Assembly (NCBI GenBank): GCA_944389535.1
Contig: CALXMS010000002.1
Location: 129,041-193,040, forward strand
Length of the DNA stretch: 64,000 nucleotides
Source of the DNA: an uncultured Alphaproteobacteria bacterium
Lineage (GTDB): Bacteria; Pseudomonadota; Alphaproteobacteria; Rs-D84
Reading direction: 5' to 3'
Under the pieces are notes generated by a model that had not been told where the DNA came from, ran no database searches, and saw only the letters and a program-made list of their open reading frames with translations. A program made the position numbers and the translations under genes. Shown one piece after another: positions 1 through 64,000 of this stretch (positions are counted from its first letter, which is position 1; every line of letters begins with the position of its first letter).

Positions 1-58
1 TAATATTCGTAATTTTACGTTATTTCAATAAGTTTTTATCAGCAGTATAACAGGATTC

Positions 59-87
59 TTGAAAATATTTTTCGCTTTTGTTAGGAT
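59..87 (+). promoter_or_regulatory. Candidate sigma70-like promoter (TTGAAA -17 bp- TAGGAT) upstream of the first nuclease-like ORF
   Basis: TTGAAA at 59-64 and TAGGAT at 82-87 with a 17-bp spacer; AAGGAAAGGA RBS precedes the ATG at 118. Confidence 0.3.
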
Positions 88-117
88 AAAAAGTGTTTTA
101 AGGAAAGGATAGAATTC

Positions 118-720
118 ATGACAAAGAATGAACTGTTTTTAGAATTGGCTAAACCGAACGCACAAGGCGTTAGTCGTTGGGTACGTGTTACAGAATTTGT
201 GGGGAAATATGCTGATCTGGCTTTTGGAAACGGTGCATCTTGGGCTAGAAAAGAATCGTCCTTGGCAAAAAAATATATTGTAGAATTTGATAAAACTATA
301 ACCAGCGGAAATGGAATTGATGCCATCAGACTAAATGGTTTGAATAACGGGGATTTTTCGCAACACATAAGTCCAGAAATAAAAAAGGTTATAAAAGCCC
401 AAAGGTGTGTTGTCTTAGGAACCTCTAATCCAGAAGTGGATCATAAAAATGGTATGAAAAATGAAGCTAGAGTCATGAGAAATGAAGAACAGCGTTTGTC
501 GGATTTTCAACCGTTAAGTAAAGCCGCCAATGATGCAAAACGACAATTTTGCAAGGAATGTATGAGAACTCGTACAAGATATGATGCAAAAAAGTTGGGG
601 TACCCAATGTCATACTATAAAGGTGGTGCACACCACAATTTTGAAGAAGACGCTTGTGTTGGGTGTTATTGGTATGATCCCAAAGAATTTAAAAAACATT
701 TAAAGAAAAAAGAAGACTAA
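118..720 (+). CDS. Hypothetical protein, candidate HNH/beta-beta-alpha-Me-type (Zn-ribbon) endonuclease. Probable restriction subunit of the adjacent R-M-like cassette.
   Basis: 200-aa ORF with a strong RBS. Contains D108-H109-x-N-G followed by Asn residues and two CxxC pairs (C145/C148, C180/C183), reminiscent of Zn-containing HNH nucleases. Lies 15 bp upstream of the next ORF and faces two DNA MTases. Confidence 0.4.
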   Translation: MTKNELFLELAKPNAQGVSRWVRVTEFVGKYADLAFGNGASWARKESSLAKKYIVEFDKTITSGNGIDAIRLNGLNNGDFSQHISPEIKKVIKAQRCVVLGTSNPEVDHKNGMKNEARVMRNEEQRLSDFQPLSKAANDAKRQFCKECMRTRTRYDAKKLGYPMSYYKGGAHHNFEEDACVGCYWYDPKEFKKHLKKKED

Positions 721-734
721 AACAGGGGGGGCGC

Positions 735-1895
735 ATGTATCACGTGTTTGTAGTTAACGATGTTACGTTCAAATATCACTTGGAATATTTGTTTGCAGGT
801 ACTTGCGCACTTCAAAATCCAGATTTTTTAGAAGATAGTGAGTATCGCAATCCTTCAAATAAAAATGATGGTGTAACACCAAAGCAAGAGTTATCAATCT
901 GTGGAATGATAGCAGATGTTTCAAGAATAAGACCTGGCGATAAAGTTATATTTTATCTTACACAAACAACAGAACATGAGGGTATGTTTTTTGGAATATT
1001 TGTTGTAAAAGGACTAGCGTTTTTTGATTCAAATGATGGTAATTATTTGTCGCCTCAGCTCGGAGTAAATCTGAATTTTAGGGTTATATTGTCACCAGAT
1101 AAAGTTTATGCACGAGGAGTTAGTGAGAGAGAAGCGTTAGATAGTTTACGTGGAATTACACACCCAAGTCAAATGTGTTGGAGTATGATATATAGAAAAT
1201 TAAAAGGTAAACGTGGTTGTACAATGATCACAGATTATGAAGCCTATAGATTAGTCAATCTAATCAAAAAAGCTAATAATGGTAGGGAATTAAAATCAAA
1301 ATGTTTTACGTATGACAATGAGTTAAATCAAATTACAAGCAATGAACAACGTAATCCTTACAGGGGCACAAAGTGTGATCTTGATGTTAAAGATAGAATG
1401 TTGGTAAAAGCAGAACGTCAAAATAAATATGAAGCACATTTACAGGCATATGTTTTGCAACACATAGATAAAAAGCCATTAAAAGATCTATTAAATATAG
1501 ACACAAATGTACCAGTGTGGATTGGAAATGAAGTATCTTGTGGTGTAGGAATGCAGAGCATAGATATAATGACTCAGCAATGTGGAAAAAAAGATATTTA
1601 CATAAACGTTATAGAATTAAAATGCGTGGAACCTTATGATGATATTCTAGATAAACAATTGCCGAAATATGAGAATTGGATTTTGGATTATATTTCTCCA
1701 TTATATCAAGAAAAACATGTCCATATTCGTCCAATAATAATCGCCAAGTTATTTGGCCTGAAAGAGCAGACAGGGTGTTTTGTTCAAAAATGTCAAAAGA
1801 TAAAAAGTTACACAACGGGCAACACAACCGTTGAACCGGTTTGTTATATTGGATATACTATTGATGAAGATATAAAATTTACCAAGTTGGTTTAA
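735..1895 (+). CDS. Hypothetical two-domain protein: N-terminal PUA-like (EVE/ASCH-like) domain plus C-terminal PD-(D/E)XK-like nuclease motif. Candidate (modification-sensing?) restriction endonuclease.
   Basis: 386-aa ORF with an AGGGGGGG RBS. The N-terminus carries a 'GDKVIFY...GMFFGIFVVKG' pattern typical of PUA-like/EVE beta-barrels. The C-terminus carries 'KDIYINVIELK' (D-x6-E-x-K), a PD-(D/E)XK-like motif. Its stop codon is 1 nt from the stop of the convergent MTase. Confidence 0.4.
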   Translation: MYHVFVVNDVTFKYHLEYLFAGTCALQNPDFLEDSEYRNPSNKNDGVTPKQELSICGMIADVSRIRPGDKVIFYLTQTTEHEGMFFGIFVVKGLAFFDSNDGNYLSPQLGVNLNFRVILSPDKVYARGVSEREALDSLRGITHPSQMCWSMIYRKLKGKRGCTMITDYEAYRLVNLIKKANNGRELKSKCFTYDNELNQITSNEQRNPYRGTKCDLDVKDRMLVKAERQNKYEAHLQAYVLQHIDKKPLKDLLNIDTNVPVWIGNEVSCGVGMQSIDIMTQQCGKKDIYINVIELKCVEPYDDILDKQLPKYENWILDYISPLYQEKHVHIRPIIIAKLFGLKEQTGCFVQKCQKIKSYTTGNTTVEPVCYIGYTIDEDIKFTKLV

Positions 1896-1896
1896 T

Positions 1897-2682
1897 TTAT
1901 TGTTTCTTGAACACAATAATATATTCGTGTTTGAAGACATAAAAGTCACTATTTAATGCTCTGTAACGCCAAATTGCGTGCTTATTGGATTTGCCCTTTG
2001 TTTCTTCAAAATTTTTTATCAAAATAGCTTTAAGTATGAAATTTTTACGCATAAATAAATTCATACAATAAAAGCCAAGGGGGGTAATCTGACTGTTGGA
2101 ATATTTATCGCCGATAACGACAGCGCAATATCTTCCTTTCTCCAAATGCTTTGTTGTATTATCGATAATTGCGCTAAAAGAATCCAAGAAATCATTCAAG
2201 TTTTTTGAATTAGATAAATCGTTCGCATCTTCAGAAAACTTCACAATATCCCAATAGGGGGGATGCAAAATTACAAACTGAACTTTTTTTATACCTAAAC
2301 CTTGTAGTTCTTTTTCTAAGTCAACAGAACGACTATCTCCCACAATAATTTTACTGGTAATATTTTCTTTCTTTTCCGTGATTATTCTGCGATATGCCTC
2401 GACTGCAACATCACGCTGCAACTCTATGCCAATCGAATTGCGGTTCATCCTTTGAGCTTCGATCAATGTTGTGCCGCTGCCCATAAAGGGGTCTAATACC
2501 CAATCGCCAGATTTGGTGTACCTTGTTAATAATTGATGCGGAATTTGTGGAATAAAATTTCCATGGTAATGTCCACTATGCGCACCAGAGTTGTCGCGTT
2601 TTTCTATAATCCATAGTGAATCTGTATATATATCCCCGTATTCTCTCCATCGTTGTATATCAATATCGTTGTAGCGAGACAT
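1897..2682 (-). CDS. SAM-dependent DNA amino-methyltransferase (N6-adenine or N4-cytosine; PF01555-like, motif I DPFMGSGTT, motif IV variant HPPY)
   Basis: 261 aa. 'DPFMGSGTT' at roughly aa 65 and 'VQFVILHPPYWD' at roughly aa 150. The ATG is 1 nt after the stop of the upstream Dam-like MTase. Confidence 0.75.
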   Translation of the reverse strand: MSRYNDIDIQRWREYGDIYTDSLWIIEKRDNSGAHSGHYHGNFIPQIPHQLLTRYTKSGDWVLDPFMGSGTTLIEAQRMNRNSIGIELQRDVAVEAYRRIITEKKENITSKIIVGDSRSVDLEKELQGLGIKKVQFVILHPPYWDIVKFSEDANDLSNSKNLNDFLDSFSAIIDNTTKHLEKGRYCAVVIGDKYSNSQITPLGFYCMNLFMRKNFILKAILIKNFEETKGKSNKHAIWRYRALNSDFYVFKHEYIIVFKKQ

Positions 2683-2683
2683 T

Positions 2684-3691
2684 TTAACTGTCCTTTTTTA
2701 CAAGGCAATGTAGATATTCAATGGTTTCGTTAGCGGATATATTGCGGTTTTCATCTTTGTCAGCCTTGAACCTGCGATACGTTTTTGTATAAAAAGAATA
2801 TTCGCCATACTTTGACATTATATCTTTGATTTGGTCAAGGGACATAAGCCCCTCGTTATTATAGCTCAAGAAGATGTATTTAAACTTTGCTTTCTTAATC
2901 AAATCTTCAAAAACGTCGCATACGGTTTTTGCAGAACAAAATGCGCTTTTTTGATCGGAATAATTTCTAAGACCCGTGACCCCCTTAACGGTTGGGTTAT
3001 CATATTTTGCGATAGTTTCAAGCACATGATAATTTGCACAGTACTGGCGTTCATTATATGGTGGGTCCAGGTATAATACATCGCCCTCGATCTCATTTAC
3101 CAGTTCGTTAATATCTTTGTTATAAGCTTTGCCTTTTGGACCGTTTACAATCGGCAATGGTTCCAATATAAAATCCTTTGCTGCGGACTTTTTGATGTTT
3201 TTCAGAAAAGCACCGTACACAGAAGCTGTATTTGCATATTTATCAATAGAATTTATAAGAGAAGCTAAATAATAGAAATAAGTGTCTTTATCAATTTCAT
3301 TTGCTTTAAGCAATTTTTCTAGCTCTGTTCGTATGGCATCGCATTTTCTGCCATTGGAATCTGTAAAATAATTCCTGCCGGAACCAGATCCAGCACAATA
3401 ATTATTATAAATAAAGCCGTCAATTCCTGGTAATGAATTTAGATGATCCAACAAGTCTGTTCGTACGGAATCAGTGTTTTCTATCAGGTGTTTATTTACA
3501 ACAAAACTGTAATATTGCAGGTCATTTGATAGAACTTTGCAGCCAAGGCCTCTGTAATATGCCCCAACAACACCTGTACCGGCAAATAAGTCTGCAAAGG
3601 AATAAGGGGTGCCATCTTCGTAATTAGTAACTTTCTTGACGGTTTCGTGTAAAAAATCTAATAAAGAGTACTTCGACCCTATGTAATTCAT
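2684..3691 (-). CDS. Dam-like N6-adenine DNA methyltransferase (MethyltransfD12 class)
   Basis: 335 aa. N-terminal 'MNYIGSKYSLLDFL...FADLFAGTGVVG' and 'LYLDPPYN' motifs are characteristic of the Dam/DpnM/T4 Dam family. Confidence 0.85.
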   Translation of the reverse strand: MNYIGSKYSLLDFLHETVKKVTNYEDGTPYSFADLFAGTGVVGAYYRGLGCKVLSNDLQYYSFVVNKHLIENTDSVRTDLLDHLNSLPGIDGFIYNNYCAGSGSGRNYFTDSNGRKCDAIRTELEKLLKANEIDKDTYFYYLASLINSIDKYANTASVYGAFLKNIKKSAAKDFILEPLPIVNGPKGKAYNKDINELVNEIEGDVLYLDPPYNERQYCANYHVLETIAKYDNPTVKGVTGLRNYSDQKSAFCSAKTVCDVFEDLIKKAKFKYIFLSYNNEGLMSLDQIKDIMSKYGEYSFYTKTYRRFKADKDENRNISANETIEYLHCLVKKDS

Positions 3692-3937
3692 CCGCGTTTC
3701 CTTAAATGTTTCTCAACAATCCTTAATACAGTTAAATATCGTTGTTGAATGATAAGCATTTTTTGTGCAAAAAAGCAAATGGTTTTTAAGCTTGTTTAGA
3801 AAAACTTATGAAAAAACAATTTGTTGAATAAAATAATTTTTATGTTTCTATGTTTTTTTCACATCGCTGACATTTGAAATAATTTGCGCTGGATCCGGCT
3901 GAGTAACCAGGCTTGTTGGCAAAAATATAAAAATAAT

Positions 3938-3970
3938 AAAAACACCGCCTTTTGTGGCGGTGCTTTTTTC
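3938..3970. terminator. Bidirectional rho-independent terminator hairpin (CACCGCC-TTTTGT-GGCGGTG) flanked by A and T runs
   Basis: Perfect 7-bp GC-rich stem followed by a T-run on the + strand and preceded by an A-run; terminates the minus-strand TA operon. Confidence 0.6.
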
Positions 3971-3981
3971 AAACATATTGC

Positions 3982-4317
3982 TTACATAGCTGTTGCTATG
4001 TTCGCTTTTTTATTGTCGTTAGATGCTTTTGGAGTAAAACTGACTTTTAAACCTAATGCATCTATTGTTTTAAATACTGTTTCTACATTAGGACGACGTG
4101 CCCCAGAGAAACTTTTATATAAAGATTCGCGACCTACACCTATCTCTTTTGATATTTTATTTATGCTACGTGCTTTGGCAACATCACCAAGAGCTATTAA
4201 GAAAAATTCAATATCATTTTCTTCCCACGCAGCTTCAAGATAGTTAGCGATATCTTCTTCTGTTTTAAGATGATCAAGAATGTTCCATTCTGTCACCTTG
4301 TTACGCTCCTTTTTCAT
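3982..4317 (-). CDS. Addiction-module antidote protein (HigA-like, HI1420/TIGR02684-type antitoxin)
   Basis: 111 aa. AAGGAG RBS 6-7 nt upstream. Lies immediately downstream of the toxin gene in the toxin-first (HigBA-like) order. The sequence resembles the HI1420 antidote family. Confidence 0.75.
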   Translation of the reverse strand: MKKERNKVTEWNILDHLKTEEDIANYLEAAWEENDIEFFLIALGDVAKARSINKISKEIGVGRESLYKSFSGARRPNVETVFKTIDALGLKVSFTPKASNDNKKANIATAM

Positions 4318-4348
4318 TTTTTACTCCTTTGAGTAAAGTAGTTTCATA

Positions 4349-4639
4349 CTACTGGTTTGCCAAAATTTTCTTGGCTTTTTCTATATCTGACTGTTGGGTT
4401 GATTTATCGCCGCCAATCAGTAACAAGATTATTTCCTCGCCTCGTTGGGTGTAATAAACCCTATAGCCTGGACCATAATCTATGCGCAACTCGAAGATGC
4501 TATCCCCCACAGATTTGCAATCGCCAAAATGTTCTTGGGTAGCAATTCGTCTGAGCCGGACGTCTATCCTTGCCTTCGCTTTACTATCTTTTAATTTGTT
4601 ATACCACCTTAAATACTCGTTTGTTTCTACTATTACCAT
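4349..4639 (-). CDS. Addiction-module killer protein (RelE/HigB superfamily, HI1419/TIGR02683-type toxin)
   Basis: Contains 'FGDCKSVGDSIFELRIDYGPGYRVYY...LLIGGDKSTQQSDIEKAK', the hallmark of the HI1419 killer family. The ATG at 4639 has a GGAGC RBS. The six-frame track begins 2 codons earlier at a TTG. Confidence 0.8.
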   Translation of the reverse strand: MVIVETNEYLRWYNKLKDSKAKARIDVRLRRIATQEHFGDCKSVGDSIFELRIDYGPGYRVYYTQRGEEIILLLIGGDKSTQQSDIEKAKKILANQ

Positions 4640-4717
4640 TTTCAAAGCTCCATAACTGATTTCGTCCAGTCCCTACGTCCTTCATATACTCTCCCTTGTT
4701 GTTTTTGTTCGTTATTA

Positions 4718-4737
4718 TTGTATCCAAATGGATACAA
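4718..4737. promoter_or_regulatory. Perfect palindrome TTGTATCCA-AA-TGGATACAA upstream of the toxin-antitoxin operon; probable autoregulatory operator
   Basis: 9-bp perfect inverted repeat with a 2-bp spacer, about 80 bp upstream of the toxin start codon. Confidence 0.45.
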
Positions 4738-4765
4738 AAAGTCAAGAATTTTTTTATAAAAATTT

Positions 4766-5074
4766 TCACTGTGCTAAAACAGTCTTTTTCCACGATGCAG
4801 CCATTTGGGATAATTTGCGCTGGAGGCAGCGCAGTAGCCAAGCCTGGCGAAAGGTAAGTTTGCCGCCATTTGTTCTGCGTATTGCCGCTTCTAGTTTGCA
4901 TAACGAACGACAGGCGGCAAAGTAGAGCATAGTAAAATTTGTATTATGGTTAGGTTGTATCTCGTCAAAGTGCTTATACTTCATGTGCGTCCCCTTAAAA
5001 AAGTTGTCGTATTTGTGCTTATCTTTCCAAGATTGTCCAGTCATTTGTTCATAATGACAAAAATAAAAATACAC
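4766..5074 (-). CDS. Hypothetical ORF, possibly a gene remnant. The region has overlapping ORFs on both strands and no recognisable domain.
   Basis: 102-aa open frame; no RBS or domain recognised. Confidence 0.2.
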   Translation of the reverse strand: MYFYFCHYEQMTGQSWKDKHKYDNFFKGTHMKYKHFDEIQPNHNTNFTMLYFAACRSLCKLEAAIRRTNGGKLTFRQAWLLRCLQRKLSQMAASWKKTVLAQ

Positions 5075-5194
5075 AGATGTACACCAGATGTGTGATTTTT
5101 TGCAGAAAAAGGTTGGTATGCTGCGGTTTTTACTTTTGTGACAGACGGACTAGCGTTCCATAGTTCGCAGGCAAAAAAGGGCTCTTTTCAGGTA

Positions 5195-5307
5195 TGAAAT
5201 CAATACTGAAATCAGACCTGAAATCATACTGAAATCAGGTATGATTTCATCACGGTTTCATCTATGATTTCAAGTATGAAATCTGTGTGATTTCAGAGAT
5301 GATTTCA
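5195..5307. repeat. Phased array of ten 8-bp motifs: TGAAATCA x4 direct, then mostly the inverted form TGATTTCA, spaced 11-12 bp
   Basis: Motif starts at 5195, 5207, 5219, 5230, 5242, 5253 (degenerate), 5265, 5277, 5288 and 5300. Mean period is about 11.7 bp. Located between the TA/remnant region and the 3' end of tRNA-Asn. Confidence 0.8.
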
Positions 5308-5450
5308 GCAGTAATGGTATATATTACTGTGTGTCAAATATATGTTTTTGTTTTATAACTAGGGCAATTTAGAGCCATTTTATCCAATTTTGCATAAAAA
5401 CGGGGTAGAAAACAGACAATAAAAAATCCGCAGAAATCTGCGGAAATCTG

Positions 5451-5526
5451 TGGCTCGGGCAACTGGACTCGAACCAGTGACATACGGATTAACAGTCCGT
5501 TGTTCTACCGACTGAACTATGCCCGA
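5451..5526 (-). tRNA. tRNA-Asn (anticodon GTT)
   Basis: 76-nt cloverleaf on the minus strand. 7-bp acceptor stem TCGGGCA/TGCCCGA, anticodon loop CTGTTAA, T-loop GGTTCGAGTCC, encoded CCA. A hairpin at 5421-5446 follows the 3' end. Confidence 0.9.
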
Positions 5527-5650
5527 ATAACGTTCGTCTATCTTATACTACTTTTTTGCCCTTTTCAAGTCTTTTTTTATTCGTTGCCATTTCTCTTTTA
5601 TGGTGCTATATTCCTTACCGTCCAATACTTATTAATACAGAGGTAATCAA

Positions 5651-6466
5651 ATGCTACTGAAAGGAAAAAAAATTCTAATTACAGGCGTTGCTAACGACTG
5701 GTCTATGGCTTGGGCTATCGCTAAACGGGCTCATGAGGAAGGTGCGGAAATCGCAATGCCATACGCTATGCCTAACCTGGAAAAGCGCGTGCGCCCGCTG
5801 GCAGAATCCATCGGCGCTAAATTCGTCCAGGAATGTAACGTGCAAAACGATGAACAGATGGATTCTTTGTTTGATAATATCGAAAAAGAATGGGGAAAAT
5901 TAGACGGTATGTTACACGCCATCGCTTTCTCTGATAAAAATGAATTGACAGGGCGCTATGCAGATACAACGCGCGCAAACTTTAAGAATACAATGGACGT
6001 TTCCGTATATTCTTTGGTGGATTTAACCAGACGTGCTTCTAAACTTATGACAGATGGCGGAAGTATCGTAACGCTGACTTATTATGGCGGCGAAAAGTCC
6101 GTGCCAAATTACAACGTTATGGGTGTCGCAAAATCTGCTCTGGATAGCAGCGTTCGTTATCTGGCTTCTGATTTGGGACGCGATAAAATTCGTATTAACG
6201 CAATTAGCGCAGGACCTATCATGACATTAGCGTCTTCTGGCGTTGGAGGAATGAAGTCTATGTTGCGTTTGAACGCAGAACAAACACCATTGCGCCGCAA
6301 CATGACGCTGGATGACGTTTCTGGTGCCGCAGTTTACTTGTTAAGTGATTTGTCTAGCGCCGTTACGGGCGAAGTTCATCATGTTGACTGTGGATATTCA
6401 ACAACTGGTATGATACCAAACGAATTGAAAGAGGTTCTATTAAAAGGCTTAGATGAGCAGAACTAA
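5651..6466 (+). CDS. fabI: Enoyl-[acyl-carrier-protein] reductase (NADH) FabI
   Basis: 271 aa. The N-terminal Rossmann motif 'ILITGVAN' and overall similarity to the FabI SDR family, plus a conserved Tyr/Lys catalytic region. Confidence 0.9.
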   Translation: MLLKGKKILITGVANDWSMAWAIAKRAHEEGAEIAMPYAMPNLEKRVRPLAESIGAKFVQECNVQNDEQMDSLFDNIEKEWGKLDGMLHAIAFSDKNELTGRYADTTRANFKNTMDVSVYSLVDLTRRASKLMTDGGSIVTLTYYGGEKSVPNYNVMGVAKSALDSSVRYLASDLGRDKIRINAISAGPIMTLASSGVGGMKSMLRLNAEQTPLRRNMTLDDVSGAAVYLLSDLSSAVTGEVHHVDCGYSTTGMIPNELKEVLLKGLDEQN

Positions 6467-6480
6467 AATTTCACAGCGTT

Positions 6481-6510
6481 AAAAAAACCGCCTTTTGTGG
6501 CGGTTTTTTA
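6481..6510. terminator. Rho-independent terminator (ACCGCC-TTTTGT-GGCGGT plus T-run)
   Basis: Hairpin and T-run directly after the fabI stop. Confidence 0.65.
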
Positions 6511-6611
6511 TTACGAATATTTTCTTATAAAAAATAATTGATTTTTAATAAGAATACAATCATAATTAGAATATAATCTTATTAAATAGAGGAGATTAAA
6601 GGGAGGACACT

Positions 6612-8917
<2,306 letters not shown>

Positions 8918-8940
8918 AAACGCCTTTTGGGCGTTTTTTA
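8918..8940. terminator. Rho-independent terminator (ACGCC-TTTTG-GGCGT plus T-run)
   Basis: Hairpin immediately after the ligA stop; overlaps the stop of the convergent OMP gene. Confidence 0.6.
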
Positions 8941-9546
8941 TAAACCAAATTTATAAGCTGCACCAATATAAAACTCTGTAGCATCAATTTCTGTTGATGT
9001 ATTTCCCATGTCTATATCACCATAGTTTTGGTATTTTAGCCCTAAGTTTAAATCAATGCGACTATTCAATGCGAAATTTACACCAACCATGGCTGCCCAT
9101 GACATGTCTGCGGTTGCGTCGGAAAGATTGATGTTACCTTCGACGTTACCCCATATACCAGAAATTCCGATTCCCAGTCCTGCATACGGTTCAACAGCAC
9201 CGCCGAACTGTTGGTATAAGTATACGTTCAGCATGTTTGCCCATATATTAAAGTTAAAATCACTGCCATATTTTTCTTCGCCACCGCCGGTGTAAAGACT
9301 TTCAAATTCTATTTTTACATGGTCTGTTAGTCTATTGCCGATGTATGTACCGATACCGAAACTGTCGTTACGTATGGTTGTGCCAGTACCGCTGTGAGGC
9401 TTAAAATCAAATGCAATGTTTTCGTTTTTGTGTAATCTGATACCGACATAATTATCTCGTTTCTGTGGGGTAGTATAATCATAATAATCATCGGCATATG
9501 TCGGCAGTATGATGGCACACGCAATAAACATAGGTAAATACTTCAT
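8938..9546 (-). CDS. Outer-membrane beta-barrel protein (small OMP, OmpW/opacity-like) with signal peptide
   Basis: 202 aa with an N-terminal signal peptide, alternating amphipathic beta-strands and a C-terminal '...AAYKFGL'. Confidence 0.7.
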   Translation of the reverse strand: MKYLPMFIACAIILPTYADDYYDYTTPQKRDNYVGIRLHKNENIAFDFKPHSGTGTTIRNDSFGIGTYIGNRLTDHVKIEFESLYTGGGEEKYGSDFNFNIWANMLNVYLYQQFGGAVEPYAGLGIGISGIWGNVEGNINLSDATADMSWAAMVGVNFALNSRIDLNLGLKYQNYGDIDMGNTSTEIDATEFYIGAAYKFGL

Positions 9547-9648
9547 CCCTCGTTCCTTTTTTGTTTTATAGGCAGATTATAGTTTTAAGTTATGGCAAAA
9601 GGCAAGACGTTTATGATATAATTCCATAAGAAGTTTAAGGAGTAACAG

Positions 9649-11409
9649 TTGTTTTGGAAAAGAAACAATGATAATCAAGACGTAGGGCCATCAAGGGGTT
9701 TACGTATTTTTGTATGGTGCGTAGATATTTTTTTATTGGTGTTGGTGGCGATTGCTATATATGTTGTAATCGTTTTTTTACAGATGCCGTCTTTGGATGC
9801 AATTTTACATGAAACGAGACCTGCGACTATAGTTTTTTTAGATAAAGATGGCAATGAACTTCGTTCTTCTAATCGCATAATGGGAACGCCGGTATCTGTT
9901 GAGACTTTGCCGCCATATGTATGGCAGGCAATAGTTGCAATAGAAGATAAAAGATTTTTTGAACATGGCCCCATAGATATCAGGGGTATTACGCGTGCGA
10001 TGCTTTCAAATCTTATACATGGACGAATTGCGGCTGGTGGTTCGTCTATTACTCAACAGACGGCGAAAAATATATTCTTATCAAGAGAGAAAAAAATTTC
10101 GCGTAAGATTCAAGAATTAATTTTATCTTATTGGTTAGAAAATAGGTTTGATAAGAATCAAGTTTTAGACTTATATATGAACCGCGTATCTTTGGTTGGC
10201 GGTTTGCGTGGAATTGATGCTGCGTCTCGTATGATGTTTCAGACAAGTGCAAATAACATGTCTATTGCACAGGCGGCTCAGATTGCTGCAATGTTAAAAG
10301 CACCGACAACGTATAGCCCATTGGTAAATCCTGATAAGAACATTGCACGTGCCAGAATAATTTTGCAAGAAATGGTAAGGCAGGGGTATATAACATTAAA
10401 TCAGGCGCGTATTGCTGCTAAAGAACTGGGGCCGGCTAAACCTGCGCCTAATACAAATATATATCGCTATTGGACGGATTTTGTTTTGGATGAACTGGAA
10501 TCCACGGTCGGTGCATTTGATTCCGATATGTATGTCTATACTACGCTTGATATGGGATTACAGGAACGTATTGCCGATATATTACCTCAGAAAGTTGGTG
10601 AATATCAGGGGGCGGCAGTTGCGATGGAAACTGGTGGGGCTGTGCGTGCTATGGTTGGGGGAACTAATTATCAAGAAAGTCAATTTAATCGCGCGTTGGC
10701 TTTACGTCAACCAGGTAGTTCTTTTAAGCCTGTTGTATATTTAGTCGCATTAGAAAATGGTATGACGCCGGATGCATATGTAAATGATTCACCTTTTACT
10801 ATCGGTGATTATTCGCCGCAGAATTATAATAATAGATATTATGGAGATATAACATTGGCGACGGCGTTTGCAAAGTCTGTAAACTCTGTGCCGTTAAAGC
10901 TTACTGAAAAATTCGGCATAGACGCAGTTTTAAACATGGCCGGACGTTTGGGGGTTGGTAATCAGTTACGGCGGGAATATTCAACTGTTTTGGGTGCGTC
11001 AGAAATGTCGTTGCTAGATCTGACGACTATTTATGCGGTAATATGGAACGATGGTTATTCGGTAAGACCTTATTCTATTACTAAGGTAACTGATATGAAG
11101 GGAAATGTAATCTATCAGCGAAATCCATCAGAACCGTTACAGATATTAATGCCCCAGACAGTTGATTATATGACGGATTTGTTGGCGGATGTCATAAAAC
11201 TTGGTGGTACGGGGCATAGAGCAGAGGCATCCGGTGTGCTGGGTGGTAAGACTGGTACAAGTAATGCTAATCGTGATGCTTGGTTTATCGGTGCTTGGAA
11301 TGATTTGGTAATCGGCGTATGGATGGGGAAAGATGATTTTACGTCCATGTCTTCAAAGATAACTGGTGGTACAATACCGGCAGAAATTTTTCATGAAATT
11401 GTAAAATAA
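9649..11409 (+). CDS. Class A penicillin-binding protein (glycosyltransferase GT51 plus transpeptidase domains)
   Basis: TTG start with an AAGGAG RBS and an N-terminal TM helix. GT51 motifs ('EDKRFFEHGPIDIRGI', 'GGSSITQQ') and TP motifs SSFKP, SVN and KTGT. Confidence 0.85.
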   Translation: MFWKRNNDNQDVGPSRGLRIFVWCVDIFLLVLVAIAIYVVIVFLQMPSLDAILHETRPATIVFLDKDGNELRSSNRIMGTPVSVETLPPYVWQAIVAIEDKRFFEHGPIDIRGITRAMLSNLIHGRIAAGGSSITQQTAKNIFLSREKKISRKIQELILSYWLENRFDKNQVLDLYMNRVSLVGGLRGIDAASRMMFQTSANNMSIAQAAQIAAMLKAPTTYSPLVNPDKNIARARIILQEMVRQGYITLNQARIAAKELGPAKPAPNTNIYRYWTDFVLDELESTVGAFDSDMYVYTTLDMGLQERIADILPQKVGEYQGAAVAMETGGAVRAMVGGTNYQESQFNRALALRQPGSSFKPVVYLVALENGMTPDAYVNDSPFTIGDYSPQNYNNRYYGDITLATAFAKSVNSVPLKLTEKFGIDAVLNMAGRLGVGNQLRREYSTVLGASEMSLLDLTTIYAVIWNDGYSVRPYSITKVTDMKGNVIYQRNPSEPLQILMPQTVDYMTDLLADVIKLGGTGHRAEASGVLGGKTGTSNANRDAWFIGAWNDLVIGVWMGKDDFTSMSSKITGGTIPAEIFHEIVK

Positions 11410-11464
11410 AATAATATACAAAATCTGTTTTTATTAGACTGCGTTTTGTGATATAATATATAGC

Positions 11465-12445
11465 ATGAAATGTAGGAACCTATTTTTAGTACCGTTTTTA
11501 TCATGCTTGTTTTTTGGTGCGGCAAGCGCTAATTGGGAATATGCCGGTTATTACGTGGGTGAGGGTTCTTATCAAGACGATGGCAGTCGTTTTGTAGTCT
11601 CTGTACGTGGTGGTGCATCATTTGGTATGGGCAGTATTAAAAATGAAATAGGTGAATTAACGCCTTTGTATTATATGAGCCCAGATGGCAGTACCATAAT
11701 GTCGGAATTGGGGTATTATCAGTGTACTGACCGCGGGGGATGCGCAGATTATGTTCAGGCTGGGTATATCAATTTAGGTAGTTTGCCTGCAACAAAAGAT
11801 TTTGAATCTTTCGGTTTTGCCGCAGGGGCCAGTATAGGTTGGACCATTCCTAATACACCGCAATGGCGTTTGGAATTGGGTTGGGATCATATCGCAGAAA
11901 GTGAATATAACGCATCGCCTTTTGTTGATGGTGACGCTGTATTGTTTGGTGGTGCTGCAGAAGGGGCTGTCGCCCGTATTTCAAGTGGTGCCGTTCAGTC
12001 TAAGTTAGAAACGGATATTATCAGCGTAATGGCTTTTTACGACTTTTTTGACGGTTTGCAGAAACCTATGCGTCAGGCAATACCATATGTTGGCTTTGGT
12101 GTGGGGTACGCAGATATAAAAACAACGTTGCAATTATCTGATCCATATGGGGATTTATCTGGAATATACGAATTATTACCTTATGGGGTAAAAGAACAAG
12201 ATGATTCTGTGATTCAATTTTATCGTTCGGAATTAAGCTCAGGTAATGTTGCAGGTTTGTTGGCTTTGGGCGTGTCTTATGGAATAACAGAAAACATGTT
12301 TTTTGATATTGGGGCACGCCTTGCTTATATACCAAAAATTCGTTGGGCTTTAAGCAATGAAGACGGCAGCCAGCACCGCGATTGGTTTAGTTCTGAAAAC
12401 ACGATATATGCAAACGTAATGCTAAGTATAAGATTTGAGTTTTAA
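11465..12445 (+). CDS. Outer-membrane beta-barrel protein with signal peptide (hypothetical OMP)
   Basis: 326 aa with a signal peptide 'LFFGAASA' and a C-terminal 'SIRFEF' beta-signal. Confidence 0.65.
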   Translation: MKCRNLFLVPFLSCLFFGAASANWEYAGYYVGEGSYQDDGSRFVVSVRGGASFGMGSIKNEIGELTPLYYMSPDGSTIMSELGYYQCTDRGGCADYVQAGYINLGSLPATKDFESFGFAAGASIGWTIPNTPQWRLELGWDHIAESEYNASPFVDGDAVLFGGAAEGAVARISSGAVQSKLETDIISVMAFYDFFDGLQKPMRQAIPYVGFGVGYADIKTTLQLSDPYGDLSGIYELLPYGVKEQDDSVIQFYRSELSSGNVAGLLALGVSYGITENMFFDIGARLAYIPKIRWALSNEDGSQHRDWFSSENTIYANVMLSIRFEF

Positions 12446-12474
12446 AAAATCCGCAAATTGCGGATTTTTATTTT
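12446..12474. terminator. Bidirectional terminator hairpin (ATCCGCAA/TTGCGGAT)
   Basis: Perfect inverted repeat flanked by A and T runs between convergent genes. Confidence 0.6.
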
Positions 12475-13988
12475 ACCCCGTATTTACCGCGGTTTATTGG
12501 TCGATAAGATAATGCTTCGCTTAAATCAGAAACATCTATGTTTTCTGCTTCGCGTAGGTCCGCGATGGTTCTGGCTATGCGTTTGATTCTATTATAACCG
12601 CGTGCGGACAATCCTAATTTTTCTGCAGCCGTATTTAAAAATTGTGTTTGTTCGGTGTTTAACGTTACAACCGCGTCTAATTCCGCACCGTCCAATTGGG
12701 CGTTCGGTTTACCCTGGCGTTTTATCTGTCTTTCGCGGGCTGTTATTACGCGGGCACGTATTTGAGCGCTTGTTTCCCGTTCTTCATCATTTTTATCGTT
12801 CATTTCCCATGGGTTTACAGCGTCTACGTCAACGTGCAGATCTATTCTGTCTAATAATGGTCCGGATATTTTATTTTGGTATGCTTCGGCACATCGCGGT
12901 GCACGTGAACAAGAAAGTGCGGCATTACCCAAGTGACCGCAAGGGCAAGGGTTCATCGCTGCAATCAATTGAAAGCGAGCAGGGTAAGTTGCAGTACGTT
13001 TTGCGCGGGCAACCATAATTTTACCGGCCTCCATAGGTTGACGTAATATTTCTAATGTTGCGCGATTAAATTCTGGCAGTTCGTCCAAAAACAGCACGCC
13101 GTTATGGGCCAACGATATTTCCCCCGGCCGCGCGTCGGCACCGCCACCGGCCATAGAGACCGCGCTTGACGTGTGATGCACGCTGCGGAATGGACGCGTC
13201 GTTATAAGGCTTTTACCGTTTAACTGCCCGGCAATTGAATATATGATAGAGGTTTCAAGTATTTCGTCGGGCGTCATTTCTGGTAATATCGTCGGTAACC
13301 GCGATGCAAGCATTGTTTTTCCTGATCCAGGGGGCCCCACCATAAGCATAGCATGACCACCGGCAGCGGCGATTTCTAAGGCACGTTTAGCGGCAACTTG
13401 TCCGTGTACTTCAGACATATCCAAATTATGATCTTTCAAGTTTTCTGTCGCGGCAATTGGCGGCAACGGTAATATTTGCGTGCCTTTAAAGTGATTTATC
13501 AGCTCTAATACATGAAACGGGGCAAGAATATTCGTGTGACCCGCCCATCTTGCTTCTGAACCTTGGTCGCCGGGGCATATTATACCAAAATTATGCTGGT
13601 TTGCCCAGACGCTGGCGGGTAGTACCCCGTTAGTTTTTACGATTGCCCCGTTTAAACCTACTTCGCCGATGATTATATATTTATTTAATTCTGATTCTGG
13701 TAATATACCTATGGCGCATAATATTCCACATAAAATTGGCAGGTCAAAATGAGAACCTGTCTTTTCAACGTCTGCCGGGGAAAGATTTACCGTTAATCTT
13801 TTTGGTGGTAAAGATAAGTTTAAAGCTGATAAAACGTTTCTAATTCGTTCTGCTGATTCTTTTACTGCACGGTCGGCCAGACCTATTATATTAAATTCTG
13901 GTTTTGCAAGCCCCGCAGACAGCTGTACTTGTACGTTAATAAGGGTTGCATCCATGCCATTAAATATGATTGAATTCAAAGAAATCAT
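12468..13988 (-). CDS. yifB: Mg-chelatase-like AAA+ ATPase YifB/ComM
   Basis: 506 aa. Lon-like N-terminus plus an AAA+ module (Walker A 'GPPGSGKT') and a C-terminal ComM domain. Confidence 0.85.
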   Translation of the reverse strand: MISLNSIIFNGMDATLINVQVQLSAGLAKPEFNIIGLADRAVKESAERIRNVLSALNLSLPPKRLTVNLSPADVEKTGSHFDLPILCGILCAIGILPESELNKYIIIGEVGLNGAIVKTNGVLPASVWANQHNFGIICPGDQGSEARWAGHTNILAPFHVLELINHFKGTQILPLPPIAATENLKDHNLDMSEVHGQVAAKRALEIAAAGGHAMLMVGPPGSGKTMLASRLPTILPEMTPDEILETSIIYSIAGQLNGKSLITTRPFRSVHHTSSAVSMAGGGADARPGEISLAHNGVLFLDELPEFNRATLEILRQPMEAGKIMVARAKRTATYPARFQLIAAMNPCPCGHLGNAALSCSRAPRCAEAYQNKISGPLLDRIDLHVDVDAVNPWEMNDKNDEERETSAQIRARVITARERQIKRQGKPNAQLDGAELDAVVTLNTEQTQFLNTAAEKLGLSARGYNRIKRIARTIADLREAENIDVSDLSEALSYRPINRGKYGVK

Positions 13989-14059
13989 ATCTGCATATTA
14001 AAACTTGCGCTAAATCAATTCAAGTTATAAAATGATGCCAGTAAAAAGGATTTGCCGTA

Positions 14060-14947
14060 ATGCCTATAAATAAAAAGTCTAATGTTGCACGTGATTGGTT
14101 TAATACGATATTTTACGGGGCACTGATCGCAATTGCGTTTCGCAGTTTTCTGTTAGAACCTTTTAATATTCCTTCTGGTTCTATGATACCGACGCTTCAT
14201 GTAGGGGATCATATATTTGTGGAAAAATGGGCGTATGGTTATTCTAGATATTCTTTTCCTTTTGGTTCGTGGCACCTGTGGGACGGACGTTTTTGGGGTG
14301 ATGAACCAGAGGTGGGGGACGTAATAGTTTTTCGCAACCCTATTAACGAGTCGCAGGATTATATTAAGCGGTTGATTGGTAAACCGGGTGATACAATTCA
14401 GATGGTGGAAGGGCGTTTATATATAAACGGTGAAATCGTTCCGCGCGACAACCCAAGACCCTATGTAATAGCCAATTTACCAAAGGCTTTACGCAGCGCA
14501 GGATATCATATACCAGAAAAGAATATGATGATAAAAGGCGATAAAATCTGGGTAGATAATAAACCAGCAGAATTTAATTATACGATAGAATATAAGGATG
14601 ATAAATTCTGCCGCATGAACGAATGGGCTTGCGGTGTGTTTGAGGGAACAGAGTATACAGAAACGTTGCCTAATGGCGTACAACATAGTATTGTAGAATT
14701 GACAGATGATGCCCCCCTAGATAATACAATGATGTTTACCGTACCTGAAAATCATTATTTCTTTATGGGGGACAACCGTGATAATAGTGCCGACAGTCGT
14801 GCTGATATAGGTTACGTTCCGCGTGATAATGTTTTGGGGCCTGCATGGTTTATATGGTATTCGCATAATTATTATTCTCCGATGATTTCTGTTTGGAACT
14901 GGGGTAATAAGATGCGGTGGGAAAGATTTGGCATGGGGATAAAATAA
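14060..14947 (+). CDS. lepB: Signal peptidase I
   Basis: The 'SGSMIPTL' catalytic Ser box and 'GDNRDNSADSR' box. Confidence 0.9.
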   Translation: MPINKKSNVARDWFNTIFYGALIAIAFRSFLLEPFNIPSGSMIPTLHVGDHIFVEKWAYGYSRYSFPFGSWHLWDGRFWGDEPEVGDVIVFRNPINESQDYIKRLIGKPGDTIQMVEGRLYINGEIVPRDNPRPYVIANLPKALRSAGYHIPEKNMMIKGDKIWVDNKPAEFNYTIEYKDDKFCRMNEWACGVFEGTEYTETLPNGVQHSIVELTDDAPLDNTMMFTVPENHYFFMGDNRDNSADSRADIGYVPRDNVLGPAWFIWYSHNYYSPMISVWNWGNKMRWERFGMGIK

Positions 14948-14948
14948 G

Positions 14949-15581
14949 TTGGCAAAGATAAATTATAAGTTTAAAAATCCAGAATTATTAGAATTGGCGC
15001 TTACGCAAAGTGGGGCAGATGCGCATCATAATAACGAGCGTCTAGAATTTATAGGTGATAGAGTTCTTGGTTTGTCTGTTGCGGCGTTGTTGTATGATAT
15101 GTTTCCCGACGAGCATGAAGGGGAATTGGCACGTCGTCATGCCATGCTGGTGTCAACTGAAACGTTGGCTCAGGTTGCATGTTCTCTGGGTGTGGACAAG
15201 CATATTCGTCACGGGCATATGACGGCTGGGCGTGTCCAGCATATGTACGCTGATGCAATGGAGGCTGTATTTGGTGCCATATTTTTAGACGGCGGTTTTA
15301 ATGCTGCACAGAAAATCATAGTTGATGTTTGGCGTACCATAGCGGCGCTTGATGTTAATGCGCCAAAAGACGCCAAGACCAGTTTACAAGAACTTGTTCA
15401 GAAATCGGCTGCTGGGGCATTACCGGTTTATGAATATTTAGAGCCCACTGGGGCATCACATAAACCTGTTTTTAATGTTCGGGTAACTGCGCTGGGTAAA
15501 ACAGCGACAGGTAGCGGAAGTTCAAAAAAGTCGGCAAGTATTGCCGCCGCTGAGGAATTATTGAAAATCCTTGCAATTTAA
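14949..15581 (+). CDS. rnc: Ribonuclease III
   Basis: 'ERLEFIGDRVLGL' RNase III signature plus a C-terminal dsRBD. Apparent TTG start 1 nt after the lepB stop. Confidence 0.9.
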   Translation: MAKINYKFKNPELLELALTQSGADAHHNNERLEFIGDRVLGLSVAALLYDMFPDEHEGELARRHAMLVSTETLAQVACSLGVDKHIRHGHMTAGRVQHMYADAMEAVFGAIFLDGGFNAAQKIIVDVWRTIAALDVNAPKDAKTSLQELVQKSAAGALPVYEYLEPTGASHKPVFNVRVTALGKTATGSGSSKKSASIAAAEELLKILAI

Positions 15582-15626
15582 ATTATAGGCATATAAAATT
15601 GAATCAAAATTAAAAGGTAAAATAGT

Positions 15627-15983
15627 ATGTTCACAATTTTATTGGTTTTATTAATAATCGTATCTGTATTGATGATAGGTATAATTTTATTGCAAAAGTC
15701 CGAAGGTAGTGGTATGTCAGGTTCTTCTGCGGCATCTATGTTTGGTGGTGCGTTGACTGGTGCAGCTGCCGGTAACTTTTTAACGCGGGCGACAGCTTGG
15801 TTGGCAACAATATTTTTTATATTATGTGCTTTGTTGGCGTTGGTTTCGTCAAAATCTGATATAGCGCGTCAAGAAAGTAATTTGCGTCAGGAATTGGTTG
15901 TGCAAGAAGATGTACCTGTGCAATCTGTAATACCAGGTGCCGTTGACGGAGAATCTGCACCATCTGTTCCAGAAACAAAATAA
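15627..15983 (+). CDS. secG: Preprotein translocase subunit SecG
   Basis: 118 aa. N-terminal TM helix and 'LLQKSEGSGMSG' Gly-rich motif. Confidence 0.8.
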   Translation: MFTILLVLLIIVSVLMIGIILLQKSEGSGMSGSSAASMFGGALTGAAAGNFLTRATAWLATIFFILCALLALVSSKSDIARQESNLRQELVVQEDVPVQSVIPGAVDGESAPSVPETK

Positions 15984-16012
15984 AAAACCGCCGAAATGGC
16001 GGTTTTTTTTTA
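15984..16012. terminator. Bidirectional terminator (ACCGCC-GAAAT-GGCGGT plus T9)
   Basis: Hairpin and long T-run between convergent genes. Confidence 0.65.
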
Positions 16013-16294
16013 TTTTTTAGAAGTTTTCTTTTTCGTAGTCTTTTTTGCAGATTTTTCTTTAGTTGAAACAGAAACTGTCTTTTTGGACGAAAATTCTTTT
16101 GTAAATTCTTTATACAGCACAACAATGCACGCATAAGCAATTACGGCACTAAAAGCTGTTATAAGCCCCGGTATTAAGCCGTCAGAAAAAAACGCGAATA
16201 ATATTATTGCAAGTATAAGAACAACTGTATAACCGACGTTTTTACCGAAAACGCCCAAAATTTTATCAAAAGTAGTCATGTTATTTCCTTTCAT
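16010..16294 (-). CDS. Small hypothetical membrane protein with a Lys-rich C-terminal tail
   Basis: 94 aa, two predicted TM helices, KK/T-rich tail. Confidence 0.5.
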   Translation of the reverse strand: MKGNNMTTFDKILGVFGKNVGYTVVLILAIILFAFFSDGLIPGLITAFSAVIAYACIVVLYKEFTKEFSSKKTVSVSTKEKSAKKTTKKKTSKK

Positions 16295-16387
16295 TGAACT
16301 GATGCGAATTATATCATATTTTGACTAAAAAATCCATAAAAAACGGTCGCAATACATGCGACCGTTTGAAGTTCTTAGAACTTTTAG

Positions 16388-17167
16388 TTATAAAATTACT
16401 TGGCCACCAATTCTTGCTGTTCCTGGTAACGGACCAAATGAAGATGTCGGTGTGACATATATGTTGCCAGTTACTGTAAATTCACCGGCAAATTGAAGCA
16501 TCCCTAAATCGCGCAAGAATAAGTTTCCTTCAATACGTACGCCGCGTGGCAATATGTATTTACGCATGTTTTGTAGGTATAAATTACCTTTTACAATGTC
16601 GCCTGTTTTAAGCATTGTAGCTGCACCGCGACTGTCTATTATTACGTCACCGTACATTACATTACGTACACGTGCCGTTTGTTGAATGGCGACTTTATCT
16701 GGTTTTGGGGTTACCACATTGATTGTTTTCCCTATGAATTGTCTATTCGCATCACGTTGTAATGGTAAGCTAGATTCCTTTTCTATACCGCGATCACGAA
16801 CTGTGCGAGGTAAAGATTGTTCAGAAATGGTGACCTGTTGTGACGCGTCATTCTGTGCGATTATTACGACTGGTTTTTTATTACAACCAATTATGTCTAT
16901 TATTAGCATAGAAAATAATACTATTATCGCGGATAATAGGGTGATGTTTACAAGACCTATTAAGTCAATGCTACGAACCCATTTCCAAAATCTATTTAAC
17001 CATTGAGTTATTAATTGAAAAGGTTTCTTTATTATATTCCAAGTGCAAGACCAAAAAGACTTTTTCTGTATTTTGCGGCCAGTCTTTTTTGTGACAGGCT
17101 TTTTGCGAGATCCGTTTTTGTTTTCCATGCGTCTTGCGGCAATTTTCATTTTTAACGCTTTAAACAT
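16388..17167 (-). CDS. Hypothetical membrane-anchored protein with a beta-helix-like (bactofilin-like?) repetitive C-terminal domain
   Basis: ATG at 17167 (the six-frame track opens at a TTG at 17206). Basic N-terminus, one TM helix, and a C-terminal 'GDVIIDSRG...GDIVKGNLYL...GVRIEGNLFL...TVTGNIYV' repeat pattern. Confidence 0.5.
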   Translation of the reverse strand: MFKALKMKIAARRMENKNGSRKKPVTKKTGRKIQKKSFWSCTWNIIKKPFQLITQWLNRFWKWVRSIDLIGLVNITLLSAIIVLFSMLIIDIIGCNKKPVVIIAQNDASQQVTISEQSLPRTVRDRGIEKESSLPLQRDANRQFIGKTINVVTPKPDKVAIQQTARVRNVMYGDVIIDSRGAATMLKTGDIVKGNLYLQNMRKYILPRGVRIEGNLFLRDLGMLQFAGEFTVTGNIYVTPTSSFGPLPGTARIGGQVIL

Positions 17168-17210
17168 ATGCTCACCTTTTTTATGTTTATACTTATTATG
17201 TCCCAAAAAA

Positions 17211-17246
17211 ATATTTTGTCAAATATTTTGTCAATTTTTTTGTCAA
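17211..17246. repeat. Three tandem direct repeats of (A)TATTTTGTCAA, period 12 bp, in a divergent promoter region
   Basis: TTTTGTCAA at 17214-17222, 17226-17234 and 17238-17246. Confidence 0.7.
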
Positions 17247-17298
17247 TGAGACTTGTTATGGTTTGACCATTTGTGTTTTTTGGGGTATTGTAAATTAT

Positions 17299-18030
17299 AT
17301 GTTTCTTTATCGAGTTCTGTTTTTATTATTATTAGGCGCTTGTGTGTCTGAATGGCAGGCTTCTGGTGAATATATATATATTCCTGTTTCTACGCAAAAC
17401 TTCAATATTGCTACGTGGCAGAAACTTGATGATTCAACTTCTTCGGTGCATATTTATATAGAAGGAGACGGGCATTCTTTTAATTCATATGGTTTGCCGA
17501 CTGACGACCCGACGCCGCACGGAACGTTTTTGCGTGATTTGGCGATGTCTGACGATTGGCCAAATGTTGTTTATATGGCGCGTCCATGTCAGTTTATAAT
17601 GTCAGAGCAATGTAATCAGTCGGATTGGACAGATGGGCGCTTTTCAGAGAGGATCATAAATTCAATGGCCTATGCCATTAAAAGTATTGCCGGAAATCGA
17701 GACATTGTTTTAATAGGTTATTCTGGCGGTGCGATGGTTTCTGGTTTGGTCATTCAGCAATATCCAGAGTTAGATGTAAAGCAATGGATTACTATAGCGG
17801 GCGTTTTGAACCATAAAGATTGGACAGAGTATTTTGGTGATAGCCCATTAGATAAATCCTTAAACCTGACATCTTTACCTGATGTGTCACAAATCCATTA
17901 CGCTGCTGAATACGATAGCATAGTTCCTTTGGAATTGACGGAAAAGACGACAGGTGGTTTGAATGTCTTGATAATAAAAGACGCAACACATGACGAATTT
18001 AAAAAATTAGATATAGCCTTTGATTCATGA
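17299..18030 (+). CDS. Lipoprotein alpha/beta-hydrolase (serine esterase/lipase-like)
   Basis: Lipobox 'LLGAC', a GYSGG nucleophile elbow and a C-terminal 'DATHD' His. The start is chosen at the Met preceding the signal peptide. Confidence 0.6.
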   Translation: MFLYRVLFLLLLGACVSEWQASGEYIYIPVSTQNFNIATWQKLDDSTSSVHIYIEGDGHSFNSYGLPTDDPTPHGTFLRDLAMSDDWPNVVYMARPCQFIMSEQCNQSDWTDGRFSERIINSMAYAIKSIAGNRDIVLIGYSGGAMVSGLVIQQYPELDVKQWITIAGVLNHKDWTEYFGDSPLDKSLNLTSLPDVSQIHYAAEYDSIVPLELTEKTTGGLNVLIIKDATHDEFKKLDIAFDS

Positions 18031-18042
18031 ATAAATTTTTAA

Positions 18043-18071
18043 TTGACAAAAATATTTATTTGTACTAATAT
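18043..18071 (+). promoter_or_regulatory. Near-consensus sigma70 promoter TTGACA -17 bp- TAATAT
   Basis: TTGACA at 18043-18048 and TAATAT at 18066-18071, about 10 bp upstream of the GNAT gene. Confidence 0.5.
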
Positions 18072-18081
18072 ATAAGTTGTT

Positions 18082-18861
18082 ATGAGTGAAATAAAAATTG
18101 TGCCCATTTTTAATCAGGAAAAACCCTGCGTTTGGGGGGACTTTTTATATATTCGAAATGAGGCGACTCGTTATTCATATGGTTTTTCTATGTCGGAAAA
18201 AGATTATGATTTAACAAAAAAGGATTTAGTTTCTGCATGGAAACGGCGCAGTTTTAATTTTGCTTTTGGGGCATATGACGGATGTGAAATGGTGGGGTTT
18301 ATAAACGGTGATTGTGTTGATCGCATATCAACCATTCGCAGTTTATATGTTTTGCCAGATTATATGAAGCATAATGTGGGTAGAATATTATTAGATAAGG
18401 CTGAGAAAATCAGTATCTTAGGGTCAAATATGATAGATTTAGTGTCTTTGCCAGGTGCCCAGAAATTTTACGAACGTTTTAATTATAAACCTATATTTTA
18501 TGGCAGCAATCATTATATAAAAGCAATTAATAAGCAATATTTGTTACGTAACGGTGTTTTACCAGTTTTTAAAGTTACCGGTGTAATAAATAGCGCAGTT
18601 AAAGAAATTGCGGCTTATTATGGTGACGATTTAGATTTATTAAAGCACACAAAAAATTATAAACATATTCCGGTTTATATATATATGGATTCTATGGCAG
18701 AGATAAAAGGTGCGTGCTTTGAAACCGAGTCTGGTGAATGTAAAACATACGTTGTTCCAAGACAGTCAGAGAAGCACGTGCTGCGTAAGTTAAGTCAGGA
18801 ATATAACAATTTAAAAATATTACTAGCTGGTATAAAACCAAGGGCTTTCAATTTAAAATAA
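18082..18861 (+). CDS. GNAT-family N-acetyltransferase-like protein
   Basis: 259 aa. The 'VGFINGDCV...SLYVLPDYMKHNVGRILL' segment resembles GNAT motif A. Confidence 0.5.
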   Translation: MSEIKIVPIFNQEKPCVWGDFLYIRNEATRYSYGFSMSEKDYDLTKKDLVSAWKRRSFNFAFGAYDGCEMVGFINGDCVDRISTIRSLYVLPDYMKHNVGRILLDKAEKISILGSNMIDLVSLPGAQKFYERFNYKPIFYGSNHYIKAINKQYLLRNGVLPVFKVTGVINSAVKEIAAYYGDDLDLLKHTKNYKHIPVYIYMDSMAEIKGACFETESGECKTYVVPRQSEKHVLRKLSQEYNNLKILLAGIKPRAFNLK

Positions 18862-18876
18862 CCAAAGGGCTATAAA

Positions 18877-19746
18877 ATGATAGAAAGAGAGACTAGCATT
18901 GGCGTTATGGATATACCTTTATCTTGCAGTATTTTTTTAGAGCCGGCTTTGAATAAATATGTCAGAAATATTGTGCCATTATCACAGAAAACAAAGAAAT
19001 TTGTACATGAGTGGAATCTGGCCTTGGTAGATATATTAAAGACTTCTAAATATAAGGTATATTTAGGAGATTTGGGACACAAGATTTTGACAAGAACTTT
19101 AAGCTCTGATAAATTTCCGATAAAATGCGTAGAAAGTGCTAAAAGCGTACCGTTGCATTCTTTACATTATGCTTTACGTTTTTCTGAAAGCATTAATTTT
19201 TTGGTAAATAAAATAAAAACAAACTCAGATATTAAATTTGTTGACTTTGGGTGTGGTTTTTCTCCGCTGGCTCCGGTGATGCAGGCTGAATATGATATAG
19301 AAGAAACTTATTGCATTGACTATAAACCTGAAATAATAGAAGTGTATAGTATTGTATCACAGAAAGTTTCTGGTAAAGCACCTAAAAGTATATCTTGGAA
19401 TAAGGCCAAAGAAATGGCTGTATCTCATAAACTTAATTCGATAGTGGCTATGGGGGTATTGCCTTATATGAGCCTAGATGATCAAGTTGCATGTTTAAAA
19501 TTTATAAACGCGCATTTCCCGCATTTGATGGTAGAAATTAAATATAATAATAATTCTGCAACTGCCGGTGAAAATGTTTTCGATTTAAAACACTTGCAGC
19601 GTTTACGTTTATCTGGTGCTAATACAAGTACATTGGAAACAACGATGATTAAAAATTCTTTACGTTATCTGCATAAGTTTATGTGTGCTATGCCCAGGAA
19701 TAAATATTTCTTAGAAAATGATAGAAGTTTATTTTTTAGTAGATAA
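18877..19746 (+). CDS. Class I SAM-dependent methyltransferase-like protein
   Basis: 289 aa. 'FVDFGCGFSPLAP' resembles the Rossmann-fold MTase motif I. Lies 15 bp after the GNAT gene. Confidence 0.5.
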   Translation: MIERETSIGVMDIPLSCSIFLEPALNKYVRNIVPLSQKTKKFVHEWNLALVDILKTSKYKVYLGDLGHKILTRTLSSDKFPIKCVESAKSVPLHSLHYALRFSESINFLVNKIKTNSDIKFVDFGCGFSPLAPVMQAEYDIEETYCIDYKPEIIEVYSIVSQKVSGKAPKSISWNKAKEMAVSHKLNSIVAMGVLPYMSLDDQVACLKFINAHFPHLMVEIKYNNNSATAGENVFDLKHLQRLRLSGANTSTLETTMIKNSLRYLHKFMCAMPRNKYFLENDRSLFFSR

Positions 19747-19777
19747 AAAAAACGCCGTCATAAGACGGCGTTTTTTA
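19747..19777. terminator. Bidirectional terminator (ACGCCGTC-ATAA-GACGGCGT plus T6)
   Basis: Perfect 8-bp stem between convergent genes. Confidence 0.7.
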
Positions 19778-19780
19778 TGT

Positions 19781-21397
19781 TTACATCATTCCTGGCATAC
19801 CGCCCGCCATTTGCTGGGCAGGTTTTTCTTCCGGAATTTCTGACATAACGGCACCTGTTGTTAATAATACGCCGGCCGTGCTGGCAGCTGCTTGTATAGC
19901 TGTTTTAACGACTTTGGCTGGATCGATTATTCCCGCCTTCATCATATCAACATATTCACCGGTTTGTGCGTTATAGCCAAAGTTATAGTCTTTTGCCTCC
20001 ATAACTTTTCCGACGACGATTTCACCTGATACCCCGGCATTTTCTGCAATTTGAGCACAAGGTGCAACTAACGCGCGACGAACTATATCAATACCAACGT
20101 TCTGATCTTGATTGGCGCCGTTTAATTTATCTAATGCAGCTGTTGCACGAACAAGTGCGATACCGCCGCCTGCTACGATTCCTTCTGCAACAGCAGCGCG
20201 TGTTGCTGCCAATGCGTCATCAACGCGATCTTTCTTTTCTTTGACTTCAACTTCTGTCATTCCACCGACTTTTATGACTGCCACGCCACCGACCAATTTT
20301 GCCAGACGTTCTGCCAGTTTTTCTTTATCATAGTCACTGGTGCTGGTAGACATAAGTTTACGAATTTCGTCTGCACGTGCGGTAATTGCTTTTTTGTCTC
20401 CGCCGCCTTGTGCCAATAAAGTGGAATCTTTTGTAACAACGATTTTCTTTGCCGTACCAAGAACTTCCGGCGTAATGTTTTCAAAAGTCATTCCCATATC
20501 ATCTGATATGACTGTGGCGCCAGTTACTGCGGCAATATCTTTCAGCATTTCTTTACGTCTGTCACCAAAACCTGGGGCTTTTACAGCACAGACTTTCAAA
20601 CCACCACGTAATTTATTTAGAACCAATGTAGCCAAAGCTTCTGATTCCACGTCTTCAGCAATAATTAATAACGACCGACCAGATTGTGCAACAGGTTCCA
20701 ATATAGGCAATAGCGCTTGCAATCCTGTAATTTTCTTTTCAGAAACTAATATTTGTGCACCGTCTAGTTCAGCCAACATTTTTTCACTGTTGGTTACAAA
20801 ATACGGAGACATGAAACCTTGGTCAAATTGCATACCTTCTACGACATCAATTTCTGTTTCAAGGCCTTTTGCTTCTTCAACAGTAATTACGCCTTCTTTT
20901 CCGACTTTTTCCATTGCGCCCGCAATTTTTTCTCCGATTTCTGCATCAGAGTTGGCAGAAATTGTTGCGACTTGCGCGATTTCTGAACTGTCTTTTACAG
21001 GTCGTGCATGTTTTTCAATGTCCGCGACAACGGCGGCTGTTGCCATATCTATACCGCGTTTAACATCCATTGGATTCATACCTGCCGCTATTACGCGACG
21101 ACCTTCGCGAATTATTTTCTGAGCCAAAACTGTTGCGGTTGTCGTACCGTCACCGGCATCATCTCCGGCTTTCTTTGCAACTTCTTGAACCATACGGGCA
21201 CCGATGTTTTCTTGCGGATCTTTCAAAGATACTGCTTTTGCAACAGTTACACCGTCTTTTGTTGCAACTGGGGCACCGTAAGACTTTTCAATTACGACAG
21301 TACGCCCTTTGGGGCCCATTGTAATTTTTACGGCGTTAGCAAGTTTATCAACGCCGGTCGCTAGCTTGTCTGTATCAAATACAATTTCCTTTGCCAT
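19781..21397 (-). CDS. groEL: Chaperonin GroEL
   Basis: 538 aa. '[12 protein letters not shown]' and a C-terminal GGM repeat. Confidence 0.95.
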
Positions 21398-21415
21398 AAT
21401 TTATCCTTTCTTTAT

Positions 21416-21706
21416 TTATAAAATCCCTAATATGTCGGTTTCTTTTATTAGAACATAATCTTTACCGTTAATTTTGACTTCGTTTGCTGACGCCGCCCAT
21501 TTTGCAAAAAGGACCGTGTCACCGACTTTGACGGACATTGGAACTCTATCGTCACCGTCGAATGCACCATCGCCGACCGCGATTACTTTCCCGCGAGATG
21601 GTTTTTCCTTTGCGTTATCTGGGATTATGATTCCACCGGATGTTTTGTTTTCTTCTTCTATACGTTCTAATAGAACATAATTATGTAAGGGTTTAAACAT
21701 ATTCAT
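21416..21706 (-). CDS. groES: Co-chaperonin GroES
   Basis: 96 aa; classic GroES sequence. Confidence 0.95.
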   Translation of the reverse strand: MNMFKPLHNYVLLERIEEENKTSGGIIIPDNAKEKPSRGKVIAVGDGAFDGDDRVPMSVKVGDTVLFAKWAASANEVKINGKDYVLIKETDILGIL

Positions 21707-21825
21707 TTCTCCTTAATTATCTGTCTATTTCTTGGCATAGATATAGTGCGTTGAAAAGCGATTTCAAGGGCTTGATTTTATACCTTTGGCGTGATAATCT
21801 GTGCTTTGATATTAAGGGAGAAAAT

Positions 21826-22206
21826 ATGTACGATAAAAACAATGTTTTTGCAAAAATAGCTAGAAATGAAATACCTAGGAATGCGATTGTAGAAAACGAC
21901 TATGCGTTAAGTTTTAATGATATTAATCCATTGTTTGAAAAGCACGTTTTGGTAATACCTAAGGGTGAATATGAAAATATTCTAGAATTTACATCTAAGG
22001 CATCAGCAGAAGAACAGGCAGGTTTTTGGGCGTGTTTCAAAGAAACCGCAGAAAAATTGGGTATTAATCAGAATTTTAATGTATTGGCTAATGCTGGGGC
22101 AGATGCTCCTTTCGTAAAACAATCTGTTTTTCATTTTCATTTGCATTTAGTGTCGGGGGCGAAAAAAACGGAATTAAATAAGGTATTGAAAGAAATATGC
22201 GACTAA
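21826..22206 (+). CDS. HIT-family hydrolase
   Basis: HxHxHxx histidine triad 'FHFHLHLV'. ATG at 21826 with an AAGGGAG RBS; the six-frame ORF opens earlier at 21751. Confidence 0.8.
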   Translation: MYDKNNVFAKIARNEIPRNAIVENDYALSFNDINPLFEKHVLVIPKGEYENILEFTSKASAEEQAGFWACFKETAEKLGINQNFNVLANAGADAPFVKQSVFHFHLHLVSGAKKTELNKVLKEICD

Positions 22207-22412
22207 CAATTCATGTAATACCGCGGGCGCGGCAAAACAAAGTTACAGTTGAAGAAAACGGTTCTTTGCGCGTTCATACTACAGCTGTTCCGGCTGATGG
22301 TGAGGCTAATGATGCGGTAATAAAAATGCTGGCAAAGCATTTAAACGTGCCTAAGACCAGCATAAAGATTGTGCGCGGTGCTAATTCCCGTGATAAAATT
22401 ATAGAGTTTTAA
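22197..22412 (+). CDS. YggU/DUF167 family protein
   Basis: 71 aa; resembles the YggU fold family; overlaps the HIT gene end. Confidence 0.65.
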   Translation: MRLTIHVIPRARQNKVTVEENGSLRVHTTAVPADGEANDAVIKMLAKHLNVPKTSIKIVRGANSRDKIIEF

Positions 22413-22960
22413 TATTCCAGTATCTTTTTAAATAACTCTTCCGGCGTGTTAGCGCCATGAATATTGTAATCGTGTATTGTTTCTATAAAACCGTTTTTTT
22501 GCATATGTATAAATAAGCGCACAAAAGGTACCCAGAAACCAGAGGTGTTTAAAAAGAATAGCGGTTTTTTAGATTCACCGATTTGTTGCATCGTCATAAT
22601 ATCTGTCAGTTCGTTCAATGTACCGATGCCACCTGGTAAAATTATAAAAGCGTCAGATAATTCTATCATTTTTTGCTTTCTTTCGTTTACGCCGTCAACT
22701 ATTTTTACTTCAATGCCGCTATGAACAGGCTCTTGTTTTTCGATGACGTTATTTGTGGATACACCGATAACATGTCCACCGGCCTCAATTGCGGCCGTCG
22801 CGACGGTTCCCATTAATCCGACATTACCGCCGCCGAAAACCATACGTATGTTGTTCTTTCCCAAAAATTCCCCCACGCTAACTGCGGCACGCGCGAACGA
22901 AGGATTGGTTCCCAACTGATGTCCACAATATACAGCAATAGATTTCAATTTTTCTGACAT
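22409..22960 (-). CDS. LOG-family cytokinin riboside 5'-monophosphate phosphoribohydrolase-like protein
   Basis: 'PGGIGTLNEL' (PGGxGTxxE) and a 'GGG' Rossmann motif. Confidence 0.85.
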   Translation of the reverse strand: MSEKLKSIAVYCGHQLGTNPSFARAAVSVGEFLGKNNIRMVFGGGNVGLMGTVATAAIEAGGHVIGVSTNNVIEKQEPVHSGIEVKIVDGVNERKQKMIELSDAFIILPGGIGTLNELTDIMTMQQIGESKKPLFFLNTSGFWVPFVRLFIHMQKNGFIETIHDYNIHGANTPEELFKKILEY

Positions 22961-23010
22961 ATTTTATTTTTCCTTTATTTTTGCGAATTATATCATAAAA
23001 TACCGTTGTT

Positions 23011-24003
23011 ATGAATCAAAACTTTTTGGATTTTATGCAAAATTATAAAAACTGCAAATTGGCGGTTGCCGTCAGTGGCGGTGTAGATTCTGTATGTTTG
23101 TTATGTTGGTTGGCAGAAATCGATGCGGATATAGTATGTTTACATGTAAATCATGGTTTACGCGATAATGCAGAAATAGAAACACAGTACGTTCGCGATT
23201 TATGTAAAAGTTTAAATGTACCATGTAAAATTTTTTATTGGGACGGTGAAAAACCAGCATCAGGTTTAGAGGCTGCTGCGCGTGACGCAAGATATAAGTT
23301 TATGACGGATTTTTGTAAAGATAACAGGATAGACGCATTGCTTACTGCCCATCAGGCAGACGACCAAATTGAAACATTTCTAATGAATCTTGGTCGTGGC
23401 AGCGGGTTATACGGTTTGGCGGCTATGAGACAAGTAACGCATCGTGACGGTATAAATATTGTTCGACCGTTATTATACGTATCTCGTGCAGAGTTAAAGC
23501 AATATTGTGACGAAAAAGGCATTAAATATTTTATGGATGAAATGAATACCGACCCTCAGTATACACGGGTTAAGATTCGTCATAATAGGTACTTATTGTC
23601 CGAAAAATTAGGAATCAGTGACGGGCGCATTTTATTAGCTGTTCAGAACCTTGGTCGTGTAAGAGATGCGATTGATATGCAAATTGCCGAAATGGTGTCA
23701 AAAGTAGTTAATAATCGTCGTGCTGTATTTTCTGATTCTTTTCTGTTTGACCAAGAGCCCGATATTAGATTAAAGTTGCTGGGAACGTTGATTCAGAAAA
23801 TTGGGGGAGATGAATATCAACCACGCTTGAATTCTTTATCAAACGCACTAGATAAATTGCAACACGATTGTAAATTTACGCTGGGGCACTGTACTTTGCG
23901 CAGGTTGAACCAGAAAATTTTAATTGTACCGGAAGGTGCGAAAACAAGTTTTAGGACAAGACATGGAAAACCAAAATTTGAAAAATCAGAAAAAGAAATC
24001 TAA
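23011..24003 (+). CDS. tilS: tRNA(Ile)-lysidine synthetase TilS
   Basis: PP-loop 'VAVSGGVDS'. Confidence 0.85.
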   Translation: MNQNFLDFMQNYKNCKLAVAVSGGVDSVCLLCWLAEIDADIVCLHVNHGLRDNAEIETQYVRDLCKSLNVPCKIFYWDGEKPASGLEAAARDARYKFMTDFCKDNRIDALLTAHQADDQIETFLMNLGRGSGLYGLAAMRQVTHRDGINIVRPLLYVSRAELKQYCDEKGIKYFMDEMNTDPQYTRVKIRHNRYLLSEKLGISDGRILLAVQNLGRVRDAIDMQIAEMVSKVVNNRRAVFSDSFLFDQEPDIRLKLLGTLIQKIGGDEYQPRLNSLSNALDKLQHDCKFTLGHCTLRRLNQKILIVPEGAKTSFRTRHGKPKFEKSEKEI

Positions 24004-25867
24004 TTTTTTTCGTCGCGGCGGCGATAATGGGAATATTTTTCTTATAATATTTTCTTTATTATTTGCTTTTATGATTGCGCGTTCGTTTGTTGGTGGCGGA
24101 AACGCGCCACAGATGTTTGGCACGGGAACGGATGCGCCTAAGTCAGTCGAGTTAAGCTTTTCTGACGTCTTACGTCGTGCACCTGAAATTAAAACGATGG
24201 AAATACGCGGCAGTGAAGCCGCCGGTACCTTAATTGACGGTACGCCATATACAGCCACGATTACTTATGATCCAGAACTTTTAAGTCAGATTGCAGAAAA
24301 TGGTGCAACCATTTCTATTGATACATCAAAAACGTGGGTTGACTATCTTGGTACCTGGGTTCCGATTTTAATGGGGTTATTTTTCATATGGTGGATATTC
24401 CGTGGCTTTAAAATGGGGGCAGGCGGTTTAAGCCGTAGTTTAGCGCAGCAAAACCCGACTAAAATTACGACAGGTAAAACTAAAACAACGTTTAAAGACG
24501 TTGCGGGAATTGATTCTGAAAAGCAAGAATTAATGGAAATCGTTGATTTCTTAAAAGATAGCAAAAAGTTTCGTGATGTTGGTGCACGTGTACCGCGTGG
24601 CATATTGCTATCTGGGGAACCTGGAACCGGTAAAACGCTGTTGGCGCGTGCCATAGCGGGTGAAGCAAACGTGCCATTTTTTGCGGCATCTGGCAGTGAT
24701 TTTTCTGGCATAATCGTGGGGTTAGGCGTTGCTAAGATAAAAGAAATTTTTGATATGGCGAAACGTAATGCGCCTTGTATATTGTTTATTGATGAAATAG
24801 ATGCAATCGGTCAGCGGCGTAGTACTCATTCATATAATGATCAAGATCGAGAACAGACTTTGAATCAGCTATTGATAGAAATGGACGGTTTTGCTAATGA
24901 TACCGGAATAATTGTTATCGGTGCAACTAATCGCGTTGATATGTTGGATCCTGCCTTATTGCGTCCAGGGCGTTTTGATAGACAGGTTTATATTGAATTG
25001 CCTGATTTGGCGGGACGTCGCGAGATTTTAGATTTATATGCAAAAAAAGTAAAAGTATCATCAGACGTTAATTTGCAAGATTTGGCGCGCGGAACGACCG
25101 GGTTTTCAGGAGCGGACTTAGAAAATTTATTGAACGAAGCCGCATTACATGCGGTTCGTAACGGGCGCAAAGAAATAGCGCAAGTAGACGTTGAAGAAGC
25201 GCGTGATAAAATTTTAATGGGCCCACGTAAAGTTCGAAAAATGCGTCCAGAAGATATAAAACTAACTGCTTATCATGAAGCTGGGCATGCGTTTGTAAGC
25301 ATGATGTATGCGGATATTACCGACCCAATTCATAAAGCAACGATTATACCGCGCGGTCGTGCGCTGGGTATGGTTCAGCATTTACCGATAGATGATAAGG
25401 TATCTATGACTATTTCTGAAGTTCGGGCGAATTTATCTATTGCTTTGGCTGGGCGTAGCGCGGAAGAGGTTTTCTTTGGTTCCGATAAAATTACAACTGG
25501 TGCGGAAAGCGATATAGCGATGGCCACAAGATTGGCACGTTACTCTATTACCACAGCGGGTTTGTCAAAGAAGATAGGTTTGGCGGCTATAAATCAAGTA
25601 AATTCTTTCGGTACGCGTAGTGCGTTGGAAAACGCCTCTGAAAAGACTGCACAGATGGTTGATGAAGAGGTAAAAGCGTGGCTTGATGCAGCGCATACGG
25701 ATGCTACTAGGCTGCTGTCGAAAAACAAAGACACGGTGCGTAAACTTGCAGAAGAATTACTAGCTCGTGAAACTTTGACCGGCAGCGAGATAAAAGAAAT
25801 TGTATTTGGTAAAAAGACCAATAAAAAAGCAACGGTTAAAAAGTCTAAAAAAGATGCCGGTAAATAA
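23963..25867 (+). CDS. ftsH: ATP-dependent zinc metalloprotease FtsH
   Basis: Walker A 'GEPGTGKT', SRH, and the 'HEAGHA' zinc motif. Start taken at MENQNL (23963), overlapping the tilS end. Confidence 0.9.
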   Translation: MENQNLKNQKKKSNFFRRGGDNGNIFLIIFSLLFAFMIARSFVGGGNAPQMFGTGTDAPKSVELSFSDVLRRAPEIKTMEIRGSEAAGTLIDGTPYTATITYDPELLSQIAENGATISIDTSKTWVDYLGTWVPILMGLFFIWWIFRGFKMGAGGLSRSLAQQNPTKITTGKTKTTFKDVAGIDSEKQELMEIVDFLKDSKKFRDVGARVPRGILLSGEPGTGKTLLARAIAGEANVPFFAASGSDFSGIIVGLGVAKIKEIFDMAKRNAPCILFIDEIDAIGQRRSTHSYNDQDREQTLNQLLIEMDGFANDTGIIVIGATNRVDMLDPALLRPGRFDRQVYIELPDLAGRREILDLYAKKVKVSSDVNLQDLARGTTGFSGADLENLLNEAALHAVRNGRKEIAQVDVEEARDKILMGPRKVRKMRPEDIKLTAYHEAGHAFVSMMYADITDPIHKATIIPRGRALGMVQHLPIDDKVSMTISEVRANLSIALAGRSAEEVFFGSDKITTGAESDIAMATRLARYSITTAGLSKKIGLAAINQVNSFGTRSALENASEKTAQMVDEEVKAWLDAAHTDATRLLSKNKDTVRKLAEELLARETLTGSEIKEIVFGKKTNKKATVKKSKKDAGK

Positions 25868-26501
25868 TATTGAACCAAAGTTTGAAGTTTTACATATGCC
25901 ACCAGAAAATACTAATTCTGTGTTGGTAACCGTTGGTACCGACGCTGTAATTTTTGATGCGTGGGGAAATTCAAAAGATTGGGAAAAGTTGCTGGAAAGT
26001 CGGGGACTGCGTTTAATTGCGATATATTCAACGCACGGGCATGGCGATCATATTTCAGCGGCACCGATGTTGGCGGAAAAATATGATGTGCCGTGGTATT
26101 TAAATAGTGAAGATAACGTTCTAATCAGTTGGTCTAATAATTTATTAAAGTACTTTGGTTTGCCTCTAATAGAAGGAAATTATAGACAGCCAACAGATGT
26201 TGAGGCCGGAGAAAAAGAAATTTTACCTGGTTTGTTTGTTGATGTTATTGAAACGCCCGGGCATACGCCTGGTGGGGTTACGTATTACTTTCCAGATTAT
26301 GGTGTTTTGTTGACCGGTGATACGTTGTTTCGTGACAGTTTCGGACGGTATGATTTACCTGGTGGAGACGCAAACGCAATAATGCAGTCTATTTCTAAGT
26401 TATACGAAATGAATTTTCCAGATGAAACATTTGTCGTACATGGACATGGAATAGATTCAACGATTGCTCTTTTAAAAAAAGAAAATCCGTATTTTAAATA
26501 G
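25854..26501 (+). CDS. MBL-fold metallo-hydrolase (glyoxalase II-like)
   Basis: 'HGHGDH' metal-binding motif. Confidence 0.75.
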   Translation: MPVNNIEPKFEVLHMPPENTNSVLVTVGTDAVIFDAWGNSKDWEKLLESRGLRLIAIYSTHGHGDHISAAPMLAEKYDVPWYLNSEDNVLISWSNNLLKYFGLPLIEGNYRQPTDVEAGEKEILPGLFVDVIETPGHTPGGVTYYFPDYGVLLTGDTLFRDSFGRYDLPGGDANAIMQSISKLYEMNFPDETFVVHGHGIDSTIALLKKENPYFK

Positions 26502-26503
26502 TA

Positions 26504-27274
26504 TTATTTACTAAATACTAATACACGCTCTTTCCCAGACAAGTCTTTTTCAGTGCGGTCAAAAACCCAGCCGCGTTTTATAAAAATTTCTTGTACATCA
26601 AAATCTTGGTCTTGACCAATTTCTAGATAAATTTTTCCGTTTTCTTTCAGCCAATTTTTTGCGTTTTTTGCGATGCTTTCATAGGCTGCTAATCCGTTGT
26701 TTTTAGCATAAAGAGCCCGCCTAGGATCATGTTTTGCACCTGCATCAACGCGTGGGTCTTTATACGCAATATAAGGAGGATTAGAAACAATTATGTCAAA
26801 CTGAATATTAAAAGCGTTTGGTTTATTAAAGTTTTTTCTAACGATTTGTATTTTATCGCTAATACCCAGTTCTTTTATGTTTTTATATGCCACTCGTAAT
26901 GCCGGCAAAGAGATGTCTGCTGCGATTCCTGTGGCACCGTTGATGTTTTTTACAAGAGCCGCAATTATGCATCCTGTTCCTGTTCCTAAATCTAATATTG
27001 TAGGTTGAATATCTGGGCCGCAATCTGCAATTACTGCCGCAACAAGTGTTTCTGTATCCGGGCGCGGGTCTAATGTATTACGATTTGTATAAAATTTTAG
27101 ACCATAGAACCACTTTTGGTGTATTATTTTTGCGACAGGGACGCCCCTGCGAAGCGCACGCGCCATAAACCAAATTTTTAACTTTGTAATTTTTTTTGTG
27201 TTTTCAATTATTATTCTGGCGTCGTGTGAGTTACTGGCACCAGATAGGATTTCAAATGCTTGATTTATTTTCAT
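26504..27274 (-). CDS. prmC: Release-factor glutamine N5-methyltransferase PrmC/HemK
   Basis: 'DLGTGTGCI' motif I and 'NPPY' motif IV. Confidence 0.85.
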   Translation of the reverse strand: MKINQAFEILSGASNSHDARIIIENTKKITKLKIWFMARALRRGVPVAKIIHQKWFYGLKFYTNRNTLDPRPDTETLVAAVIADCGPDIQPTILDLGTGTGCIIAALVKNINGATGIAADISLPALRVAYKNIKELGISDKIQIVRKNFNKPNAFNIQFDIIVSNPPYIAYKDPRVDAGAKHDPRRALYAKNNGLAAYESIAKNAKNWLKENGKIYLEIGQDQDFDVQEIFIKRGWVFDRTEKDLSGKERVLVFSK

Positions 27275-28549
27275 AAAGCAATTATAATCTGCCTTATGAA
27301 AAAAGCAAAAGATATTATAAATATAAATAATATTGCCCGTGCGGTTGTTGCGTTGGCAATAGTTTTAGTCGTTATCGCTGTTGGGTTATTTATATCTCGC
27401 AATGTTGCAGGTGGAAAATCATCTGATGATGGTTATCGTTCTATCGTAGTCGTTGCGTCTGGGGATACTTTGTCAAAACTTTTAACGGATCAAGGTTTTT
27501 CTAATGCTGAGGTTCTAGAAATTGCCAAAGTGTTAAAGAAAGATGCAGATATAACAAGTCTACGTGCCGAAAGTGATAAGATAGAATTTGTGCGTGCAGA
27601 TGAAACTGCACCGATTTCTAAGATTATCATAGTACCATCTCCATGGAAACAGATTGAAGTTACCTGTGATGCGGATGGTAATTGGCAGTGTCAAACAATA
27701 GATATAAAACCTGATACACGTGTCATATACCGTCAGGGTGAAATTTTGGATGGTGATAGTTTTTATCTTGCTGGCGGTCGTGCAGGAATACCTGAGGGTG
27801 TTTTGGCAGAAGTGTATGATTTATTAGCGTTTGAAATGGACTTCGAACGAGACGTTCGTGCTGGTCAGAAGTTTTCTGTTTTGTACGAAGAAAACTTTGC
27901 TAATGGTGAAAAGGTAGACAACGGGCGTGTTTTGGCGGTACAGTTTGAAGCTTTGCGCGGTAATGTAAAAATGTATCGCTTTAAAAAAGCCGACGGAAAA
28001 ATTGGTTATTACGATGAAAACGGTAACGGTGCCATAAAATCTTTAAAACGTACACCGATAAATAACGCAAAGGTTACCAGCAGTTTTTCAAACAGCAGAA
28101 AACATCCTGTGCTGGGTTACACTCGGGCACATAAAGGTGTAGATTTCCGTGCGTCAACTGGTACGCCGATTCCGGCGGCTGGGGCAGGGCGCGTAGTTGC
28201 TCGTGGGTATAATAACGGTCATGGTAATTATATAAAACTTCGTCATAACGGTTCTTATGAAACTTTGTATGCTCATATGTCTCGTTTCGCTAAAGGGGTA
28301 GTGGTTGGAACTACTGTAAAACAGGGACAGACGATAGGATATGTTGGATCAACTGGGCTTTCTACGGGACCTCATCTGCATTATGAAATAATTAAAGACG
28401 GTAAGCATGTAAATCCTATGACTGTAAAATTACCTGCGATTAACAATTTAGGAAAAAAAGACAAAGAACAATTTTTAAAATACAGACAGGTTATTGATGA
28501 TGGTATAGAACATCTATCCAAACATCCGGAATGGTTTATACAACTATAA
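27260..28549 (+). CDS. M23-family peptidoglycan endopeptidase with N-terminal TM and LysM/OapA-like region
   Basis: 'HKGVDF...G.GRV' and 'GPHLHYEI' M23 motifs. Confidence 0.8.
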   Translation: MIYFHKAIIICLMKKAKDIININNIARAVVALAIVLVVIAVGLFISRNVAGGKSSDDGYRSIVVVASGDTLSKLLTDQGFSNAEVLEIAKVLKKDADITSLRAESDKIEFVRADETAPISKIIIVPSPWKQIEVTCDADGNWQCQTIDIKPDTRVIYRQGEILDGDSFYLAGGRAGIPEGVLAEVYDLLAFEMDFERDVRAGQKFSVLYEENFANGEKVDNGRVLAVQFEALRGNVKMYRFKKADGKIGYYDENGNGAIKSLKRTPINNAKVTSSFSNSRKHPVLGYTRAHKGVDFRASTGTPIPAAGAGRVVARGYNNGHGNYIKLRHNGSYETLYAHMSRFAKGVVVGTTVKQGQTIGYVGSTGLSTGPHLHYEIIKDGKHVNPMTVKLPAINNLGKKDKEQFLKYRQVIDDGIEHLSKHPEWFIQL

Positions 28550-28550
28550 A

Positions 28551-28575
28551 ATCTGGCGAAAGCCAGATTTTTTGT
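28551..28575 (+). terminator. Rho-independent terminator (ATCTGGC-GAAA-GCCAGAT plus T-run)
   Basis: Perfect 7-bp stem and T7 immediately after the stop. Confidence 0.7.
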
Positions 28576-28598
28576 TATGAGAAATAAATTTAAAAAAA

Positions 28599-28626
28599 CT
28601 TGACAAATATTTTTCGTGTGTTAAAT
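28599..28626 (+). promoter_or_regulatory. Consensus-like sigma70 promoter TTGACA -16 bp- TTAAAT
   Basis: TTGACA at 28599-28604 and TTAAAT at 28621-28626, with an AAAAGGA RBS before the ATG at 28660. Confidence 0.5.
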
Positions 28627-28659
28627 TTTGCGATGTTATAACAACGAAAAGGATTTAAT

Positions 28660-28893
28660 ATGTCAAATTATATGGATGATTTTATGAAATCCAGCAATGC
28701 TTCAAAAGCATATAAAAGAGCTTCTGTTGAAGGTATGGATTTTATATCTGATTATATGCCGATTGACACAAAAGAAACGAAAAGCTTCGATACTGATAAA
28801 TTAAACGAGGTTGTGTTTAATCCGTTTCAGCGTGGCAGTGGGTGTACTTTGGCTGGATATACATTACAAGAAGTATTGGCGCATACTCGCTAA
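28660..28893 (+). CDS. Small hypothetical protein (77 aa)
   Basis: Good promoter and RBS; no recognisable domain. Confidence 0.5.
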   Translation: MSNYMDDFMKSSNASKAYKRASVEGMDFISDYMPIDTKETKSFDTDKLNEVVFNPFQRGSGCTLAGYTLQEVLAHTR

Positions 28894-28924
28894 TATAAAA
28901 ATTTTGTGATGAACTAAGCGGTGT

Positions 28925-29317
28925 TTACGCACCGCTTTTTTCTTTGTTTAATAATCTGATTTTTTCTTTAATTCCACCTGGCGCGGAATAGCCTCCGATT
29001 GAGCCGTCGTTGCGAACAACGCGATGACAGGGAATTATTGGGGGCAGGGGATTTTTCCCGATTGCGTTGGCAACTGCACGTACTGCGTTTGGATGACCAG
29101 ACATTTGGGCGACTTGGGCATAAGTTCTTGTTTTGCCGTATGGGATTTTTATCAAAGCTTTCCAAACGTCGTGTTGGAAATCGGTACCTGGAAGTTTATC
29201 AATGTCAATATCAGATATTTTGTTTTGCGTTTTGTTAGTTTTGGAATAAGCAATGTCGTCAGATGCACTGGCAGTTTGGTCGTAAACGAAATTCATAAAA
29301 TCTTTACTAGAAGCCAT
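28925..29317 (-). CDS. ogt: Methylated-DNA--protein-cysteine methyltransferase (Ogt/MGMT) C-terminal-domain protein
   Basis: 'IPCHRVV' active-site motif. Confidence 0.85.
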   Translation of the reverse strand: MASSKDFMNFVYDQTASASDDIAYSKTNKTQNKISDIDIDKLPGTDFQHDVWKALIKIPYGKTRTYAQVAQMSGHPNAVRAVANAIGKNPLPPIIPCHRVVRNDGSIGGYSAPGGIKEKIRLLNKEKSGA

Positions 29318-29392
29318 ATCAAGAGTTTAGCAAAACATGTATATTATTCCAACGAAAAATAAAACCAGTCATAAAAGACCGGTTTAAATTTC

Positions 29393-29469
29393 TGGCGCGC
29401 CCAGAAGGATTCGAACCCTCAACCTTCTGATCCGTAGTCAGATGCTCTATCCAATTGAGCCATGGGCGC
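29393..29469 (-). tRNA. tRNA-Arg (anticodon ACG)
   Basis: 77-nt cloverleaf on the minus strand. Acceptor GCGCCCA/TGGGCGC, anticodon loop CTACGGA, T-loop GGTTCGAATCC, encoded CCA. Confidence 0.9.
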
Positions 29470-29523
29470 AACGGTCTTATATTCTATACCTTTTTATCGC
29501 GATTGCAAGTAAAATATGCGCTT

Positions 29524-30105
29524 TTATCTGCCGGCTTTACCATTGCCACGATAAAACATATTAAAATGCTGACGGCATACAGATTTATAATTGCTGTCAC
29601 CAATTGATATTTGTTCACCCTCTCTAATTACGTTACCTGTAGAATCAAAACGAAGATGATGCGTCGCTAAACGCATGCACCCAGGTATCTGACACGTCGA
29701 TTCCATACGATGTAATTTTGCGCCTACCTCTATCAATCTACGTGCAGCTGGAAATATATGTTCATTGCTGTCCACCATCAAACCATAGCACATTATTATA
29801 ATTGGTCGGCTGTCGGCAATATGAACCAGTCTATCTATGTCTGATGGATTAAAAAATTGAATTTCGTCAATCAATACCATTTTTGTATCTGGGGCAGGAG
29901 ACCAATCTTGTAGCGTAGAAATAACAGTTGCCGGTGCAGATATTCCAATGCGAGATGTTACTTTATCTTCACTAAATCTGTTATCAATTTTAGGCTTTAT
30001 GATTTCGGTTTTATTGTCGTTTTTATTCTGATTATATGCGTTTATAACCAATAAAGCCGATTTAGAACATCCCATCGTTCCGTAATGAAAGTGAAGATTT
30101 GCCAT
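29524..30105 (-). CDS. tdk: Thymidine kinase
   Basis: 193 aa. P-loop 'GTMGCSKSA' and C-terminal Zn-ribbon cysteines. Confidence 0.85.
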   Translation of the reverse strand: MANLHFHYGTMGCSKSALLVINAYNQNKNDNKTEIIKPKIDNRFSEDKVTSRIGISAPATVISTLQDWSPAPDTKMVLIDEIQFFNPSDIDRLVHIADSRPIIIMCYGLMVDSNEHIFPAARRLIEVGAKLHRMESTCQIPGCMRLATHHLRFDSTGNVIREGEQISIGDSNYKSVCRQHFNMFYRGNGKAGR

Positions 30106-30128
30106 TTTTATGCCTTTATAATAGTGTA

Positions 30129-31061
30129 TTAAACCATAGATTCTAAGCGTTCGATGCGTTTTTCAACTGGTGGATGTGTTGCCATCAAAGAACTAACGAA
30201 TTCTTTCGGTCCACCTGGATCTGCAATACATACGGCTGCCATTGATTTTACTTTATCTAAGCATTCTACGCGGGCGTCTGTCGTAATTTTACGTAATGCG
30301 GATGCAAGAGCCCGTGGATTTCTGGTGATGTGTGCACCAGTTGCATCGGCTGCATATTCACGATTGCGTGAAACGGCCATGCGCAAAATAGGTGTTATTA
30401 TCCAATTGAATACCATGAAAGCCAACCATACCATTAATAAGATTGCACTACTGTTATTTTTGTTATCGTTATTGTTATGATTACTGCTTATTGCTAAACG
30501 AAAAATTATATCAGCCGCAAATACCGTTACGCCGATACCCGTTATCAACATCATATCAAGTCTGATGTCTCGGTTACCGATATGTGCCATTTCGTGAGCG
30601 ATGACGCCTTCTAGTTCAAGTTTGTCTAATTTTTTTATAATTCCACGCGTAAGCGCAACAGATGCATCCTTTGGGCTGCGACCAGTTGCAAATGCGTTCA
30701 TAGAATCGTCGTTTATTATATACACTCGCGGTTGCGGTAATCCTGCGGCAATGGCTACGTTTTCTACGCTGCGAAATATTTCTCGATATTGTGGGTCTTC
30801 ATCTGATATTTCTTGCGCTTGGGCAGAATGAAGCATCATGGAATCCCCGAATGCCCATGAAATAAGTAACCATACCGCACATGCTATAAACGTCGGAACG
30901 GCAACTTTTATCGTGGTATTCAGCGCCTGTTCTGCAGGAACGACTATCCATGTAAATAAAAATACCAATGCAATAAAAATTAATGGAAATGCAACAACTA
31001 GTAACATAGTTTTAATATTATTACTGCGAATATGGTCATATACTGTTTTGACTTTGGTCAT
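30129..31061 (-). CDS. htpX: Protease HtpX (M48 family)
   Basis: 'HEMAHIGNRD' HExxH motif and TM helices. Confidence 0.85.
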   Translation of the reverse strand: MTKVKTVYDHIRSNNIKTMLLVVAFPLIFIALVFLFTWIVVPAEQALNTTIKVAVPTFIACAVWLLISWAFGDSMMLHSAQAQEISDEDPQYREIFRSVENVAIAAGLPQPRVYIINDDSMNAFATGRSPKDASVALTRGIIKKLDKLELEGVIAHEMAHIGNRDIRLDMMLITGIGVTVFAADIIFRLAISSNHNNNDNKNNSSAILLMVWLAFMVFNWIITPILRMAVSRNREYAADATGAHITRNPRALASALRKITTDARVECLDKVKSMAAVCIADPGGPKEFVSSLMATHPPVEKRIERLESMV

Positions 31062-31129
31062 AGTAAATACTTCCTGTTAAAAATTCATCTTTTCCAACTT
31101 ATTATAAACAAAAAACGAGGCGCGTCATC

Positions 31130-32287
31130 ATGAAAAATATTTTTAAGTTATTCATATTATTATTCTGTTTTGATGCCACTGCCGCAACTGTTCAAAATAA
31201 TATTTTTTCTGGTGCCCCAGCATATTTATCCGATGCTGCAAAAGCCTGGTCTGGAATATTCTCTGAATTCGGAGAAAGTGCCACTGTTGTATCATATATA
31301 AATCAAATACAAAGTAGCGATGTTGCACAGTATCTTGATATAATTTCAATTTTAGGTTTTAACAATACGTCAATAGCTTTATATGAAGTTAATAACCATC
31401 TTGCGCAATCTTTCAGCGTGCTGGAATCACCGTTAGTCGCACGTCGTAATGAGTGTACTAATAATCTTTCTATATGTGAATACGGTCGTCGTACGGTCGT
31501 TGTTGACGGTCAAATCTTTGGTTCGTTCGCAGATTATAGCGCCGGGGAAAACGGCGATTTTAAGACCAAAGGTACGGGGTTTGTAGTAAACGCAAAGGGG
31601 TACTTTTCAGATGGGTGGTTAGTTGGCGTTGAATATGTAAGGTCTATGACGGATACTCATGATACAAAAGTATATTCTGATGCCGGAGGTAACAGCGTAA
31701 CTCTTTTTACACAATACTTGGCCAAGTCTGGGATATTTATGAATCTAGGTTTAAACGCCGGTCATATCAGTTGGACTATGGATAAATCTATAGGAAGTAT
31801 ACCAGATAACAGTACATACGATACATATTTTTATGCCGGGCAAATGAATTTCGGGATGCGTATGTTACGCGATCGTATATCCATGACCCCTAGTATTTCC
31901 GTTAAATATTATTTGACAAACGCCGATAAATATATAGATACAGTCGTCCAAGAGTTTGATGATTGGTGGTATAATATAATGACGGCTTCTGCAAGTTTTG
32001 ATATAGCATTTGATTTTGTCGGGGCCGACTTTGTAGTCCGACCAAGTTTGCGCGTGGGTGGGGGTTATGATGTAATTAGTCGCGGTACGGATAGTATGAG
32101 GGTACAATTAATAGATAATCAGTTTTATGATATACCAATTGATGCACCGCGTCGGGCTATGTTTAATACGGGTTTAGGTATAGATTTCTTTAATCAATAT
32201 TTTACCGCTGGCTTAAATTATAATTTTGATATGAGGGCGGATTATATCAATAATATAATCTCTGCAAAAATAAAGATGGCGTTTTAA
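31130..32287 (+). CDS. Outer-membrane beta-barrel protein (autotransporter-beta-domain-like) with signal peptide
   Basis: 385 aa with a signal peptide and a C-terminal 'KIKMAF'. Confidence 0.6.
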   Translation: MKNIFKLFILLFCFDATAATVQNNIFSGAPAYLSDAAKAWSGIFSEFGESATVVSYINQIQSSDVAQYLDIISILGFNNTSIALYEVNNHLAQSFSVLESPLVARRNECTNNLSICEYGRRTVVVDGQIFGSFADYSAGENGDFKTKGTGFVVNAKGYFSDGWLVGVEYVRSMTDTHDTKVYSDAGGNSVTLFTQYLAKSGIFMNLGLNAGHISWTMDKSIGSIPDNSTYDTYFYAGQMNFGMRMLRDRISMTPSISVKYYLTNADKYIDTVVQEFDDWWYNIMTASASFDIAFDFVGADFVVRPSLRVGGGYDVISRGTDSMRVQLIDNQFYDIPIDAPRRAMFNTGLGIDFFNQYFTAGLNYNFDMRADYINNIISAKIKMAF

Positions 32288-32320
32288 TTTTTATGTAAAT
32301 CTGGTATAATATTCATAATT

Positions 32321-33163
32321 ATGAAGAATATCAGTTTTTATATTTTTGCTGCTTTGTTTGTTATTTTCGGTACTGCTGAAGGGGCAAGTTTATTGCAACC
32401 AAAATCTTTTCCAAAGACAGCAGATGATTTAACCTTTATACAAAGTGTCGCATTAAAGCAAGAAGGTTATGAACCTTGGGAAACAATTTACGACGATAAA
32501 GGAAGATGTATATCAGGCTGTTTATATCCTGGAATTACGATTCAAGAAGATTTGGCTTTGGCAGAGGAACGTACAGCAATGGCATGGAATCTGGCACAGC
32601 AATATATTCAAACAGATTATCAGCAATATACATCTTATCAACCGCAGCCACAGGTTGATAAAACAGTACCTCAAAATTCTGATTTACAAAATATCGTTAC
32701 AGCAGTTCAACAACCGCAACGAGGGTGCGCACCAGCAAATGTAAATATCCCTATAAATCAACGCACGCCATTTGGTCTGCCATTACTTGGGAAGCCTATA
32801 GTGACATCTGGATTCGGGGGCAGGATTCATCCTGTAACCGGGGAACAATCTGGTCATTGGGGAATAGATCTTGCCGCCACTGTGGGAACAAATGTTTTTT
32901 CACCTGCAAATGGGACCGTGGCGGCGGTATGGACTGATAGTACTTGCGGTAACGGTTTAAGAATACAGCATAGTGATGGCTATGAAACAGTTTATTGTCA
33001 TTTAAATAAGGTATTTGTAAAAAACGGAGAAACGGTTAAAGCAGGCTGTAAGGTAGCAGAGACCGGAAATACCGGTCGGACAACGGGACCTCATTTACAC
33101 TATGGAATAAAGCAACAAGGTGGTTTTATAAATCCGACGAAATGGATTAGCGTTAACAGTTAG
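32321..33163 (+). CDS. M23-family peptidase (secreted)
   Basis: 'HWGIDLAA', 'GTVA', 'GPHLHYGI'. Confidence 0.8.
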   Translation: MKNISFYIFAALFVIFGTAEGASLLQPKSFPKTADDLTFIQSVALKQEGYEPWETIYDDKGRCISGCLYPGITIQEDLALAEERTAMAWNLAQQYIQTDYQQYTSYQPQPQVDKTVPQNSDLQNIVTAVQQPQRGCAPANVNIPINQRTPFGLPLLGKPIVTSGFGGRIHPVTGEQSGHWGIDLAATVGTNVFSPANGTVAAVWTDSTCGNGLRIQHSDGYETVYCHLNKVFVKNGETVKAGCKVAETGNTGRTTGPHLHYGIKQQGGFINPTKWISVNS

Positions 33164-33531
33164 GTTTTTAAACTTTTAAATTTAACTTCAAAACTACCGT
33201 TGTTTATCGGTTTTGAAGAATGTATGTATGGAGATAAAATACTTTCGTTAACCCATTGTGGAAATTTTTTATGTAAAATACCGCTGGCTCCTGTTATTAT
33301 CGTTGCGTTACGAATCCCAGATTTTGCTAAACTCATTATTTCTTGCCAAGCTTGTTCTTCTGTATGTTTATGTAGATCTAATACGAAATGTTTAGGTATG
33401 GAGGGCTTTTGCGCTGGTATCAGCTTAGATAACTTTAATTCTGCACGTACTTGTTTTCGTATCGCATTGTCATCTGGAACGAAAATGTCCCCGGTCATTT
33501 CTGCAATATCTTTATCGGATAGCTGTTTCAT
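33160..33531 (-). CDS. Smr-domain protein
   Basis: 'LDLHKHT...ITGASGILH' Smr-like motif. Confidence 0.65.
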   Translation of the reverse strand: MKQLSDKDIAEMTGDIFVPDDNAIRKQVRAELKLSKLIPAQKPSIPKHFVLDLHKHTEEQAWQEIMSLAKSGIRNATIITGASGILHKKFPQWVNESILSPYIHSSKPINNGSFEVKFKSLKT

Positions 33532-34296
33532 TTATTTATCTTTACCAGATTCAAAGTCGGCGGACTTCTTTGAAAGCTTTTTCGTCCATGAATTATCTGG
33601 AAAGTTCAGACGTAACATTTCTGCATAACCATAGGCTTGTTCCGGCAGACCAATTGCTGTATAGCATTCTGTTAGTCTATATAAAGCCTCTGGTGTCATT
33701 GCCGTTTCTTGGGCCGTCTGAACTATCGACTGCAGGCGAGATATTGCGCTTGGCCAATTTTCTTTTGCCATGTCAGAGCGAGCAGAGTACATGGCTTTGC
33801 CGGCAATGTAATTTTTTAAAATGATAATTTTATTTTCTGCGTTTTTTGCATATTCAGAATTCGGAAATCTGTCAACCAGTTGTTGAAACTGTTGTAAAGC
33901 ATACGCAGACATTCCTGGTTCGCGACGTACATCACTTACTTGACGGTAATAGCACATCCCACGTAGGTATAACATATAAGGGACGTCTGCGTGCCCTGGG
34001 TGAAAGCGCATAAAGCGATCGGCAACCAAAATTGCCCCCGCAAAGTCGTTGTCCATATAGTAAGAATATGCGGCCATTACTAAAGCATCTGCTGACCATG
34101 GGCTAGATGGATACTGTGCTTCAGCTTTTAAGAATTCTTCGGCGGCGGTTTCAAAATGCTCGTCATTAAATTCGGCATAAGCTGTTGTGTATATGTCGGC
34201 CAAATCGCGCTGTTCTTCTATATCGGTGCTTGTTCCAGTACATGAAGTAAGTATTGCCGTTAAACCTAGTAAAAATAATATTTTTTTTGTCTGCAT
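33532..34296 (-). CDS. bamD: Outer-membrane protein assembly factor BamD (TPR lipoprotein)
   Basis: Lipoprotein signal 'LTAILTSC' followed by TPR repeats. The long ORF up to 34641 is taken to be an artefactual N-terminal extension that overlaps murJ. Confidence 0.8.
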   Translation of the reverse strand: MQTKKILFLLGLTAILTSCTGTSTDIEEQRDLADIYTTAYAEFNDEHFETAAEEFLKAEAQYPSSPWSADALVMAAYSYYMDNDFAGAILVADRFMRFHPGHADVPYMLYLRGMCYYRQVSDVRREPGMSAYALQQFQQLVDRFPNSEYAKNAENKIIILKNYIAGKAMYSARSDMAKENWPSAISRLQSIVQTAQETAMTPEALYRLTECYTAIGLPEQAYGYAEMLRLNFPDNSWTKKLSKKSADFESGKDK

Positions 34297-34324
34297 ATTC
34301 CTGCCTTGATTTTCGTTCTTAAAC

Positions 34325-35803
34325 GTGAGTATAATCCAAACTATGAGACTAGGCAAACATATTTTCGGTGTAGGCGTCATGACTGGTGTCAGTCGCGTTT
34401 TCGGTTTCGTACGCGATATGCTGATAGCACACGTTTTTGGGGCGGGGCGTTTGTCCGACGTGTTTTTAGCGGCATTTAAGTTACCGAATTTGTTCCGTGA
34501 TTTATTGGGAGAAGGGGCTTTGTCTTCTATTTTTATTCCTATGTATACGAATAAAAATAAAGACGAAAATTTTGCAAAGAATGTATTTTCTTGGTTAATG
34601 GTCGTCTTACTTGGCATTACCTTGTTGTTTGAAATATTCATGCCTTTAGTAGTTTGGATTCTTGCCCCAGGTTTTGCCGATGAGCCGGGTAAGATGCAGC
34701 TGACGGTACTTATTTCCAGAATTATGTTCTGGTACGTAATCTTTATTTGCGGTTCTGCCTTTTTATCTGCAATTTTAAACGCGTTTTCAAAATTTTTATT
34801 GGTTGCGTTTATGCCTGTGTTATTAAACCTAATGTTAATAGGTGTTTTATTACTTGGGGCGTTCTTTGCACAAGGAACGGTTTTATATTTAATGGCGTTT
34901 ACGGTGGTGTTGTCTGGGATAATTCAATTTGGTATTTTATGGGGAAGGATTCGTCGTAGGCATTTTGGGTTGCGTTTAATAAGGCCTCGTTGGACGCCGG
35001 CCATTAAAAGCATGTTTAAAAGGTTGGGGATAAGCATCGTCGGTAACGGTTTTTATCAAATAACCATAATAGTTGGTACGTTGGTTGCCAGTTTTCAAAA
35101 TGGGGCTGTTTCTTGGCTTTATTATTCAGATAGAATTGTTCAATTGCCGTTCGCTTTGATTGGTTTGGCTGTTGGAACAGTGTTGATGTCTTCTATTTCT
35201 AATGCGTTGGCGGAAAAGAATATGCGCAGCGTATATATTCAGCAGAATTCTTCTATGCGTCAATCTATGATGCTGATAATGCCGTGTATGGTCGGGTTAT
35301 TTGTTTTAGCAGAACCGATTATAAAATATCTTTTTCAATACGGTGCGTGGACTGCGGCCTCAACACATGCAGTCGCCATGGCCATAATGATACAGGTATT
35401 AGTTTTACCTGCAATGATGATAAGTCAGATTTATAGTAAAACACTTTATGCTTCGCAAGATGTGCGTACTCCTGTAAAAACTAGTATGATATCGCTGGCG
35501 GTTGCAGCGATTATATATCTTGCGGCTTTCCCGTTTATAGGGTATTTGGCCATACCTGTCGGTGTGGTAATCAGCGGTTATTTGAAAAATTATTTATTAC
35601 GTCGCGCATGCGGTCGCCGTAATCTGATTCATACAGAGCCCCGTACGCGGCGGGCTATATTTGCGTTTGGTGCGCTTTCCGTACTTATGGGATATGGGTT
35701 GTGGATGGTACCAATTTCTAATATTTGGATGCTTTTTATTGCAATAGGCGTTTTTGCGATTATTTATTTGCCGATAGCTTATCTTATAAATAAAAAAATA
35801 TAG
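34325..35803 (+). CDS. murJ: Lipid II flippase MurJ
   Basis: 492 aa; N-terminal 'VSRVFGFVRDMLIAHVFGAG'; polytopic membrane protein. Confidence 0.85.
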   Translation: MSIIQTMRLGKHIFGVGVMTGVSRVFGFVRDMLIAHVFGAGRLSDVFLAAFKLPNLFRDLLGEGALSSIFIPMYTNKNKDENFAKNVFSWLMVVLLGITLLFEIFMPLVVWILAPGFADEPGKMQLTVLISRIMFWYVIFICGSAFLSAILNAFSKFLLVAFMPVLLNLMLIGVLLLGAFFAQGTVLYLMAFTVVLSGIIQFGILWGRIRRRHFGLRLIRPRWTPAIKSMFKRLGISIVGNGFYQITIIVGTLVASFQNGAVSWLYYSDRIVQLPFALIGLAVGTVLMSSISNALAEKNMRSVYIQQNSSMRQSMMLIMPCMVGLFVLAEPIIKYLFQYGAWTAASTHAVAMAIMIQVLVLPAMMISQIYSKTLYASQDVRTPVKTSMISLAVAAIIYLAAFPFIGYLAIPVGVVISGYLKNYLLRRACGRRNLIHTEPRTRRAIFAFGALSVLMGYGLWMVPISNIWMLFIAIGVFAIIYLPIAYLINKKI

Positions 35804-35872
35804 TCAAAATAAAGTTGAAAGAGGACTTTTTATATGATAAAATCTTATCATAAGAATGTAAGGAGTCCTATA

Positions 35873-36766
35873 ATGAAAAAAGTAATATCTTTGGCAGTAT
35901 TGACCGCTGTGCTGGTCGGTTGTACTGATTTGAATACAGCAGATACCAGTGCGATGAACAGTTATGGTACCGACGGTTTCGGTGAAGAAACCTTGGTTAC
36001 GACAGACGATTCTTTAAATAACACATATTTGTTGGCTCCGGCACCTAAGTACTATGTCGGCAGCGCTTATAAAGTTGAAGACGTACAATATATTCCTGTT
36101 GAAGATTTGACATACAACCAAACGGGTATCGCGGGTATAATTCCTGCAGAACTAAATGGCACGAAAACTAGCAACGGTGAAGTTTTTGATATGAATCAGA
36201 TGGTTGCGACCAGTAAGACTTTACCACTGCCAACAATAGCCAGAGTAACGAACTTGGATAATGGTCAGTCCGTGGTCGTTCGTGTAAACAATCGTGGACC
36301 TTTTGTAAATACTCGTATTATGGATTTGTCACCGGCTGCGGCACAAAAAATTGGCATGAACGGTCAGACAAAGGTACAGGTTCAGGTTATGGCCAATGAA
36401 TCTACGGCCGTCAAAAATGCGACATTAGGTACTGCGGCTCAGACAGTAACGCCGGCTCAGACAGAAACAACAGTAATTACAACTACGACGGCACCTGGTG
36501 TATCGACTACACCTGCAGCGACTTCTGGCGATTATAGCGTTCAGGTTGCAGCGTTTTATGCACAAGACAGTGCAGATGCATTGGCCGCTCGTATGGCGCA
36601 ATATGGTAACGCAGTTGTCGTACCAGAAGGAGATATGTATAAAGTACGTATCGTAAACTTAGATGCGGCACAGGCGCGCAGCGTAATAGATGCCTTACGT
36701 GCTAATGAAGGTATGGCACCAGGGCTGTTGTTAAATGGTCGCTGGATAAATGCAGATAGCATTTAA
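35873..36766 (+). CDS. rlpA: Septal ring lytic transglycosylase RlpA-like lipoprotein (DPBB plus SPOR domains)
   Basis: Lipobox 'LVGC', a DPBB core and a C-terminal SPOR domain ('YSVQVAAF...'). Confidence 0.8.
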   Translation: MKKVISLAVLTAVLVGCTDLNTADTSAMNSYGTDGFGEETLVTTDDSLNNTYLLAPAPKYYVGSAYKVEDVQYIPVEDLTYNQTGIAGIIPAELNGTKTSNGEVFDMNQMVATSKTLPLPTIARVTNLDNGQSVVVRVNNRGPFVNTRIMDLSPAAAQKIGMNGQTKVQVQVMANESTAVKNATLGTAAQTVTPAQTETTVITTTTAPGVSTTPAATSGDYSVQVAAFYAQDSADALAARMAQYGNAVVVPEGDMYKVRIVNLDAAQARSVIDALRANEGMAPGLLLNGRWINADSI

Positions 36767-36793
36767 AAAAGCCCCGAAAGGGGCTTTTTTTAT
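36767..36793. terminator. Bidirectional terminator (GCCCC-GAAA-GGGGC plus T7)
   Basis: Hairpin flanked by A6 and T7 between convergent genes. Confidence 0.7.
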
Positions 36794-37509
36794 TTCTGTT
36801 TTTGATTGATTTTATCTATTGGTATGACAGCCGCGGGCGTTGGCCCCATTTGACCGTTATAGTGACTGGACTTATTTTTATTATATGGTTTACGATCACC
36901 AACAAATTGTTCATAGTAGATTTGTCCAATTCTCATATCTGGGCGTACCACGGTCGGGTACAATACTTTTATTTCCAAAGTCCATTGTCCGCAGAAACCG
37001 TCATCGCCCCGTCCGGCGGTATGATGGTTTAATATGAAATTCCGTCCAACTGATGATTTACCGTCTATATAAGGAAATAAATTATAGGTTTCTGTATATT
37101 CTATGGTGTGCCCCAAATATCCTATATAAGGAGATAAAATGACACCGCTTTCTGGTATAATAATATCAATTGTTTCATGTAAATCTTCGTTGCAGGGGTC
37201 TAATAAAAATTGCGGGTTCCTTGCATCAAATTCTTCTGGGTGTTTTATATATCGTGCATAGCTGTTGTTGTCGATAAACCAATCGCGCATGGAATATTTT
37301 TTATTTGGATCGTATTCTATTACAGGTTTCATTCCATAGGGTAAAGTATGCGCATATATTTTTAGTTTATTTCCTAAATGCAAATCATAGCTATTGCTTC
37401 CTAAACATTTTTTGTTAAACGGTTTTATTATTATATTTGGTTTACTATCAGGATTGCTTGGGTTTGGTGTATTCATACAGCGCAATATTTCTGGACCTGT
37501 CAGTTGCAT
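36790..37509 (-). CDS. dcd: dCTP deaminase-like protein (dUTPase superfamily)
   Basis: N-terminal 'MQLTGPEIL...NSYDLHLG', typical of Dcd; the C-terminal region is longer than canonical. Confidence 0.7.
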   Translation of the reverse strand: MQLTGPEILRCMNTPNPSNPDSKPNIIIKPFNKKCLGSNSYDLHLGNKLKIYAHTLPYGMKPVIEYDPNKKYSMRDWFIDNNSYARYIKHPEEFDARNPQFLLDPCNEDLHETIDIIIPESGVILSPYIGYLGHTIEYTETYNLFPYIDGKSSVGRNFILNHHTAGRGDDGFCGQWTLEIKVLYPTVVRPDMRIGQIYYEQFVGDRKPYNKNKSSHYNGQMGPTPAAVIPIDKINQKQK

Positions 37510-37610
37510 AAAACATCCTTTATGTTAAATATTATTGACAATTTAATATGATAGTCTAATTTTTGCAAGATTTTTGTTCACTTTTGTTGAAAGTGTGCTA
37601 TGTTTCGATT

Positions 37611-38537
37611 ATGACTGATACATATTCTGGTTTTATAGCTATTATTGGGCCGACGAACGCCGGTAAAAGTACTTTACTTAACCAAATTATGGGGCGAAAG
37701 GTATCTATTGTCTCGCATAAGGTTCAGACGACGCGTACTAATTTTCGCGCTATAAAGATGGTTGGTAACCGGCAATTGATTTTTGTTGATACACCGGGAA
37801 TTTTTCGTCCTTCTCGTCGGTTAGATAGAGCGATGGTTGGGGCGGCAATGGATGCCACATCTGATGCGGATGCGATTTTATTGGTAATTGATGCGCAAAA
37901 AGGTGTAACTGATACGGTTCGTGGGTTGATAGAAAAGGTAAAAGACCATAAGAACTTGTTCGTTGCATTAAACAAAGTAGATGCAGTCGCAAAACTGGAT
38001 TTATTGCCATTAACGGCGCAGATTGTTGAATTAGCATCTCCGCGTGAAATATTTATGATATCGGCGTTAAAGAACGACGGTGTAAAGCAAATGTTGGAAA
38101 GTTTGGCGTCAGTAATGCCAGCAGGGCCGTATATGTTTGATGCCAAAGATGCCTCAGACGTACCAGATAATCTTTATCTGGCAGAATTAACGCGCGAGAA
38201 AATATATAAATATGTTCATCAAGAATTGCCTTATCACATAAACGTTGTGACCGAAAAGGTAGATGTTGATGACGAAGGTGTTCTTGATATATATCAAAAG
38301 ATAGCAGTTCAGAATGAAGCACATAAGAAGATAGTAATTGGTCGTGGTGGTGCACAGCTAAAAAGAATAGGAACGGCAGCCAGACACGATATACAAGATC
38401 AGTGGGGGGTAAACGCACGTCTTCATTTATTCGTACGCGTAGAACCGGATTGGGAGAATAAAGCAGAAAACTATGAAGAACAGGGATTAGAGTTTAAAAA
38501 GATAGTTAACTCTAAAACAAACAATAAGGACAAATGA
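37611..38537 (+). CDS. era: GTPase Era
   Basis: G1 'GPTNAGKST', G3 'DTPG', 'NKVD' and a C-terminal KH domain. Start taken at MTDTYSG. Confidence 0.9.
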   Translation: MTDTYSGFIAIIGPTNAGKSTLLNQIMGRKVSIVSHKVQTTRTNFRAIKMVGNRQLIFVDTPGIFRPSRRLDRAMVGAAMDATSDADAILLVIDAQKGVTDTVRGLIEKVKDHKNLFVALNKVDAVAKLDLLPLTAQIVELASPREIFMISALKNDGVKQMLESLASVMPAGPYMFDAKDASDVPDNLYLAELTREKIYKYVHQELPYHINVVTEKVDVDDEGVLDIYQKIAVQNEAHKKIVIGRGGAQLKRIGTAARHDIQDQWGVNARLHLFVRVEPDWENKAENYEEQGLEFKKIVNSKTNNKDK

Positions 38538-38872
38538 TGAACGGCAACGTTGATAATAAAAAAATGAATCTAAGGTTAAATATATTAAGATGTATTGTTT
38601 TTGGTACAGCAAGTGCATGTTTCCTCATATCATATAAATTAGCTGCTCCATATACATTGCAGGAATGCATTGTGACAAATAAAACCAAAGACTCTATAAC
38701 TTATAGGTATTCTAATTCAATAGATACTATATCAAGATCTGTATATATCAAAGATATAATTAATGGTGTTGGATATTCTAAATATATAAATGCTGGTGAT
38801 AGAGTTTTAATGATAATTCCTAAGGAAAATGCAGAATATAAAAAATACAGATTCGTTCAGAAGGTAAGATAA
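38534..38872 (+). CDS. Small hypothetical membrane protein, translationally coupled to era (ATGA overlap)
   Basis: 112 aa, one TM helix, no recognisable domain. Confidence 0.45.
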   Translation: MMNGNVDNKKMNLRLNILRCIVFGTASACFLISYKLAAPYTLQECIVTNKTKDSITYRYSNSIDTISRSVYIKDIINGVGYSKYINAGDRVLMIIPKENAEYKKYRFVQKVR

Positions 38873-38876
38873 GTTT

Positions 38877-41029
<2,153 letters not shown>

Positions 41030-41365
41030 ATGAATAACAATGATAAATTTATAAAACAAAAAGAATTTGATACGTCATCGCCAAAGCTGACGTTGGATGT
41101 TATGGCAAAAGTATATTTGGCAACGGCTGTAAAGTCTGCAAATAAATTAACTTTTGTTTATACGCTGGCATGTATACGTTCTGGTAACATGTATGGTTTG
41201 TTCCCTACGACAGAAATATCCACATTTGATAGTGAAAAAGACGCGGCTATATTTCATAAAACCATAAATGAAATTATGTCTGTACAATCAAAGCATGTTG
41301 GCATGAAAAAAATAAAAGATATGATGTCAGATAAGATAAAAGAATTTCATGCAATGGTACGTTAA
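41030..41365 (+). CDS. Hypothetical protein, start overlapping the tgt stop (TAAATG)
   Basis: 111 aa; no TM helix, so it is not YajC. Confidence 0.5.
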   Translation: MNNNDKFIKQKEFDTSSPKLTLDVMAKVYLATAVKSANKLTFVYTLACIRSGNMYGLFPTTEISTFDSEKDAAIFHKTINEIMSVQSKHVGMKKIKDMMSDKIKEFHAMVR

Positions 41366-41427
41366 AAACAGTTGAAATAAAAACTGATAATTTATTAAAC
41401 TAAAAGTATCAGAAAAGGAGTTTTAAA

Positions 41428-42459
41428 ATGCCAAGGAAGAAAAAAGAGGTAGAAGTTATAGATATGGGCGGTGCAAAGACCGTGAAAAAAAAGACGTCTT
41501 TTGTTACACGTACTAAACGGATATTTGCGGTTGTTTCTATCATCTGGATTGTGTTGGTAATATGGGCGCCTTTGTGGGTAAAGAATACGTATTCTCAACC
41601 GATAAAAAAATCCATTGTTGTATCAATGTTTTTTGATCTGCAAAGAAATATTGTGGAACAGTATGAAAAACTTCTTGATGGCATAAAAGATTCAATTAAC
41701 TTAGAAGAACCTGTCGCTTTCGCTGTGGATAAGGTACGGATGGCCGAAGACGTAGTAGATAAAGTAACCGATACAACGGCCAAGGCAAAAGAGACAACGG
41801 CAAAAGCAGAACAGGCAACTGATAAAGTGACCGAGGCGACAGGAAAAGTACAAAAGTTAAGCGGTTTAGCTAATATGTTTGGTATAAATACCAGTGGCGT
41901 TGATAAGGCTTTAGAAGGTGTAAACGAAGGTGTTGATGCTGCGAACGCCGGTATAGATAAAGCAAACGATGCAATTGCCAAGGTTGACGATACCGCTGCT
42001 TTGGTAAACGAGAAGTTAAATGAAATAGAAACGGACTTGACCGGATTATTACAGGTTCAGATTGATGATATGATTGACGGGGTAATAAAGTCGCAATTGG
42101 ATAAAAATACTGGTGGTTTGGGTACTACTTTGCTGACGAATTATGGTATAGAACATGTTTATCCATGGCGTCCTTCGTCTTGGTCTGTGGCAACAAAGAT
42201 ATATGATGATTTGTCACAGTCTGACGTAACCGTTATAAACGTAATTACTGATACGGTAGATAAGTATTTTGGTTACGTTGCATGGGGGCTGGTAATAGCG
42301 GCATGGGCCATAGGTTTATTGATATGGATTTCAGTGTTCAAAAAGGTAAAGGCTTTGATATCGCCGTTTTTGGTATGCCCCCGTTGCGGACATACGTTTG
42401 CTGACAAGCGTACGGCATATAGCTTATTGAAAGTATTACAGCCGTGGAAATGGTTGTAA
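41428..42459 (+). CDS. Hypothetical membrane protein with 11-residue repeat/coiled-coil region and C-terminal CxxC Zn-ribbon-like tail
   Basis: 343 aa. Two TM helices; DKVTD/TTAKA-type periodic repeats (LEA/apolipoprotein-like); C-terminal 'CPRCGHTF'. Confidence 0.55.
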   Translation: MPRKKKEVEVIDMGGAKTVKKKTSFVTRTKRIFAVVSIIWIVLVIWAPLWVKNTYSQPIKKSIVVSMFFDLQRNIVEQYEKLLDGIKDSINLEEPVAFAVDKVRMAEDVVDKVTDTTAKAKETTAKAEQATDKVTEATGKVQKLSGLANMFGINTSGVDKALEGVNEGVDAANAGIDKANDAIAKVDDTAALVNEKLNEIETDLTGLLQVQIDDMIDGVIKSQLDKNTGGLGTTLLTNYGIEHVYPWRPSSWSVATKIYDDLSQSDVTVINVITDTVDKYFGYVAWGLVIAAWAIGLLIWISVFKKVKALISPFLVCPRCGHTFADKRTAYSLLKVLQPWKWL

Positions 42460-42469
42460 GGTTGCTTTT

Positions 42470-42499
42470 TGAGCCCGCCAATAAGCGGGTTCTTTTTTA
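42470..42499 (+). terminator. Rho-independent terminator (GAGCCCGC-CAATAA-GCGGGTTC plus T-run)
   Basis: Hairpin and T6 after the stop at 42459. Confidence 0.6.
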
Positions 42500-42552
42500 G
42501 TATAAAAAAGACTTGCAAAGTCAGAAAAGATATGTCAGAATACTGCAGCAGT

Positions 42553-42629
42553 GCGAGCGTAGCTCAGTTGGCTAGAGCGCAACCTTGCCAAGGTTGAGGT
42601 CGAGGGTTCGAGCCCCTTTGCTCGCACCA
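42553..42629 (+). tRNA. tRNA-Gly (anticodon GCC)
   Basis: 77-nt cloverleaf. Acceptor GCGAGCG/TGCTCGC, anticodon loop TTGCCAA, T-loop GGTTCGAGCCC, encoded CCA. Confidence 0.9.
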
Positions 42630-42769
42630 GAGTTTTATATAAAGGTCTATGCATAATGAAATTTAACTTTAAAAAAATTTTTAATTGATGCGGTGCGACC
42701 TTCAAGTTAATGACGGACGCACTTCTTATGCGCCCGTTTTTTAATTTCAACACCTAAAAGGAATACAAA

Positions 42770-44248
42770 ATGTCAGAAAACTCAAGCAACACAACAAAAA
42801 TATCTACTAACGAATTAGAGGCTCGTTTACAAAAAGCAGAAAATATTCGTGCGCGTGACGGTGTTGTTTGGAAAGATAAATATGATAGATCAAATACGAT
42901 TGCAGAGGCACGTGAATTAGCAGATGGTGCGCACGTAAAGTTAGCAGGTCGTGTAACTGCTTTGCGTTGGCTGGGGAAATTGATGTTCGGTCGTATTTAT
43001 GATATTGACGGTGAAATTCAATTTTCTATGTCTCGTGAAGAATTGGGCGAAGAACAATATAAGTTTATGAAGGCAAATGTTGACTTAGGTGATTTTATCG
43101 GCATAGAAGGTGACTTATATCATACAACAGCTGGTGAATTGACGGTAAGGGTTGCAAAGTATGACATTTTGTCTAAGGCTTTGAGACCTTTGCCGGAAAA
43201 GTTTCATGGGCTTACAGACATGGAAACAAGATATCGTCAGCGTTATTTGGATATAATTTCAAACGAAGACACTCGTAATACGATGAAAATGCGATTCAAG
43301 ATGTTGCGTTTAATTCGTGAATACTTAAATGATAATGGGTTCGTAGAGGTAGAAACGCCGATAATGCAAGTAGTGGCAAGCGGTGCCGCTGCAAGACCGT
43401 TTATAACACATCATAACGCATTAGACGCTGATTTTTATCTGCGTATTGCGCCGGAATTATTCTTAAAGCAGACGATTGCGGCAGGTTTTGATAGAGTATA
43501 CGAACTTGGTAAGAATTTTCGTAATGAAGGTATGGATGCAATGCATCTTCAGGAATTTACCATGCTGGAATGGTATGCTGCGTATTGGAACTATAAAGAC
43601 AATATTAAGTTTTCCTGGAATATGATTCAGAAATTATTGATGGATTTACGTGGCAGTTTGCAAATCGAATATCAGGGTACTAAATTGGATTTCAGCAAGT
43701 ATGAAGAGATAGACTATACTGCTAGAATGAACGAATTATTGGGTGTTGATATCTTAGAATTTAATGATACAGATGCATTGAAGAAACAGTTAATAGAAAA
43801 AGGCATGTTCCCTGAAGATGAGCTAGAACCGTTAAAGTCTGTGCCGTCAATTGTCGATTATGTGTTTAAGCGTAAAATACGCGATCAGATTGTACAACCT
43901 GCGATAGTATATAACTATCCTGCGTATTTAATACCATTGGCGCGTCGTAACGATAAAGATAACCGTCGCATAGATATATTCCAATTAATCGTATGCGGTG
44001 CGGAATTGATAAAGGCATATTCTGAATTAGTTGACCCGATTGTTCAACGAGCTGCGTTTGAAGAACAGGCTAAGAATAAGGCCGCAGGTGACGAAGAAGC
44101 ATTTGATTTGGACGAAGATTTCTTGCGGGCTATGGAACATGGAATGCCGCCAATTTCGGGTTTGGGTTTGGGAATTGATAGATTTTTCTCAATAATTGCT
44201 GACCAGCCGACGTTGCGTGACGTCATATTGTTCCCGATAATGAAATAG
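42770..44248 (+). CDS. lysS: Lysine--tRNA ligase (class II)
   Basis: 492 aa; N-terminal OB anticodon-binding domain and class II motifs (...GLGLGIDR...). Confidence 0.9.
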   Translation: MSENSSNTTKISTNELEARLQKAENIRARDGVVWKDKYDRSNTIAEARELADGAHVKLAGRVTALRWLGKLMFGRIYDIDGEIQFSMSREELGEEQYKFMKANVDLGDFIGIEGDLYHTTAGELTVRVAKYDILSKALRPLPEKFHGLTDMETRYRQRYLDIISNEDTRNTMKMRFKMLRLIREYLNDNGFVEVETPIMQVVASGAAARPFITHHNALDADFYLRIAPELFLKQTIAAGFDRVYELGKNFRNEGMDAMHLQEFTMLEWYAAYWNYKDNIKFSWNMIQKLLMDLRGSLQIEYQGTKLDFSKYEEIDYTARMNELLGVDILEFNDTDALKKQLIEKGMFPEDELEPLKSVPSIVDYVFKRKIRDQIVQPAIVYNYPAYLIPLARRNDKDNRRIDIFQLIVCGAELIKAYSELVDPIVQRAAFEEQAKNKAAGDEEAFDLDEDFLRAMEHGMPPISGLGLGIDRFFSIIADQPTLRDVILFPIMK

Positions 44249-44260
44249 GAAGGATTTATT

Positions 44261-45691
44261 ATGCCAAAGTCTTATTCAGATAAAATTGCTGTTGATTTAA
44301 CGGCTGATAATGATCGGAAAAATAAAGAGAAAATAAAAGCGGCTTGTACCGCAGGGCGTATAAACGATGAGGCGGCTAATTATTTATCAGAACTTTATTC
44401 AGACAGCCTTATGTGGTTTCGTGAAGTTTTTTATTTTCTTGGCAAGTGTTTCGGAGCCCCAAAAGCGCCTGTTATGCGATATGATTATGCCACAGACAGT
44501 GCGATTGATTCACCAATTAAAATATCTGACATAAATCCTTTGTATCCATACATTGTTCATCATCGTTTGGATGCGGACCCAATGCGTAATCAATTTTTTA
44601 CAAGTGGTGCAGGTCATAAAATTGATCTGGCCGTGTCTTCGATAGTAACGGTTATTGTCGGGGCGCAAAAAAGCGTTGATAGGGCTATTGATAAAATAAC
44701 GGGTAAGTATTATGCCGCATACGTTGATGAAGTGGCAAATACCGTTTATCGTGTCATTGCATCACGTGAACGAGAAGCATCTGCACGTGCTGTTTCAGAT
44801 AAAATTCGTGCCAAATTAAACGAAAAGTATATCTCAACGCCCGCCGAAACGGTTTTAGGTATAATCGGTTCTGGGCATGAAGAGTTGGCGGTTGAATTAG
44901 TTCGTGCTTTGGATAAAGTTAAACGTCCGCGCATGCGATTGCAAGATATTTGGCGTGTAAAATGTTTGTTTGATTTAATTCCGCAGGCAAGAACGTTCAT
45001 AGAACGCGTATGTGAAATGATGCCAGACAGAATTTTATCTGTTCGCGATAACTTTTATGACATGAAGAATCCGCGCAATTATCGTGATGCGAAATTAATT
45101 ATAGACATAGGCAAAAACGGTAAAGTAGTACCGATGGAAATAATATGTCAGGTTCGTACATTCTTTGAATTTGAACGCCAGACTCATGATAATTATGAGG
45201 TTGCTCGTAAAACTGAAAACAAAAAGTATAACAGAGCGAAAACAGATAGTAAGGTTATAAGTAATGTTGTGCAAGGGGCACGTGAACATAAGATCGGTGT
45301 TGAAGAATATAATTTAATGATATGTCAATGTCTGGAAGACTTATTTGATCGTGTCGGATGGAACATTTTATACAGCTTAGGTAACGATGTGTCAATGTTT
45401 GACGGATTTCCGAAACCTTGTAAGTTATATTATCCGCAGAAAATATTAGACGTCATAGGAGAAAAGCTGGATAACGCCATAGAAAACGAAGTTTTTCGTT
45501 TTAAAAACGCGCCTGCAAAACTTACGTTGGCCCAAGAAAGCGAGATTTTTCATTTTATGGCCAGGTTCGTTTTAGTATCTGCGATGCCCTATGTGCAAAA
45601 GGATTGGGACGTGCCTTCGGATACTATGGCAGGTAAATTATTTAATTTTGTTATGACTGAAGTACAAAGGTATTACAAAAAAAACGCCTGA
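44261..45691 (+). CDS. Hypothetical protein with a central RelA/SpoT-like (RSD, toxSAS-like) nucleotidyltransferase region
   Basis: 476 aa. 'WRVKCLFDLI' (Syn1-like GRVKS), 'NFYDMKNPRNYRDAKLIID' (compare DYIANPKENGYRSLHLVV) and 'PMEIICQVRTFFEFERQTHDNYE' (compare PVEIQIRTxxMxxWAxxEHxxxYK). Starts 12 bp after the lysS stop. Confidence 0.5.
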   Translation: MPKSYSDKIAVDLTADNDRKNKEKIKAACTAGRINDEAANYLSELYSDSLMWFREVFYFLGKCFGAPKAPVMRYDYATDSAIDSPIKISDINPLYPYIVHHRLDADPMRNQFFTSGAGHKIDLAVSSIVTVIVGAQKSVDRAIDKITGKYYAAYVDEVANTVYRVIASREREASARAVSDKIRAKLNEKYISTPAETVLGIIGSGHEELAVELVRALDKVKRPRMRLQDIWRVKCLFDLIPQARTFIERVCEMMPDRILSVRDNFYDMKNPRNYRDAKLIIDIGKNGKVVPMEIICQVRTFFEFERQTHDNYEVARKTENKKYNRAKTDSKVISNVVQGAREHKIGVEEYNLMICQCLEDLFDRVGWNILYSLGNDVSMFDGFPKPCKLYYPQKILDVIGEKLDNAIENEVFRFKNAPAKLTLAQESEIFHFMARFVLVSAMPYVQKDWDVPSDTMAGKLFNFVMTEVQRYYKKNA

Positions 45692-45841
45692 TTATAGTAG
45701 AAAAGTTTAGTTTTTCGTAGGAAATCAAACTATAACAGGAAGGGTGTTTTTTCTTGCTTTCTTGGCTTTAATCGGCAACAATAATTACAGGTTCCTGTTG
45801 TTTTATGGAACCATAACAAGCATAAGAAAGGAAGGCACATT

Positions 45842-46186
45842 ATGCGTCAAGGTAAAGTGAAGTGGTACAACGGTAAAAAGTGTTTCGGTTTTATTACTCC
45901 GGATACACCGAATGAAAACGGCAATACAGATGATGTATTTGTTCATTCTAGTGCGTTAAAGGCAGCGGGCATCAGATTCTTAAATGAAAATGATATCGTC
46001 GAATTTGATGAAGAAGTTCGTAACGATAAATTATCTGTCACAACGTTGAAACTAATTCAACGAGATGAAGAATCCGCAAAAAGATTTCAGGAACGTCGTG
46101 CAGAACGTCGTCGCGCCGCAGAAGATCGTAAGCAGCGCGAAGAAAAATCTGAACGTCGTTCAGGATTTGCGTTCTGGAAAAAATAA
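45842..46186 (+). CDS. csp: Cold-shock domain protein with Arg/Glu-rich C-terminal extension
   Basis: 'GKVKWYNGKKCFGFI' RNP1-like cold-shock motif. The approximately 150-nt 5' UTR contains a GGTTCC...GGAACC hairpin. Confidence 0.85.
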   Translation: MRQGKVKWYNGKKCFGFITPDTPNENGNTDDVFVHSSALKAAGIRFLNENDIVEFDEEVRNDKLSVTTLKLIQRDEESAKRFQERRAERRRAAEDRKQREEKSERRSGFAFWKK

Positions 46187-46203
46187 TTTTATCATCAGAT
46201 AAT

Positions 46204-46232
46204 AAAAAATCGCCCAAAAGGGCGATTTTTTA
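46204..46232. terminator. Bidirectional terminator (ATCGCCC-AAAA-GGGCGAT plus T-run)
   Basis: Perfect 7-bp stem between convergent csp and RNase J genes. Confidence 0.7.
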
Positions 46233-48032
46233 TTTTTGTACAAAATGTACACTATATTGCGGTTTTTTATCTGCACCTAAAGAGGCACGTACAACTTTAT
46301 TCGACGCAACTTGTACTGCACGAATAAGATTGGCTTTGTCTTTACGTTCTGCCTTTGTCAGTGCATCAATTGCTTTGGTAATTTCTATTTGAATTTGACG
46401 TTTCATAAAACCAGTGTCGTCAGTTTCAAATATACCTGCACTTGATACTTCTGGCGTCCCTTTCAAGAAACCGCGTTTATCAACAGGCAGAGTCACAAAT
46501 ATCGCTCCATTTGTTGCGATTTTTTTACGCGTCTTATATACCGGGTCGTCTGTACTTCTTTCCGTTTCTCCTTCCATGACCACGAAACCCGTTTCAATGG
46601 TTTCGGCAACGTACGGAGCTTCGCCGTCTGACAAAGCAATCATTTCACCGTTATGTACGACCATCATATATTTAGCACCGCCGCGCTCCATAGCCATTTT
46701 ACCGTTTAACATTTCATTTATATAATCGCCATGCATTGGTACTGAAACCTGCGGATGTACCATATCATAAAAACGCTCAAATTCCGGACGACCTGCATGA
46801 CCACTTGCATGTAGGTGGGTTGTATCAAATATTGTATGTGTTTTTATACCCATACGTGCTAACTTATTATATAGGTAAGATACATCTTGTTCTCGTCCTG
46901 GAATTACGATTGCACTGAATAACACAGTATCTGTCGGTTGCAGTTTCATTTCCTTTACGTGACCGCGACACAAGCGTGTTAACATGGCAAATTGTTCACC
47001 CTGAGAACCGGTTAAGAATATTGCTTGTTTTTCTGCCGGCAGGTCTTTTATTTCACTGTGCAGATAAACATCATCTTTATTTAAATAACCAAATTCTATT
47101 CCCATTTCACGGAATTCTGGTAACCCAACAAATGGTACAGGGTTAGGGTTACTACGTTCTTTAATTGCGGCGACACGTCCAGCGGCACGAGCTGCCTCAG
47201 CAAACATTTTCATACGTGCTAAAGAACGAGAATAACCTGTTACCAAAACACGACCAGGAGCTTTTTTCATAATTTCTGTCAACGTTTCGCGCACCTGAAC
47301 TTCGGTTGTTTGAACTTCCTGACGCGACGAAGACGTAGAATCAGACATACAAGCTAATAGTTTTGGGTCTGATCCGATTTCACGTAAACGTGCATAATCG
47401 GTCGGTTCTTCTATTGGGTTATCGTCATTAAAAGTCCAGTCACCCGTGTGCAATACTTTACCTGCCGGCGTCTTAATAATTAGCATTTGGGCTTCTGGTA
47501 CCGAGTGCGAAACATGAAACGTTTCAATTTCAAATGGGTCAAGGTTTAAAGTCGCACCGTGATGATCAAATTCAATAATGTCTTTTTCTGGGTTAAAGTC
47601 TAATTCAATCCCACGAAAAGTCTGGCGCAGAATTTTTGCCGGAAAACGCGTGCAATAAATCGGTTTTCTAAATTTAGGCCAAATGAATTTTAATGCGCCG
47701 ATGTGGTCTTCGTGACCATGAGTGATTACGAAACCTACAACGTCTTTTTTCCTTTTTTCAAGCCATGTTGTATCACAGTATTGAACGTCACCGGCACCGA
47801 TTTCTTCTTCTAGAAATCCCATACCGCAATCAACAATCAAATATTTACCTTTGTACTTGTATATATACATGTTTTGACCGACGCGTTCTAACCCGCCAAG
47901 CGCCATGAAATACAATTTTTCATCGTTTTTATCGTTTTCGTGTTTGTTCATTCCTGTTATTTTTTTTGTTTTCTGTACGTCTGATCCTATTTCAGTATCT
48001 GGCGCAGTTTGTTTTTCTTTTACTTTTACCAT
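46230..48032 (-). CDS. rnj: Ribonuclease J (MBL/beta-CASP family)
   Basis: 'HGHEDH' MBL motif and beta-CASP. The actual start may be an internal Met (for example MNKHEND at about 47951). Confidence 0.8.
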   Translation of the reverse strand: MVKVKEKQTAPDTEIGSDVQKTKKITGMNKHENDKNDEKLYFMALGGLERVGQNMYIYKYKGKYLIVDCGMGFLEEEIGAGDVQYCDTTWLEKRKKDVVGFVITHGHEDHIGALKFIWPKFRKPIYCTRFPAKILRQTFRGIELDFNPEKDIIEFDHHGATLNLDPFEIETFHVSHSVPEAQMLIIKTPAGKVLHTGDWTFNDDNPIEEPTDYARLREIGSDPKLLACMSDSTSSSRQEVQTTEVQVRETLTEIMKKAPGRVLVTGYSRSLARMKMFAEAARAAGRVAAIKERSNPNPVPFVGLPEFREMGIEFGYLNKDDVYLHSEIKDLPAEKQAIFLTGSQGEQFAMLTRLCRGHVKEMKLQPTDTVLFSAIVIPGREQDVSYLYNKLARMGIKTHTIFDTTHLHASGHAGRPEFERFYDMVHPQVSVPMHGDYINEMLNGKMAMERGGAKYMMVVHNGEMIALSDGEAPYVAETIETGFVVMEGETERSTDDPVYKTRKKIATNGAIFVTLPVDKRGFLKGTPEVSSAGIFETDDTGFMKRQIQIEITKAIDALTKAERKDKANLIRAVQVASNKVVRASLGADKKPQYSVHFVQK

Positions 48033-48251
48033 AATAAATCCTTTTTAAATGTTATACTTTTGCACCGTCATACAATTCATTGCTAATAAAGAGAAGTCTT
48101 TATTTGTAGTGAATCTAAATGACGGTGCGGCTTTTTTTACCCGTTTAATAATTATAATGACAATTAAAATAACGGGATTTGTTTTTCGGAATTTACCCGA
48201 AATCTCTCATACCCCAGTAATTTTACTACTATTTAATATAAAAGCAAGGGA

Positions 48252-48282
48252 AATAAAAACGCCTCGTTTTGAGGCGTTTTGT
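48252..48282 (-). terminator. Terminator hairpin (ACGCCTC-GTTTT-GAGGCGT) downstream of alaS
   Basis: 7-bp stem with flanking T/A runs. Confidence 0.55.
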
Positions 48283-48284
48283 GT

Positions 48285-50342
48285 TTATTCTGCCAGCGTA
48301 CCAACAGACATGGTGATACGACGAATACCGCTGCTGATAGATTTTTCTTTATTTATCTTGGCTTTTATTATTTCGCCTGTATGATAAATGTGCGTTCCCC
48401 CACATAACTCGCAGGATATATTGTCTGCTGTTATGACCTTTACTTTATCTCTATATTTTTCGTCGAATAAAGCCATTGCTCCGCGTTTTTTCGCGTCATC
48501 CAAAGACATTTCTTCGTGGGTAACAGGTATATCAGCAGCAATCCATTTATTAATTAAATCTTCAACTGCTTGTTTTTCTTCCGCAGTCATAGCACGACCA
48601 AACCGAAAGTCAAAACGTACGGAATCAGGGGATACTTTTGAACCGCGTTGTTCAACGTCCTCATTTAAAATATTTCGTAATGCAGCTTGTAGTAGATGGG
48701 TCGCAGTATGTGCGCGTGCTGTTTGTTGGCGTGTCGAAGCATTTATTAAAGTTTTAACTTTGTCGCCAACTGATAAGTCTGTATTTAGTATACCTTTGTG
48801 TATAACGACATCATTGACTCGTCCAGCTTCTGTGACGTTCATTGCAACGTTGCCATCTTTTATGATTTCCCCCGCATCGCCAACTTGTCCGCCTTGTGTT
48901 CCATAGAAATTTGTTTTATCCAATGCGACTTCTACATTATCACCAGCTGCAGCCTTTGAAACGAAACTGCCGTCACGCAGAATTGCCAAGACTTTTGATT
49001 CCAGGGCATTATCAGGATCGTATTTATAATGATCATCTGTCGCAGTTAATTTCGTCTGAGATTCCCATAAAGTACGAGTCCCTTTAGTATCGGCACGGCT
49101 GCGTTCTTTCTGTTCATTCATTGCACGCTCAAAGCCTGCAATATCGACCTCTATATTTTTATCGCGTAAAATCATTTGCGTTAAATCTAATGGAAATCCA
49201 TAAGTATCAAATAACTTAAACGCGATTTCTCCGGGTAATACGGCATTGTTGATTTTTGGAATTTCATTATCAAGTAACTTTATGCCGTTTTGTAACATAT
49301 CTGCAAAAGCGTTTTCTTCGTTTTGAATTATTTCAACGACATGCTTTTCTTCTTGTGCTAGTTCTGGATACGCGTTACCCATTTCCGTAATTAAAGCAGG
49401 ATATAGTTTGGATAACAATGCACCTTTATGCCCAAGCATTTGACCATGACGCATAGCTCGACGTAATATACGACGAATTACGTATCCACGATCTGTATTA
49501 CTTGGAATAACGCCGTCAGCAATTGCGAAACCCACAGCACGCAAATGATCAGCAATGATTTTAAATGATGGAGTATTTTCATCAGTCTTTTTTACGCCTG
49601 TTACGTCTTCTGTCGCATGAATCAGATTTACGAATAAATCAGTATCAAAATTATCAACTTTATTTTGTAATAACGCGGCCCAACGTTCTAAACCCGCACC
49701 AGTATCTACATTCTGTTTTGGCAGCGGCGTTAAATTACCATTTGCATCTCTGTCAAATTGCATGAACACGTCATTCCATATTTCAACCCAGCGATCATCT
49801 TCATTAGAAAATTCTTTGCCGAAATCATAGAAAATTTCTGTGCACGGCCCGCACGGACCAGTATCACCAGCCGACCACCAGTTGTCTTTGTCGCCAAGAC
49901 GTATAGGTTCTTTGCTGGCGATTTTTCTCCACAATTGTGTCGATTCTTCGTCACTTTCATGCGTGGTTACGCGTAGACGGGCAGGGTCCAGTTTTAAAAC
50001 CTTGGTTAGTAATTCCCAAGACATTTCAATTGCACCTTCTTTGAAGTAGTCTCCAAAAGACCAGTTGCCCAACATTTCAAAAAACGTATGATGACGCCCG
50101 TCAAAACCGACTTCGTCTAGATCGTTATGTTTTCCGCCTGCGCGAATACATTTCTGAACGTCCGCGACACGTGGGGCAAAAGCAGGCTCCGTACCCTGCA
50201 ATATACCTTTCCATGGTACCATACCAGCAACAGTGAATAATAAAGTCGGATCGTTGGGTATCAGTGAGGCCGATGGTACTATTTTATGTCCTTTAGATTC
50301 AAAGAAATTCAAAAAAACCTTTCTAATATCGTCATATGTCAT
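48285..50342 (-). CDS. alaS: Alanine--tRNA ligase, short form lacking the C-terminal C-Ala/DHHA1-like domain
   Basis: 685 aa. Canonical N-terminus 'FLNFFESKGHKIVPSASLIP.DPTLLFT.AGM' and editing-domain motifs 'HTATHLL' and 'CGGTH'. The ORF ends shortly after the editing domain. Confidence 0.85.
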   Translation of the reverse strand: MTYDDIRKVFLNFFESKGHKIVPSASLIPNDPTLLFTVAGMVPWKGILQGTEPAFAPRVADVQKCIRAGGKHNDLDEVGFDGRHHTFFEMLGNWSFGDYFKEGAIEMSWELLTKVLKLDPARLRVTTHESDEESTQLWRKIASKEPIRLGDKDNWWSAGDTGPCGPCTEIFYDFGKEFSNEDDRWVEIWNDVFMQFDRDANGNLTPLPKQNVDTGAGLERWAALLQNKVDNFDTDLFVNLIHATEDVTGVKKTDENTPSFKIIADHLRAVGFAIADGVIPSNTDRGYVIRRILRRAMRHGQMLGHKGALLSKLYPALITEMGNAYPELAQEEKHVVEIIQNEENAFADMLQNGIKLLDNEIPKINNAVLPGEIAFKLFDTYGFPLDLTQMILRDKNIEVDIAGFERAMNEQKERSRADTKGTRTLWESQTKLTATDDHYKYDPDNALESKVLAILRDGSFVSKAAAGDNVEVALDKTNFYGTQGGQVGDAGEIIKDGNVAMNVTEAGRVNDVVIHKGILNTDLSVGDKVKTLINASTRQQTARAHTATHLLQAALRNILNEDVEQRGSKVSPDSVRFDFRFGRAMTAEEKQAVEDLINKWIAADIPVTHEEMSLDDAKKRGAMALFDEKYRDKVKVITADNISCELCGGTHIYHTGEIIKAKINKEKSISSGIRRITMSVGTLAE

Positions 50343-50410
50343 TTTGTAACCTCATATTTATGAGTGATTTTATATTTATTAAAGCCCGTTTTCAATCAGA
50401 TATTTATAGT

Positions 50411-51223
50411 CTAGCCCCGTGGGGCAGCGGTGGAATTTAAAGCGATGTTTAACAACAAATTATATTTGTCTAATACGCGCTTGTAATTTTCATCTGCATT
50501 TCTAGCAGGGCGCGATAACATACCATATTTCATGGTGGTAGTATCTATATCATTTTTTATGTAATTTATTTTATCCATATAAATAGGAACAGATTTAGGA
50601 TTAATATGTCGTGAATACAGGTTTAGAAAATTCCACATCATTTCTTTAATTGGCGGGTAAAAACCAAGTTTGTTGTTTATTTCGTCTATTTCATCTGTAA
50701 TATTTTGTAACGTTGTGGTTAAACCAAAAAGTACAGTTGCGCGGATTGGGTTTCCTATTATACCTACGTTCGGTCGTGATAATTTAACGTTTTCATCGTC
50801 TATAACAAAGTCCATAGGGTCATCCATAACGCGTAATAAGTTTGTAAGTTTATGTTTTAAAGCGGCTTTATTTTGAATAATTATAAAATGTTCATCAGAA
50901 ACTGTGGGAATGTCTAAATCTATTATTAAATCGTCATCGTCACAGAATATGATCCATTTGGGTTTAATGTCGCGTGCGGTATTTATTATTTCTATTCTTG
51001 CGCGCATTTCACCGATATTGTCATTAGCGTTTATTATATGTAAATCTCCGTAATAACCAAGCCTACGAATTTGTCTGCGAGAAACAATAGTCATAGGGTT
51101 GTTATTATGTATTATAAGTATGAATTTTTGGCGTAGTTTGCCCAATGCCGGAATAGAAATTTTCAGCCTTTCATTATCAAAAGTTGTTAATCCTATAACA
51201 ATATCCGTCTTTTTTCGCATCAT
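50411..51223 (-). CDS. Hypothetical GT-A-like glycosyltransferase
   Basis: 'DIVIGLTTF' beta1-like start and a 'FCDDDD' DxD-like motif. Start set at MMRKK; the six-frame ORF opens at a TTG at 51307. Weak RBS. Confidence 0.4.
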   Translation of the reverse strand: MMRKKTDIVIGLTTFDNERLKISIPALGKLRQKFILIIHNNNPMTIVSRRQIRRLGYYGDLHIINANDNIGEMRARIEIINTARDIKPKWIIFCDDDDLIIDLDIPTVSDEHFIIIQNKAALKHKLTNLLRVMDDPMDFVIDDENVKLSRPNVGIIGNPIRATVLFGLTTTLQNITDEIDEINNKLGFYPPIKEMMWNFLNLYSRHINPKSVPIYMDKINYIKNDIDTTTMKYGMLSRPARNADENYKRVLDKYNLLLNIALNSTAAPRG

Positions 51224-51313
51224 GATTTGGATTCTAAATAAAAGTTTATAAAATTGCAATCTCTTACTTATTTGTGTTATAATATGATGTAAGTAATTTA
51301 AGGACAAATATAA

Positions 51314-51790
51314 ATGAAACCATTAATGTTGTTTGCAATAGTTGCATTGGTCTCGATAATAATAGTAGTTTCTTTTGGTTTACAGTTGGCACCGAATGCT
51401 CCGATATTGTTGTCACCGGAAACGGCTGCGGATGCGTTATATATATGCCCTGTTACAAGCACTTTTTGGGATGCGTTTGCGACAGCTTTGATGCCATTTC
51501 ATAGATATTTAATAATAGCGTTGTTTTTTGTTGTAATGTTGTTGGCGTTTAGTTGGGGGTGGGCTTTATATCAAAATTTATTGAACGATTCTTTTAAAAG
51601 GGAAAGCTTTCAAAAACCGTGGCAAATGACCAAGTTTACTTTTTGGGTAAGCATCATAATTTTATTGTTTGTGATGACGCCTAATTATTTTAGAAGTGTT
51701 ACAGTTGACGGTTTAAACGGTCAGTATGTTCTGTGTGAAAGTGATACTCCTGGTGCGCGTGCGGTTCGTGCGGACGCCGTACATAATTAA
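51314..51790 (+). CDS. Hypothetical integral membrane protein (4 TM helices)
   Basis: 158 aa; divergent from the GT-like gene. Confidence 0.5.
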   Translation: MKPLMLFAIVALVSIIIVVSFGLQLAPNAPILLSPETAADALYICPVTSTFWDAFATALMPFHRYLIIALFFVVMLLAFSWGWALYQNLLNDSFKRESFQKPWQMTKFTFWVSIIILLFVMTPNYFRSVTVDGLNGQYVLCESDTPGARAVRADAVHN

Positions 51791-52023
51791 AATAAGTGAT
51801 TTTGTCAACATTTATAAAAATCATATAAAAATAAATATACTCTTGACTTAAAGCCCCGAATTCTCTACGATTCGTATAAGCAGCGCAGGCAATGTCCGTA
51901 GAATACAATGGTTTGCGATATGTGTTATTAAAAAAATGGCGCGTATTCGTTAAAAATATTCTATAGACATTGCCTTGGGACTGCCGGACACCTTATATAA
52001 ATTTATATGAAAGGAGAAAACAA

Positions 52024-52296
52024 ATGAATAAACAGCAATTGATTGAAGCAATCGCAAACGAAGTTGAAGTAACTAAAGCAACAGCAGCTGCTTGCTTGGA
52101 TGCATTCATCAACACAGTTACTAAAGTTTTGAAGAAAAAAGGTGAAGTTCGCTTGGTAGGTTTCGGTACATTTACAACAGCGAAACGTAAAGCGACAACA
52201 GGCCGCAATCCTCAGACAGGTGCTGCTATTAAAATCCCAGCTTCTACTCAGCCTAAATTTAAGCCGGGTAAAGCATTGAAGGATGCTTTGAACTAA
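52024..52296 (+). CDS. hup: HU-family DNA-binding protein
   Basis: 'MNKQQLIEAIA...GFGTF...R.ARNPQTG' HU/IHF signature. GGAG RBS; the longer ORF from 51970 is rejected. Confidence 0.9.
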   Translation: MNKQQLIEAIANEVEVTKATAAACLDAFINTVTKVLKKKGEVRLVGFGTFTTAKRKATTGRNPQTGAAIKIPASTQPKFKPGKALKDALN

Positions 52297-52315
52297 ATCG
52301 TTTAAGATTTTGGTT

Positions 52316-52350
52316 AAAAACAACCGTCCTATTGGGCGGTTGTTTTTTTA
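52316..52350 (+). terminator. Rho-independent terminator (CAACCGTCC-TATT-GGGCGGTTG plus T7)
   Basis: Hairpin and T-run after the hup stop. Confidence 0.65.
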
Positions 52351-52412
52351 TAAAAACCTTTGATTTTCATTAATATTGTATATAGAATTAAGTTTATAAA
52401 AAGGAGTTTAAT

Positions 52413-52952
52413 ATGTGGGTAACGATTGCTGTCATTGCTGTTGTTTTGTTATATTTTATTGCTGTTTATAATGGATTGATATCCAGACAGAATCAGGCTA
52501 AGGAGGCTTGGTCGACCATAGATACTCAATTAAAGCGTCGTTATGACCTGATTCCTAATTTAATAGAAACGGTTCGTGGGGCTGCAAAACACGAGCGTGA
52601 AACATTACAATCCGTTGTTGCCGCCAGAGATGCTGCTATGAAGGCAAACGGTCCAGATAAAGCAGACGCAGAAAATCGTCTTACAGAAACGTTAAAAAGT
52701 ATATTTGCATTATCTGAAAATTATCCGACGTTACGTGCGAATGAAAATTTTTTAGAACTTCAGCGTGAATTAACAGATACGGAAACTAAGATTCAAGCGG
52801 CTCGTCAGTTTTATAATACTGTCGTTATGAGTCTTAATACTCAGATAGAGCAATTCCCATCAAACATTGTTGCTCGTATGTTTAATATAAAGCAGGAAAA
52901 AATGTTTGAGATGGATGAGAAAGAAAAAGTTGCTCCGAAAGTAAAGTTTTAA
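52413..52952 (+). CDS. lemA: LemA-family protein
   Basis: N-terminal TM helix and a LemA domain. Confidence 0.75.
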   Translation: MWVTIAVIAVVLLYFIAVYNGLISRQNQAKEAWSTIDTQLKRRYDLIPNLIETVRGAAKHERETLQSVVAARDAAMKANGPDKADAENRLTETLKSIFALSENYPTLRANENFLELQRELTDTETKIQAARQFYNTVVMSLNTQIEQFPSNIVARMFNIKQEKMFEMDEKEKVAPKVKF

Positions 52953-52980
52953 AAAAAGTCCCGCTTAGGCGGGTTTTTTC
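52953..52980 (+). terminator. Rho-independent terminator (CCCGC-TTAG-GCGGG plus T6)
   Basis: Hairpin immediately after the stop. Confidence 0.65.
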
Positions 52981-53123
52981 TTGATTTTTGTATAAAAACA
53001 GTATAAACTGAACCCCGCTGGATAACCAGAACTGAATAAGCAATATGTATTTTGGTCATATTGTCGATAAGGATTCTGTGAAGTGTCTGGCACCTAAAAA
53101 ACCAAAATAAAAAGGATAAAATT

Positions 53124-53756
53124 ATGGCAAGAGCAGGCGCAAAGCGCAGCACAAGAAAGTTGAAAATAGGCCGCAGTTTAGGCGTAAACTTGTGGGGTCA
53201 GGCGAAATCGCCATTTAACAAACGCAAATATAAACCGGGTCAGCATGGGCCAACGTCTCGTGGTGGTAATTCATCTGATTATGCAAAACAGATGCGTGCG
53301 AAGCAGACGCTGAAAGGCTATTATGGTAACATCGGTGAAAAGAAATTCCGTGCATATTATTTGGAAGCGGTAAACATGAAAGGTGATACACCAGATAATT
53401 TAATCGGTTTGTTGGAACGCCGTTTAGACGCTGTTGTATATCGTTCTAAGTTGGCACCTACGGTTTTTTCTGCACGTCAGTTGGTCAGCCATGGTCATGT
53501 TTATGTAAACGGTAAGCGTGTTAAAATTGCATCATATCAAGTAAAACCTGGTGATGTCATTACCGTAAGCGAGAAAGCAAAACAGATGCCATTGGTTGTC
53601 TTGGCGTTGGAATCTGCAGAACGTACATGGCCTGATTATATCAATGTGGACAGTGCGAATTTTACCGCAACATACACACGTGTTCCGGCATTTGCAGATG
53701 TTCCATACCCTGTACAGATGTTCCCAGAATTGGTTGTTGAATTCTATTCTCGTTAA
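53124..53756 (+). CDS. rpsD: 30S ribosomal protein S4
   Basis: 210 aa; '[14 protein letters not shown]...' and an S4 domain. Confidence 0.95.
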
Positions 53757-53773
53757 GTTAAACGTGAAAGGAA

Positions 53774-53806
53774 CGAATCCCGCCAATTCGGCGGGATTTC
53801 TTTATG
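53774..53806 (+). terminator. Rho-independent terminator (AATCCCGCC-AATTC-GGCGGGATT plus T-rich tail)
   Basis: Perfect 9-bp stem. Confidence 0.7.
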
Positions 53807-53980
53807 GTTGATTTTCGGTTTTATATAAATATACTAAAATAAAAATGATTGAAATGTATTCTTATTTTGATTTTGTTATTTATTGGCGCCGTTAAGGGGC
53901 CTGAGTTTATATTGTCGTATAATTTTTATGCTTTCATTTTGTAAACAAACATTTTATCATTAGAAAATAAGGATTTTATT

Positions 53981-54976
53981 ATGAATAAAGAAATTGTTCT
54001 TACCGGTATAAAACCGACTGGTACGCCGCATTTGGGGAATTATGTCGGGGCTTTGAAACCTTTGATTGAACAATCAAGGAATCACAAAACTTATATATTT
54101 ATAGCAGATTTACATGCTTTAAATATAATAAAAGACCCACAAGAGATTAAAAGGCATACTTACGAAATTGCTGCGATAATGATGTCTTTGGGCTTAGACG
54201 TTAACAACTCGGTTTTATTTAAACAATCTGATATTGTACAAGTTTATCAACTGGCTACTTTATTAATGAATGTTACGCCAAAAGGGCTTATGAATAGGGC
54301 GCATTCGTATAAGGCGGCAATTGATAAAAATATTGCAGCCGGTTTGGATGAAGATGCCGGTATTAATATGGGGTTATATACGTATCCGATATTAATGGCA
54401 GCAGATATTTTACTATACGATACAGACGTGGTACCAGTTGGTGCTGATCAGAAGCAGCATGTTGAATTTGCGCGTGATATCGCGGGATATTTTAATCATA
54501 TTTATGGAAAAACGTTTAAATTACCGGAATCTATAATTGGCGAAAGCACGGGTATAATTCCCGGACTAGACGGGCGTAAGATGAGTAAATCTTATGATAA
54601 CATAATACCTTTGTTGGCACCAGAGGCAGAATTAAAAAAGAAAATTATGCGTATAATTACGGATAGTAAGTTACCGGAAGAATCTAAAGATCCCGACACA
54701 TCAACTATATTTCAATTGTATAAACATTTTGCCTCTGATGTAGAAATTGAAGAATTCCGGCAACAGTTTTTATCTGGTGGAATGGGGTATGGTACTGCGA
54801 AAACGATATTGTTTGACAAGATAAATTCTGTATTATCTAAACCTCGTGCAGAATATGAAAGATTAATGATGAATCCTTCAGAAATAGATAAAGTTTTAGA
54901 AACTGGTGCACAGAAGGCGCGTATTGTTGCCGAAAAAACGCTTGCGCGTGTTATGAAGGTAATGTTGGGAAAATAA
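53981..54976 (+). CDS. trpS: Tryptophan--tRNA ligase
   Basis: HIGH-type 'PTGTPHLGNY' and 'KMSKS'. Confidence 0.9.
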   Translation: MNKEIVLTGIKPTGTPHLGNYVGALKPLIEQSRNHKTYIFIADLHALNIIKDPQEIKRHTYEIAAIMMSLGLDVNNSVLFKQSDIVQVYQLATLLMNVTPKGLMNRAHSYKAAIDKNIAAGLDEDAGINMGLYTYPILMAADILLYDTDVVPVGADQKQHVEFARDIAGYFNHIYGKTFKLPESIIGESTGIIPGLDGRKMSKSYDNIIPLLAPEAELKKKIMRIITDSKLPEESKDPDTSTIFQLYKHFASDVEIEEFRQQFLSGGMGYGTAKTILFDKINSVLSKPRAEYERLMMNPSEIDKVLETGAQKARIVAEKTLARVMKVMLGK

Positions 54977-54996
54977 TATAAGGGAAAGGATAAGTT

Positions 54997-55740
54997 ATGA
55001 AGAAAGCATTAATTTGGTCGGGCAGTGTAATAGGCGCTGGGGCATTGTTAGCACTGTTGTTTGTTTGGTTAGATAAACCTGTACCTCCACGCATAATTTC
55101 TGTTGACGGTCAATGTTTAACATCTGTACCAAAGGACAGAACTGCGATCACGTTACGGGTAACGATATTGGATAAAAACGCTGCTGTATCAATGCAACGT
55201 GCAACTGAAAAAATCGCAGAAATTACGGAGTATTTAAAGACTCAAAACGTTCAGATGCAGACAACGGATTTTAATTCTTATGAAAAAAGCGAGTGGAATC
55301 GAGAACAGGAAAAGTCTGTTGTGCTGGGGACAGAAACAACTATAGCGGTAGAAGTATCGACAGATAATATAAAAACGATTGAAAACATATTAACTAAGTT
55401 TGCTGGGCAAGAGAATGTATATTCTGAAAATTTGCGTATGTATACTAGTGCAGAAGCAATGCAACCTGTTTTAGAAGATTGTTTAGAAACTGCGGTTAAA
55501 AACGCTAGAGAACGTGCGAACGCTTTGGCGGCAGGTGACGGTCGCAGGGCAGGTAAAATGCTTAGCGTTTCATATAACGTTGGCAGTTCATCTTCTGTTC
55601 AGCCACGTGCATCAAACTTTCTAGCAACCAGCGCAAAGATGACGGTTGCAGACGTAGAAACTTTTAGTGCGGCCGGCAGTATTGTAACAAAAGATACAGA
55701 AGTTTCTGTAAGCGTTTCCGCAACGTTTGAAATCAAATAA
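54997..55740 (+). CDS. SIMPL-domain (DUF541) periplasmic protein
   Basis: 247 aa; N-terminal TM/signal anchor; resembles the SIMPL/26-kDa periplasmic immunogenic protein family. Confidence 0.65.
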   Translation: MKKALIWSGSVIGAGALLALLFVWLDKPVPPRIISVDGQCLTSVPKDRTAITLRVTILDKNAAVSMQRATEKIAEITEYLKTQNVQMQTTDFNSYEKSEWNREQEKSVVLGTETTIAVEVSTDNIKTIENILTKFAGQENVYSENLRMYTSAEAMQPVLEDCLETAVKNARERANALAAGDGRRAGKMLSVSYNVGSSSSVQPRASNFLATSAKMTVADVETFSAAGSIVTKDTEVSVSVSATFEIK

Positions 55741-55745
55741 AGATA

Positions 55746-56666
55746 ATGGAAGAAAAGGTTGCAGATTTTATTAAGTATTTAACGCAGACGAGAAATTATT
55801 CTGCCCATACGGCGACTGCGTATGAGGCAGATATACATGATTTTATCAAATTTTATGAAAATTTTAATGGCGGTAATGTTTCTTTGTCCGATTTTGCGCG
55901 TGCAGATACCATATGTTTTCGGTCGTGGTTAGCGGATAGACAGCGTAGAGATTTAGCCCATAAGTCGACAGCGCGTGCGCTGTCTTCATTACGTGGTTTT
56001 TATAGGTTTTTGGCTAAACAATATGATATAAAAAATAATGCCATTGGATTAATATCTTCACCTAAGGTTCCGCGTAAATTATCTAAAGCCATTGAAGTCA
56101 GTGACGTAGAACACATGCATGAGGCAATTAAAGTAATAGATGAAGAAGAACCATGGATTGCCGCACGGGATTGGGCATTAGTAGTGTTAATTTTTGGATG
56201 TGGTTTACGTATATCTGAGGCTTTATCATTAAAAAATATGGACGTACGCGGAAGACCGGATTCACTACGAATATTAGGTAAAGGATCAAAAGAAAGAATA
56301 GTGCCTATATTACCGGCAGTTTTAGATGCGATAGAAAAATACGTTCAATTACGTCCTTTTGGTGCAGGGGCAACAGAACCGCTTTTTCGCAGCGTACGCG
56401 GTTTACCCATGTCTTCACGTATGGCGGAAAAAGTTGTAGAAAAGTTGCGGCATTATTTACAATTACCTGATTATGTAACACCGCATGCATTGCGTCATAC
56501 TTTTGCGACGGCTTTGCTGGCTGGTGGAGCAGACTTACGTAGTTTGCAGGAATTATTAGGTCATTCATCTTTATCCACCACGCAATTATATACAAAAGTA
56601 AATATGTCAGAAATAATGAATATATATGAACACACTCATCCGCGTGCAATATCGCATGAAGAATGA
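55746..56666 (+). CDS. xerD: Tyrosine site-specific recombinase XerC/XerD family
   Basis: 'LRHTFATALLAGGADLRSLQELLGHSSLSTTQLYTKV' with the R...HxxR...Y catalytic pattern. Confidence 0.85.
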   Translation: MEEKVADFIKYLTQTRNYSAHTATAYEADIHDFIKFYENFNGGNVSLSDFARADTICFRSWLADRQRRDLAHKSTARALSSLRGFYRFLAKQYDIKNNAIGLISSPKVPRKLSKAIEVSDVEHMHEAIKVIDEEEPWIAARDWALVVLIFGCGLRISEALSLKNMDVRGRPDSLRILGKGSKERIVPILPAVLDAIEKYVQLRPFGAGATEPLFRSVRGLPMSSRMAEKVVEKLRHYLQLPDYVTPHALRHTFATALLAGGADLRSLQELLGHSSLSTTQLYTKVNMSEIMNIYEHTHPRAISHEE

Positions 56667-56744
56667 TATTAAATAATTTTATTCTTTACTTATATTACTA
56701 TATTGAATACAATCAACATGTTAAACAAATAAAAGGAAGGAAAA

Positions 56745-57227
56745 ATGCCAACAAAACCAGTAAAAAAAGTTACTTCTAAAAAAACAGTGACGAAAAAAGC
56801 CGCTGTAAAAAAGACTGTAAAAGCTGCAGCAGCGCAAGAAAGCGTTAAGCAGGCACCAATGGCAGAAGAAAAAATTTGCAAATGTGGACCAGATTGTAAA
56901 TGTGCACATCATGGTTCAAGATGTGCACGTTTTATGCTAAAATTAATAATTGTATTAATCGTTTTTGCTTTGGGTTTTGCAGCAGCAAAATTTGTTGATG
57001 CTAATCGCGGTTTTCGTGGCCCACGTGTAGATTTTTATAATGGGTGTCTTGACGTGGCGTCTGTAGATTGCCCGAAATTGCAGGCTGTTTTGCCAATGAT
57101 GGATATCAATCATGATGGCTGTATTACACATGAAGAATATCGTGCTGTAAATAAAGAACTTGAACGTCAAATGCGCGCAGGGGATGGTATGCGTGATTCG
57201 CGTGGGGCAATGAGACGCGGTGCTTAA
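56745..57227 (+). CDS. Hypothetical composite protein: Lys/Ala-rich histone-like N-terminus, CKCGPDCKC Cys cluster, TM helix, EF-hand Ca-binding loop
   Basis: AAGGAAGG RBS. 'DINHDGCITHEE' matches the EF-hand consensus DxNxDGxIxxxE. Confidence 0.55.
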   Translation: MPTKPVKKVTSKKTVTKKAAVKKTVKAAAAQESVKQAPMAEEKICKCGPDCKCAHHGSRCARFMLKLIIVLIVFALGFAAAKFVDANRGFRGPRVDFYNGCLDVASVDCPKLQAVLPMMDINHDGCITHEEYRAVNKELERQMRAGDGMRDSRGAMRRGA

Positions 57228-57243
57228 TATAAACGCGTTTTGA

Positions 57244-57277
57244 TAAAAAAGCACGATTATATAATCGTGCTTTTTTA
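57244..57277. terminator. Bidirectional terminator (GCACGATTAT/ATAATCGTGC perfect palindrome) flanked by A6 and T6
   Basis: 10-bp perfect inverted repeat between convergent genes. Confidence 0.7.
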
Positions 57278-57679
57278 ATTTACAACATGATATATGGTAT
57301 CGTTTATTTTTATATTAACGGAATTACTGGCAGAACCTGATGCAAGATTCCCATAACAAATGGTATCATTATATTTGACATGCAGGGCAGGTGAGGTTGA
57401 CTTGTTTTGATAAAGATTGAATTGTAATCCAGAAGAAGTCTTAATATACTGAAATCCTGTTGAACATAAAGCATTAAACACGGCACATATAGCAGAGGTG
57501 CTATTAGACGAACAATTATAATAATCTCCGATATCAACATAATCTGCTGGGCAAGACGAAGAGTCTATAATTTCTGCTTGGTCTGGTATGTTTAATTCAA
57601 TGTAACCAGACGGGCAAGATTCTGCCCCACTTGCAATAATTGGTATAAGAAAAATAGAAATAGTGATTATTAACTTCAT
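57275..57679 (-). CDS. Hypothetical secreted Cys-containing protein
   Basis: 134 aa with a signal peptide; start overlaps the stop of the upstream gene. Confidence 0.5.
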   Translation of the reverse strand: MKLIITISIFLIPIIASGAESCPSGYIELNIPDQAEIIDSSSCPADYVDIGDYYNCSSNSTSAICAVFNALCSTGFQYIKTSSGLQFNLYQNKSTSPALHVKYNDTICYGNLASGSASNSVNIKINDTIYHVVN

Positions 57680-58149
57680 TAGTTTACTCCACCACTTCCT
57701 CCTAGGTTAAATGTTTGAGATGGAATAGGATTTGATCCATTTAATATTTGCATCAATGTTTGGTATAAATTTCCCGAAGATATATTATTATGTAATATGA
57801 GATAAAGAGCTCTTGAACAAGGCCCAACAGAGACACATCCACCTATCATGTATGATATATACAGCCAGTTTGTAGTTTTAGGCGAAATCATTTTTATCCA
57901 ACAGTAATTACCGCCTGGCCATATCGGTTCTAAAGAGTCTTTTATTTCCCCATTAGATCCACTTGAGGAAGAGCAAGCCTGAACAAAATGGAATGTTGTA
58001 CTTCCACAAGTTATGATTGTATCCGCGTCCCCTTGTTGGGTAATTGTACAAGTTGGGTTTGATTCTTGTTTCAGACACATTTTTGCTGGGAATGCAGGTC
58101 TTATAAATATCATTGTACACAATAAGCAAGACCATATAATTCGTTTCAT
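57679..58149 (-). CDS. Hypothetical secreted Cys-rich protein
   Basis: Signal peptide 'MKRIIWSCLLCTMIF'; tandem with the downstream secreted protein. Confidence 0.5.
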   Translation of the reverse strand: MKRIIWSCLLCTMIFIRPAFPAKMCLKQESNPTCTITQQGDADTIITCGSTTFHFVQACSSSSGSNGEIKDSLEPIWPGGNYCWIKMISPKTTNWLYISYMIGGCVSVGPCSRALYLILHNNISSGNLYQTLMQILNGSNPIPSQTFNLGGSGGVN

Positions 58150-58199
58150 AGTATTGTCCTTTACTCTTCGCATATCAAAAAACCGCCGGCGTTAAAGTC

Positions 58200-58410
58200 A
58201 AAGGCGGTTGGAGGTTCTAAACTATATACTACGAAATAGCGTGGTTTATTCTTTTATATCACCACCCTCCAACCAACGTAGTTGGAGTTATTTTTCGTCA
58301 TTTCAGACGCGTAGCATACAGGTTTAGATGCCTGACACAGAAACACTCTGTGTTGCTTAATAATTTATCACGAAACATAGTTTATTACAAGTAAAATTTG
58401 GGTATGAAAT
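58200..58410 (-). ncRNA. ssrA: Candidate structured ncRNA, possibly (permuted) tmRNA ssrA, immediately downstream of smpB
   Basis: Nested long-range stems (GGTTGGAGG 58207-58215 with CCTCCAACC 58266-58274; GTGGT/ACCAC; CTCCAAC-N7-GTTGGAG at 58268-58288). Followed by a terminator-like GC hairpin at 58181-58215. No ORF. The position next to smpB supports ssrA, but no tag reading frame or T-arm was confidently identified. Confidence 0.25.
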
Positions 58411-58416
58411 TCTAGG

Positions 58417-58887
58417 TTATTTACCCTTTAATATGCGTGCTTTGCTTTTTGCCCATTCGCGTTGTTTTATGGTTTCACGCTTATCAACTTTATTTTTACC
58501 GTATCCGATTCCAAGTAACACTTTTAGGCGCCCACGGTTATTAAAGTATAGTTTTAGTGGCACAATAGTTGCACCTTTTTCTTGCAATTTTCCAATTAGA
58601 CGATTTATTTGTGCACGATGTAATAATAATTGGCGGGGTCTGCGCTCATCAAAGTTTACTATACGTGCAGCTGTTGGAAGTTTCTGAATTTCTATACCCG
58701 CCAGATATAAATCACGACCGCGACGCTGAACAAAGCCGTCTACTATTGTTACAAGACCGTATCTTATAGATTTTATTTCCGCACCAGTTAATGAAATCCC
58801 GGCCTCTATCGTGTCTTCAATAGAGTAACTATACCGTGCTTTACGGTTTTCAGAAACCTGACCAGATTTTATTATTTGTCTTACCAT
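58417..58887 (-). CDS. smpB: SsrA-binding protein SmpB
   Basis: 156 aa; 'GISLTGAEIKSIR' and a basic C-terminal tail. Confidence 0.9.
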   Translation of the reverse strand: MVRQIIKSGQVSENRKARYSYSIEDTIEAGISLTGAEIKSIRYGLVTIVDGFVQRRGRDLYLAGIEIQKLPTAARIVNFDERRPRQLLLHRAQINRLIGKLQEKGATIVPLKLYFNNRGRLKVLLGIGYGKNKVDKRETIKQREWAKSKARILKGK

Positions 58888-58927
58888 AACTATATTATTT
58901 TACACTTGCATACAGAAAATTGCAAAT

Positions 58928-59698
58928 TTAATGGGGGTAATTTTTTATAACCATTTTTGGGTATAGCTTGTATGTATTTTGCAGTAGTGTTTTTGCCATC
59001 TCTTCAATCGTAACGTTCTTTAAGCTTGCTAATACTTTTGCGGTTTCAACCACAAAGGCTGGTTCACATGTGTTACCACGATGTGGAACAGGTGCGCAAT
59101 ATGGTGAATCCGTTTCTATAACAAGCCTATCAAGTGGAATTTTAGAAAATGTTTCGCGAATGTCGAACGCGTTTTTAAAAGTTAAAATACCGCTTGCAGA
59201 GAAATAAAATCCGCGATCAAGCATAATTTTTGCTAGTTTCCATGAACTGGTAAAACAATGCATCACACCATGAATTTTACCTTGTAAAATATCCGCGGTA
59301 TCTTCTTCTGCATCACGAGAATGAATAGCCACAGGCAGGTCATATTTCTTAGCCAGTTCTAGTTGTTGTTCAAATAGTTTTATTTGCGCATTACGATTAT
59401 CACTACGTTCATGATAGTCTAAACCTATTTCACCGATTCCCACAACTTTTGGGTGCTGTATAACGTTTTCTGTTAAATACTGTAATGCGTTTACCCCGGC
59501 GTATTCTGGATGAATACCAGTTGTAACAAATATATTAGGATATCTGTCAGCAATCTGTATGGCATTTGTTATGTCTTCTGGATTTGCAGTAGGGCAAATG
59601 ATAGTATCTACGCCAGCATTATTGGCTCGCTTAATAACTTCGTTTAAATTACCTGAGACATAGTTGTCTGTTAAATGGCAATGGGTGTCTATAAACAT
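58928..59698 (-). CDS. tatD: TatD-family metal-dependent DNase/hydrolase
   Basis: 'MFIDTHCHL' and conserved His/Glu/Asp positions. Confidence 0.85.
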   Translation of the reverse strand: MFIDTHCHLTDNYVSGNLNEVIKRANNAGVDTIICPTANPEDITNAIQIADRYPNIFVTTGIHPEYAGVNALQYLTENVIQHPKVVGIGEIGLDYHERSDNRNAQIKLFEQQLELAKKYDLPVAIHSRDAEEDTADILQGKIHGVMHCFTSSWKLAKIMLDRGFYFSASGILTFKNAFDIRETFSKIPLDRLVIETDSPYCAPVPHRGNTCEPAFVVETAKVLASLKNVTIEEMAKTLLQNTYKLYPKMVIKNYPH

Positions 59699-60591
59699 TT
59701 TTTTATCTGCATAATTATTTTAAATAGACCAATTTCTGGTTCTAAATTTATTCTTGTAATATCTGCAATTGCATGCGTTGCCGAAGGGTATAAGTCTGCA
59801 AGATTAAACGCTGCAATGGCGTCCAGCAGTATACCATGTAATGCGGGATCGGGGGCAAGTTTTTTTGCTATCGTCATCATATCTATACTATTGCTGCGGG
59901 GATTTTTTAAGCACGAGATAAGTTCCTCATATATCTCGTCCCCGCCAGATTTTTTGAGGTTAGCAATTTTTCCAAAACTTCCATTTGCTAGTTTTAACAT
60001 CTCATCACTTACGTTTGTGTCTGGCATGAATGTTGTGCATAGTTCTCGTAATTGTAAGAGACTAAGAGGACGCATTTTCTCAACGCGTGCCCTAGATCTG
60101 ACTGTCGGCAAAACGTTTGCAAGCTGATGAACTATAAGTAAAAATAAAGTTTTTGCGGGTGGTTCTTCTAATAATTTTAACAAAGCGTTTGATGCCGCTG
60201 TATTTAACTCGTCAACGGAATCGATAAGTATTACTCGCCAATCACCAGACATTGAGTACATCTGCATTTTTTCAATCATTGCGCGCACAGTATAAACGGA
60301 TATATTTTTACCGTCTGGTTTTGGTTTTCCGTCTTTATCAATATTCCTTTCCATATCTATGATGAAGAAGTCGCCTACGTTACCGTATACCTGTTTTGCA
60401 ATTTTATATGCTAACGTAGCTTTGCCGATACCTTTTGGACCAGTTAGCATCCATACTGGATGAAGTGGGTGAACGTTACGAGCGTCCCACGCCATTAAAA
60501 AATCATTTAATATTTCTGCATGACCAATAAGAATATCATTATCTATTGGTTGCGGAAAATTATAAGAATTAGTTGATTTTTTAGATGCCAT
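59689..60591 (-). CDS. holB: DNA polymerase III delta' subunit
   Basis: 'LTGPKGIGKATLA' AAA+ P-loop variant, clamp-loader-like, 300 aa. Confidence 0.8.
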   Translation of the reverse strand: MASKKSTNSYNFPQPIDNDILIGHAEILNDFLMAWDARNVHPLHPVWMLTGPKGIGKATLAYKIAKQVYGNVGDFFIIDMERNIDKDGKPKPDGKNISVYTVRAMIEKMQMYSMSGDWRVILIDSVDELNTAASNALLKLLEEPPAKTLFLLIVHQLANVLPTVRSRARVEKMRPLSLLQLRELCTTFMPDTNVSDEMLKLANGSFGKIANLKKSGGDEIYEELISCLKNPRSNSIDMMTIAKKLAPDPALHGILLDAIAAFNLADLYPSATHAIADITRINLEPEIGLFKIIMQIKKCL

Positions 60592-61767
60592 TTAGTCAAT
60601 TCCAAATATTACACGTATATTTTTAATTACGCGACCAAATAACTGTGTCTTTTTAACTGTATCCATTGCAACTAATGGGGCTTTTGCTATGACCGTTCCA
60701 TCTTTTTGTGCGATAATTTCACCTATTTTGTCACCCTTTTTTACGGGTGCAGGGACGGGTTCATCATAGCGCGCTAAGACTCTGATACCATTTAAACCAT
60801 TTCCTTTTGGTACCGTAATTACGAACGGTTTTTCAACAGTTGCGATTACTTCTGGTTGACGACCATACCATACCGGTATAGAAGCAATTTTATCACCGGC
60901 GTTATAAAATGTGTGGTTCATTGTGCTGGAATACCCATATTCTAATAACTTTTTCATTTCTGCAGCCAAAGCATCATGGCTTTTCCCGTTAAAACCGTTT
61001 AGAACGCCTATTAAACGCCGTCCTCCAACTTTTGCGCTTGCGACCATTCCGTATCCACCGTCATCGGTATGACCTGTTTTCAAACCGTCGGCTCCAGGCA
61101 TTATGAATAACAATTTATTGTAATTCATAGTATGTGTTCGACCCCAGTCTTTACACCAATCGCTTTGATATTCATTGAACTCAAAACGTTTAGTAGCAAA
61201 TAATGGATATATGTCTGGATAGTCAGATATTATATGTTTTGCTAATATGGCCAGTTCGCGACTTGTCATTAAATTATTAGGATTGGGCAGACCGCTGGCA
61301 TTACCAAATGTTGATTGTTTCATCCCAAGTTCGCGGGCTTTTTTCTGCATTAATTCTGTAAATGCGGCTTCTGAACCGGCCAATTTTTCTGCGACTACTA
61401 CGCTGGCGTCACCACCAGATAAAACGATTAAGCCCATTATTGCATCACGGACGCTTATTGTTTGACCGGCGACCAAACATATTTTACTAGCTGGGTACCA
61501 TAACGGATCATTATAATCTGCATTTTCGCTGACTGGTAGCCTATCGTCCATTTTTAAATTACCGGTTTTAATTTCATCAAATAACACTGTCAAAGTCATC
61601 AACTTTATCATAGATGACGGCGGCATTAAAGTGTCGGCATTTTTAGTAACTATTTCTGCTCCAGAATCATAATCTATTAAAAAAGCTGATTTTGCACGTG
61701 TAGAAAACTCCGCATGTGCAGTTGTTGTTATCAATGATAATAACAGGATAAATATTTTCTTTTTCAT
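60592..61767 (-). CDS. dacA: D-alanyl-D-alanine carboxypeptidase (S11, PBP5/6-like) with signal peptide
   Basis: 'SMIKLMT' SxxK, 'SGGD' (SxN-like) and 'KTGHT' (KTG) motifs. Confidence 0.85.
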   Translation of the reverse strand: MKKKIFILLLSLITTTAHAEFSTRAKSAFLIDYDSGAEIVTKNADTLMPPSSMIKLMTLTVLFDEIKTGNLKMDDRLPVSENADYNDPLWYPASKICLVAGQTISVRDAIMGLIVLSGGDASVVVAEKLAGSEAAFTELMQKKARELGMKQSTFGNASGLPNPNNLMTSRELAILAKHIISDYPDIYPLFATKRFEFNEYQSDWCKDWGRTHTMNYNKLLFIMPGADGLKTGHTDDGGYGMVASAKVGGRRLIGVLNGFNGKSHDALAAEMKKLLEYGYSSTMNHTFYNAGDKIASIPVWYGRQPEVIATVEKPFVITVPKGNGLNGIRVLARYDEPVPAPVKKGDKIGEIIAQKDGTVIAKAPLVAMDTVKKTQLFGRVIKNIRVIFGID

Positions 61768-61813
61768 GGTAAGATGATATTAGCAACTATAAATCAAGTT
61801 GCCAATATATTTT

Positions 61814-63034
61814 TTATACAATTATACCTATGTAATCTTCTTTCTGGATGTCGTTCAGTTTTACGTTGCATATTGTACGAGGAGATATTGTTTCACCGCG
61901 AATTTTTACGCTTATATCATGCGGTGTTCGTGCGATATTATTTTCTTCTACAAGAACAGAAACAGTTTTCCCAATGTTAGAGCGCATGAAGTTTTCACGT
62001 ATTTTATCTGCTGTTGCTGTAATCTGTTTTACTCTTTCTTTTGCAACATCGTGGTTGATTTGTTCCGGCATATCAAATGCTTCGGTCCCCGGACGCGCAG
62101 AAAATGGAAAAGCGTGTATTTTAATTGGTTTGGTTTCATTAACTAATTTCATAGTTTCTTCGAATTTCTCGTCTGTTTCACCGGGAAAACCGCAAATTAT
62201 ATCCCAACTGAAAGATATACTTGGCCCTGCTGTTTGTGATATTTTGCGCATTGTATCTGCTTTGTGTCGCCGATGCATTTTACGTAATATATCATCGGAT
62301 CCAGATTGCATGGAAAGATGCATATGTGGCATCATTCTTTTATCAGATTTAATTAAATCAATGATTTTGAAAATTTCTGGGGATGCAGGATCCATAGAGG
62401 ATATACGTAAGCGCTGTATTTGCGGGACGTCTTGTAGTAATTTTTTGCATATATCTGATATAAAAAGTCCATTATTGGCATAACTTGCCGTATCAACGCC
62501 CGTTAAGACTATCTCATTAAAACCGTTAATGATAGCTTCTTGTGCATCTTTTAAAATATCTTTGTAATCAAAAGACACTGCAGGACCGCGCAATAGGCGA
62601 GTGATGCAATAAGCACATTTATGATTACAGCCGTTTTGTACTTGGATAAATTGTTTAGAAAGGCGAGATGCTTTATATGGGAAGTTCAATATGGTTGAGT
62701 TTAAACCATCACTCGAATTTTGGAGTGCTTTTATATATGCCTCAAGACTTAATTTTTCTTGGTTGTTTATAACAAACACATTTGGAATTTGTTTAAATAG
62801 TTCTGGGTTTCTGGTTGCTGCGCATCCTGTTACGAATACAGGTATGTTTGGGTTTTCTCTGGCCAGTTTACGTACAGTTTGGCCTGATTGTCGTTCTGCT
62901 TCGGCTGTGACAGCACAGGTATTAACTACAATGGCGCAGTTTATAGCTTCGCTCAGTATTTTTTTGATTTTTTCTGCTTCTAAAGCGTTAAGGCGACACC
63001 CCATAGATAAAGTTTTTATATTTTCTGCTTGCAT
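61814..63034 (-). CDS. Radical-SAM methylthiotransferase (MiaB/MtaB/RimO family)
   Basis: N-terminal MTTase Cys triad, the radical-SAM 'CNHKCAYC' motif and a C-terminal TRAM-like domain; 406 aa. Confidence 0.8.
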   Translation of the reverse strand: MQAENIKTLSMGCRLNALEAEKIKKILSEAINCAIVVNTCAVTAEAERQSGQTVRKLARENPNIPVFVTGCAATRNPELFKQIPNVFVINNQEKLSLEAYIKALQNSSDGLNSTILNFPYKASRLSKQFIQVQNGCNHKCAYCITRLLRGPAVSFDYKDILKDAQEAIINGFNEIVLTGVDTASYANNGLFISDICKKLLQDVPQIQRLRISSMDPASPEIFKIIDLIKSDKRMMPHMHLSMQSGSDDILRKMHRRHKADTMRKISQTAGPSISFSWDIICGFPGETDEKFEETMKLVNETKPIKIHAFPFSARPGTEAFDMPEQINHDVAKERVKQITATADKIRENFMRSNIGKTVSVLVEENNIARTPHDISVKIRGETISPRTICNVKLNDIQKEDYIGIIV

Positions 63035-63093
63035 TTTGACCGTCCATAGAGCATTATAACGTGGTTAGAAACGTTTTCAACAAAGGATTTAAT

Positions 63094-63471
63094 ATGGCTC
63101 GTATAACAAACTCTGATACTTTACCATTTGTGGAAAGTCGTTATGAGCTGGGAATGCTGGCATCACAACGCGTTCGTGACTTAAACGGTGGTGCCGAACC
63201 GGTTGTTGACAAGGGCAACGATAAACCGACGGTTGTTGCGTTGCGGGAAATGGCGACTGGTAAGTTGGATATTGACAATTTACGTCACGAGTTTATTCAA
63301 TCTTATAAGGATACGCCTGTTGCGGTAGACAGTGACGAAGCTTTGGAAATTTCTGTTGCCGAGGACCCGAAATTACGTGAAATAGACGCGGAATTAGAAA
63401 ATTCATTGGTAGAAGAACCTGTTGAGGAACCGGAAGAGCAAGAAGACGAAGCGGAAGAGTCTGCGGAATAG
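63094..63471 (+). CDS. rpoZ: DNA-directed RNA polymerase omega subunit
   Basis: 'MARITNSDTL...RYELGMLASQRVRDL...VALREMATGKL' and an acidic tail. AAGGA RBS at the ATG at 63094. Confidence 0.85.
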   Translation: MARITNSDTLPFVESRYELGMLASQRVRDLNGGAEPVVDKGNDKPTVVALREMATGKLDIDNLRHEFIQSYKDTPVAVDSDEALEISVAEDPKLREIDAELENSLVEEPVEEPEEQEDEAEESAE

Positions 63472-63484
63472 ATTTCTATTAACT

Positions 63485-63575
63485 GGAGACGTCGCATAGT
63501 TGGTCTAGTGCGCCACATTGGAAATGTGGTATACTCGCAAGGGTATCAAGGGTTCGAATCCCTTCGTCTCCGCCA
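63485..63575 (+). tRNA. tRNA-Ser (anticodon GGA) with long variable arm
   Basis: 91 nt. Acceptor GGAGACG/CGTCTCC, anticodon loop TTGGAAA, long extra arm, T-loop GGTTCGAATCC, encoded CCA. Confidence 0.85.
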
Positions 63576-63582
63576 GGAATAA

Positions 63583-63620
63583 TAAAAAAGACATATAGTT
63601 TATATGTCTTTTTCTTTTTG
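63583..63620 (+). terminator. Rho-independent terminator (AAGACATATA-GTT-TATATGTCTT plus T-run)
   Basis: Perfect 10-bp stem followed by TTTTCTTTTT. Confidence 0.7.
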
Positions 63621-63765
63621 CCTAAAAAGCCTCAGAAAAGCGGCTGTTTTTTATGGTTGAAATCCTATAATTGACTCTGGTATGTTATTCTGTATCAGAA
63701 ACAAGCAAATTTTTGCCATGTTACATACATCGCTAAAAAACGGTGTGTCAATTTTGGAGCAAAAA

Positions 63766-64000
63766 ATGACAAAACGAGTATTTTTTCTTGGAGCGGGCTT
63801 TTCTAAAGCTATTATTCCTTCGTTCCCATTAATGAACGAATTAACCAATGATGTTGCGCAGTATTTTGAGAAAGAATCAATAGGTCATCATTACAATAAA
63901 GAAGTAACGAAAGCTCTGAAAAACAATGTAGAGCATTTGCTAACCTTTTTATCTACAGATTTGCCGTGGAAGACCGAGGTGCAAAAAAATGCAGACATAG
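63766..64000 (+). CDS. Partial (5' end only) ORF encoding a SIR2-like N-terminus (FFLGAGFSKA... motif); runs off the window
   Basis: 'RVFFLGAGFSKAIIPSFPLMNEL' resembles the NAD-binding GAGxS start of SIR2-family domains (PF13289-like) found in defence proteins. Truncated at 64000. Confidence 0.4.
   Translation, partial: MTKRVFFLGAGFSKAIIPSFPLMNELTNDVAQYFEKESIGHHYNKEVTKALKNNVEHLLTFLSTDLPWKTEVQKNADI

Follow-up and report, generated by a model that had tools for sequence, protein, structure and literature searches.

Do the four genes that face each other near the start of this stretch form one restriction-modification (R-M) system, and what does the second of its two nuclease genes contribute? 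The window, by which we mean the whole 64,000-nucleotide stretch that was analysed, carries open reading frames at 118-720 (+, 200 aa), 735-1895 (+, 386 aa), 1897-2682 (−, 261 aa) and 2684-3691 (−, 335 aa). The stop codon of ORF2 (TAA) occupies 1893-1895 and the reverse-strand stop of the N6_N4 methyltransferase (MTase) gene 1897-1899, so that nt 1896 is the only spacer between them. Similarly, the N6_N4 start lies at 2680-2682 and the stop of the D12 MTase gene at 2684-2686, which leaves nt 2683 as the sole spacer. The original prediction had described these four ORFs, their strands and the convergent layout with 1-nt junctions, and the sequence confirms it. It had also placed the first two genes 15 bp apart, where we counted 14 nt (721-734), though their co-directional adjacency holds. 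The features are as follows:

59..87, + strand: weakly supported candidate promoter before the nuclease operon (TTGAAA-17-TAGGAT with TG)
118..720, + strand: ORF1, predicted NlaIII/IceA1-family HNH (beta-beta-alpha-Me) Type II restriction endonuclease (PF05315, motifs)
721..734, + strand: 14-nt spacer between the ICEA gene and ORF2, with the G-rich ribosome-binding site AACAGGGGGGGCGC
735..1895, + strand: ORF2, nuclease of an uncharacterised family, 386 aa (structure prediction, fold search)
1897..2682, − strand: second MTase, predicted permuted N6_N4 amino-MTase, 261 aa (PF01555, PDLC03351)
2684..3691, − strand: first MTase, D12-class N6-adenine DNA MTase, 335 aa (PF02086, PDLC03257)
3692..3915, − strand: upstream (promoter) region of the MTase operon and right end of the conserved cassette (homology limits)

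The ICEA gene and ORF2 form one operon, and in many relatives the two genes overlap. Promoter-like sites are no more common in this region than in shuffled sequence, so 59..87 is a candidate promoter at most. Positions 1-117 are conserved with the related locus L001 and not with L007; on the right the homology stops at 3915 (L007) or 3892 (L001). No controller (HTH) gene was found within 3692..3915, whereas in locus L004 an HTH_26 gene precedes D12. The GC content of the cassette is 0.30-0.38 compared to 0.38-0.46 for the adjoining housekeeping genes. A toxin-antitoxin pair of the HI1419/HI1420 type follows at 3982-4645 and a tRNA-Asn at 5451-5526, just as expected from the earlier description of an AT-rich segment beside a TA module and a tRNA gene.

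We then assigned the genes to families. ORF1 matches the Pfam ICEA profile (PF05315) over its full length with E 2.6e-70 and 236.8 bits (cut-off 24), residues 2-196 covering profile positions 1-202 of 218. The pair D108-H109, a conserved Asn and the Cys4 zinc site C145xxC148/C180xxC183 are kept in 49 homologs. The HNH-like guess for ORF1 was thus correct and the DH, Asn and double CxxC residues are as predicted, but ORF1 is not the unrecognised nuclease partner it was taken for: the PF05315 match marks it as a textbook NlaIII/IceA1-family enzyme. Judged by this profile it is not novel and is classed as an ICEA/NlaIII-family HNH restriction endonuclease, HNH being the superfamily to which NlaIII has been assigned (PMC2441816). 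From its family we predict that it probably cuts at CATG and is blocked by Cm6ATG. The ICEA family and its D12 partner are tied to CATG in the literature (PMC4202330), and the two are linked in the window's cassette and in most related loci.

The D12 MTase matches PF02086 (E 7.1e-46, 157.4 bits, cut-off 22) and the PADLOC MTase_II profile PDLC03257 (E 1.4e-108), and its motif I (FAGTG) and motif IV (DPPY) are conserved in 59 homologs. A further match is to fused MTases of 646 aa (PDLC03287), in their N-terminal half. Its ortholog in the C. jejuni cluster has been identified as that of the CATG-specific hpyIM (PMC4202330). D12-class MTases are the usual partners of NlaIII/IceA1-type enzymes. 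For the second MTase we found matches to PF01555 (E 9.6e-25, 88.3 bits, cut-off 26.7) and to the MTase_II profile PDLC03351 (E 2.1e-112). Here motif I, DPFMGSGTT (aa 64-72), comes before motif IV, H140-PPY143, and the HPPY is invariant in 56 homologs; the beta-class order (IV ... TRD ... I) with (D/S)PPY is not found in this protein. Motif order and profile place it in a permuted N6_N4 subfamily, with predicted m6A or m4C amino-MTase activity. The idea of an R-M cassette in which two amino-MTases face two nuclease genes is supported.

For ORF2 we used structure prediction and a fold search. Residues ~1-140 form an EVE/YTH-like domain of the PUA superfamily, with EVE, VcaM4I, THYN1 and YTH reader domains as the closest folds, and residues ~220-386 a PD-(D/E)XK domain with a confident nuclease fold. 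The PUA-superfamily domain therefore lies N-terminal to the nuclease domain. The latter is similar to N.BspD6I, BsmI and NucS and to the modules with which FokI and MDRE-type enzymes cleave non-specifically, though there is no Pfam DUF91 match and no NucS N-terminal domain in ORF2. Further conserved elements are a basic segment (M147-CWSxIYRKLKGxRGCTMIT-166) and the invariant residues E233, E266, D277, E294 and K296, giving D277-x16-E294-x-K296. The original prediction of an EVE/PUA-like plus PD-(D/E)XK fusion, and of nuclease-like character for both ORFs, agrees with the fold search for ORF2 and the ICEA profile for ORF1. The D-x6-E-x-K motif proposed at the time has to be replaced, as its Asp (D287) is not conserved while D277 is invariant. 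Pfam EVE scores only 13.8 bits against a threshold of 23, so that conservation of the reader pocket is putative, and the sequence alignment with PH1033 spans aa 62-102 only. As far as we checked, the ORF2 family and its near-obligate MTase linkage are undescribed. We infer its catalysis, its methylation sensitivity and a CATG specificity shared with the other parts.

The distribution of the genes across related loci gives the clearest picture of how they belong together. We compared 44 ORF2 loci at the species level. A D12 and/or N6_N4 MTase gene lies no more than 4.5 kb from ORF2 in 43 of them, and the two frequently overlap; both MTases adjoin ORF2 in 38, and all four genes occur together in 32. 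As the families recur together in 32/44 loci, the association goes beyond chance. The genes are arranged in at least eight orders, including the interleaved ORF2>D12>ICEA-like>N6_N4. ORF2 is present at only 8 of the 21 D12+N6_N4 pairs; the other 13 have ICEA alone or R3, a third uncharacterised family of small nuclease-like proteins without a reader domain. ICEA occurs without ORF2 in 11/21 of these pairs, and ORF2 without ICEA in 10/44 loci. The short N6_N4 genes lie directly behind D12 in one operon in all cases (21/21), with or without ORF2. ORF2 is thus nearly always accompanied by MTases and not vice versa, the kind of asymmetric dependency that R genes typically show towards M genes.

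Smaller and larger sets of parts were also observed. ORF2 and D12 alone, as overlapping genes with ORF2 first, were found in Helicobacter (L080, L085), and ORF2+ICEA+D12 without N6_N4 in L046, L066 and L069. Overall, at least eight loci have an intact ORF2 with D12 and no N6_N4 (L013, L017, L021, L046, L055, L066, L069, L080, L085); ORF2+N6_N4 without D12 also occurs. In L039 and L043 a frameshifted N6_N4 gene lies beside intact D12 and intact ORF2. A long N6_N4 gene followed by ORF2 forms an overlapping two-gene operon in 22 loci, and in 17 loci R3 follows the long N6_N4 in ORF2's position. Three nucleases and two MTases were found in L004, L040, L044 and L110. Intact solitary ORF2 genes occur in L065 and L070, and ORF2+ICEA without a nearby MTase in L057. 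Pycsar defence cargo sits at the M/R junction in L115, L121 and L155. Defence genes unrelated to the cassette accumulate at this convergent junction, an insertion hotspot, and because of this the four-gene form might also be a simple co-location.

With respect to the target, CATG is most depleted in ORF2+D12 loci, where its observed/expected ratio (O/E) of 0.29-0.32 ranks 1 of 256 tetramers; the ratio is 0.45-0.53 for four-gene loci and 0.62-0.71 for long-N6_N4 loci, all of these being values without a matched control set. The depletion holds within the cassette genes as well as outside them. It is mild in the window's own host (O/E 0.83), and the depletion of GGCC, GATC and CTAG equals or exceeds that of CATG. 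Based on these counts and the family assignments, the cassette parts probably share CATG as their target.

Our main reading, to which we assign a probability of about one half, is a horizontally mobile, modular Type II R-M system of interchangeable nucleases and methylases that share a single site, probably CATG; ORF2 would be its second endonuclease countered by the MTases. The minus-strand operon would supply the D12 m6A methylase and the permuted HPPY methylase, which mark the host copies of one short target, and the plus-strand operon two unrelated endonucleases, each cutting DNA without the mark. In ORF2 the EVE-like domain and the conserved basic segment may recognise the DNA or base and the FokI/NucS-like PD-(D/E)XK domain would cleave. 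Since every part would act on the same site, either methylase alone would protect against any cassette nuclease, and ICEA, ICEA-like HNH enzymes, ORF2 and R3 could therefore be freely combined with D12 and/or N6_N4. Having two or three cutters that attack a single site by different mechanisms would provide a back-up when a phage inhibitor or a base modification stops only one of them. The second methylase may add DpnA-like extra protection. We consider it unlikely that ORF2 is the first PUA/EVE nuclease to work with a resident methylase, its pocket reading the base methylated by its partner. If so, its cutting might be licensed or vetoed by a directly read self-mark, or it may target partly marked DNA, for example phages with one of the two marks, and cassettes that direct two or three unrelated nucleases at one site would counter phage anti-restriction.

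The alternative that survives best, though we rate it as rather less probable than the shared-target system, is that ORF2 is a Type IV/Type IIM modification-dependent endonuclease riding in an ordinary NlaIII-type R-M cassette. A modified base that is flipped out (5mC, 5hmC, a phage hypermodification or m6A in another context) would be bound in the EVE-like pocket, with cleavage by the nuclease close by, so that one mobile unit would hit unmodified and modified invaders and host CATG methylation would be no substrate. An EVE/PUA domain joined to a nuclease otherwise marks modification-dependent enzymes (PMC6765204, PMC7897488), and the reader-like N-domain neighbours and the FokI/MDRE-type cleavage module agree with this, as do the solitary and MTase-less ORF2 genes and the Pycsar cargo at the junction. 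However, an MTase adjoins ORF2 in 43/44 loci, compared to <6% within 3 kb for PUA-nuclease MDREs (PMC6765204). ORF2 also often overlaps the MTase gene (after the long N6_N4, or ahead of D12 in Helicobacter), its exchange with R3 in two-gene operons is the pattern of a cognate REase, and the sub-threshold EVE score leaves the pocket putative.

A further explanation, which we regard as distinctly improbable, is that two independent Type II systems became nested by insertion, an outer ICEA+D12 (CATG) and an inner ORF2+N6_N4 with another site. The order ICEA [ORF2 > < N6_N4] D12 in the window is exactly nested, ICEA+D12 stands alone elsewhere, e.g. H. pylori iceA1-hpyIM (PMC4202330), long N6_N4+ORF2 is a stand-alone pair, and both the hotspot and the weaker CATG depletion of long-N6_N4 loci fit. 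On the other hand, ORF2 stays intact with D12 where N6_N4 is missing or frameshifted, every short N6_N4 lies directly behind D12, most of them without ORF2, and the supposed pairs are interleaved elsewhere. It is highly improbable that ICEA and ORF2 are heterodimer subunits in the style of BbvCI, BtsI or BspD6I, each nicking one strand with one MTase per strand: gene adjacency and overlap, two MTase classes, the N.BspD6I/BsmI-like nuclease domain and the fused-MTase match speak for it, but each nuclease occurs without the other (11/21 and 10/44), two-gene M+ORF2 systems exist, one MTase of either kind suffices in many loci and NlaIII-family enzymes are established to act alone on palindromic CATG. 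Obligate co-inheritance of ICEA and ORF2 was not observed and the Type IIT/IIS heterodimer is largely refuted; the asymmetric-site Type IIS idea of the original prediction is contradicted by the same loci, in which ICEA and ORF2 are each found with either MTase alone.

How does the cassette compare to known systems? For C. jejuni ST-677, Helicobacter, Riemerella and Gallibacterium the literature describes an 'IceA1/NlaIII gene cluster' that includes two MTases (PMC4202330), and the cassette core therefore belongs to a described family. The earlier view of the whole combination as undescribed narrows, as far as we checked, to the ORF2 family and its MTase linkage: the basic R-M core is known, and the second nuclease and the mix-and-match of parts across bacteria are not described. 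With NlaIII/HpyAI (iceA1-hpyIM) the window shares the ICEA-family ORF1 and a D12-class adenine MTase of ~335 aa; the classical systems have two genes, whereas here a permuted HPPY MTase and ORF2 are added, and of these ORF2 is not described in the reports on them. In the ST-677 cluster a second adenine MTase is present as well, and the nuclease is separated from the hpyIM ortholog by two loci that have not been described (PMC4202330).

DpnII (dpnM-dpnA-dpnB), like related two-MTase systems for GATC (PMC3812788), likewise joins a D12 MTase to a second, N6_N4-family MTase, but its target and nuclease families differ, and the window's two nucleases are unrelated to each other. Pfam profiles found no DpnII-family nuclease (PF04556) in the window, and the second MTase is not a DpnA ortholog, as only motif I gave a local match to the PDB entry 'DpnA'. 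The predicted DpnII-like analogy nevertheless gained support from Fusobacterium vincentii, in which a GATC cassette combines D12, R.DpnII, an Mrr_cat nuclease and an HPPY MTase homologous to the window's second MTase, a parallel design built on a GATC enzyme.

Among the PUA-superfamily MDREs we compared VcaM4I and TspA15I (EVE-HNH), MspJI and AspBHI (SRA-PD-(D/E)XK) and the YTH-like McrB N-domains. MTase neighbours are rare there, unlike for ORF2, which in addition has a NucS/FokI-type PD-(D/E)XK domain and the extra basic segment. NucS/EndoMS (DUF91) differs in its N-terminal domain, and the context of ORF2 is without mismatch repair or PCNA/clamp partners. CviAII (C^ATG), FatI (^CATG) and UpaP162 (CA^TG; PMC6191088) are other CATG endonucleases of unclassified fold and candidate isospecific enzymes, compared to ORF2 and R3 by description only. 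No domain can be recognised in UpaP162, whose gene, too, directly follows that of its MTase (PMC6191088), but the partner MTase is annotated as m5C-like. LlaJI-type operons (PMC11779793) also consist of four genes, two MTases and two restriction genes. Their R1 and R2 are obligate McrBC-type partners for an asymmetric site, whereas the window's nucleases are independent modules. SsuDAT1I, with two MTases and two isoschizomeric REases for one site, resembles the proposed arrangement in directing two nucleases at a single target.

The cassette proves to be real and looks like a functional R-M unit, and its kind is known: the NlaIII/IceA1 type with two MTases. To this is added an extra nuclease (ORF2), an uncharacterised and widely distributed protein built on a reader-domain fold. 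The listing of open reading frames for the window gave the same coordinates and strands for the four genes as the original prediction, and the neighbouring toxin-antitoxin module and tRNA gene were also recovered:

118-720, plus strand, ORF1 (ICEA nuclease, 200 aa)
735-1895, plus strand, ORF2 (386 aa)
1897-2682, minus strand, N6_N4 MTase (261 aa)
2684-3691, minus strand, D12 MTase (335 aa)
3982-4645, minus strand, RelE/ParE-family toxin (TIGR02683, 8.6e-37) with HI1420-type antidote (TIGR02684, 1.2e-28), both profile matches
5451-5526, tRNA-Asn

The predicted 1-nt gaps correspond to sole spacer nucleotides at 1896 and at 2683, whereas the spacer between the two plus-strand genes measures 14 nt instead of the claimed 15 bp; it contains a G-rich ribosome-binding site. 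The segment is AT-rich as described, with a GC content of 0.30-0.38 compared to 0.38-0.46 in the adjoining fabI and ligA region. A promoter scan of the cassette region returned sites no more numerous than in shuffled sequence. The start codons of both nuclease genes fall inside CATG (window 117-120, tTCATGa, and 734-737, gCGCATGt), which could be a coincidence with odds of 1 in 4 per gene. In the related locus L004 a 68-aa HTH_26 gene (8955-9161), possibly encoding a controller (C) protein, lies immediately upstream of the D12 MTase; the window cassette has no such gene.

ORF1 is no unrecognised R-M partner: it matches Pfam ICEA, the IceA1/NlaIII family, over its full length (E 2.6e-70). This family comprises Type II restriction endonucleases of the HNH kind (PMC2441816 for the assignment to HNH), and D108-H109 and the two CxxC pairs of ORF1 are conserved among its homologs. 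The 335-aa MTase is of the D12 class (PF02086, 7.1e-46; PADLOC MTase_II, 1.4e-108) with the motifs FAGTG and DPPY, and its homologs in the protein collection carry generic names. In the 261-aa MTase (N6_N4_Mtase, 9.6e-25; PADLOC MTase_II, 2.1e-112) motif I stands ahead of motif IV, which reads HPPY and is invariant in 56 homologs. The plasmid records matched by ICEA and N6_N4 carried no annotation.

For ORF2 we obtained no above-threshold family match in Pfam, NCBIfam or PADLOC and none with phmmer against the PDB, where a profile search matched only 40 residues, to PH1033. The search with tblastn against annotated phages and plasmids gave no match, and IMG/VR contained only 2. The BFVD fold search found no full-length structural relative and hence no link to the chlorovirus R.CviAII could be drawn. 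The AlphaFold2 model, computed from an alignment of 16 homologs, is confident (pLDDT 87.3, pTM 0.88). In the homolog alignment E233, E266, D277, E294 and K296 are invariant, so that the E and K of the predicted D-x6-E-x-K motif (E294/K296) stand while the aspartate originally chosen, D287, is not conserved. Invariant positions of the N-domain include H3, K13, H15, Y18, F73/Y74 and F85. A highly conserved basic segment (147-166, MCWSxIYRKLKGxRGCTMIT) joins the two domains. The family is compact, with a constant length of ~370-400 aa and no fusions to further domains; among 1.84 billion representatives it comprises more than 1000 clusters at 90% identity and 415 at 50%. Its members in the large protein collection are unnamed save for one 'DUF91' label.

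To describe the genomic context of ORF2 we scanned one genome per species, kept the best 80 of 267 relatives and compared six-frame ORFs around them to the four window proteins and to profiles made from these. The hosts include Clostridia, Bacilli, Bacteroidota, Melainabacteria, Mucispirillum, Helicobacter, a CPR bacterium and an archaeon. In 44 loci the sequence extended for 2.5 kb or more on either side of ORF2. A D12 and/or N6_N4 MTase lay within 4.5 kb in 43 of them, both MTases were present in 38, and 32 additionally carried an ICEA or ICEA-like gene. We encountered at least 8 gene orders, including:

ICEA> ORF2> <N6_N4 <D12 (the window's own; commonest)
ORF2>D12>ICEA-like>N6_N4 (present by 49% identity, L005/L006)
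D12>ORF2>ICEA-like>N6_N4
ORF2>ICEA>D12
N6_N4>ORF2>ICEA>D12

The ICEA-like gene of the second order matches the PADLOC Type II REase model PDLC03537 (2.3e-28) and also the catalytic half of ICEA. Recurrent co-occurrence in so many arrangements indicates that the four genes form one module that is repeatedly rearranged, and that their proximity is not due to chance. In the Helicobacter MAGs, a synteny comparison showed that the flanks of ORF2 differ from the cysE-iceA-hpyIM slot of H. pylori.

A metagenome scan with the N6_N4 alignment yielded 579 relatives, and we retained 80 loci. In these the MTase exists in a short (~260 aa) and a long form (~380 aa). The short form stood directly behind D12, as an operon, in all 21 well-flanked loci, which carried the following nucleases:

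Nuclease content of the short-N6_N4 loci
ICEA only: 9
ICEA and ORF2: 7
ICEA and R3: 2
R3 only: 1
ICEA, ORF2 and R3: 1
no nuclease: 1

Only about 38% of the D12 and N6_N4 pairs thus carry ORF2, whereas ORF2 nearly always has a methylase. This asymmetry is expected where a product is dangerous without its methylase: the nuclease needs the MTase, but not conversely. The long form has an N-terminal extension of ~120 aa without a Pfam match and lacks D12. Behind it comes ORF2 in 7 of 11 cases and R3 in 3 of 11, the stop codon of the MTase mostly overlapping the start codon of the next gene. Examples are L078 (6834-7985), L081 (786-1943), L084 (9127-10317) and the metagenome loci L128-L168; the form was found mostly on environmental contigs (sediment or groundwater-type).

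R3 had not been annotated before; members of this family are 209-280 aa long, share the motif HxWxNxxT...(I/V)D(L/I)(F/Y)..PFD(L/V)K and have no match in Pfam or PADLOC. Its short and long forms are homologous (blastp E 3e-17). We counted 33 occurrences:

Positions of R3
Behind long N6_N4: L128, L133, L135-L137, L140, L143, L144, L149, L160, L163, L166
As third nuclease-like gene: L004 (5336-5989), L040 (5370-5993), L110 (8032-8685), others

Exactly at the convergent junction of MTase operon and ICEA, three loci contain a Pycsar pair (PycC cyclase, PADLOC 2.5e-85, with a small TM protein; L115 5845-7066, L121 6784-7999, L155 6784-7999), and two others carry an unknown protein of 651 aa that has TM segments at its C-terminus (L117 6798-8753, L123 4759-6723). 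This junction appears to be a hotspot at which defence cargo inserts.

The uptake of such unrelated cargo would also suit an ORF2 that is a modification-dependent (Type IV) enzyme, as would its plan, since EVE/PUA plus nuclease is the signature of these enzymes, and the few loci in which an intact ORF2 has no MTase nearby (L057, L065, L070). We nevertheless consider this reading rather unlikely. Lutz et al. found that under 6% of PUA-nuclease fusions lie within 3 kb of a DNA MTase, and counted this scarcity as support for modification dependence (PMC6765204); ORF2 shows the opposite. There are also two-gene operons in which ORF2 overlaps an MTase gene, and in these R3, a protein without a reader domain, can take its place. 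Two nested R-M systems are an improbable arrangement. If ORF2 had a separate site with its own methylase, loci with ORF2 and D12 but without N6_N4 would be self-destructive; they occur in Helicobacter (L080/L085, with overlapping genes) and in L046, L066 and L069. The same applies to L039 and L043, where N6_N4 is frameshifted while ORF2 and D12 are intact, and conversely to the pairs of ORF2 and long N6_N4 without D12. A two-factor model, in which ORF2 cuts DNA marked by D12 only and the second MTase adds a protective mark, was set aside as it would make the loci with ORF2 and D12 only suicidal. The co-occurrence data likewise leave hardly any room for a heterodimer of ICEA and ORF2 on an asymmetric site (asymmetric-site Type IIS systems were one of the comparisons in the original prediction), as each nuclease is found without the other.

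The four nuclease families combine with the two MTase families in nearly every way, up to three nucleases with two MTases (L004, L040, L044, L110), and the simplest account of this near-free combination is that all modules act on the same sequence. The activity and specificity of the cassette parts are inferred throughout. On this account any methylase of the set would protect against any nuclease, the target being common. Classical cases of CATG as target are NlaIII and iceA1-hpyIM of H. pylori. In the literature the ICEA family with a D12 partner is tied to CATG, and in C. jejuni ST-677 the 'IceA1/NlaIII gene cluster' contains a pair of MTases, while its nuclease is separated from the hpyIM ortholog by two undescribed loci (PMC4202330). 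We computed tetramer avoidance on carrier DNA as the observed count over a maximal-order Markov expectation (O/E), ranked among 256; for the inside-gene and flank values each group also pools metagenome loci.

CATG O/E in the window and in groups of carrier loci
Window (64 kb): 0.83
Four-gene loci: 423 kb, 0.46, rank 3; 114 kb, 0.45, rank 2
Four-gene loci, pooled: inside genes 0.53, rank 3; flanks 0.45, rank 3
ORF2 and D12: inside genes 0.32; flanks 0.29; rank 1
D12 and N6_N4 without ORF2: inside genes 0.59, rank 4; flanks 0.59, rank 3
Long N6_N4: inside genes 0.62; flanks 0.71; rank 4

The depletion agrees with CATG as the common target but does not settle the matter: GGCC, GATC and CTAG are equally depleted in the carrier loci, and all the figures come from carriers, with no matched controls beside them.

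The mild depletion in the window's host may be due to recent acquisition. With 2.98 GATC per kb compared to 1.23 per kb in the remaining window, the cassette is consistent with such an event, and the strong avoidance of GATC (O/E 0.47), TCGA (0.52) and GGCC (0.58) across window 1-64000 suggests other R-M pressures on the host. The nearest genome for ORF2 among the best 80 of 267 relatives is L007, an Alphaproteobacteria MAG from sheep colon (96% identity), whose homology covers window 118 to 3915 at 93%; for the related locus L001 it extends from 1 to 3892 at 85%. The cassette adjoins tRNA-Asn in all three. In L007 and L001 it passes straight to the tRNA, and as the toxin-antitoxin pair is missing from both of these closest relatives it represents a separate insertion. 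L001-L003 (89%-identical relatives) carry a cas9 (HNH_4/RuvC_III)-cas1-cas2 locus at 1-3340 with the cassette two genes downstream, which places it in a defence island there.

New here are the ORF2 family, its dependence on MTases and the combinatorial swapping of nuclease modules. If ORF2 is a methylation-sensitive enzyme on a reader fold, it breaks a working rule of the sequence-based prediction of Type IV enzymes, according to which a nuclease with a PUA domain depends on modification and has no MTase. Two uncharacterised nuclease families, ORF2 and R3, are defined; they are likely CATG isoschizomers or neoschizomers and could be of value as tools. As many as three nucleases and two methylases, unrelated among themselves, are exchanged around one target, which is an unusually clear instance of mix-and-match evolution and offers a testable model of redundancy against phage anti-restriction. 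Such cassettes are frequent in gut anaerobes and probably act as barriers to their genetic manipulation.

We also compared the cassette to known systems. The '2M+2R' system of C. cellulovorans was discarded as a match, being likened to LlaJI and of a different kind. DpnII is the classical two-MTase system (PMC3812788). A parallel for GATC is a co-directional block in Fusobacterium vincentii (L169, NZ_CP084075.1 655158-665859, genes 2321-5702; the record is labelled plasmid though 2.1 Mb long). It combines R.DpnII (PF04556, 5e-109) and an Mrr_cat nuclease with two MTases, one Dam-like and of the D12 class, the other a permuted N6_N4 enzyme with 'THPPY' that shares 35% identity with the second MTase of the window. 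The design of two MTases and two nucleases is thus repeated around a GATC enzyme. A further precedent is SsuDAT1I, in which two MTases accompany two isoschizomeric nucleases.

What the first reader, a model, noticed from the sequence alone, without database searches (positions are those of the whole stretch)
735..1895. PUA/EVE-like reader domain fused to a PD-(D/E)XK-like nuclease, encoded next to MTases
PUA-like (EVE, SRA, YTH, ASCH) domains fused to nucleases are the hallmark of modification-dependent (Type IV) restriction enzymes. This ORF lies inside a methyltransferase cassette, which raises two possibilities. In the first, ORF2 is a modified-base-sensing nuclease whose specificity must exclude the marks written by the neighbouring MTases, giving a Type II plus Type IV 'belt-and-braces' islet. 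In the second, the PUA-like domain reads the cognate methyl mark to discriminate self, which would be an unusual logic. Either reading is worth testing.
Basis: inference. Interest (0 to 1): 0.7.

Follow-up and report, generated by a model that had tools for sequence, protein, structure and literature searches.

The report
EVE-domain nuclease inside CATG restriction cassette
The ORF really is a modified-base "reader" fold fused to a nuclease, but unlike every characterised enzyme of that design it almost never occurs without DNA methyltransferases, so it is most likely a methylation-guarded restriction nuclease of a four-gene CATG-type restriction-modification cassette, not a stand-alone Type IV enzyme.

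Summary

The interpretation needs revision. The neighbours are an IceA/NlaIII-type HNH endonuclease (118-720), an N6_N4-type MTase (1897-2682, -) and a D12-class MTase (2684-3691, -).

- In 72 of 73 informative species-level loci, the ORF2 homolog lies next to one or both of these MTase types, in at least 7 gene orders.
- This holds down to 26% identity.
- Published PUA-nuclease Type IV enzymes have a DNA MTase within 3 kb in under 6% of cases.
- In 21 loci no IceA is present. In the ten checked, housekeeping or mobile-element genes flank the module, leaving ORF2 as the only nuclease.
- Catalytic and candidate pocket residues are invariant in 80 of 80 sequences.

Best reading (about 0.5): an MTase-guarded restriction nuclease whose EVE domain inspects the flipped target base. 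A linked Type IV enzyme remains possible (about 0.25). Cleavage specificity is untested. This is a new variant of a known kind.

The parts
118..720 (+). ORF1, 200 aa: IceA/NlaIII-family HNH restriction endonuclease. It is the conventional nuclease of the cassette.
   Evidence: Pfam PF05315 ICEA, E=2.6e-70, covering residues 2-196. It sits in the same operon position in 46 of 73 informative loci that carry all four genes. IceA1 is described as a NlaIII (CATG) homolog in PMC4202330.
723..731 (+). Ribosome-binding site of ORF2 (CAGGGGGGG). It lies 3 nt before the ATG, in the 14-nt gap after the ORF1 stop.
   Evidence: Read directly from the sequence. The spacing implies co-transcription with ORF1.
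735..1229 (+). ORF2 residues 1-165: EVE-like (PUA superfamily) beta-barrel, the presumed base-flipping and base-inspection domain. It contains the most conserved motif of the protein, HPSQMCWS(L/M)IYRKLKGxRG (residues 143-161).
1230..1424 (+). ORF2 residues 166-230: linker or middle module (one helix, a beta-hairpin, one helix). Role unknown; it may contact DNA.
   Evidence: AF2 secondary structure: H167-180, E191-194, E199-202, H219-227, with pLDDT 85-94. I200, Y209 and R221 are invariant in alignment A1. No separate fold match was obtained.
1425..1895 (+). ORF2 residues 231-386 plus the stop codon: PD-(D/E)XK nuclease domain. Catalytic residues are E233 (1431-1433), D277 (1563-1565), E294 (1614-1616) and K296 (1620-1622).
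1897..2682 (-). ORF3, 261 aa: small N6_N4-family DNA MTase. Motif I precedes motif IV (circularly permuted relative to beta-class enzymes), and motif IV reads HPPY. It is convergent with ORF2, separated by 1 nt.
   Evidence: Pfam PF01555 E=9.6e-25. PADLOC MTase_II PDLC03351 E=2e-112. The PDB alignment to 2zie places HPPYW opposite SPPYW, and the FMGSGTT region aligns to the C-terminus of 2zie. HPPY is present in 57 of 57 homologs.
2684..3691 (-). ORF4, 335 aa: D12-class N6-adenine DNA MTase (DPPY), the M.NlaIII/HpyIM-type partner of IceA.
   Evidence: Pfam PF02086 E=7.1e-46. PADLOC MTase_II PDLC03257 E=1.4e-108. DPPY is present in 67 of 67 homologs. The hpyIM ortholog next to IceA1 is described as CATG-specific in PMC4202330.

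Best explanation
ORF2 is a restriction nuclease that belongs to, and is held in check by, the adjacent MTases of an IceA/NlaIII-type (CATG, m6A) restriction-modification cassette.

Proposed mechanism:
1. The protein, probably as a dimer like NucS and most PD-(D/E)XK Type II enzymes, binds DNA through the basic face of the EVE-like domain (YRKLKGxRG motif).
2. It flips the target base of the cognate site into the conserved EVE pocket.
3. The methylation state written by ORF3 and/or ORF4 decides whether the PD-(D/E)XK domain (E233, D277, E294, K296) cuts. Unmethylated foreign DNA is cleaved; methylated self DNA is not.

The cassette therefore carries two unrelated nucleases (HNH IceA and EVE-PD-(D/E)XK ORF2) guarded by two unrelated MTases (D12-class and permuted N6_N4-class).

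What is shown: the fold of both domains, invariance of the catalytic and candidate pocket residues, near-obligate linkage to these two MTase families, and modules where ORF2 is the only nuclease.

What is inferred: methylation sensitivity, CATG as the site, base flipping into the EVE pocket, and dimerisation.
For: (1) Fold. The N-terminal domain is an EVE/YTH-type barrel and the C-terminal domain is a NucS-like PD-(D/E)XK core.

(2) MTase linkage. Among 80 species-representative loci from many phyla, 72 of 73 informative ones have an ORF3- and/or ORF4-type MTase in the same cluster. Both MTases are present in 56 and all four genes in 46. At least 7 different gene orders occur. The comparison figure for known PUA-nuclease MDREs is under 6% (PMC6765204).

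(3) Persistence in distant members. Members at 26-31% identity still sit with IceA, ORF3 and ORF4. Two of these loci also carry a C-protein-like HTH gene.

(4) ORF2 as sole nuclease. 21 loci have no IceA of either type. Flanking genes were checked by Pfam in ten of them:
- L022, L025, L036, L058, L083, L084 (ORF2+ORF3+ORF4)
- L076, L078 (ORF3+ORF2)
- L082, L012 (ORF2+ORF4)
The flanks are housekeeping genes (CoA transferase, germination protease, MnmG, GH127, Pol I, TsaD and others) or, on one side of L078 and of L082, a transposase gene. ORF2 is therefore the only nuclease in these modules.

(5) Operon structure. In L083, ORF3-ORF2-ORF4 overlap by 4 nt and 1 nt. In the window, ORF2 starts 14 nt after IceA.

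(6) Module co-inheritance. Pairwise identities of the four proteins correlate (Mantel r 0.57-0.90, p=0.001). ORF2 evolves fastest (median identity 46%, against 61-66% for the others), as restriction enzymes usually do relative to their MTases.

(7) Purifying selection. E233, D277, E294, K296 and 16 N-terminal residues are invariant in 80 of 80 sequences, including those from IceA-less modules.

(8) Either MTase suffices. Even among closely related ORF2 sequences, either MTase type alone can be the sole partner (L082 with ORF4; L076, L078 and L085 with ORF3). This is most simply explained if both MTases write an equivalent protective mark.
Against: No biochemical data exist for any family member.

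Every characterised PUA/EVE/YTH/SRA-nuclease fusion is modification-dependent (PMC6765204, PMC7897488, PMC12707154). The prior from the fold therefore points the other way.

Orphan MTases often persist after loss of a restriction gene. IceA-less modules could thus be decayed four-gene cassettes, not functional R-M units.

Two nucleases of the same specificity in one cassette look redundant.

Two loci break the pattern: L055 has ORF2 plus IceA without a recognisable MTase, and L064 has a solitary ORF2.

The target base and site of ORF3 (HPPY motif) are unknown. CATG is only mildly under-represented in the window (O/E 0.83).
Confidence: 0.5

Rival explanations
1. ORF2 is a genuine Type IV modification-dependent nuclease. 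Its EVE pocket binds a modified base, for example 5mC, 5hmC or glucosyl-hmC, or a hypermodified purine. It rides with the CATG RM cassette as a 'belt-and-braces' partner that catches phages whose modified DNA escapes IceA. Its specificity excludes Cm6ATG.
Against: A Type IV enzyme does not need an MTase. This family nevertheless has an adjacent ORF3- or ORF4-type MTase in 72 of 73 informative loci. The linkage survives rearrangement into at least 7 gene orders and divergence to 26% identity. Only one or two solitary copies were seen. ORF2 is embedded between the two MTase genes with overlapping codons in L083. It is the only nuclease in modules flanked by housekeeping or mobile-element genes. 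One locus (L007) carries a separate GmrSD-type Type IV gene next to the cassette.
Confidence: 0.25
2. ORF2 is an accessory nuclease, not an independent restriction enzyme. It may act on special substrates (single-stranded or hemimethylated entering DNA, paired with ORF3 as a DpnA-like ssDNA MTase), or it may process or amplify breaks made by IceA.
For: The two-MTase layout (D12-class plus N6_N4-class) parallels the DpnII cassette, whose second MTase DpnA acts on ssDNA (established knowledge). A 'DpnA' N6_N4 MTase structure, 5hek, is among ORF3's PDB hits. EVE domains bind ssDNA as well as dsDNA (PMC7897488). NucS was first described as an ssDNA/flap nuclease (established knowledge). ORF2 directly follows IceA in the commonest gene order.
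Against: ORF2 persists with intact catalytic residues in 21 loci that lack IceA. It also occurs with ORF4 alone, without ORF3 (L082, L012, L008, L044, L065, L068). It therefore depends strictly on neither IceA nor ORF3.
Confidence: 0.12
3. ORF2 is a methyl-directed repair or nicking enzyme (MutH/Vsr/EndoMS-like). It would use the CATG methylation state for strand discrimination, or repair damage associated with the methylated site.
Against: The distribution is patchy and horizontally transferred, from Clostridia to Pacearchaeota. The gene sits in defence contexts: CRISPR-Cas, toxin-antitoxin, Abi and GmrSD neighbours. ORF2 evolves faster than its MTases. The well-known IceA1-HpyIM and NlaIII pairs function without it (PMC4202330; established knowledge). 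No Pfam NucS hit appears even at E<=1.
Confidence: 0.08

Closest known systems
EVE-HNH and other PUA-nuclease Type IV enzymes (VcaM4I/TspA15I group; Lutz et al. 2019, Pastor et al. 2021)
   Different: The nuclease here is PD-(D/E)XK, not HNH. The Pfam EVE model is not reached. The genomic logic is opposite: those enzymes are solitary (under 6% lie near a DNA MTase), while this family is almost always next to MTases (72 of 73).
NucS/EndoMS mismatch endonuclease (PDB 2vld)
   Different: There is no detectable sequence relationship (no Pfam NucS hit at E<=1). The N-terminal domain here is EVE-like. The context is a restriction-modification cassette, not a repair locus.
NlaIII / IceA1-HpyIM CATG restriction-modification system
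   Same: ORF1 is a clear ICEA-family member, and ORF4 is the D12-class MTase type found beside it (PMC4202330). The cassette as a whole is of this type.
   Different: The classical system has two genes. This cassette adds a second MTase (ORF3) and a second, unrelated nuclease (ORF2). The C. jejuni ST-677 'IceA1 cluster' has two MTases and IceA1, with locus tags 14920c and 14930c unaccounted for between them. That is probably the same cassette, but this was not verified.
DpnII-type cassettes (DpnM D12-class MTase plus DpnA N6_N4-class MTase plus one endonuclease)
   Same: Both pair a D12-class MTase with a small N6_N4-class MTase in one Type II cassette. The two MTases co-evolve tightly here (Mantel r 0.90).
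   Different: The site is different (GATC). DpnII has only one nuclease and no reader-domain protein. ORF3 is circularly permuted and carries HPPY.
LlaJI (McrBC-like machine that restricts unmodified DNA and is accompanied by two MTases)
   Same: It is a precedent for Type IV-style machinery being re-used in an MTase-protected system (PMC12707154).
   Different: LlaJI uses a B3 DNA-binding domain and a GTPase motor. ORF2 is a single NTP-independent polypeptide with an EVE domain.
UpaP162 (Ureaplasma parvum UPV230), a CA^TG endonuclease with no recognisable domain
   Same: It is a CATG-specific nuclease reported to have no recognisable domain or homology to known REases, and it is paired with an MTase that blocks NlaIII (PMC6191088).
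   Different: Its sequence could not be retrieved here, so homology is untested. Its MTase is annotated as C5-type, unlike ORF3 and ORF4.

Membership tests
PUA superfamily, EVE-like domain | Five- to six-stranded pseudo-barrel fold that superposes on solved EVE, YTH or ASCH domains | tested here: met
PUA superfamily, EVE-like domain | Match to the Pfam EVE model (PF01878) above the gathering score | tested here: not met
   E=0.058 and 13.8 bits against a cutoff of 23, covering residues 63-99 only. A family profile reaches PH1033 at E=0.0014. Membership therefore rests on fold, not on the curated sequence model.
PUA superfamily, EVE-like domain | Conserved pocket that accommodates a flipped base (P24/W82/Y130 type in VcaM4I) | tested here: inconclusive
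   Aromatic and polar residues (H3, T11, H15, F20, F73, Y74, F89, W149, Y153) are invariant in 80 of 80 sequences. They could not be mapped in 3D onto the VcaM4I pocket because model coordinates and a residue-level structural alignment were not available.
PD-(D/E)XK nuclease superfamily | Alpha-beta-beta-beta-alpha-beta core with D on strand 2 and (D/E)xK on strand 3 | tested here: met
NucS/EndoMS (DUF91) family | Sequence match to the NucS model | tested here: not met
Type IV modification-dependent restriction enzymes of the PUA-nuclease kind | Single polypeptide with a PUA-type sensor fused to a nuclease | tested here: met
Type IV modification-dependent restriction enzymes of the PUA-nuclease kind | No cognate DNA MTase; the gene is typically solitary (under 6% have a DNA MTase within 3 kb; PMC6765204) | tested here: not met
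   72 of 73 informative loci have an adjacent ORF3- and/or ORF4-type MTase. The same holds in distant members.
Type IV modification-dependent restriction enzymes of the PUA-nuclease kind | Cleavage requires a modified base | not testable with these tools
   This needs in vitro digestion of modified and unmodified DNA.
Type II restriction endonuclease (R component of an RM system) | Encoded next to a cognate DNA MTase, and co-inherited with it | tested here: met
   Mantel r is 0.57-0.58 between ORF2 and each MTase, p=0.001. Start and stop codons overlap in L083.
Type II restriction endonuclease (R component of an RM system) | Can be the only nuclease of the module | tested here: met
   21 loci lack IceA. 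In ten of them (L022, L025, L036, L058, L083, L084, L076, L078, L082, L012) Pfam identified the flanks as housekeeping or mobile-element genes.
Type II restriction endonuclease (R component of an RM system) | Site-specific cleavage of unmodified DNA that is blocked by the cognate methylation | not testable with these tools
   This needs biochemistry or toxicity-rescue genetics.
IceA/NlaIII CATG RM system (the cassette as a whole) | ICEA-family HNH nuclease next to a D12-class adenine MTase | tested here: met
   PF05315 E=2.6e-70 and PF02086 E=7.1e-46.
IceA/NlaIII CATG RM system (the cassette as a whole) | CATG recognition with m6A protection | not tested
   This is inferred from the family's characterised members (PMC4202330; established knowledge on NlaIII and HpyIM). 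CATG O/E in the window is 0.83, which is uninformative.

The most novel reading that the evidence does not exclude
A PUA/EVE 'modified-base reader' has been recruited into a classical, MTase-protected restriction system. ORF2 would be the first PUA-domain Type II-like restriction enzyme. It would flip the target base of the cognate (CATG) site into the EVE pocket and cut only when the self mark is absent. Together with an HNH enzyme and two MTases it would form a dual-nuclease, dual-MTase cassette that is widespread in gut and environmental prokaryotes.
Probability: 0.4. Interest if true: 0.75.

Novelty: new variant of a known kind. Interest (0 to 1): 0.6.

Why it matters
PUA-superfamily sensor domains fused to nucleases are currently used as a bioinformatic signature of Type IV modification-dependent restriction. 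The absence of neighbouring MTases is part of that argument.

This is a large family with exactly that architecture: over 1000 proteins at 90% clustering and 421 clusters at 50%, found from Clostridia and Bacteroidota to Campylobacterota, CPR bacteria and DPANN archaea. Yet it is almost always linked to two MTase families and an NlaIII-type nuclease.

If it is methylation-guarded, three things follow:
- The signature is not universal.
- EVE pockets can be used to verify the unmodified, or self-marked, state of a base.
- A new PD-(D/E)XK enzyme, possibly with a new cut position, is available at a very common 4-bp site.

It would also explain unannotated genes in published 'IceA1 clusters' of pathogens such as C. 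jejuni ST-677. The prediction can be tested with simple toxicity-rescue and digestion assays.

Tried and rejected
**Sequence libraries.** Pfam, NCBIfam, PADLOC and a PDB sequence search gave no significant assignment for ORF2. Only structure prediction resolved the domains.

**Annotated collections.**
- PLSDB plasmids and GenBank phages: no homolog by tblastn.
- IMG/VR: only two weak or partial loci.
- The family is therefore chromosomal, and no annotated record could be used.

**AlphaFold DB search.** The afdb50 library was unavailable.

**Fusion search.** The profile search of 1.84 billion representatives found no R-M fusion proteins. All complete members are about 360-410 aa.

**CATG avoidance.** In the window it is weak (O/E 0.83; GATC, TCGA and GGCC are far more depleted). 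It was dropped as evidence.

**UpaP162 (CA^TG).** I considered it as a possible characterised homolog. Its sequence exists only as a figure, and its MTase is annotated as C5-type. Homology remains untested.

**FatI (^CATG).** I considered it as a possible family member, but no sequence information was found in the held literature.

**Heterodimer with IceA.** Rejected, because ORF2 persists intact in 21 IceA-less loci.

**ORF2+ORF3 and IceA+ORF4 as two independent RM pairs with different sites.** Considered unlikely. ORF2 also occurs with ORF4 alone, and IceA sits next to ORF3 in some gene orders.

**Literature.** The searches run found no description of an MTase-linked PUA or EVE nuclease.
Full report
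**What is at 735-1895.** The coordinates delimit one intact ORF on the + strand (ATG 735, stop 1893-1895, 386 aa). A G-rich ribosome-binding site lies 14 nt after the stop of the preceding gene. The gene is conserved. The 90%-clustered protein collection holds 1065 homologs at E<=1e-3, nearly all 377-395 aa. A profile search of 1.84 billion 50%-cluster representatives finds 421 (125 at E<=1e-30). Complete members are all about 360-410 aa, and none is fused to other domains.

**Domains.** Curated sequence libraries do not identify the protein. Pfam EVE scores E=0.058, below threshold. NCBIfam has an EVE-like archaeal model at 0.0053. PADLOC and a PDB sequence search return nothing.

- the EVE-HNH Type IV enzyme VcaM4I (10.4)
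- many YTH m6A readers (about 9) and an ASCH domain (8.4)

For the C-terminal half, the hits are NucS (7.6), McrC (6.7), Cap4, RecB, Cas4 and several Type II REases. Foldseek agrees. A profile of residues 1-170 reaches PH1033 at E=0.0014 by sequence.

The C-terminal half has the canonical PD-(D/E)XK order with E233, D277 and E294-L-K296.

**Surroundings in the window.** Four genes form the cassette:
- ORF1 (118-720, +) is an IceA/NlaIII-family HNH endonuclease (PF05315, E=2.6e-70).
- ORF2 is the finding.
- ORF3 (1897-2682, -) is a 261-aa N6_N4-family MTase.
- ORF4 (2684-3691, -) is a 335-aa D12-class adenine MTase (PADLOC MTase_II hits at 1e-108 to 1e-112).

The layout is two convergent operons, R-R on the + strand and M-M on the - strand, meeting within 1 nt. 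IceA1 next to a D12-class MTase is the NlaIII/HpyIM CATG system described in the literature (PMC4202330). A HigBA-like toxin-antitoxin pair follows at 3982-4645.

**Comparative genomics, the key result.** A scan of one genome per GTDB species returned 170 loci encoding a relative, of which the best 80 were kept. They span Clostridia, Bacilli, Bacteroidota, Melainabacteria, Campylobacterota, Alphaproteobacteria, Deferribacterota (Mucispirillum), Omnitrophota, CPR and a Pacearchaeota archaeon. The closest (96%) is an alphaproteobacterial MAG from sheep colon.

I searched all loci with the four window proteins plus a divergent IceA variant. I then counted the 73 loci that either show an MTase or have at least 3 kb on both sides:
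- 72 have an ORF3- and/or ORF4-type MTase in the same tight cluster
- 56 have both MTases
- 52 have IceA or its variant
- 46 have all four genes

At least seven gene orders occur, for example 1-2-3'-4', 2-4-1-3, 4-2-1-3, 2-1-3'-4, 3-2-1-4, 3-1-2-4 and 3-2-4 (a prime marks the opposite strand). The linkage is therefore maintained by selection, not frozen synteny.

Pairwise identities of the four proteins correlate across loci (Mantel r 0.57-0.90, p=0.001). ORF2 is the fastest-evolving component (median 46% identity, against 61-66% for the others).

The most divergent family members I could place on contigs (26-31% identity to the window protein) still sit with IceA or its variant, ORF3 and ORF4. 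Two of those loci carry a C-protein-like HTH gene in front, and one has two tandem ORF2 paralogs between ORF3-type MTases.

The exceptions are L055 (ORF2 plus IceA, no recognisable MTase) and L064 (solitary within 2.4 kb upstream and 7.6 kb downstream).

**Why this matters for the interpretation.** Lutz et al. 2019 examined 350 PUA-nuclease fusions. Fewer than 6% had a DNA MTase within 3 kb, and the authors used this as support for modification dependence (PMC6765204, section 30). The ORF2 family shows the reverse pattern, about 98%.

In addition, 21 loci have no IceA of either kind. I checked flanking genes by Pfam in ten of them:
- L022, L025, L036, L058, L083 and L084 carry ORF2+ORF3+ORF4.
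- L076 and L078 carry ORF3+ORF2.
- L082 and L012 carry ORF2+ORF4.

Their neighbours are housekeeping genes such as CoA transferase, germination protease, MnmG, GH127, DNA polymerase I, a Cys/Met PLP enzyme, TsaD, SpoVG and an OPT transporter. On one side of L078 and of L082 the neighbour is a transposase gene. In these modules ORF2 is the only nuclease beside one or two MTases, which is the definition of a simple R-M unit. In L083 the three genes overlap by 4 nt and 1 nt.

The catalytic tetrad and 16 N-terminal residues, including H3, H15, F20, F73, Y74, F89, W149, Y153 and the RK...R basic motif, are invariant in 80 of 80 sequences, IceA-less modules included.

Either MTase type can be the sole partner, even within one ORF2 subgroup: L082 has ORF4, while L076, L078 and L085 have ORF3. 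The simplest reading is that both MTases write an equivalent protective mark. This parallels the D12 plus N6_N4 MTase pairs of DpnII-type cassettes (established knowledge).

**Most likely mechanism (inference).** ORF2 is an MTase-guarded restriction nuclease. Its EVE-like domain binds DNA and flips the target base of the cognate site (probably the adenine of CATG) into its pocket. The methyl mark made by ORF3 and/or ORF4 prevents productive engagement. On unmethylated DNA the NucS-like PD-(D/E)XK domain cuts. NucS/EndoMS itself flips bases and cleaves like a Type II enzyme (established knowledge), so the analogy is mechanistically reasonable.

I put this at about 0.5. What is shown is the fold, the residue conservation, the obligate MTase linkage and the sole-nuclease modules. 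Methylation sensitivity, the site, base flipping and oligomeric state are inferred.

**Rivals.**
1. A true Type IV enzyme travelling with the cassette (about 0.25). This is favoured by the precedent of every characterised PUA-nuclease. It is disfavoured by the near absence of solitary copies and by the operon embedding.
2. An accessory nuclease for special substrates, or one acting downstream of IceA (about 0.12). This is disfavoured because ORF2 does not depend on IceA or ORF3.
3. A methyl-directed repair nickase (about 0.08). This is disfavoured by the patchy, horizontally transferred distribution in defence islands, by fast evolution, and by the lack of any NucS sequence match.

**Comparison with the known.** The protein works like a fusion of a VcaM4I-type sensor with a NucS-like cutter. 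However, it fails a defining genomic feature of PUA-type MDREs (no cognate MTase) and fails the Pfam EVE and NucS sequence models. It meets the genomic criteria of a Type II R component. The cassette as a whole is an expanded NlaIII/IceA system.

The C. jejuni ST-677 'IceA1 cluster' paper lists two MTases and IceA1 and leaves locus tags 14920c and 14930c between them undiscussed. That is probably this cassette, but I could not verify it. UpaP162 (CA^TG, no recognisable domain; PMC6191088) and FatI are untested leads. The 2025 review of restriction biology still treats PUA domains as MDRE sensors, and cites LlaJI as a case of Type IV-like machinery turned into an MTase-protected system.

**Verdict.** The finding is a new variant of a known kind: an EVE-PD-(D/E)XK nuclease that is an integral, MTase-linked component of CATG-type RM cassettes. 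Interest is moderate to high (0.6). It contradicts a working rule of the field and is easy to test, but no activity has been demonstrated.

Noticed in passing
window 3982-4645 (-), hairpin 3938-3967: A HigA-like antitoxin (PF21716, 111 aa) and a Gp49/HigB-like toxin (98 aa) lie immediately beyond the MTase genes. A strong terminator-like hairpin sits between them and the cassette. This is a small defence/addiction islet before the housekeeping genes fabI and ligA.
   Followed up: partly
window 1897-2682 (-): ORF3 is a minimal 261-aa MTase in which the SAM-binding motif (FMGSGTT) precedes motif IV. It is therefore circularly permuted relative to beta-class enzymes such as 2zie. Motif IV is HPPY in 57 of 57 homologs, which is neither the usual D/NPPY (m6A) nor SPPY (m4C). 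Its target base and site are unknown.
   Followed up: partly
L007 10247-10960, L008 10276-10968, L009 10292-10945 and 8 other loci: In some cassettes the canonical IceA is replaced by a variant. This variant keeps the ICEA C-terminal (HNH) half and has a different, GFA-like zinc-binding N-terminal half.
   Followed up: partly
L001-L003 1-3340; window 1-117: In the closest metagenomic relatives (89% ORF2 identity), a type II CRISPR-Cas locus (Cas9, Cas1, Cas2) and two unannotated genes lie just upstream of IceA. The first 117 bases of the window match that upstream region, so the same neighbours may lie just off the left edge of the window.
   Followed up: partly
L088 384-2427: Two tandem, diverged ORF2 paralogs (363 and 359 aa) sit between ORF3-type MTase genes with no IceA. 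This could be a heterodimeric version of the nuclease.
   Followed up: no
L089 242-454; L095 1391-1627: A 70-78 aa HTH_3/HTH_31 gene, resembling the C (controller) proteins of Type II RM systems, precedes IceA-ORF2 in two distant cassettes. L095 also has an EcoRI-like RM pair next door.
   Followed up: no
L007 12379-13539: A GmrSD-family Type IV restriction gene lies directly downstream of the four-gene cassette. In that genome a separate modification-dependent enzyme is therefore already present.
   Followed up: no
whole window: The palindromic tetranucleotides GATC (O/E 0.47), TCGA (0.52) and GGCC (0.58) are strongly under-represented. CATG is only mildly so (0.83). This suggests a longer history with other RM specificities than with this cassette.
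   Followed up: no
L037 9155-9942; L057 2185-2800; L070 9116-9726; L046 7374-7703: In several loci ORF3 (L037) or IceA (L057, L070, L046) is split or truncated while ORF2 remains full length with intact catalytic residues.
   Followed up: partly

What the first reader, a model, noticed from the sequence alone, without database searches (positions are those of the whole stretch)
5195..5307. Helically phased array of ten TGAAATCA/TGATTTCA octamers (period about 11.7 bp) next to tRNA-Asn
Ten copies of an 8-bp motif occur with a strict 11-12 bp spacing. Four are in direct orientation, followed by copies of the reverse-complement orientation. The region is non-coding and lies between a degraded ORF region and the tRNA-Asn 3' end. 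This regular phasing is characteristic of cooperative protein-binding arrays such as iterons of a replicon, recombinase arm-type sites, partition-site centromeres, or a nucleoid-protein nucleation site. No annotated feature explains it.
Basis: seen in the sequence. Interest (0 to 1): 0.65.

Follow-up and report, generated by a model that had tools for sequence, protein, structure and literature searches.

The report
Phage origin-type repeat array beside tRNA-Asn
The ten phased 8-bp repeats are real and conserved; they mark the tRNA-proximal end of a prophage-derived defence island in a gut alphaproteobacterium and match the repeat array that related phages carry inside a putative replication-organizer gene, so they are most likely a second phage origin or initiator-binding site, not a plasmid or partition site.

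Summary
Window 5195-5307 holds 8 exact TGAAATCA/TGATTTCA copies (9 in the whole 64 kb) plus two degenerate ones, spaced 11-12 bp. The motif is a quasi-palindrome, TGA-WW-TCA, so "orientation" is only AA versus TT in the centre.

The array is not a local oddity. The same block (array, AT-rich stretch, tRNA terminator, 46-nt tRNA-Asn 3' half) recurs in five other loci of Ca. Enterousia-like gut Alphaproteobacteria. One is the tRNA-proximal end of a 57-kb IMG/VR prophage contig.

That contig, and about 100 related protein clusters, carry the same 12-bp-phased motif inside a DUF6291 gene. There it encodes a disordered linker and is followed by 60 bp of 15-22% GC. Remote DUF6291 proteins nearly all have a short-period repeat at that position. 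A few end in the SPP1 G38P C-terminal domain or in DnaD/DnaB-type domains.

This matches phage SPP1, where oriL lies inside the organizer gene and a second intergenic oriR lies beside morons. Best reading (about 0.5): an oriR-like organizer-binding iteron array, orphaned here in an island with no organizer gene in the window. The main rival is an excisionase or integrase accessory site. Binding and replication are untested.

The parts
5195..5307 (.). Array of ten TGA-WW-TCA octamers (8 exact, 1 with one mismatch, 1 with two), period 11-12 bp. Putative organizer-binding iterons.
   Evidence: Conserved in L016, L019, L071, L082 and L141. Octamers vary less than spacers.
5308..5365 (.). Nearly invariant AT-rich stretch directly right of the array. 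It contains the palindrome CAGTAAT-N7-ATTACTG (5309-5329) and a TATGTTTTTGTTTTA motif (5341-5355) that also occurs at element left ends. Candidate unwinding element and/or integrase arm-type site.
   Evidence: Only one variable column within 5308-5355 among the five loci. GC falls to 20% at 5320-5359, against 39% for the window. A similar TGTGTTTTTGTT motif is seen in the left ends of L093 and L082.
5137..5194 (.). Conserved left flank of the array (GTGACAGACGGACTAGCGTTCC...GGCTCTTTTCAGGTA). It is shared by five loci but not by the prophage end in L141.
   Evidence: The motif GACA[GC]ACGGACTA recurs near homologues of the small ORF in L157, which has no array.
5427..5444 (-). Intrinsic terminator of tRNA-Asn. 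It is carried together with the array block at element ends.
   Evidence: Duplicated with the tRNA half in L019 and L082.
5451..5496 (-). The 46-nt 3' half of tRNA-Asn (up to the anticodon loop). This is the att identity segment that is duplicated at every element junction.
   Evidence: Partial copies in L019 (from 3010), L082 (two copies), L093, L055 and L157. There is only one copy in the window.
5451..5526 (-). tRNA-Asn (GTT), the integration target.
4769..5002 (-). Conserved 78-aa cargo ORF, transcribed away from the array. It is a neighbour, not an obligatory partner.
   Evidence: Found without an array in L157-159, L166 and L167. The array occurs without it in L141.
118..4645 (.). Cargo of the island: an ICEA/NlaIII-type endonuclease, an unknown ORF, two DNA methyltransferases, and a HigA-like antitoxin with a Gp49/HigB-like toxin.
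   Evidence: The same gene set, continuing into further defence-type genes, is seen in L166.

Best explanation
The array is a set of iterons for the origin-binding 'replisome organizer' of a family of temperate phages. These phages integrate into tRNA-Asn of Ca. Enterousia-like gut Alphaproteobacteria.

In these phages a first array of the same 8-bp motif, at 12-bp spacing, lies inside the organizer gene (DUF6291 family). It occupies the stretch that encodes a disordered linker and is followed by a very AT-rich segment, like oriL of SPP1, the origin in lambda gene O, or the origin in Tuc2009 rep. A second, non-coding array lies at the tRNA-proximal (attR, P-arm) end of the prophage next to accessory cargo genes (morons), like SPP1 oriR. 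The window holds this second kind of array.

Inferred mechanism. Organizer molecules bind the quasi-palindromic TGA-WW-TCA units side by side, one per roughly 11.7 bp, and form a nucleoprotein filament or wrap. This either opens the adjacent AT-rich DNA for helicase loading or acts as a tight replication-fork barrier, as proposed for G38P on oriR.

In this window no organizer gene is present within 64 kb, and the 5 kb next to the array are restriction-modification and toxin-antitoxin cargo. The array would therefore act only in trans, when a cognate phage is resident or infecting.

Shown: the array, its conservation, its position at element and prophage ends, and its identity with the gene-internal arrays. 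Inferred: who binds it, and that it acts in replication.
For: 1. The array is real and far beyond chance.

2. The genome-wide pattern scan found 107 loci, 21 of them from Enterousia-like MAGs. L016, L019, L071 and L082 carry the same block next to tRNA-Asn.

3. IMG/VR contig IMGVR_UViG_3300000304_000212 (57,236 bp) has a full tRNA-Asn, the terminator, the same conserved block and a 5-copy array at one end (L141). At the other end it has an integrase, a DUF6291 gene with a 6-copy internal array, and terminase genes (L124/L145). The 31-nt tRNA-half probe found no other copy in that contig.

4. All 104 DUF6291 clusters of this phage group show an xKSx/xISx 4-aa repeat at the same place. At DNA level the motif is TGAAATCA, TTAAATCA, TGATATCA/TGAATTCA or CGAAATCG, depending on the phage.

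5. The constraint is on DNA. Serine after K or I in the repeats is TCA in 34 of 40 cases, against 14 of 79 elsewhere in the same genes. Lysine is AAA in 30 of 30, against 123 of 169. The K/I alternation is simply AA versus TT.

6. AlphaFold2 puts the array in a disordered linker (residues 76-124, pLDDT below 50) between two folded domains.

7. The 60 bp after each gene-internal array are 15-22% GC, against 38-44% for the loci.

8. Most of the 144 more distant DUF6291 representatives inspected show a short-period repeat or low-complexity run directly after the N-domain. Of the 144 scanned against Pfam, 120 match DUF6291. The only replication-related partners are Phg_2220_C (2 members), DnaB_2 (2) and the DnaB N-domain (1). 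Phg_2220_C is also the C-domain of SPP1 G38P.

9. SPP1 precedent. oriL lies within gene 38 and oriR is intergenic beside morons. Both are direct repeats plus an AT-rich region, and both are bound by G38P (PMC6316719, PMC3485210). The Tuc2009 rep gene is annotated 'contains origin of replication' and holds CAACCA repeats at 11-bp spacing. A small HTH_17/excisionase-like gene precedes the organizer both in SPP1 and here.

10. Octamers are more conserved than spacers in the non-coding arrays.
Against: No binding or replication data exist.

The C-domain of this DUF6291 subfamily matches no known organizer. hhalign against SPP1 G38P and Tuc2009 Rep gave nothing. Sequence and fold searches against PDB and BFVD gave nothing.

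No helicase or loader gene was seen next to the organizer gene. Its neighbours are an HTH_17 protein, a Zn-ribbon protein and a DUF6362 protein.

The window's array sits in an att arm, where excisionase and integrase sites are expected.

The AT-rich stretch beside the window's array is weaker (28% GC over 60 bp, 20% in the best 40 bp) than beside the gene-internal arrays.

Some elements using the same att site have no array (L082 MetK element, L157-159).

The five homologous blocks are 90-96% identical, so the selection signal rests on few substitutions (p = 0.024).

The internal and terminal arrays could be paired within one phage only once.
Confidence: 0.5

Rival explanations
1. The array is a set of recombination-directionality (excisionase, Cox/Apl-type) or integrase accessory sites in the P arm of attP/attR. 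An HTH_17 Xis-like protein would polymerise on the phased repeats and bend the arm for excision. The copy inside the organizer gene would be a second, regulatory target.
For: The array lies 144-256 bp from the tRNA 3' end, in the arm that is distal to int in the prophage. HTH_17 (excisionase-family) genes lie directly upstream of int and two genes upstream of the organizer gene. From my own knowledge, lambda Xis and P2 Cox/186 Apl bind head-to-tail repeats about one helical turn apart, and Apl and Cox act both at attP and at a promoter.
Against: Copy number and orientation are very plastic for an intasome component. Counts are 0, 5, 9, 10 and about 12, with a 31-bp internal inversion. Elements with the same 46-nt core lack the array. 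The repeat after the N-domain is a property of DUF6291 genes in general, including distant ones with other motifs. This ties it to that gene rather than to att sites. Other motifs (TGTGTTTTTGTT, GTATATAT[AT]AC) occur in both arms and are better arm-site candidates.
Confidence: 0.2
2. The array is a functionless relic: a fragment of the repeat-bearing linker of an organizer gene, left at the island end by recombination among tandem prophages and kept only because it is young.
For: The junction 'TGATTTCAg[gc]agtaat' is shared by the gene-internal arrays and the window block. The 12 int-Fic loci (L055 and others) hold an obviously truncated gene fragment with 3-4 octamers. The blocks are only 4-10% diverged. 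No organizer gene lies in the window.
Against: Octamers vary less than spacers. The 11-12-bp phase is kept although the reading frame is lost. With ten copies this array is longer than all but a few of the gene-internal arrays seen (only P0096 is comparable). A diverged second array (L019, from 5353) still keeps about 12 phased GAAATCA units. The block is retained at the end of an apparently intact 57-kb prophage.
Confidence: 0.15
3. The array is an operator or promoter array for the divergent small ORF (4769-5002), or a silencing or nucleation site for a host nucleoid protein.
For: The array lies about 190 bp upstream of the small ORF in five loci. Weak sigma-70-like matches fall inside the array.
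Against: The small ORF occurs without the array in L157-159, L166 and L167, and the array occurs without the ORF in L141. The octamer is not enriched elsewhere in the 64-kb window, which argues against a general host-factor site.
Confidence: 0.07
4. The array is a ParR-type partition centromere, or the iterons of an integrated plasmid.
For: Ten repeats of about 11 bp resemble parC of plasmid R1 (my own knowledge).
Against: No parM/parR, parA/parB or rep gene lies nearby. There is no similarity to any PLSDB plasmid. The elements integrate site-specifically and are linked to a tailed phage.
Confidence: 0.03

Closest known systems
Bacillus phage SPP1: oriL (inside gene 38) and oriR (intergenic, beside morons), both bound by replisome organizer G38P
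   Same: There are two separated repeat clusters of one motif. One lies inside the putative organizer's own gene, the other is non-coding and sits beside accessory cargo genes (morons). An AT-rich stretch adjoins the repeats. A small excisionase-like HTH gene lies upstream of the organizer. Some DUF6291 proteins carry the G38P C-domain, Phg_2220_C.
   Different: The N-domain here is DUF6291, and this subfamily's C-domain is unassigned. No sequence similarity to G38P was detectable. The phage is temperate, and the second array lies in the att arm next to a tRNA. The repeats are 8-bp quasi-palindromes at 11-12 bp. Nothing has been tested experimentally.
Lactococcal phage Tuc2009 rep2009 (origin inside the rep gene) and the 'Per' phage-encoded resistance effect of cloned phage origins
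   Same: Short repeats with about 11-bp phase lie in the middle of a replisome-organizer gene (CAACCA every 11 bp). Extra origin copies in trans are reported to interfere with the phage (PMC6356513). This is the model for the decoy reading.
   Different: Per is a copy-number effect of cloned fragments, not a natural chromosomal island feature. There is no detectable homology.
Phage lambda O protein and the lambda origin (iterons inside gene O)
   Same: The origin is embedded in the initiator gene, between the DNA-binding and C-terminal parts, with an AT-rich region beside it (my own knowledge).
   Different: Lambda has four 19-bp inverted-repeat iterons and no second array. No homology was tested, because no sequence was at hand.
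P2 Cox / 186 Apl / lambda Xis binding-site arrays in attP
   Same: Phased short repeats in the att arm distal to int. A small HTH protein could act both at att and at a second site (my own knowledge).
   Different: Those arrays have 2-7 copies with fixed architecture. Here there are 0 to about 12 copies, and the repeat is tied to DUF6291 genes in general.
parC centromere of plasmid R1 (ten 11-bp ParR sites)
   Same: The number and spacing of the repeats (my own knowledge).
   Different: No par genes are present. The context is a phage or island, not a plasmid.

Membership tests
Phage origin iterons bound by a replisome organizer (SPP1 oriL/oriR, Tuc2009 rep-ori, lambda O-ori type) | Cluster of short repeats at regular spacing | tested here: met
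   Ten octamers at 11-12 bp, Poisson p about 3e-22.
Phage origin iterons bound by a replisome organizer (SPP1 oriL/oriR, Tuc2009 rep-ori, lambda O-ori type) | The same repeats lie inside the organizer gene of the cognate phage, after its N-terminal domain | tested here: met
   Met in related phages (L036, L093, L124/L145, L136, L144 and 104 protein clusters). No such gene is present in the window itself.
Phage origin iterons bound by a replisome organizer (SPP1 oriL/oriR, Tuc2009 rep-ori, lambda O-ori type) | A second, non-coding repeat cluster elsewhere in the same phage genome | tested here: met
   One 57-kb IMG/VR contig holds both arrays (L141 and L145). This is the only pairing available.
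Phage origin iterons bound by a replisome organizer (SPP1 oriL/oriR, Tuc2009 rep-ori, lambda O-ori type) | AT-rich unwinding region adjoining the repeats | tested here: inconclusive
   Clear for the gene-internal arrays (15-22% GC over 60 bp). Weaker for the window (28% over 60 bp, 20% at 5320-5359).
Phage origin iterons bound by a replisome organizer (SPP1 oriL/oriR, Tuc2009 rep-ori, lambda O-ori type) | The protein is homologous to known organizers or initiators | tested here: inconclusive
   The DUF6291 N-domain is fused to Phg_2220_C (the G38P C-domain), DnaB_2 or the DnaB N-domain in 5 of 144 representatives. This subfamily shows no similarity to G38P, Tuc2009 Rep, PDB or BFVD entries.
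Phage origin iterons bound by a replisome organizer (SPP1 oriL/oriR, Tuc2009 rep-ori, lambda O-ori type) | Specific binding by the organizer, and origin or fork-barrier activity | not testable with these tools
   Needs EMSA or footprinting, replication assays, or read-depth data.
attP arm accessory sites (integrase arm-type or Xis/Cox/Apl sites) | Lies in an att arm within a few hundred bp of the crossover | tested here: met
   The array is 144-256 bp from the tRNA 3' end. The crossover is in the anticodon loop, 46 nt further in.
attP arm accessory sites (integrase arm-type or Xis/Cox/Apl sites) | Present with fixed number and spacing in elements that use the same att site | tested here: not met
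   Counts are 0 (L082 MetK element, L157-159), 5 (L141), 9 (L071), 10 and about 12 (L019 array 2). An internal segment is inverted in L141.
attP arm accessory sites (integrase arm-type or Xis/Cox/Apl sites) | Bound by Int or the RDF | not testable with these tools
   Candidate HTH_17 genes exist. No binding data are available.
Type II partition centromere (R1 parC / ParR) | Adjacent parR-parM (or other par) operon whose promoter the array overlaps | tested here: not met
   The neighbours are a small unknown ORF, HigBA-like genes, restriction-modification genes and a tRNA. There are no ParM, ParA or ParB hits.
Plasmid iteron replicon (RepA type) | Adjacent rep gene, iterons of about 17-22 bp, plasmid relatives | tested here: not met
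   No rep gene. The units are 8 bp at 11.7 bp. No match in PLSDB.

The most novel reading that the evidence does not exclude
The integrase-less defence islands at tRNA-Asn keep the phage's att arms and its organizer-binding array so that they can exploit or sabotage the phage in trans. Examples are the window's island and the 4.8-kb L082 element, which has a phage-type left end and an array-bearing right end.

When a cognate phage is induced or infects, its organizer would either fire the island's array as an origin or be titrated by it. Firing would amplify the restriction-modification and toxin-antitoxin cargo and possibly mobilise it, in the manner of a minimal satellite. Titration would make the array a natural chromosomal version of the 'Per' origin-decoy defence.
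Probability: 0.15. Interest if true: 0.75.

Novelty: new member of a known kind. Interest (0 to 1): 0.45.

Why it matters
The result gives a testable function to an uncharacterised Pfam family. DUF6291 would be the origin-binding N-domain of phage replisome organizers whose genes contain the origin. It also identifies the origin motif of an uncultured phage group that infects abundant but uncultured gut Alphaproteobacteria.

It shows that tRNA-Asn in this clade is a tandem-integration hot spot, where prophages and small defence islands share att arms and an initiator-binding array.

If the islands respond to the phage's initiator, that would be a simple new route to phage-triggered amplification or decoy defence. 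If they do not, the array is an ordinary phage origin relic.

Tried and rejected
- Plasmid and cultured-phage DNA similarity for 4650-5450: no match. tblastn of the organizer against 50,697 phage records: no match.
- Rfam: only the tRNA, plus chance microRNA hits on the palindromic array.
- Small ORF as the array's binding protein: rejected, because each occurs without the other. It has no Pfam or NCBIfam hit.
- hhalign against SPP1 G38P and Tuc2009 Rep: no similarity.
- JGI metagenome scans: the first pattern found nothing. The second returned only the already known phage plus chance hits.
- Seeing what lies left of window position 1: three window proteins and the small ORF are not on record. 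By analogy with L166, the island continues as defence-type genes.
- Co-variation of internal and terminal motifs across phages: not possible. Only one contig holds both arrays, and the tRNA-half scan of viral contigs gave no further terminal arrays.
- Host-factor consensus sites (IHF, CtrA, DnaA box, parS, GANTC): compared by eye from memory. None fits.

Full report
**Observation.** The array exists as described. TGAAATCA or its complement occurs nine times in the 64-kb window, and eight of those lie in 5195-5307. Reading the sequence gives ten units starting at 5195, 5207, 5219, 5230, 5242, 5254, 5265, 5277, 5288 and 5300. The mean spacing is 11.67 bp. Unit 6 (CGGTTTCA) and unit 8 (TGAAATCT) are degenerate. 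With 4.43 octamers expected per 64 kb, eight in 113 bp has a Poisson probability near 3e-22. One-mismatch variants are not enriched elsewhere.

Two refinements matter. First, the two "orientations" differ only in the central dinucleotide (TGA-AA-TCA versus TGA-TT-TCA), and relatives also use TGATATCA and TGAATTCA. The unit is therefore a quasi-palindrome. Second, the sequence to the left is not a degraded ORF but a conserved 78-aa gene.

**Local context.** tRNA-Asn(GTT) is at 5451-5526 on the minus strand. Its terminator is at 5427-5444, and fabI and ligA follow to the right. To the left lie the small ORF, a Gp49/HigB-like toxin with a HigA-like antitoxin, two DNA methyltransferases, an unknown ORF and an ICEA/NlaIII-type endonuclease. 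A metagenome contig with an identical FabI (L002) has entirely different DNA directly beyond the tRNA 3' end. The array is therefore part of a strain-variable insertion.

**Relatives.** A scan of 185,579 species genomes for three octamers at 11-12-bp spacing gave 107 loci. Twenty-one come from gut Alphaproteobacteria MAGs (Ca. Enterousia, BRZ and RGIG bins). They fall into three contexts.

- Context A: L016, L019, L071 and L082 carry the same roughly 315-bp block as the window. It comprises the array, an AT-rich stretch with an invariant palindrome, the tRNA terminator and the tRNA 3' end, at 90-96% identity. Within the arrays, 2 of 80 octamer columns vary against 5 of 34 spacer columns (p = 0.024).
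- Context B: twelve loci have 3-4 octamers beside a Fic gene and a tyrosine integrase. They are followed by a short, frame-broken fragment of a phage gene.
- Context C: L036, L042 and L093 have 4-5 octamers inside an intact 189-202-aa ORF of a tailed temperate phage.

**The tRNA-Asn hot spot.** L019 has a full tRNA-Asn preceded by a diverged array of about 12 copies. Next come a MetK-like gene, a small serine recombinase, and then a 46-nt copy of the tRNA 3' half with terminator and the standard array. L082 has two such halves that delimit a 4.8-kb element without any recombinase gene. That element holds restriction-modification genes, a DUF262-like gene, the small ORF and the array. Its left end is the same roughly 170 bp that form the left end of the L093 prophage. 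L157 shows a defence island, a tRNA half, and then a prophage. Elements therefore pile up in tandem, each bringing a replacement 3' half of the tRNA. The array belongs to the tRNA-proximal arm of some of them.

**Link to a phage.** A 27-nt probe from the invariant stretch right of the array hit one viral contig, IMGVR_UViG_3300000304_000212 (57,236 bp). Its first 500 bp hold a full tRNA-Asn, the terminator, the conserved block and a 5-copy array. Part of that array is the exact reverse complement of window 5265-5295. T5orf172 and SNF2/PLD-type cargo follow, and there is no small ORF. The other end of the same contig holds the integrase, early genes, the 206-aa ORF with a 6-copy internal array, a ParB-methyltransferase and terminase genes. 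No second tRNA half was found in that contig. The window's block is thus the attR-side end of this phage family or of islands derived from it.

**The gene that contains the array.** The ORF belongs to Pfam DUF6291. All 104 clusters of this phage group show an xKSx/xISx four-residue repeat at the same position. At DNA level the unit is TGAAATCA, TTAAATCA, TGATATCA/TGAATTCA or CGAAATCG in different phages, always at 12-bp spacing. The constraint acts on DNA. The serine after K or I is TCA in 34 of 40 cases, against 14 of 79 elsewhere in these genes, and the lysine is always AAA. The chemically odd K/I alternation is just AA versus TT. AlphaFold2 places the repeat in a disordered linker (residues 76-124) between two confident domains. 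The 60 bp after each internal array are 15-22% GC, against 38-44% for the loci.

An exhaustive profile search found 161 representatives. Among the 144 more distant ones inspected, most carry a short-period repeat or low-complexity run immediately after the N-domain. Periods of 2, 4 and 7 residues are seen, such as DNDNDN, TDSDTDSY and ISNDIPS. Of the 144 scanned against Pfam, 120 match DUF6291. The only replication-related partner domains are Phg_2220_C (2 members), DnaB_2 (2) and the DnaB N-domain (1). P0284 is DUF6291, then repeats, then Phg_2220_C, and its N-domain aligns with this group at 91% probability. Phg_2220_C is the C-terminal domain of SPP1 G38P.

[quoted passage not shown] It also binds a second origin, oriR, about 12-13 kb away in a segment with morons. 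Both have an AT-rich unwinding region, and G38P bound to oriR is proposed to stall forks and trigger the theta-to-sigma switch (PMC6316719, PMC3485210). The Tuc2009 rep gene is annotated as containing the origin and has CAACCA units at 11-bp spacing in its middle. A small excisionase-like HTH gene precedes the organizer both in SPP1 and here. The anatomy found here is the same: an internal array plus AT-rich DNA in a disordered-linker-coding segment, and a second non-coding array beside accessory cargo genes. However, this subfamily shows no direct sequence or fold similarity to G38P, Tuc2009 Rep, PDB or BFVD entries.

**Most likely mechanism (confidence about 0.5).** The window's array is an oriR-like cluster of binding sites for the phage's DUF6291 organizer. 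Side-by-side binding to quasi-palindromic units every 11.7 bp would build a filament or wrap. That structure would either melt the adjacent AT-rich stretch (GC 20% at 5320-5359) or form a fork barrier. The window has no organizer gene. The neighbouring 5 kb, and probably more than 15 kb by analogy with L166, are defence-type cargo. Here the array can therefore act only in trans. What is shown is the array, its conservation, its place at element ends and its identity with the gene-internal arrays. The identity of the binder and the role in replication are inferences.

**Rivals.**

- Excisionase or integrase accessory sites (0.2). The array is in the right arm, and HTH_17 genes are present. However, copy number runs from 0 to about 12, orientation is plastic, elements with the same core lack it, and the repeat is a general property of DUF6291 genes.
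- A functionless relic of an organizer-gene linker (0.15). This is supported by the shared junction 'TCAg[gc]agtaat' and by the truncated copies of context B. It is opposed by octamer-biased conservation, a retained phase without a reading frame, and retention at the end of an apparently intact prophage.
- An operator of the small ORF or a host nucleoid site (0.07). The ORF and the array occur independently.
- A partition centromere or plasmid iterons (0.03). There are no par or rep genes and no plasmid relatives.

**Novelty and verdict.** The kind is known: phage origin iterons, with one copy in the initiator gene and a second copy elsewhere. The member is new. It comes from an uncultured phage group of gut Alphaproteobacteria, a DUF family with no assigned function, and a second array located in the att arm and retained in integrase-less defence islands. 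The most novel reading not excluded is that such islands use the array to be amplified by the phage's initiator, or to titrate it (probability about 0.15). Interest is moderate, at 0.45.

Noticed in passing
window 5451-5496; L019 3010-3055 and 5643-5718; L082 346-391 and 5212-5257; L093 about 6598-6643; L157 about 8400: tRNA-Asn is a tandem-integration hot spot. Successive elements are separated by a 46-nt copy of the tRNA 3' half, with the crossover in the anticodon loop. Each element brings its own replacement half and often the terminator.
   Followed up: partly
L093 6613-7956 (minus strand); L002 2-340: A large serine recombinase gene (447 aa) runs into the tRNA-Asn 3' end, so its last codons and stop lie inside the tRNA half. 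This is a different element type that uses the same tRNA.
   Followed up: no
L082 5211 down to 392 (minus orientation): A 4.8-kb element is bounded by two tRNA halves. It has a phage-type left end, restriction-modification genes, a DUF262-like gene, the small ORF and the array, but no recombinase gene. It may be a non-autonomous, phage-dependent island.
   Followed up: partly
L019 3056-5642: A 2.6-kb element consists only of a small serine recombinase, a MetK-like SAM synthetase and an array of about 12 copies, all in one orientation. The homologous MetK element in L082 (5258-5660) has no array.
   Followed up: partly
window 4769-5002 (minus strand); L157 10001-10207; L166 10001-10195; L167 10001-10273: A conserved unannotated small ORF (64-100 aa, 58 clusters) recurs in defence islands next to restriction-modification, Mrr, reverse transcriptase, Abi_alpha, DUF3800 and HigBA genes. 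A GACA[GC]ACGGACTA motif lies upstream of it (window 5146-5158, twice in L157).
   Followed up: partly
window 5309-5329 and 5341-5355; L093 about 6440-6520 (minus orientation): There is an invariant palindrome, CAGTAAT-N7-ATTACTG. TGTGTTTTTGTT and GTATATAT[AT]AC motifs occur in both element arms. These are candidate integrase arm-type or host-factor sites.
   Followed up: no
window 5265-5295 versus L141 about 380-410: A 31-bp internal segment of the array (three units) is exactly inverted between the window and the prophage end. The left flank of the array also differs between loci, so the array is a mosaic junction.
   Followed up: partly
P0163-P0306 (DUF6291 representatives): Across the family, a short-period amino-acid repeat or low-complexity run commonly follows the DUF6291 domain (periods of 2, 4 and 7 residues). 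A few members end in Phg_2220_C, DnaB_2 or DnaB N-domains. This suggests that DUF6291 marks replisome organizers with gene-internal origins.
   Followed up: partly
L055 3520-6250 and 11 similar loci: A nearly identical integrase plus Fic module with a truncated organizer-gene fragment is shared by about a dozen Enterousia species representatives. This implies recent horizontal spread.
   Followed up: no
window 17209-17246: A 12-nt tandem repeat, AAATATTTTGTC, with 3.2 copies and 92% matches. It is unrelated to the octamer.
   Followed up: no

Follow-up and report, generated by a model that had tools for sequence, protein, structure and literature searches.

Genes and features at the right end of the window

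The stretch of DNA analyzed here (64,000 nt, referred to as the window) ends with a tRNA-Ser(GGA) gene, an AT-rich hairpin, and the first part of a gene encoding a SIR2_2 protein, which continues beyond position 64000. The features of this region are the following:

63485-63575, + strand: tRNA-Ser(GGA) gene (ARAGORN; Rfam RF00005, 59 bits), with the attachment site (attB side of attL) at its 3' end
63568-63581, + strand: 14-nt common core CTCCGCCAGGAATA, composed of the last 8 nt of the tRNA and 6 further nt, putative serine-integrase crossover region (attL)
63585-63620, + strand: AT-rich 13-bp hairpin, AAAAAGACATATA / loop GTT / TATATGTCTTTTT, with an A-run and a T-run on its flanks
63657-63686, + strand: candidate sigma-70-like promoter for the SIR2 gene, TTGAAA / 18 nt / TG-TATGTT (9/12 matches, extended -10 TG)
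63756-63759, + strand: Shine-Dalgarno-like GGAG, 6 nt 5' of the ATG
63766-64000, + strand: SIR2_2 (SIRim-type) gene, first 78 of 333 codons, covering the NAD-binding GAGFS loop (residues 9-13) and the first part of a helical subdomain

The reading frame opens with an ATG at 63766 and runs for 78 codons up to 64000 without a stop codon, its translation beginning with MTKRVFFLGAGFSKAIIPSFPLMNELT / MTKRVFFLGAGFSKAIIPSFPL. This is in line with the sequence-only reading, an earlier interpretation of the same DNA, which had placed a new ORF at 63766 after the tRNA-Ser and the remainder of the gene outside the window. The window holds 23% of the SIR2 gene and ends 767 nt short of its stop codon; everything described beyond 64000 was read from near-identical copies on other contigs. 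Since the number of promoter-like sites in the region is not above shuffled expectation, the site at 63657-63686 remains a candidate.

The hairpin begins ten bases 3' of the tRNA-Ser, consists nearly entirely of A/T, and lies in a 96-nt stretch with a fold of -22.9 kcal/mol (z = -3.07 compared to shuffled sequences). While it resembles a bidirectional terminator, a consensus terminator scan made no call on 63585-63620, because the hairpin contains fewer than three G-C pairs. The earlier description of a "strong terminator" after the tRNA-Ser is therefore correct with respect to the hairpin and the T-run, both of which are present, but somewhat generous with respect to its strength. The hairpin sequence was also found in the junction of contig L100 (described below) as well as in every copy of the element, and it is part of the element and not of the host. 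An Rfam search of the leader and of the 126-150-bp segment with a tRNA fragment revealed no RNA family.

From the window fragment to the full-length protein

By itself, the 78-residue fragment represents weak evidence for a SIR2 protein. It has no match in Pfam, because the SIR2_2 domain starts at residue 122, and the generic SIR2 models of PADLOC reach E-values of 1.4e-4 and 2.4e-4. A word-indexed search for homologues of the fragment retrieved only three short pieces, including P0001 on contig L007. This contig shares the rpoZ / tRNA-Ser synteny of the window, and a frameshift in an A-run breaks its orthologue into two parts, the second of which carries the SIR2_2 domain; the window copy could likewise be truncated or frameshifted past 64000. 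Searching with the repaired L007 protein yielded 495 relatives, nearly all of them 325-350 aa in length. The best of these relatives, P0005, which belongs to a 90% cluster of 17 members, is 100% identical to the 78 residues of the window over its residues 29-106 as called, and its called N-terminal extension corresponds to the translation of the window's leader. The 333-aa protein P0128 starts exactly at the Met of the window and is 100% identical over residues 1-78. Homologues begin at the equivalent Met as well (MTKRVFFLGAGFSK), and therefore 333 aa is likely the true length, with the 349-aa and 361-aa gene calls in databases being probably over-extended. For annotation purposes, MTKRVFF should be taken as the start of the gene product, giving a length of 333 aa instead of 349 or 361 aa. 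Exact-pattern scans for the window ORF in genome contigs and metagenome contigs gave no match. The gene is presumably intact in the window's own genome beyond 64000.

Domain content and predicted structure

The full-length window-type protein (encoded at positions 906-1904 of L011, equivalent to P0128) matches Pfam SIR2_2 (PF13289) with 29.3 bits, for a gathering score of 24.5, and the same domain was identified in 60 out of 60 aligned homologues. With the generic SIR2 models of PADLOC, the full-length protein reaches an E-value of 3e-12. The AlphaFold2 model of the full-length protein, which was built from the 60-homologue alignment, has a pLDDT of 85.3 and a pTM of 0.87, and Foldseek searches of the PDB with this model retrieved SIR2 proteins only. 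The best matches were the SIR2 proteins of SIR2-HerA complexes from E. coli and other sources (8sub and 8wld; E about 5e-10, TM 0.55-0.61, 14-16% identity), followed by classical sirtuins (CobB, Sir2Tm, and Sir2Af2) and SPARSA. A profile search of the PDB likewise led to the SIR2 proteins of SIR2-HerA (8w9l_A, E 1.4e-7; 8j4u, E 2.5e-4), with the TNYD and KLHGSxNW motifs aligned.

Across the 60 sequences, 11 residues are invariant (G9, G11, F12, S13, N127, Y128, D129, K186, H188, G189, and S190), corresponding to the motifs GAGFS (G9-A-G11-F-S13), NYD (N127-Y-D129), and KLHGS (K186-L-H188-G-S190). No invariant cysteine was found among these sequences, and therefore the protein lacks a zinc ribbon. 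In the model, the domain content comprises a SIR2 Rossmann fold and a helical subdomain or insertion (residues about 23-116), without a zinc module; such a module is absent from SIR2_2 proteins in general (PMC12700824). This profile is that of the SIR2_2 / SIRim immune sirtuins and not that of CobB-type deacylases (PMC12700824; 10.1101/2024.09.18.613514). The SIR2-like GAGxS start, which had been noted from the fragment, thus belongs to a genuine SIR2 fold, and of the checks that the sequence-only reading had named for it, Pfam SIR2_2 and PADLOC both gave matches for the full-length protein. Moreover, on the near-identical copies, this protein is not a CobB-like enzyme followed by core genes.

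An exhaustive HMM search revealed a large family, with 583 clusters (50% identity) at E <= 1e-30, rising to 5,072 at E <= 1e-10. Its members are mostly 325-350 aa long and have a patchy taxonomic distribution that includes gut Alphaproteobacteria, Elusimicrobia, Gastranaerophilales, Muribaculaceae, and Campylobacter jejuni.

The tRNA-Ser gene as an integration hotspot

Sister contigs, which were chosen by carrying exactly the RpoZ protein of the window, are about 98.8-99.9% identical to the window up to positions 63570-63589. For the three contigs that continue well past the tRNA, with 98.8% (L001) and 99.8% (L003 and L004) identity, the match extends to 63581-63589, and the sequences that follow are unrelated. 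At this site, L001 encodes the two-gene candidate system PDC-M46A/B (PADLOC E 1e-130 and 4e-186; LmuB-like ATPase), with a serine recombinase gene in convergent orientation after it. L008 reaches only about 100 nt past the tRNA and contains L001-type (PDC-M46) sequence there. L003 and L004 both encode a coiled-coil/TM protein at the site, and in L003 a related recombinase comes next. The core CTCCGCCAGGAATA is common to all integrated variants, with divergence starting directly after it. The variants thus fall into a SIR2 type (window, L011, L101, L102, and L103), a PDC-M46 type (L001 and L008), and a coiled-coil type (L003 and L004), and the same tRNA was found beside the same or an alternative element in L001, L003, L004, L008, L101, L102, and L103.

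The SIR2 segment shows the reverse pattern in more distant hosts. The core genes of L101 (dacA, a miaB-like gene, and others) share 70-72% DNA identity with the window, compared to 99.0% from the tRNA onward; for L011, the rpoZ region is 78% identical to the window and the element 99.1%; and between L101 and L011, these values are 81% for rpoZ and 99% for the element. Overall, hosts with only 70-80% identity in their core genes share 98-99.5% identity over the sequence that starts with the last 8 nt of the tRNA. Near-identical strains (98.8-99.8%) therefore diverge at the tRNA 3' end, from approximately 63582, and the same insert is present in divergent hosts, which bears out the proposal of an integration hotspot at the tRNA 3' end. 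All contigs used for comparison derive from metagenomes, and occasional chimeric joins at the tRNA may be among them; against this, the same junction was found on four independent contigs.

The recombinases of the alternative elements share only 52-56% protein identity with the integrase of the SIR2 element, and therefore related but distinct elements contest one site. A single element with swappable cargo, which was also considered, was rejected on the basis of the same values. Each contesting element carries its own defence cargo between att and integrase. The SIR2 element, which has been transferred recently, is thus one of several defence-carrying elements competing for a single tRNA site.

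The mobile element beyond the window

In the four copies L011, L100, L101, and L102 (98-99.5% DNA identity), the upstream neighbor of the SIR2 gene is the att site and its downstream neighbor a convergent integrase gene, the 3' end of which overlaps the SIR2 stop codon by 32 nt. As read on L100, this integrase has 531 aa with the Pfam domains Resolvase and Recombinase and corresponds to phrog_95 (E 4e-94). A partner with TIR, HerA, STAND, SLOG, or pAgo features was not found at any of these four loci. The TIR, HerA, and STAND partners that the sequence-only reading had suggested looking for are thus missing, and the gene is a stand-alone SIR2 gene.

L100, a contig of 52.7 kb, contains the 14-nt core and the SIR2 segment with 99.5% identity to the window, with the core preceded by 430 nt of repeat-rich non-coding DNA instead of a tRNA. 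Beyond this repeat-rich DNA, it encodes a ParB-methylase (phrog_498), a DUF5681 protein, and a large terminase (TerL phrog_38, E 1e-85). On the other side, past the integrase, it carries genes for a DUF2924 protein and a KAP NTPase (PDC-S20), Dam as well as DpnII-type R-M genes, a P4 cII-like gene, and a pair encoding an M78 peptidase and a Beta protein. On the copies outside the window, the element therefore combines a large serine integrase with a packaging gene, TerL. In the 21 kb of L100 that were read, no phage structural genes were found, the terminase being followed by defence-type genes in 10 kb; the element could be a satellite or a decayed element rather than a prophage. Megablast searches with L100 and tblastn searches with the SIR2 protein gave no match to cultured-phage records, and IMG/VR contained only 6 distant relatives of the SIR2 protein.

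We infer that L100 represents the circular or attP form of a phage-like element and that the window contains its attL. Instead of being a small island, what had been described as an islet probably forms the left end of a phage-like element of much larger size, and DNA past 64000 should be treated as mobile-element DNA. The far end of the element lies outside the window. A repeat of the tRNA-Ser 3' end, for which a search had been suggested as well, is absent from the window; with a serine integrase as the recombinase, a long direct repeat would not be expected.

A putative anti-phage gene at the end of a phage-like element

Taken together, we consider it likely, with a probability of roughly 0.7, that the region from ~63568 to 64000 represents the attL of a phage-like serine-integrase element, the first gene of which encodes a solo 333-aa SIR2_2 protein that likely serves as anti-phage cargo. 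A large serine integrase would have inserted the element at the 3' end of tRNA-Ser(GGA). From there, the layout as read on near-identical copies comprises the att core, the terminator-like hairpin, the SIR2 gene in forward orientation, the convergent 531-aa integrase gene, DUF2924, and a block of further defence genes, with the ParB-methylase and the large terminase at the far end. The attR would then be expected tens of kb on, reading ...TTCTTACAA-CTCCGCCA, followed by host DNA.

The protein combines an NAD pocket and the catalytic Asn and His with the lack of a zinc/peptide-binding module and with exclusively defence-type contexts, and therefore an NAD+-consuming abortive-infection effector is most likely. 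The SIR2 gene is most likely a cargo ("moron") gene that guards the lysogen by abortive infection, in that an infecting phage would trigger the SIR2 protein to hydrolyze NAD+, or to carry out ADP-ribosylation, in the manner of other SIR2_2 defence enzymes. Like lactococcal AbiH, it would function in the absence of a dedicated partner protein. The NADase chemistry, the anti-phage role, and the trigger are predictions from sequence and modeled structure, and the protein may catalyze ADP-ribosyl transfer in place of NAD hydrolysis. Candidates for keeping it silent and for triggering it are the helical insertion (residues about 23-116) and oligomerization.

The 78-residue fragment in the window can thus now be viewed as part of an immunity-type SIR2 gene that stands alone on a serine-integrase element, one that moves between gut bacterial species. 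Furthermore, a large family without a dedicated sensor provides a minimal system for studying how a bare SIR2 domain is held off and then switched on.

Alternative explanations and genomic neighborhoods

A different, more tentative idea, which we consider possible but doubtful, is that the bare SIR2 protein functions as a self-contained sensor-effector or as a PrrC-like guard of restriction systems. Here, the helical insertion would sense a phage product or an inactivated co-resident R-M enzyme, and self-assembly would activate the protein. Activation by self-assembly has been reported for other SIR2_2 proteins and for filaments of human FAM118B. If true, the family would represent a widespread single-gene NADase immunity module that links restriction with abortive infection and is often translationally coupled to hsdM.

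The restriction side of this idea can be followed in the genomic neighborhoods of the family, for which 45 loci were compared (43 GTDB species-representative genomes and two metagenomic contigs, L007 and L012). No neighboring gene is conserved across these loci. The commonest context is a type I R-M operon, components of which are located within 6 kb in 12 of the 45 loci (HsdS-like in 12, HsdR-like in 9, and HsdM-like in 8). Eight loci show the arrangement hsdM-SIR2-hsdS-hsdR, and for five of these (L021, L022, L023, L029, and L030), the SIR2 gene lies directly 3' of hsdM, and its start codon overlaps the hsdM stop codon, implying co-translation. The type I Pfam assignments were confirmed on L021. 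R-M-embedded members occur in Elusimicrobia, gut Alphaproteobacteria, Gastranaerophilales, and Muribaculaceae. Other copies of the family adjoin KwaB-like or RhuM/Fic genes, or follow an unannotated protein of 225-237 aa, and a 68%-identical relative, P0007, is located in a 6.5-kb island with methylases, an HNH protein, and HigBA.

In its strict form, this would make the SIR2 protein a latent second-line toxin that guards an R-M system, like PrrC under EcoprrI, and fires when phage anti-restriction disables that system; in the element of the window, it would either be free-standing or cooperate with R-M modules encoded by the element itself. The frequent coupling to hsdM suggests such a PrrC-like guard for at least part of the family, and a connection of Sir2 with type I R-M as well as the analogy to PrrC/EcoprrI had already been proposed (Makarova et al. 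2012, Biol Direct 7:40; PMC3506569). In addition, L100 carries DpnII-type and other methylase/R-M genes near the SIR2 gene. However, the window-type SIR2 gene has a leader of its own, forms a separate transcription unit, and has no type I genes adjacent to it, and 33 of the 45 loci have no type I genes nearby. For the gene in the window, we therefore regard a guard of this kind as rather unlikely. The frequent insertion of family members in type I restriction operons makes a link between restriction and abortive infection testable.

The gene could also serve the element itself, either as a lysogeny or addiction module or as an NAD-dependent ADP-ribosyltransferase acting on host or phage targets. 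Lysogenic-conversion genes in general are typically located beside attP and an integrase, and relatives among SIR2_2 and SirTM proteins can ADP-ribosylate (PMC12700824; PMC3506569). On the other hand, the family is widespread away from mobile-element ends, inside R-M operons and defence islands, and the equivalent slot of the sister elements holds the candidate defence system PDC-M46, rendering this explanation improbable.

It is even harder to maintain that a multi-gene system (Thoeris, SIR2-HerA, SPARSA, Avs5/SIR2-STAND, or DSR) uses the protein as its effector, with a partner or sensor encoded just past the window. While its closest solved structures are the SIR2 subunits of SIR2-HerA, and the Argonaute-associated SIR2 models of PADLOC match weakly (E 2e-9), the four near-identical copies have only the att site upstream and the convergent integrase next. 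Moreover, the 333 aa comprise the SIR2 domain only, without SLOG, APAZ, STAND, or a long C-terminal sensor, and no HerA-, TIR-, or pAgo-like gene, nor an ATPase gene, recurs as a neighbor in the 45 loci. This largely refutes a multi-gene effector and leaves it very unlikely.

Finally, a housekeeping CobB-like deacylase sirtuin that lies beside the tRNA by chance is refuted, despite CobB, Sir2Tm, and Sir2Af2 being among the structural matches, by the domain content (SIR2_2 only, no match to the canonical Pfam SIR2 domain PF02146, no conserved cysteines) as well as by the strain comparison, in which the gene is absent from strains that are 98.8-99.8% identical, shows 99% identity across hosts with a core of about 71%, and sits between att and integrase.

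Comparison with known systems

Several aspects of the SIR2 element have already been described in other systems. Defence enzymes of the SIR2_2 type are known, as are solo AbiH-like sirtuins; Sir2 has been associated with type I R-M, and the att/integrase junctions of prophages are known to carry defence cargo. With regard to a solo SIR2 protein as anti-phage cargo, a close parallel is the abortive-infection protein AbiH of Lactococcus lactis (PF14253), which is also a single protein of about 340 aa with a SIR2-like fold that lacks a partner and is encoded on mobile elements. AbiH is sirtuin-like and found on lactococcal ICEs, and its partnerless action has been proposed, the mechanism itself being a proposal (PMC13064643). 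The AbiH model gave weak matches in 28 of the 60 relatives (best E 1.3e-5) and no match to the window-type protein at E <= 1, and PADLOC did not report AbiH either. The family is better described by SIR2_2.

In structure and profile, the closest known proteins are the SIR2 subunits of SIR2-HerA (8sub, 8suw, 8uae, 8wld, 8w9l, and 8j4u), which share the TxNYD and KLHGSxNW motifs, a length of about 340-400 aa, and the lack of a zinc module. However, identity is limited to 14-16% and TM to 0.55-0.61, and a co-directional HerA gene is neither adjacent in the copies of the element nor recurrent in the 45 loci. With ThsA, DSR1/DSR2, Avs5, and SPARSA, the protein has the SIR2_2/SIRim domain in common, and NAD+-depleting abortive infection would be expected for it as well; these systems have a fused or partnered sensor, in the form of SLOG with a TIR ThsB, long C-terminal repeats, a STAND NTPase, or APAZ with a short pAgo, whereas the protein described here consists of the bare domain with a helical insertion. 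Specifically, it has neither the SLOG fusion nor the adjacent TIR ThsB of Thoeris ThsA, and with 333 aa and a single domain, it differs from DSR1/DSR2 and Avs5, which have about 1000 aa with a C-terminal sensor or STAND NTPase. As for SPARSA, weak Aga_SIR2 matches cover the SIR2 core, but there is no APAZ domain and no pAgo neighbor. Canonical sirtuins such as CobB are set apart by the domain content and strain distribution laid out above.

The Sir2 genes of type I R-M operons include members of the same family, which sit between hsdM and hsdS, whereas the window copy is solo cargo at an att-integrase junction. This position is reminiscent of defence morons located beside an integrase and of prophage or satellite defence hotspots such as those of P2 and P4 (10.1101/2021.01.21.427644), where a fixed slot by att and the integrase likewise receives varied cargo, represented here by SIR2, PDC-M46, and the coiled-coil/TM protein. 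In contrast to P2 and P4, the slot described here is associated with a large serine recombinase at a tRNA 3' end and is found in low-GC, gut Alphaproteobacteria-like hosts.

Variable cargo and SIR2 orthologues at the tRNA-Ser site

Public gene calls for the SIR2 protein of the window begin at upstream TTG/ATG codons, yielding proteins of 361 aa and 349 aa; the alignment of the family, together with a GGAG at 63756, supports 63766 as the probable start, which corresponds to a protein of 333 aa.

Window 63682-63765: region of the upstream alternative starts
L007 5555-6567: syntenic SIR2_2 orthologue, split by a frameshift

The orthologue on L007, a contig from a related species, shares 60% amino acid identity with the full-length window-type protein (P0005), and 73-77% within the N-terminal 78 aa. 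It is divided in two by a frameshift in an A-run, and the gene that follows is a GT2 glycosyltransferase, not an integrase. This looks like a decayed and immobilised copy, or else the frameshift is a sequencing error.

In related species (L007 and L011), tRNA-Ser is followed by its own terminator hairpin and then by a conserved segment, 126-150 nt long and structured in appearance, that includes …AAGGGTTYGAACCGYCGCAAAAAGGCGGA…TTTGCGCGAATGCGCAAA… and had no match in Rfam.

L007 5233-5397; L011 571-715; L012 about 6290-6440: conserved 126-150-nt segment

At the close of the segment, 19 nt of the tRNA 3' end recur as a second copy, AATCCCTTCRTCTCCGCCA. The SIR2 gene of both L011 and L007 is placed after this copy, which would be a pseudo-attB. 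On L012, the segment lacks the 19-mer and accompanies a SIR2 gene in a non-tRNA context. The segment may be what is left of an old att site, or host DNA acquired by aberrant excision.

On L012, a truncated recombinase remnant comes next after the SIR2 copy P0006, which is 87% identical at the amino acid level. Beyond the remnant lie genes for a C5 methylase, a 712-aa HATPase_c_3 protein and a 356-aa protein, which make up a restriction-modification-like module adjoining SIR2.

L012 8328-12791: restriction-modification-like module adjoining P0006
L100 9370-9803: non-coding DNA with a repeated motif, phage side of the att core

On L100, read as the attP form of the element, this non-coding DNA holds several copies of a motif resembling AAATTCCCTG(T/C)AAATACCCTGT; the motif also occurs upstream in L012. 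These repeats could be binding sites for ParB-like or recombination-directionality proteins.

A second variable site at tRNA-Asn

Besides the site at tRNA-Ser, the window has a second variable site linked to a tRNA, at tRNA-Asn.

Window 3935-5526; L014/L020 4454-12499: tRNA-Asn variable site
Window 5451-5526, minus strand: tRNA-Asn
Window 4349-4645: HigB/Gp49-like gene adjoining tRNA-Asn
Window 3982-4317: HigA-like partner gene
Window 2684-3691: D12-class adenine methylase, upstream of the HigB/HigA-like pair

Relative to the window, the related MAG GCA_944392775.1 carries an additional 6.5-kb block at this site, and 116 nt of the tRNA-Asn region are repeated at the borders of the block. The block encodes an N6-MTase/Eco57I, a C5-MTase, an HNH protein, a 237-aa protein and P0007, which belongs to the same SIR2_2 family as the SIR2 gene of the window.

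In three alphaproteobacterial genomes, an unannotated protein of 225-237 aa precedes the SIR2_2 gene, abutting or overlapping its start.

L020 9264-9977; L024 9295-10008; L025 9331-10008: 225-237-aa protein upstream of SIR2_2

Searches of these proteins against Pfam and PADLOC returned zero matches, and the L020 protein has no obvious relationship to its L024 and L025 counterparts. Such a pair could represent a variant of the system that consists of two genes.

Likeness of the alternative cargo to known systems

Sister-strain contigs carry other cargo at the tRNA-Ser site.

L003 2557-3669: third cargo type, a 354-370-aa protein
L001 9526-11969: PDC-M46, at the site equivalent to window 63582 onward

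The L003 protein combines a long coiled coil with C-terminal transmembrane helices, and its matches, to LMBR1 and JetC-like coiled-coil proteins, are all weak. In the L001 strain, 98.8% identical to the window, the slot is filled by PDC-M46, a candidate system in PADLOC, whose A component matches at E 1e-130 and whose B component, an LmuB/SMC-like ATPase, matches at E 4e-186. A convergent serine recombinase follows.
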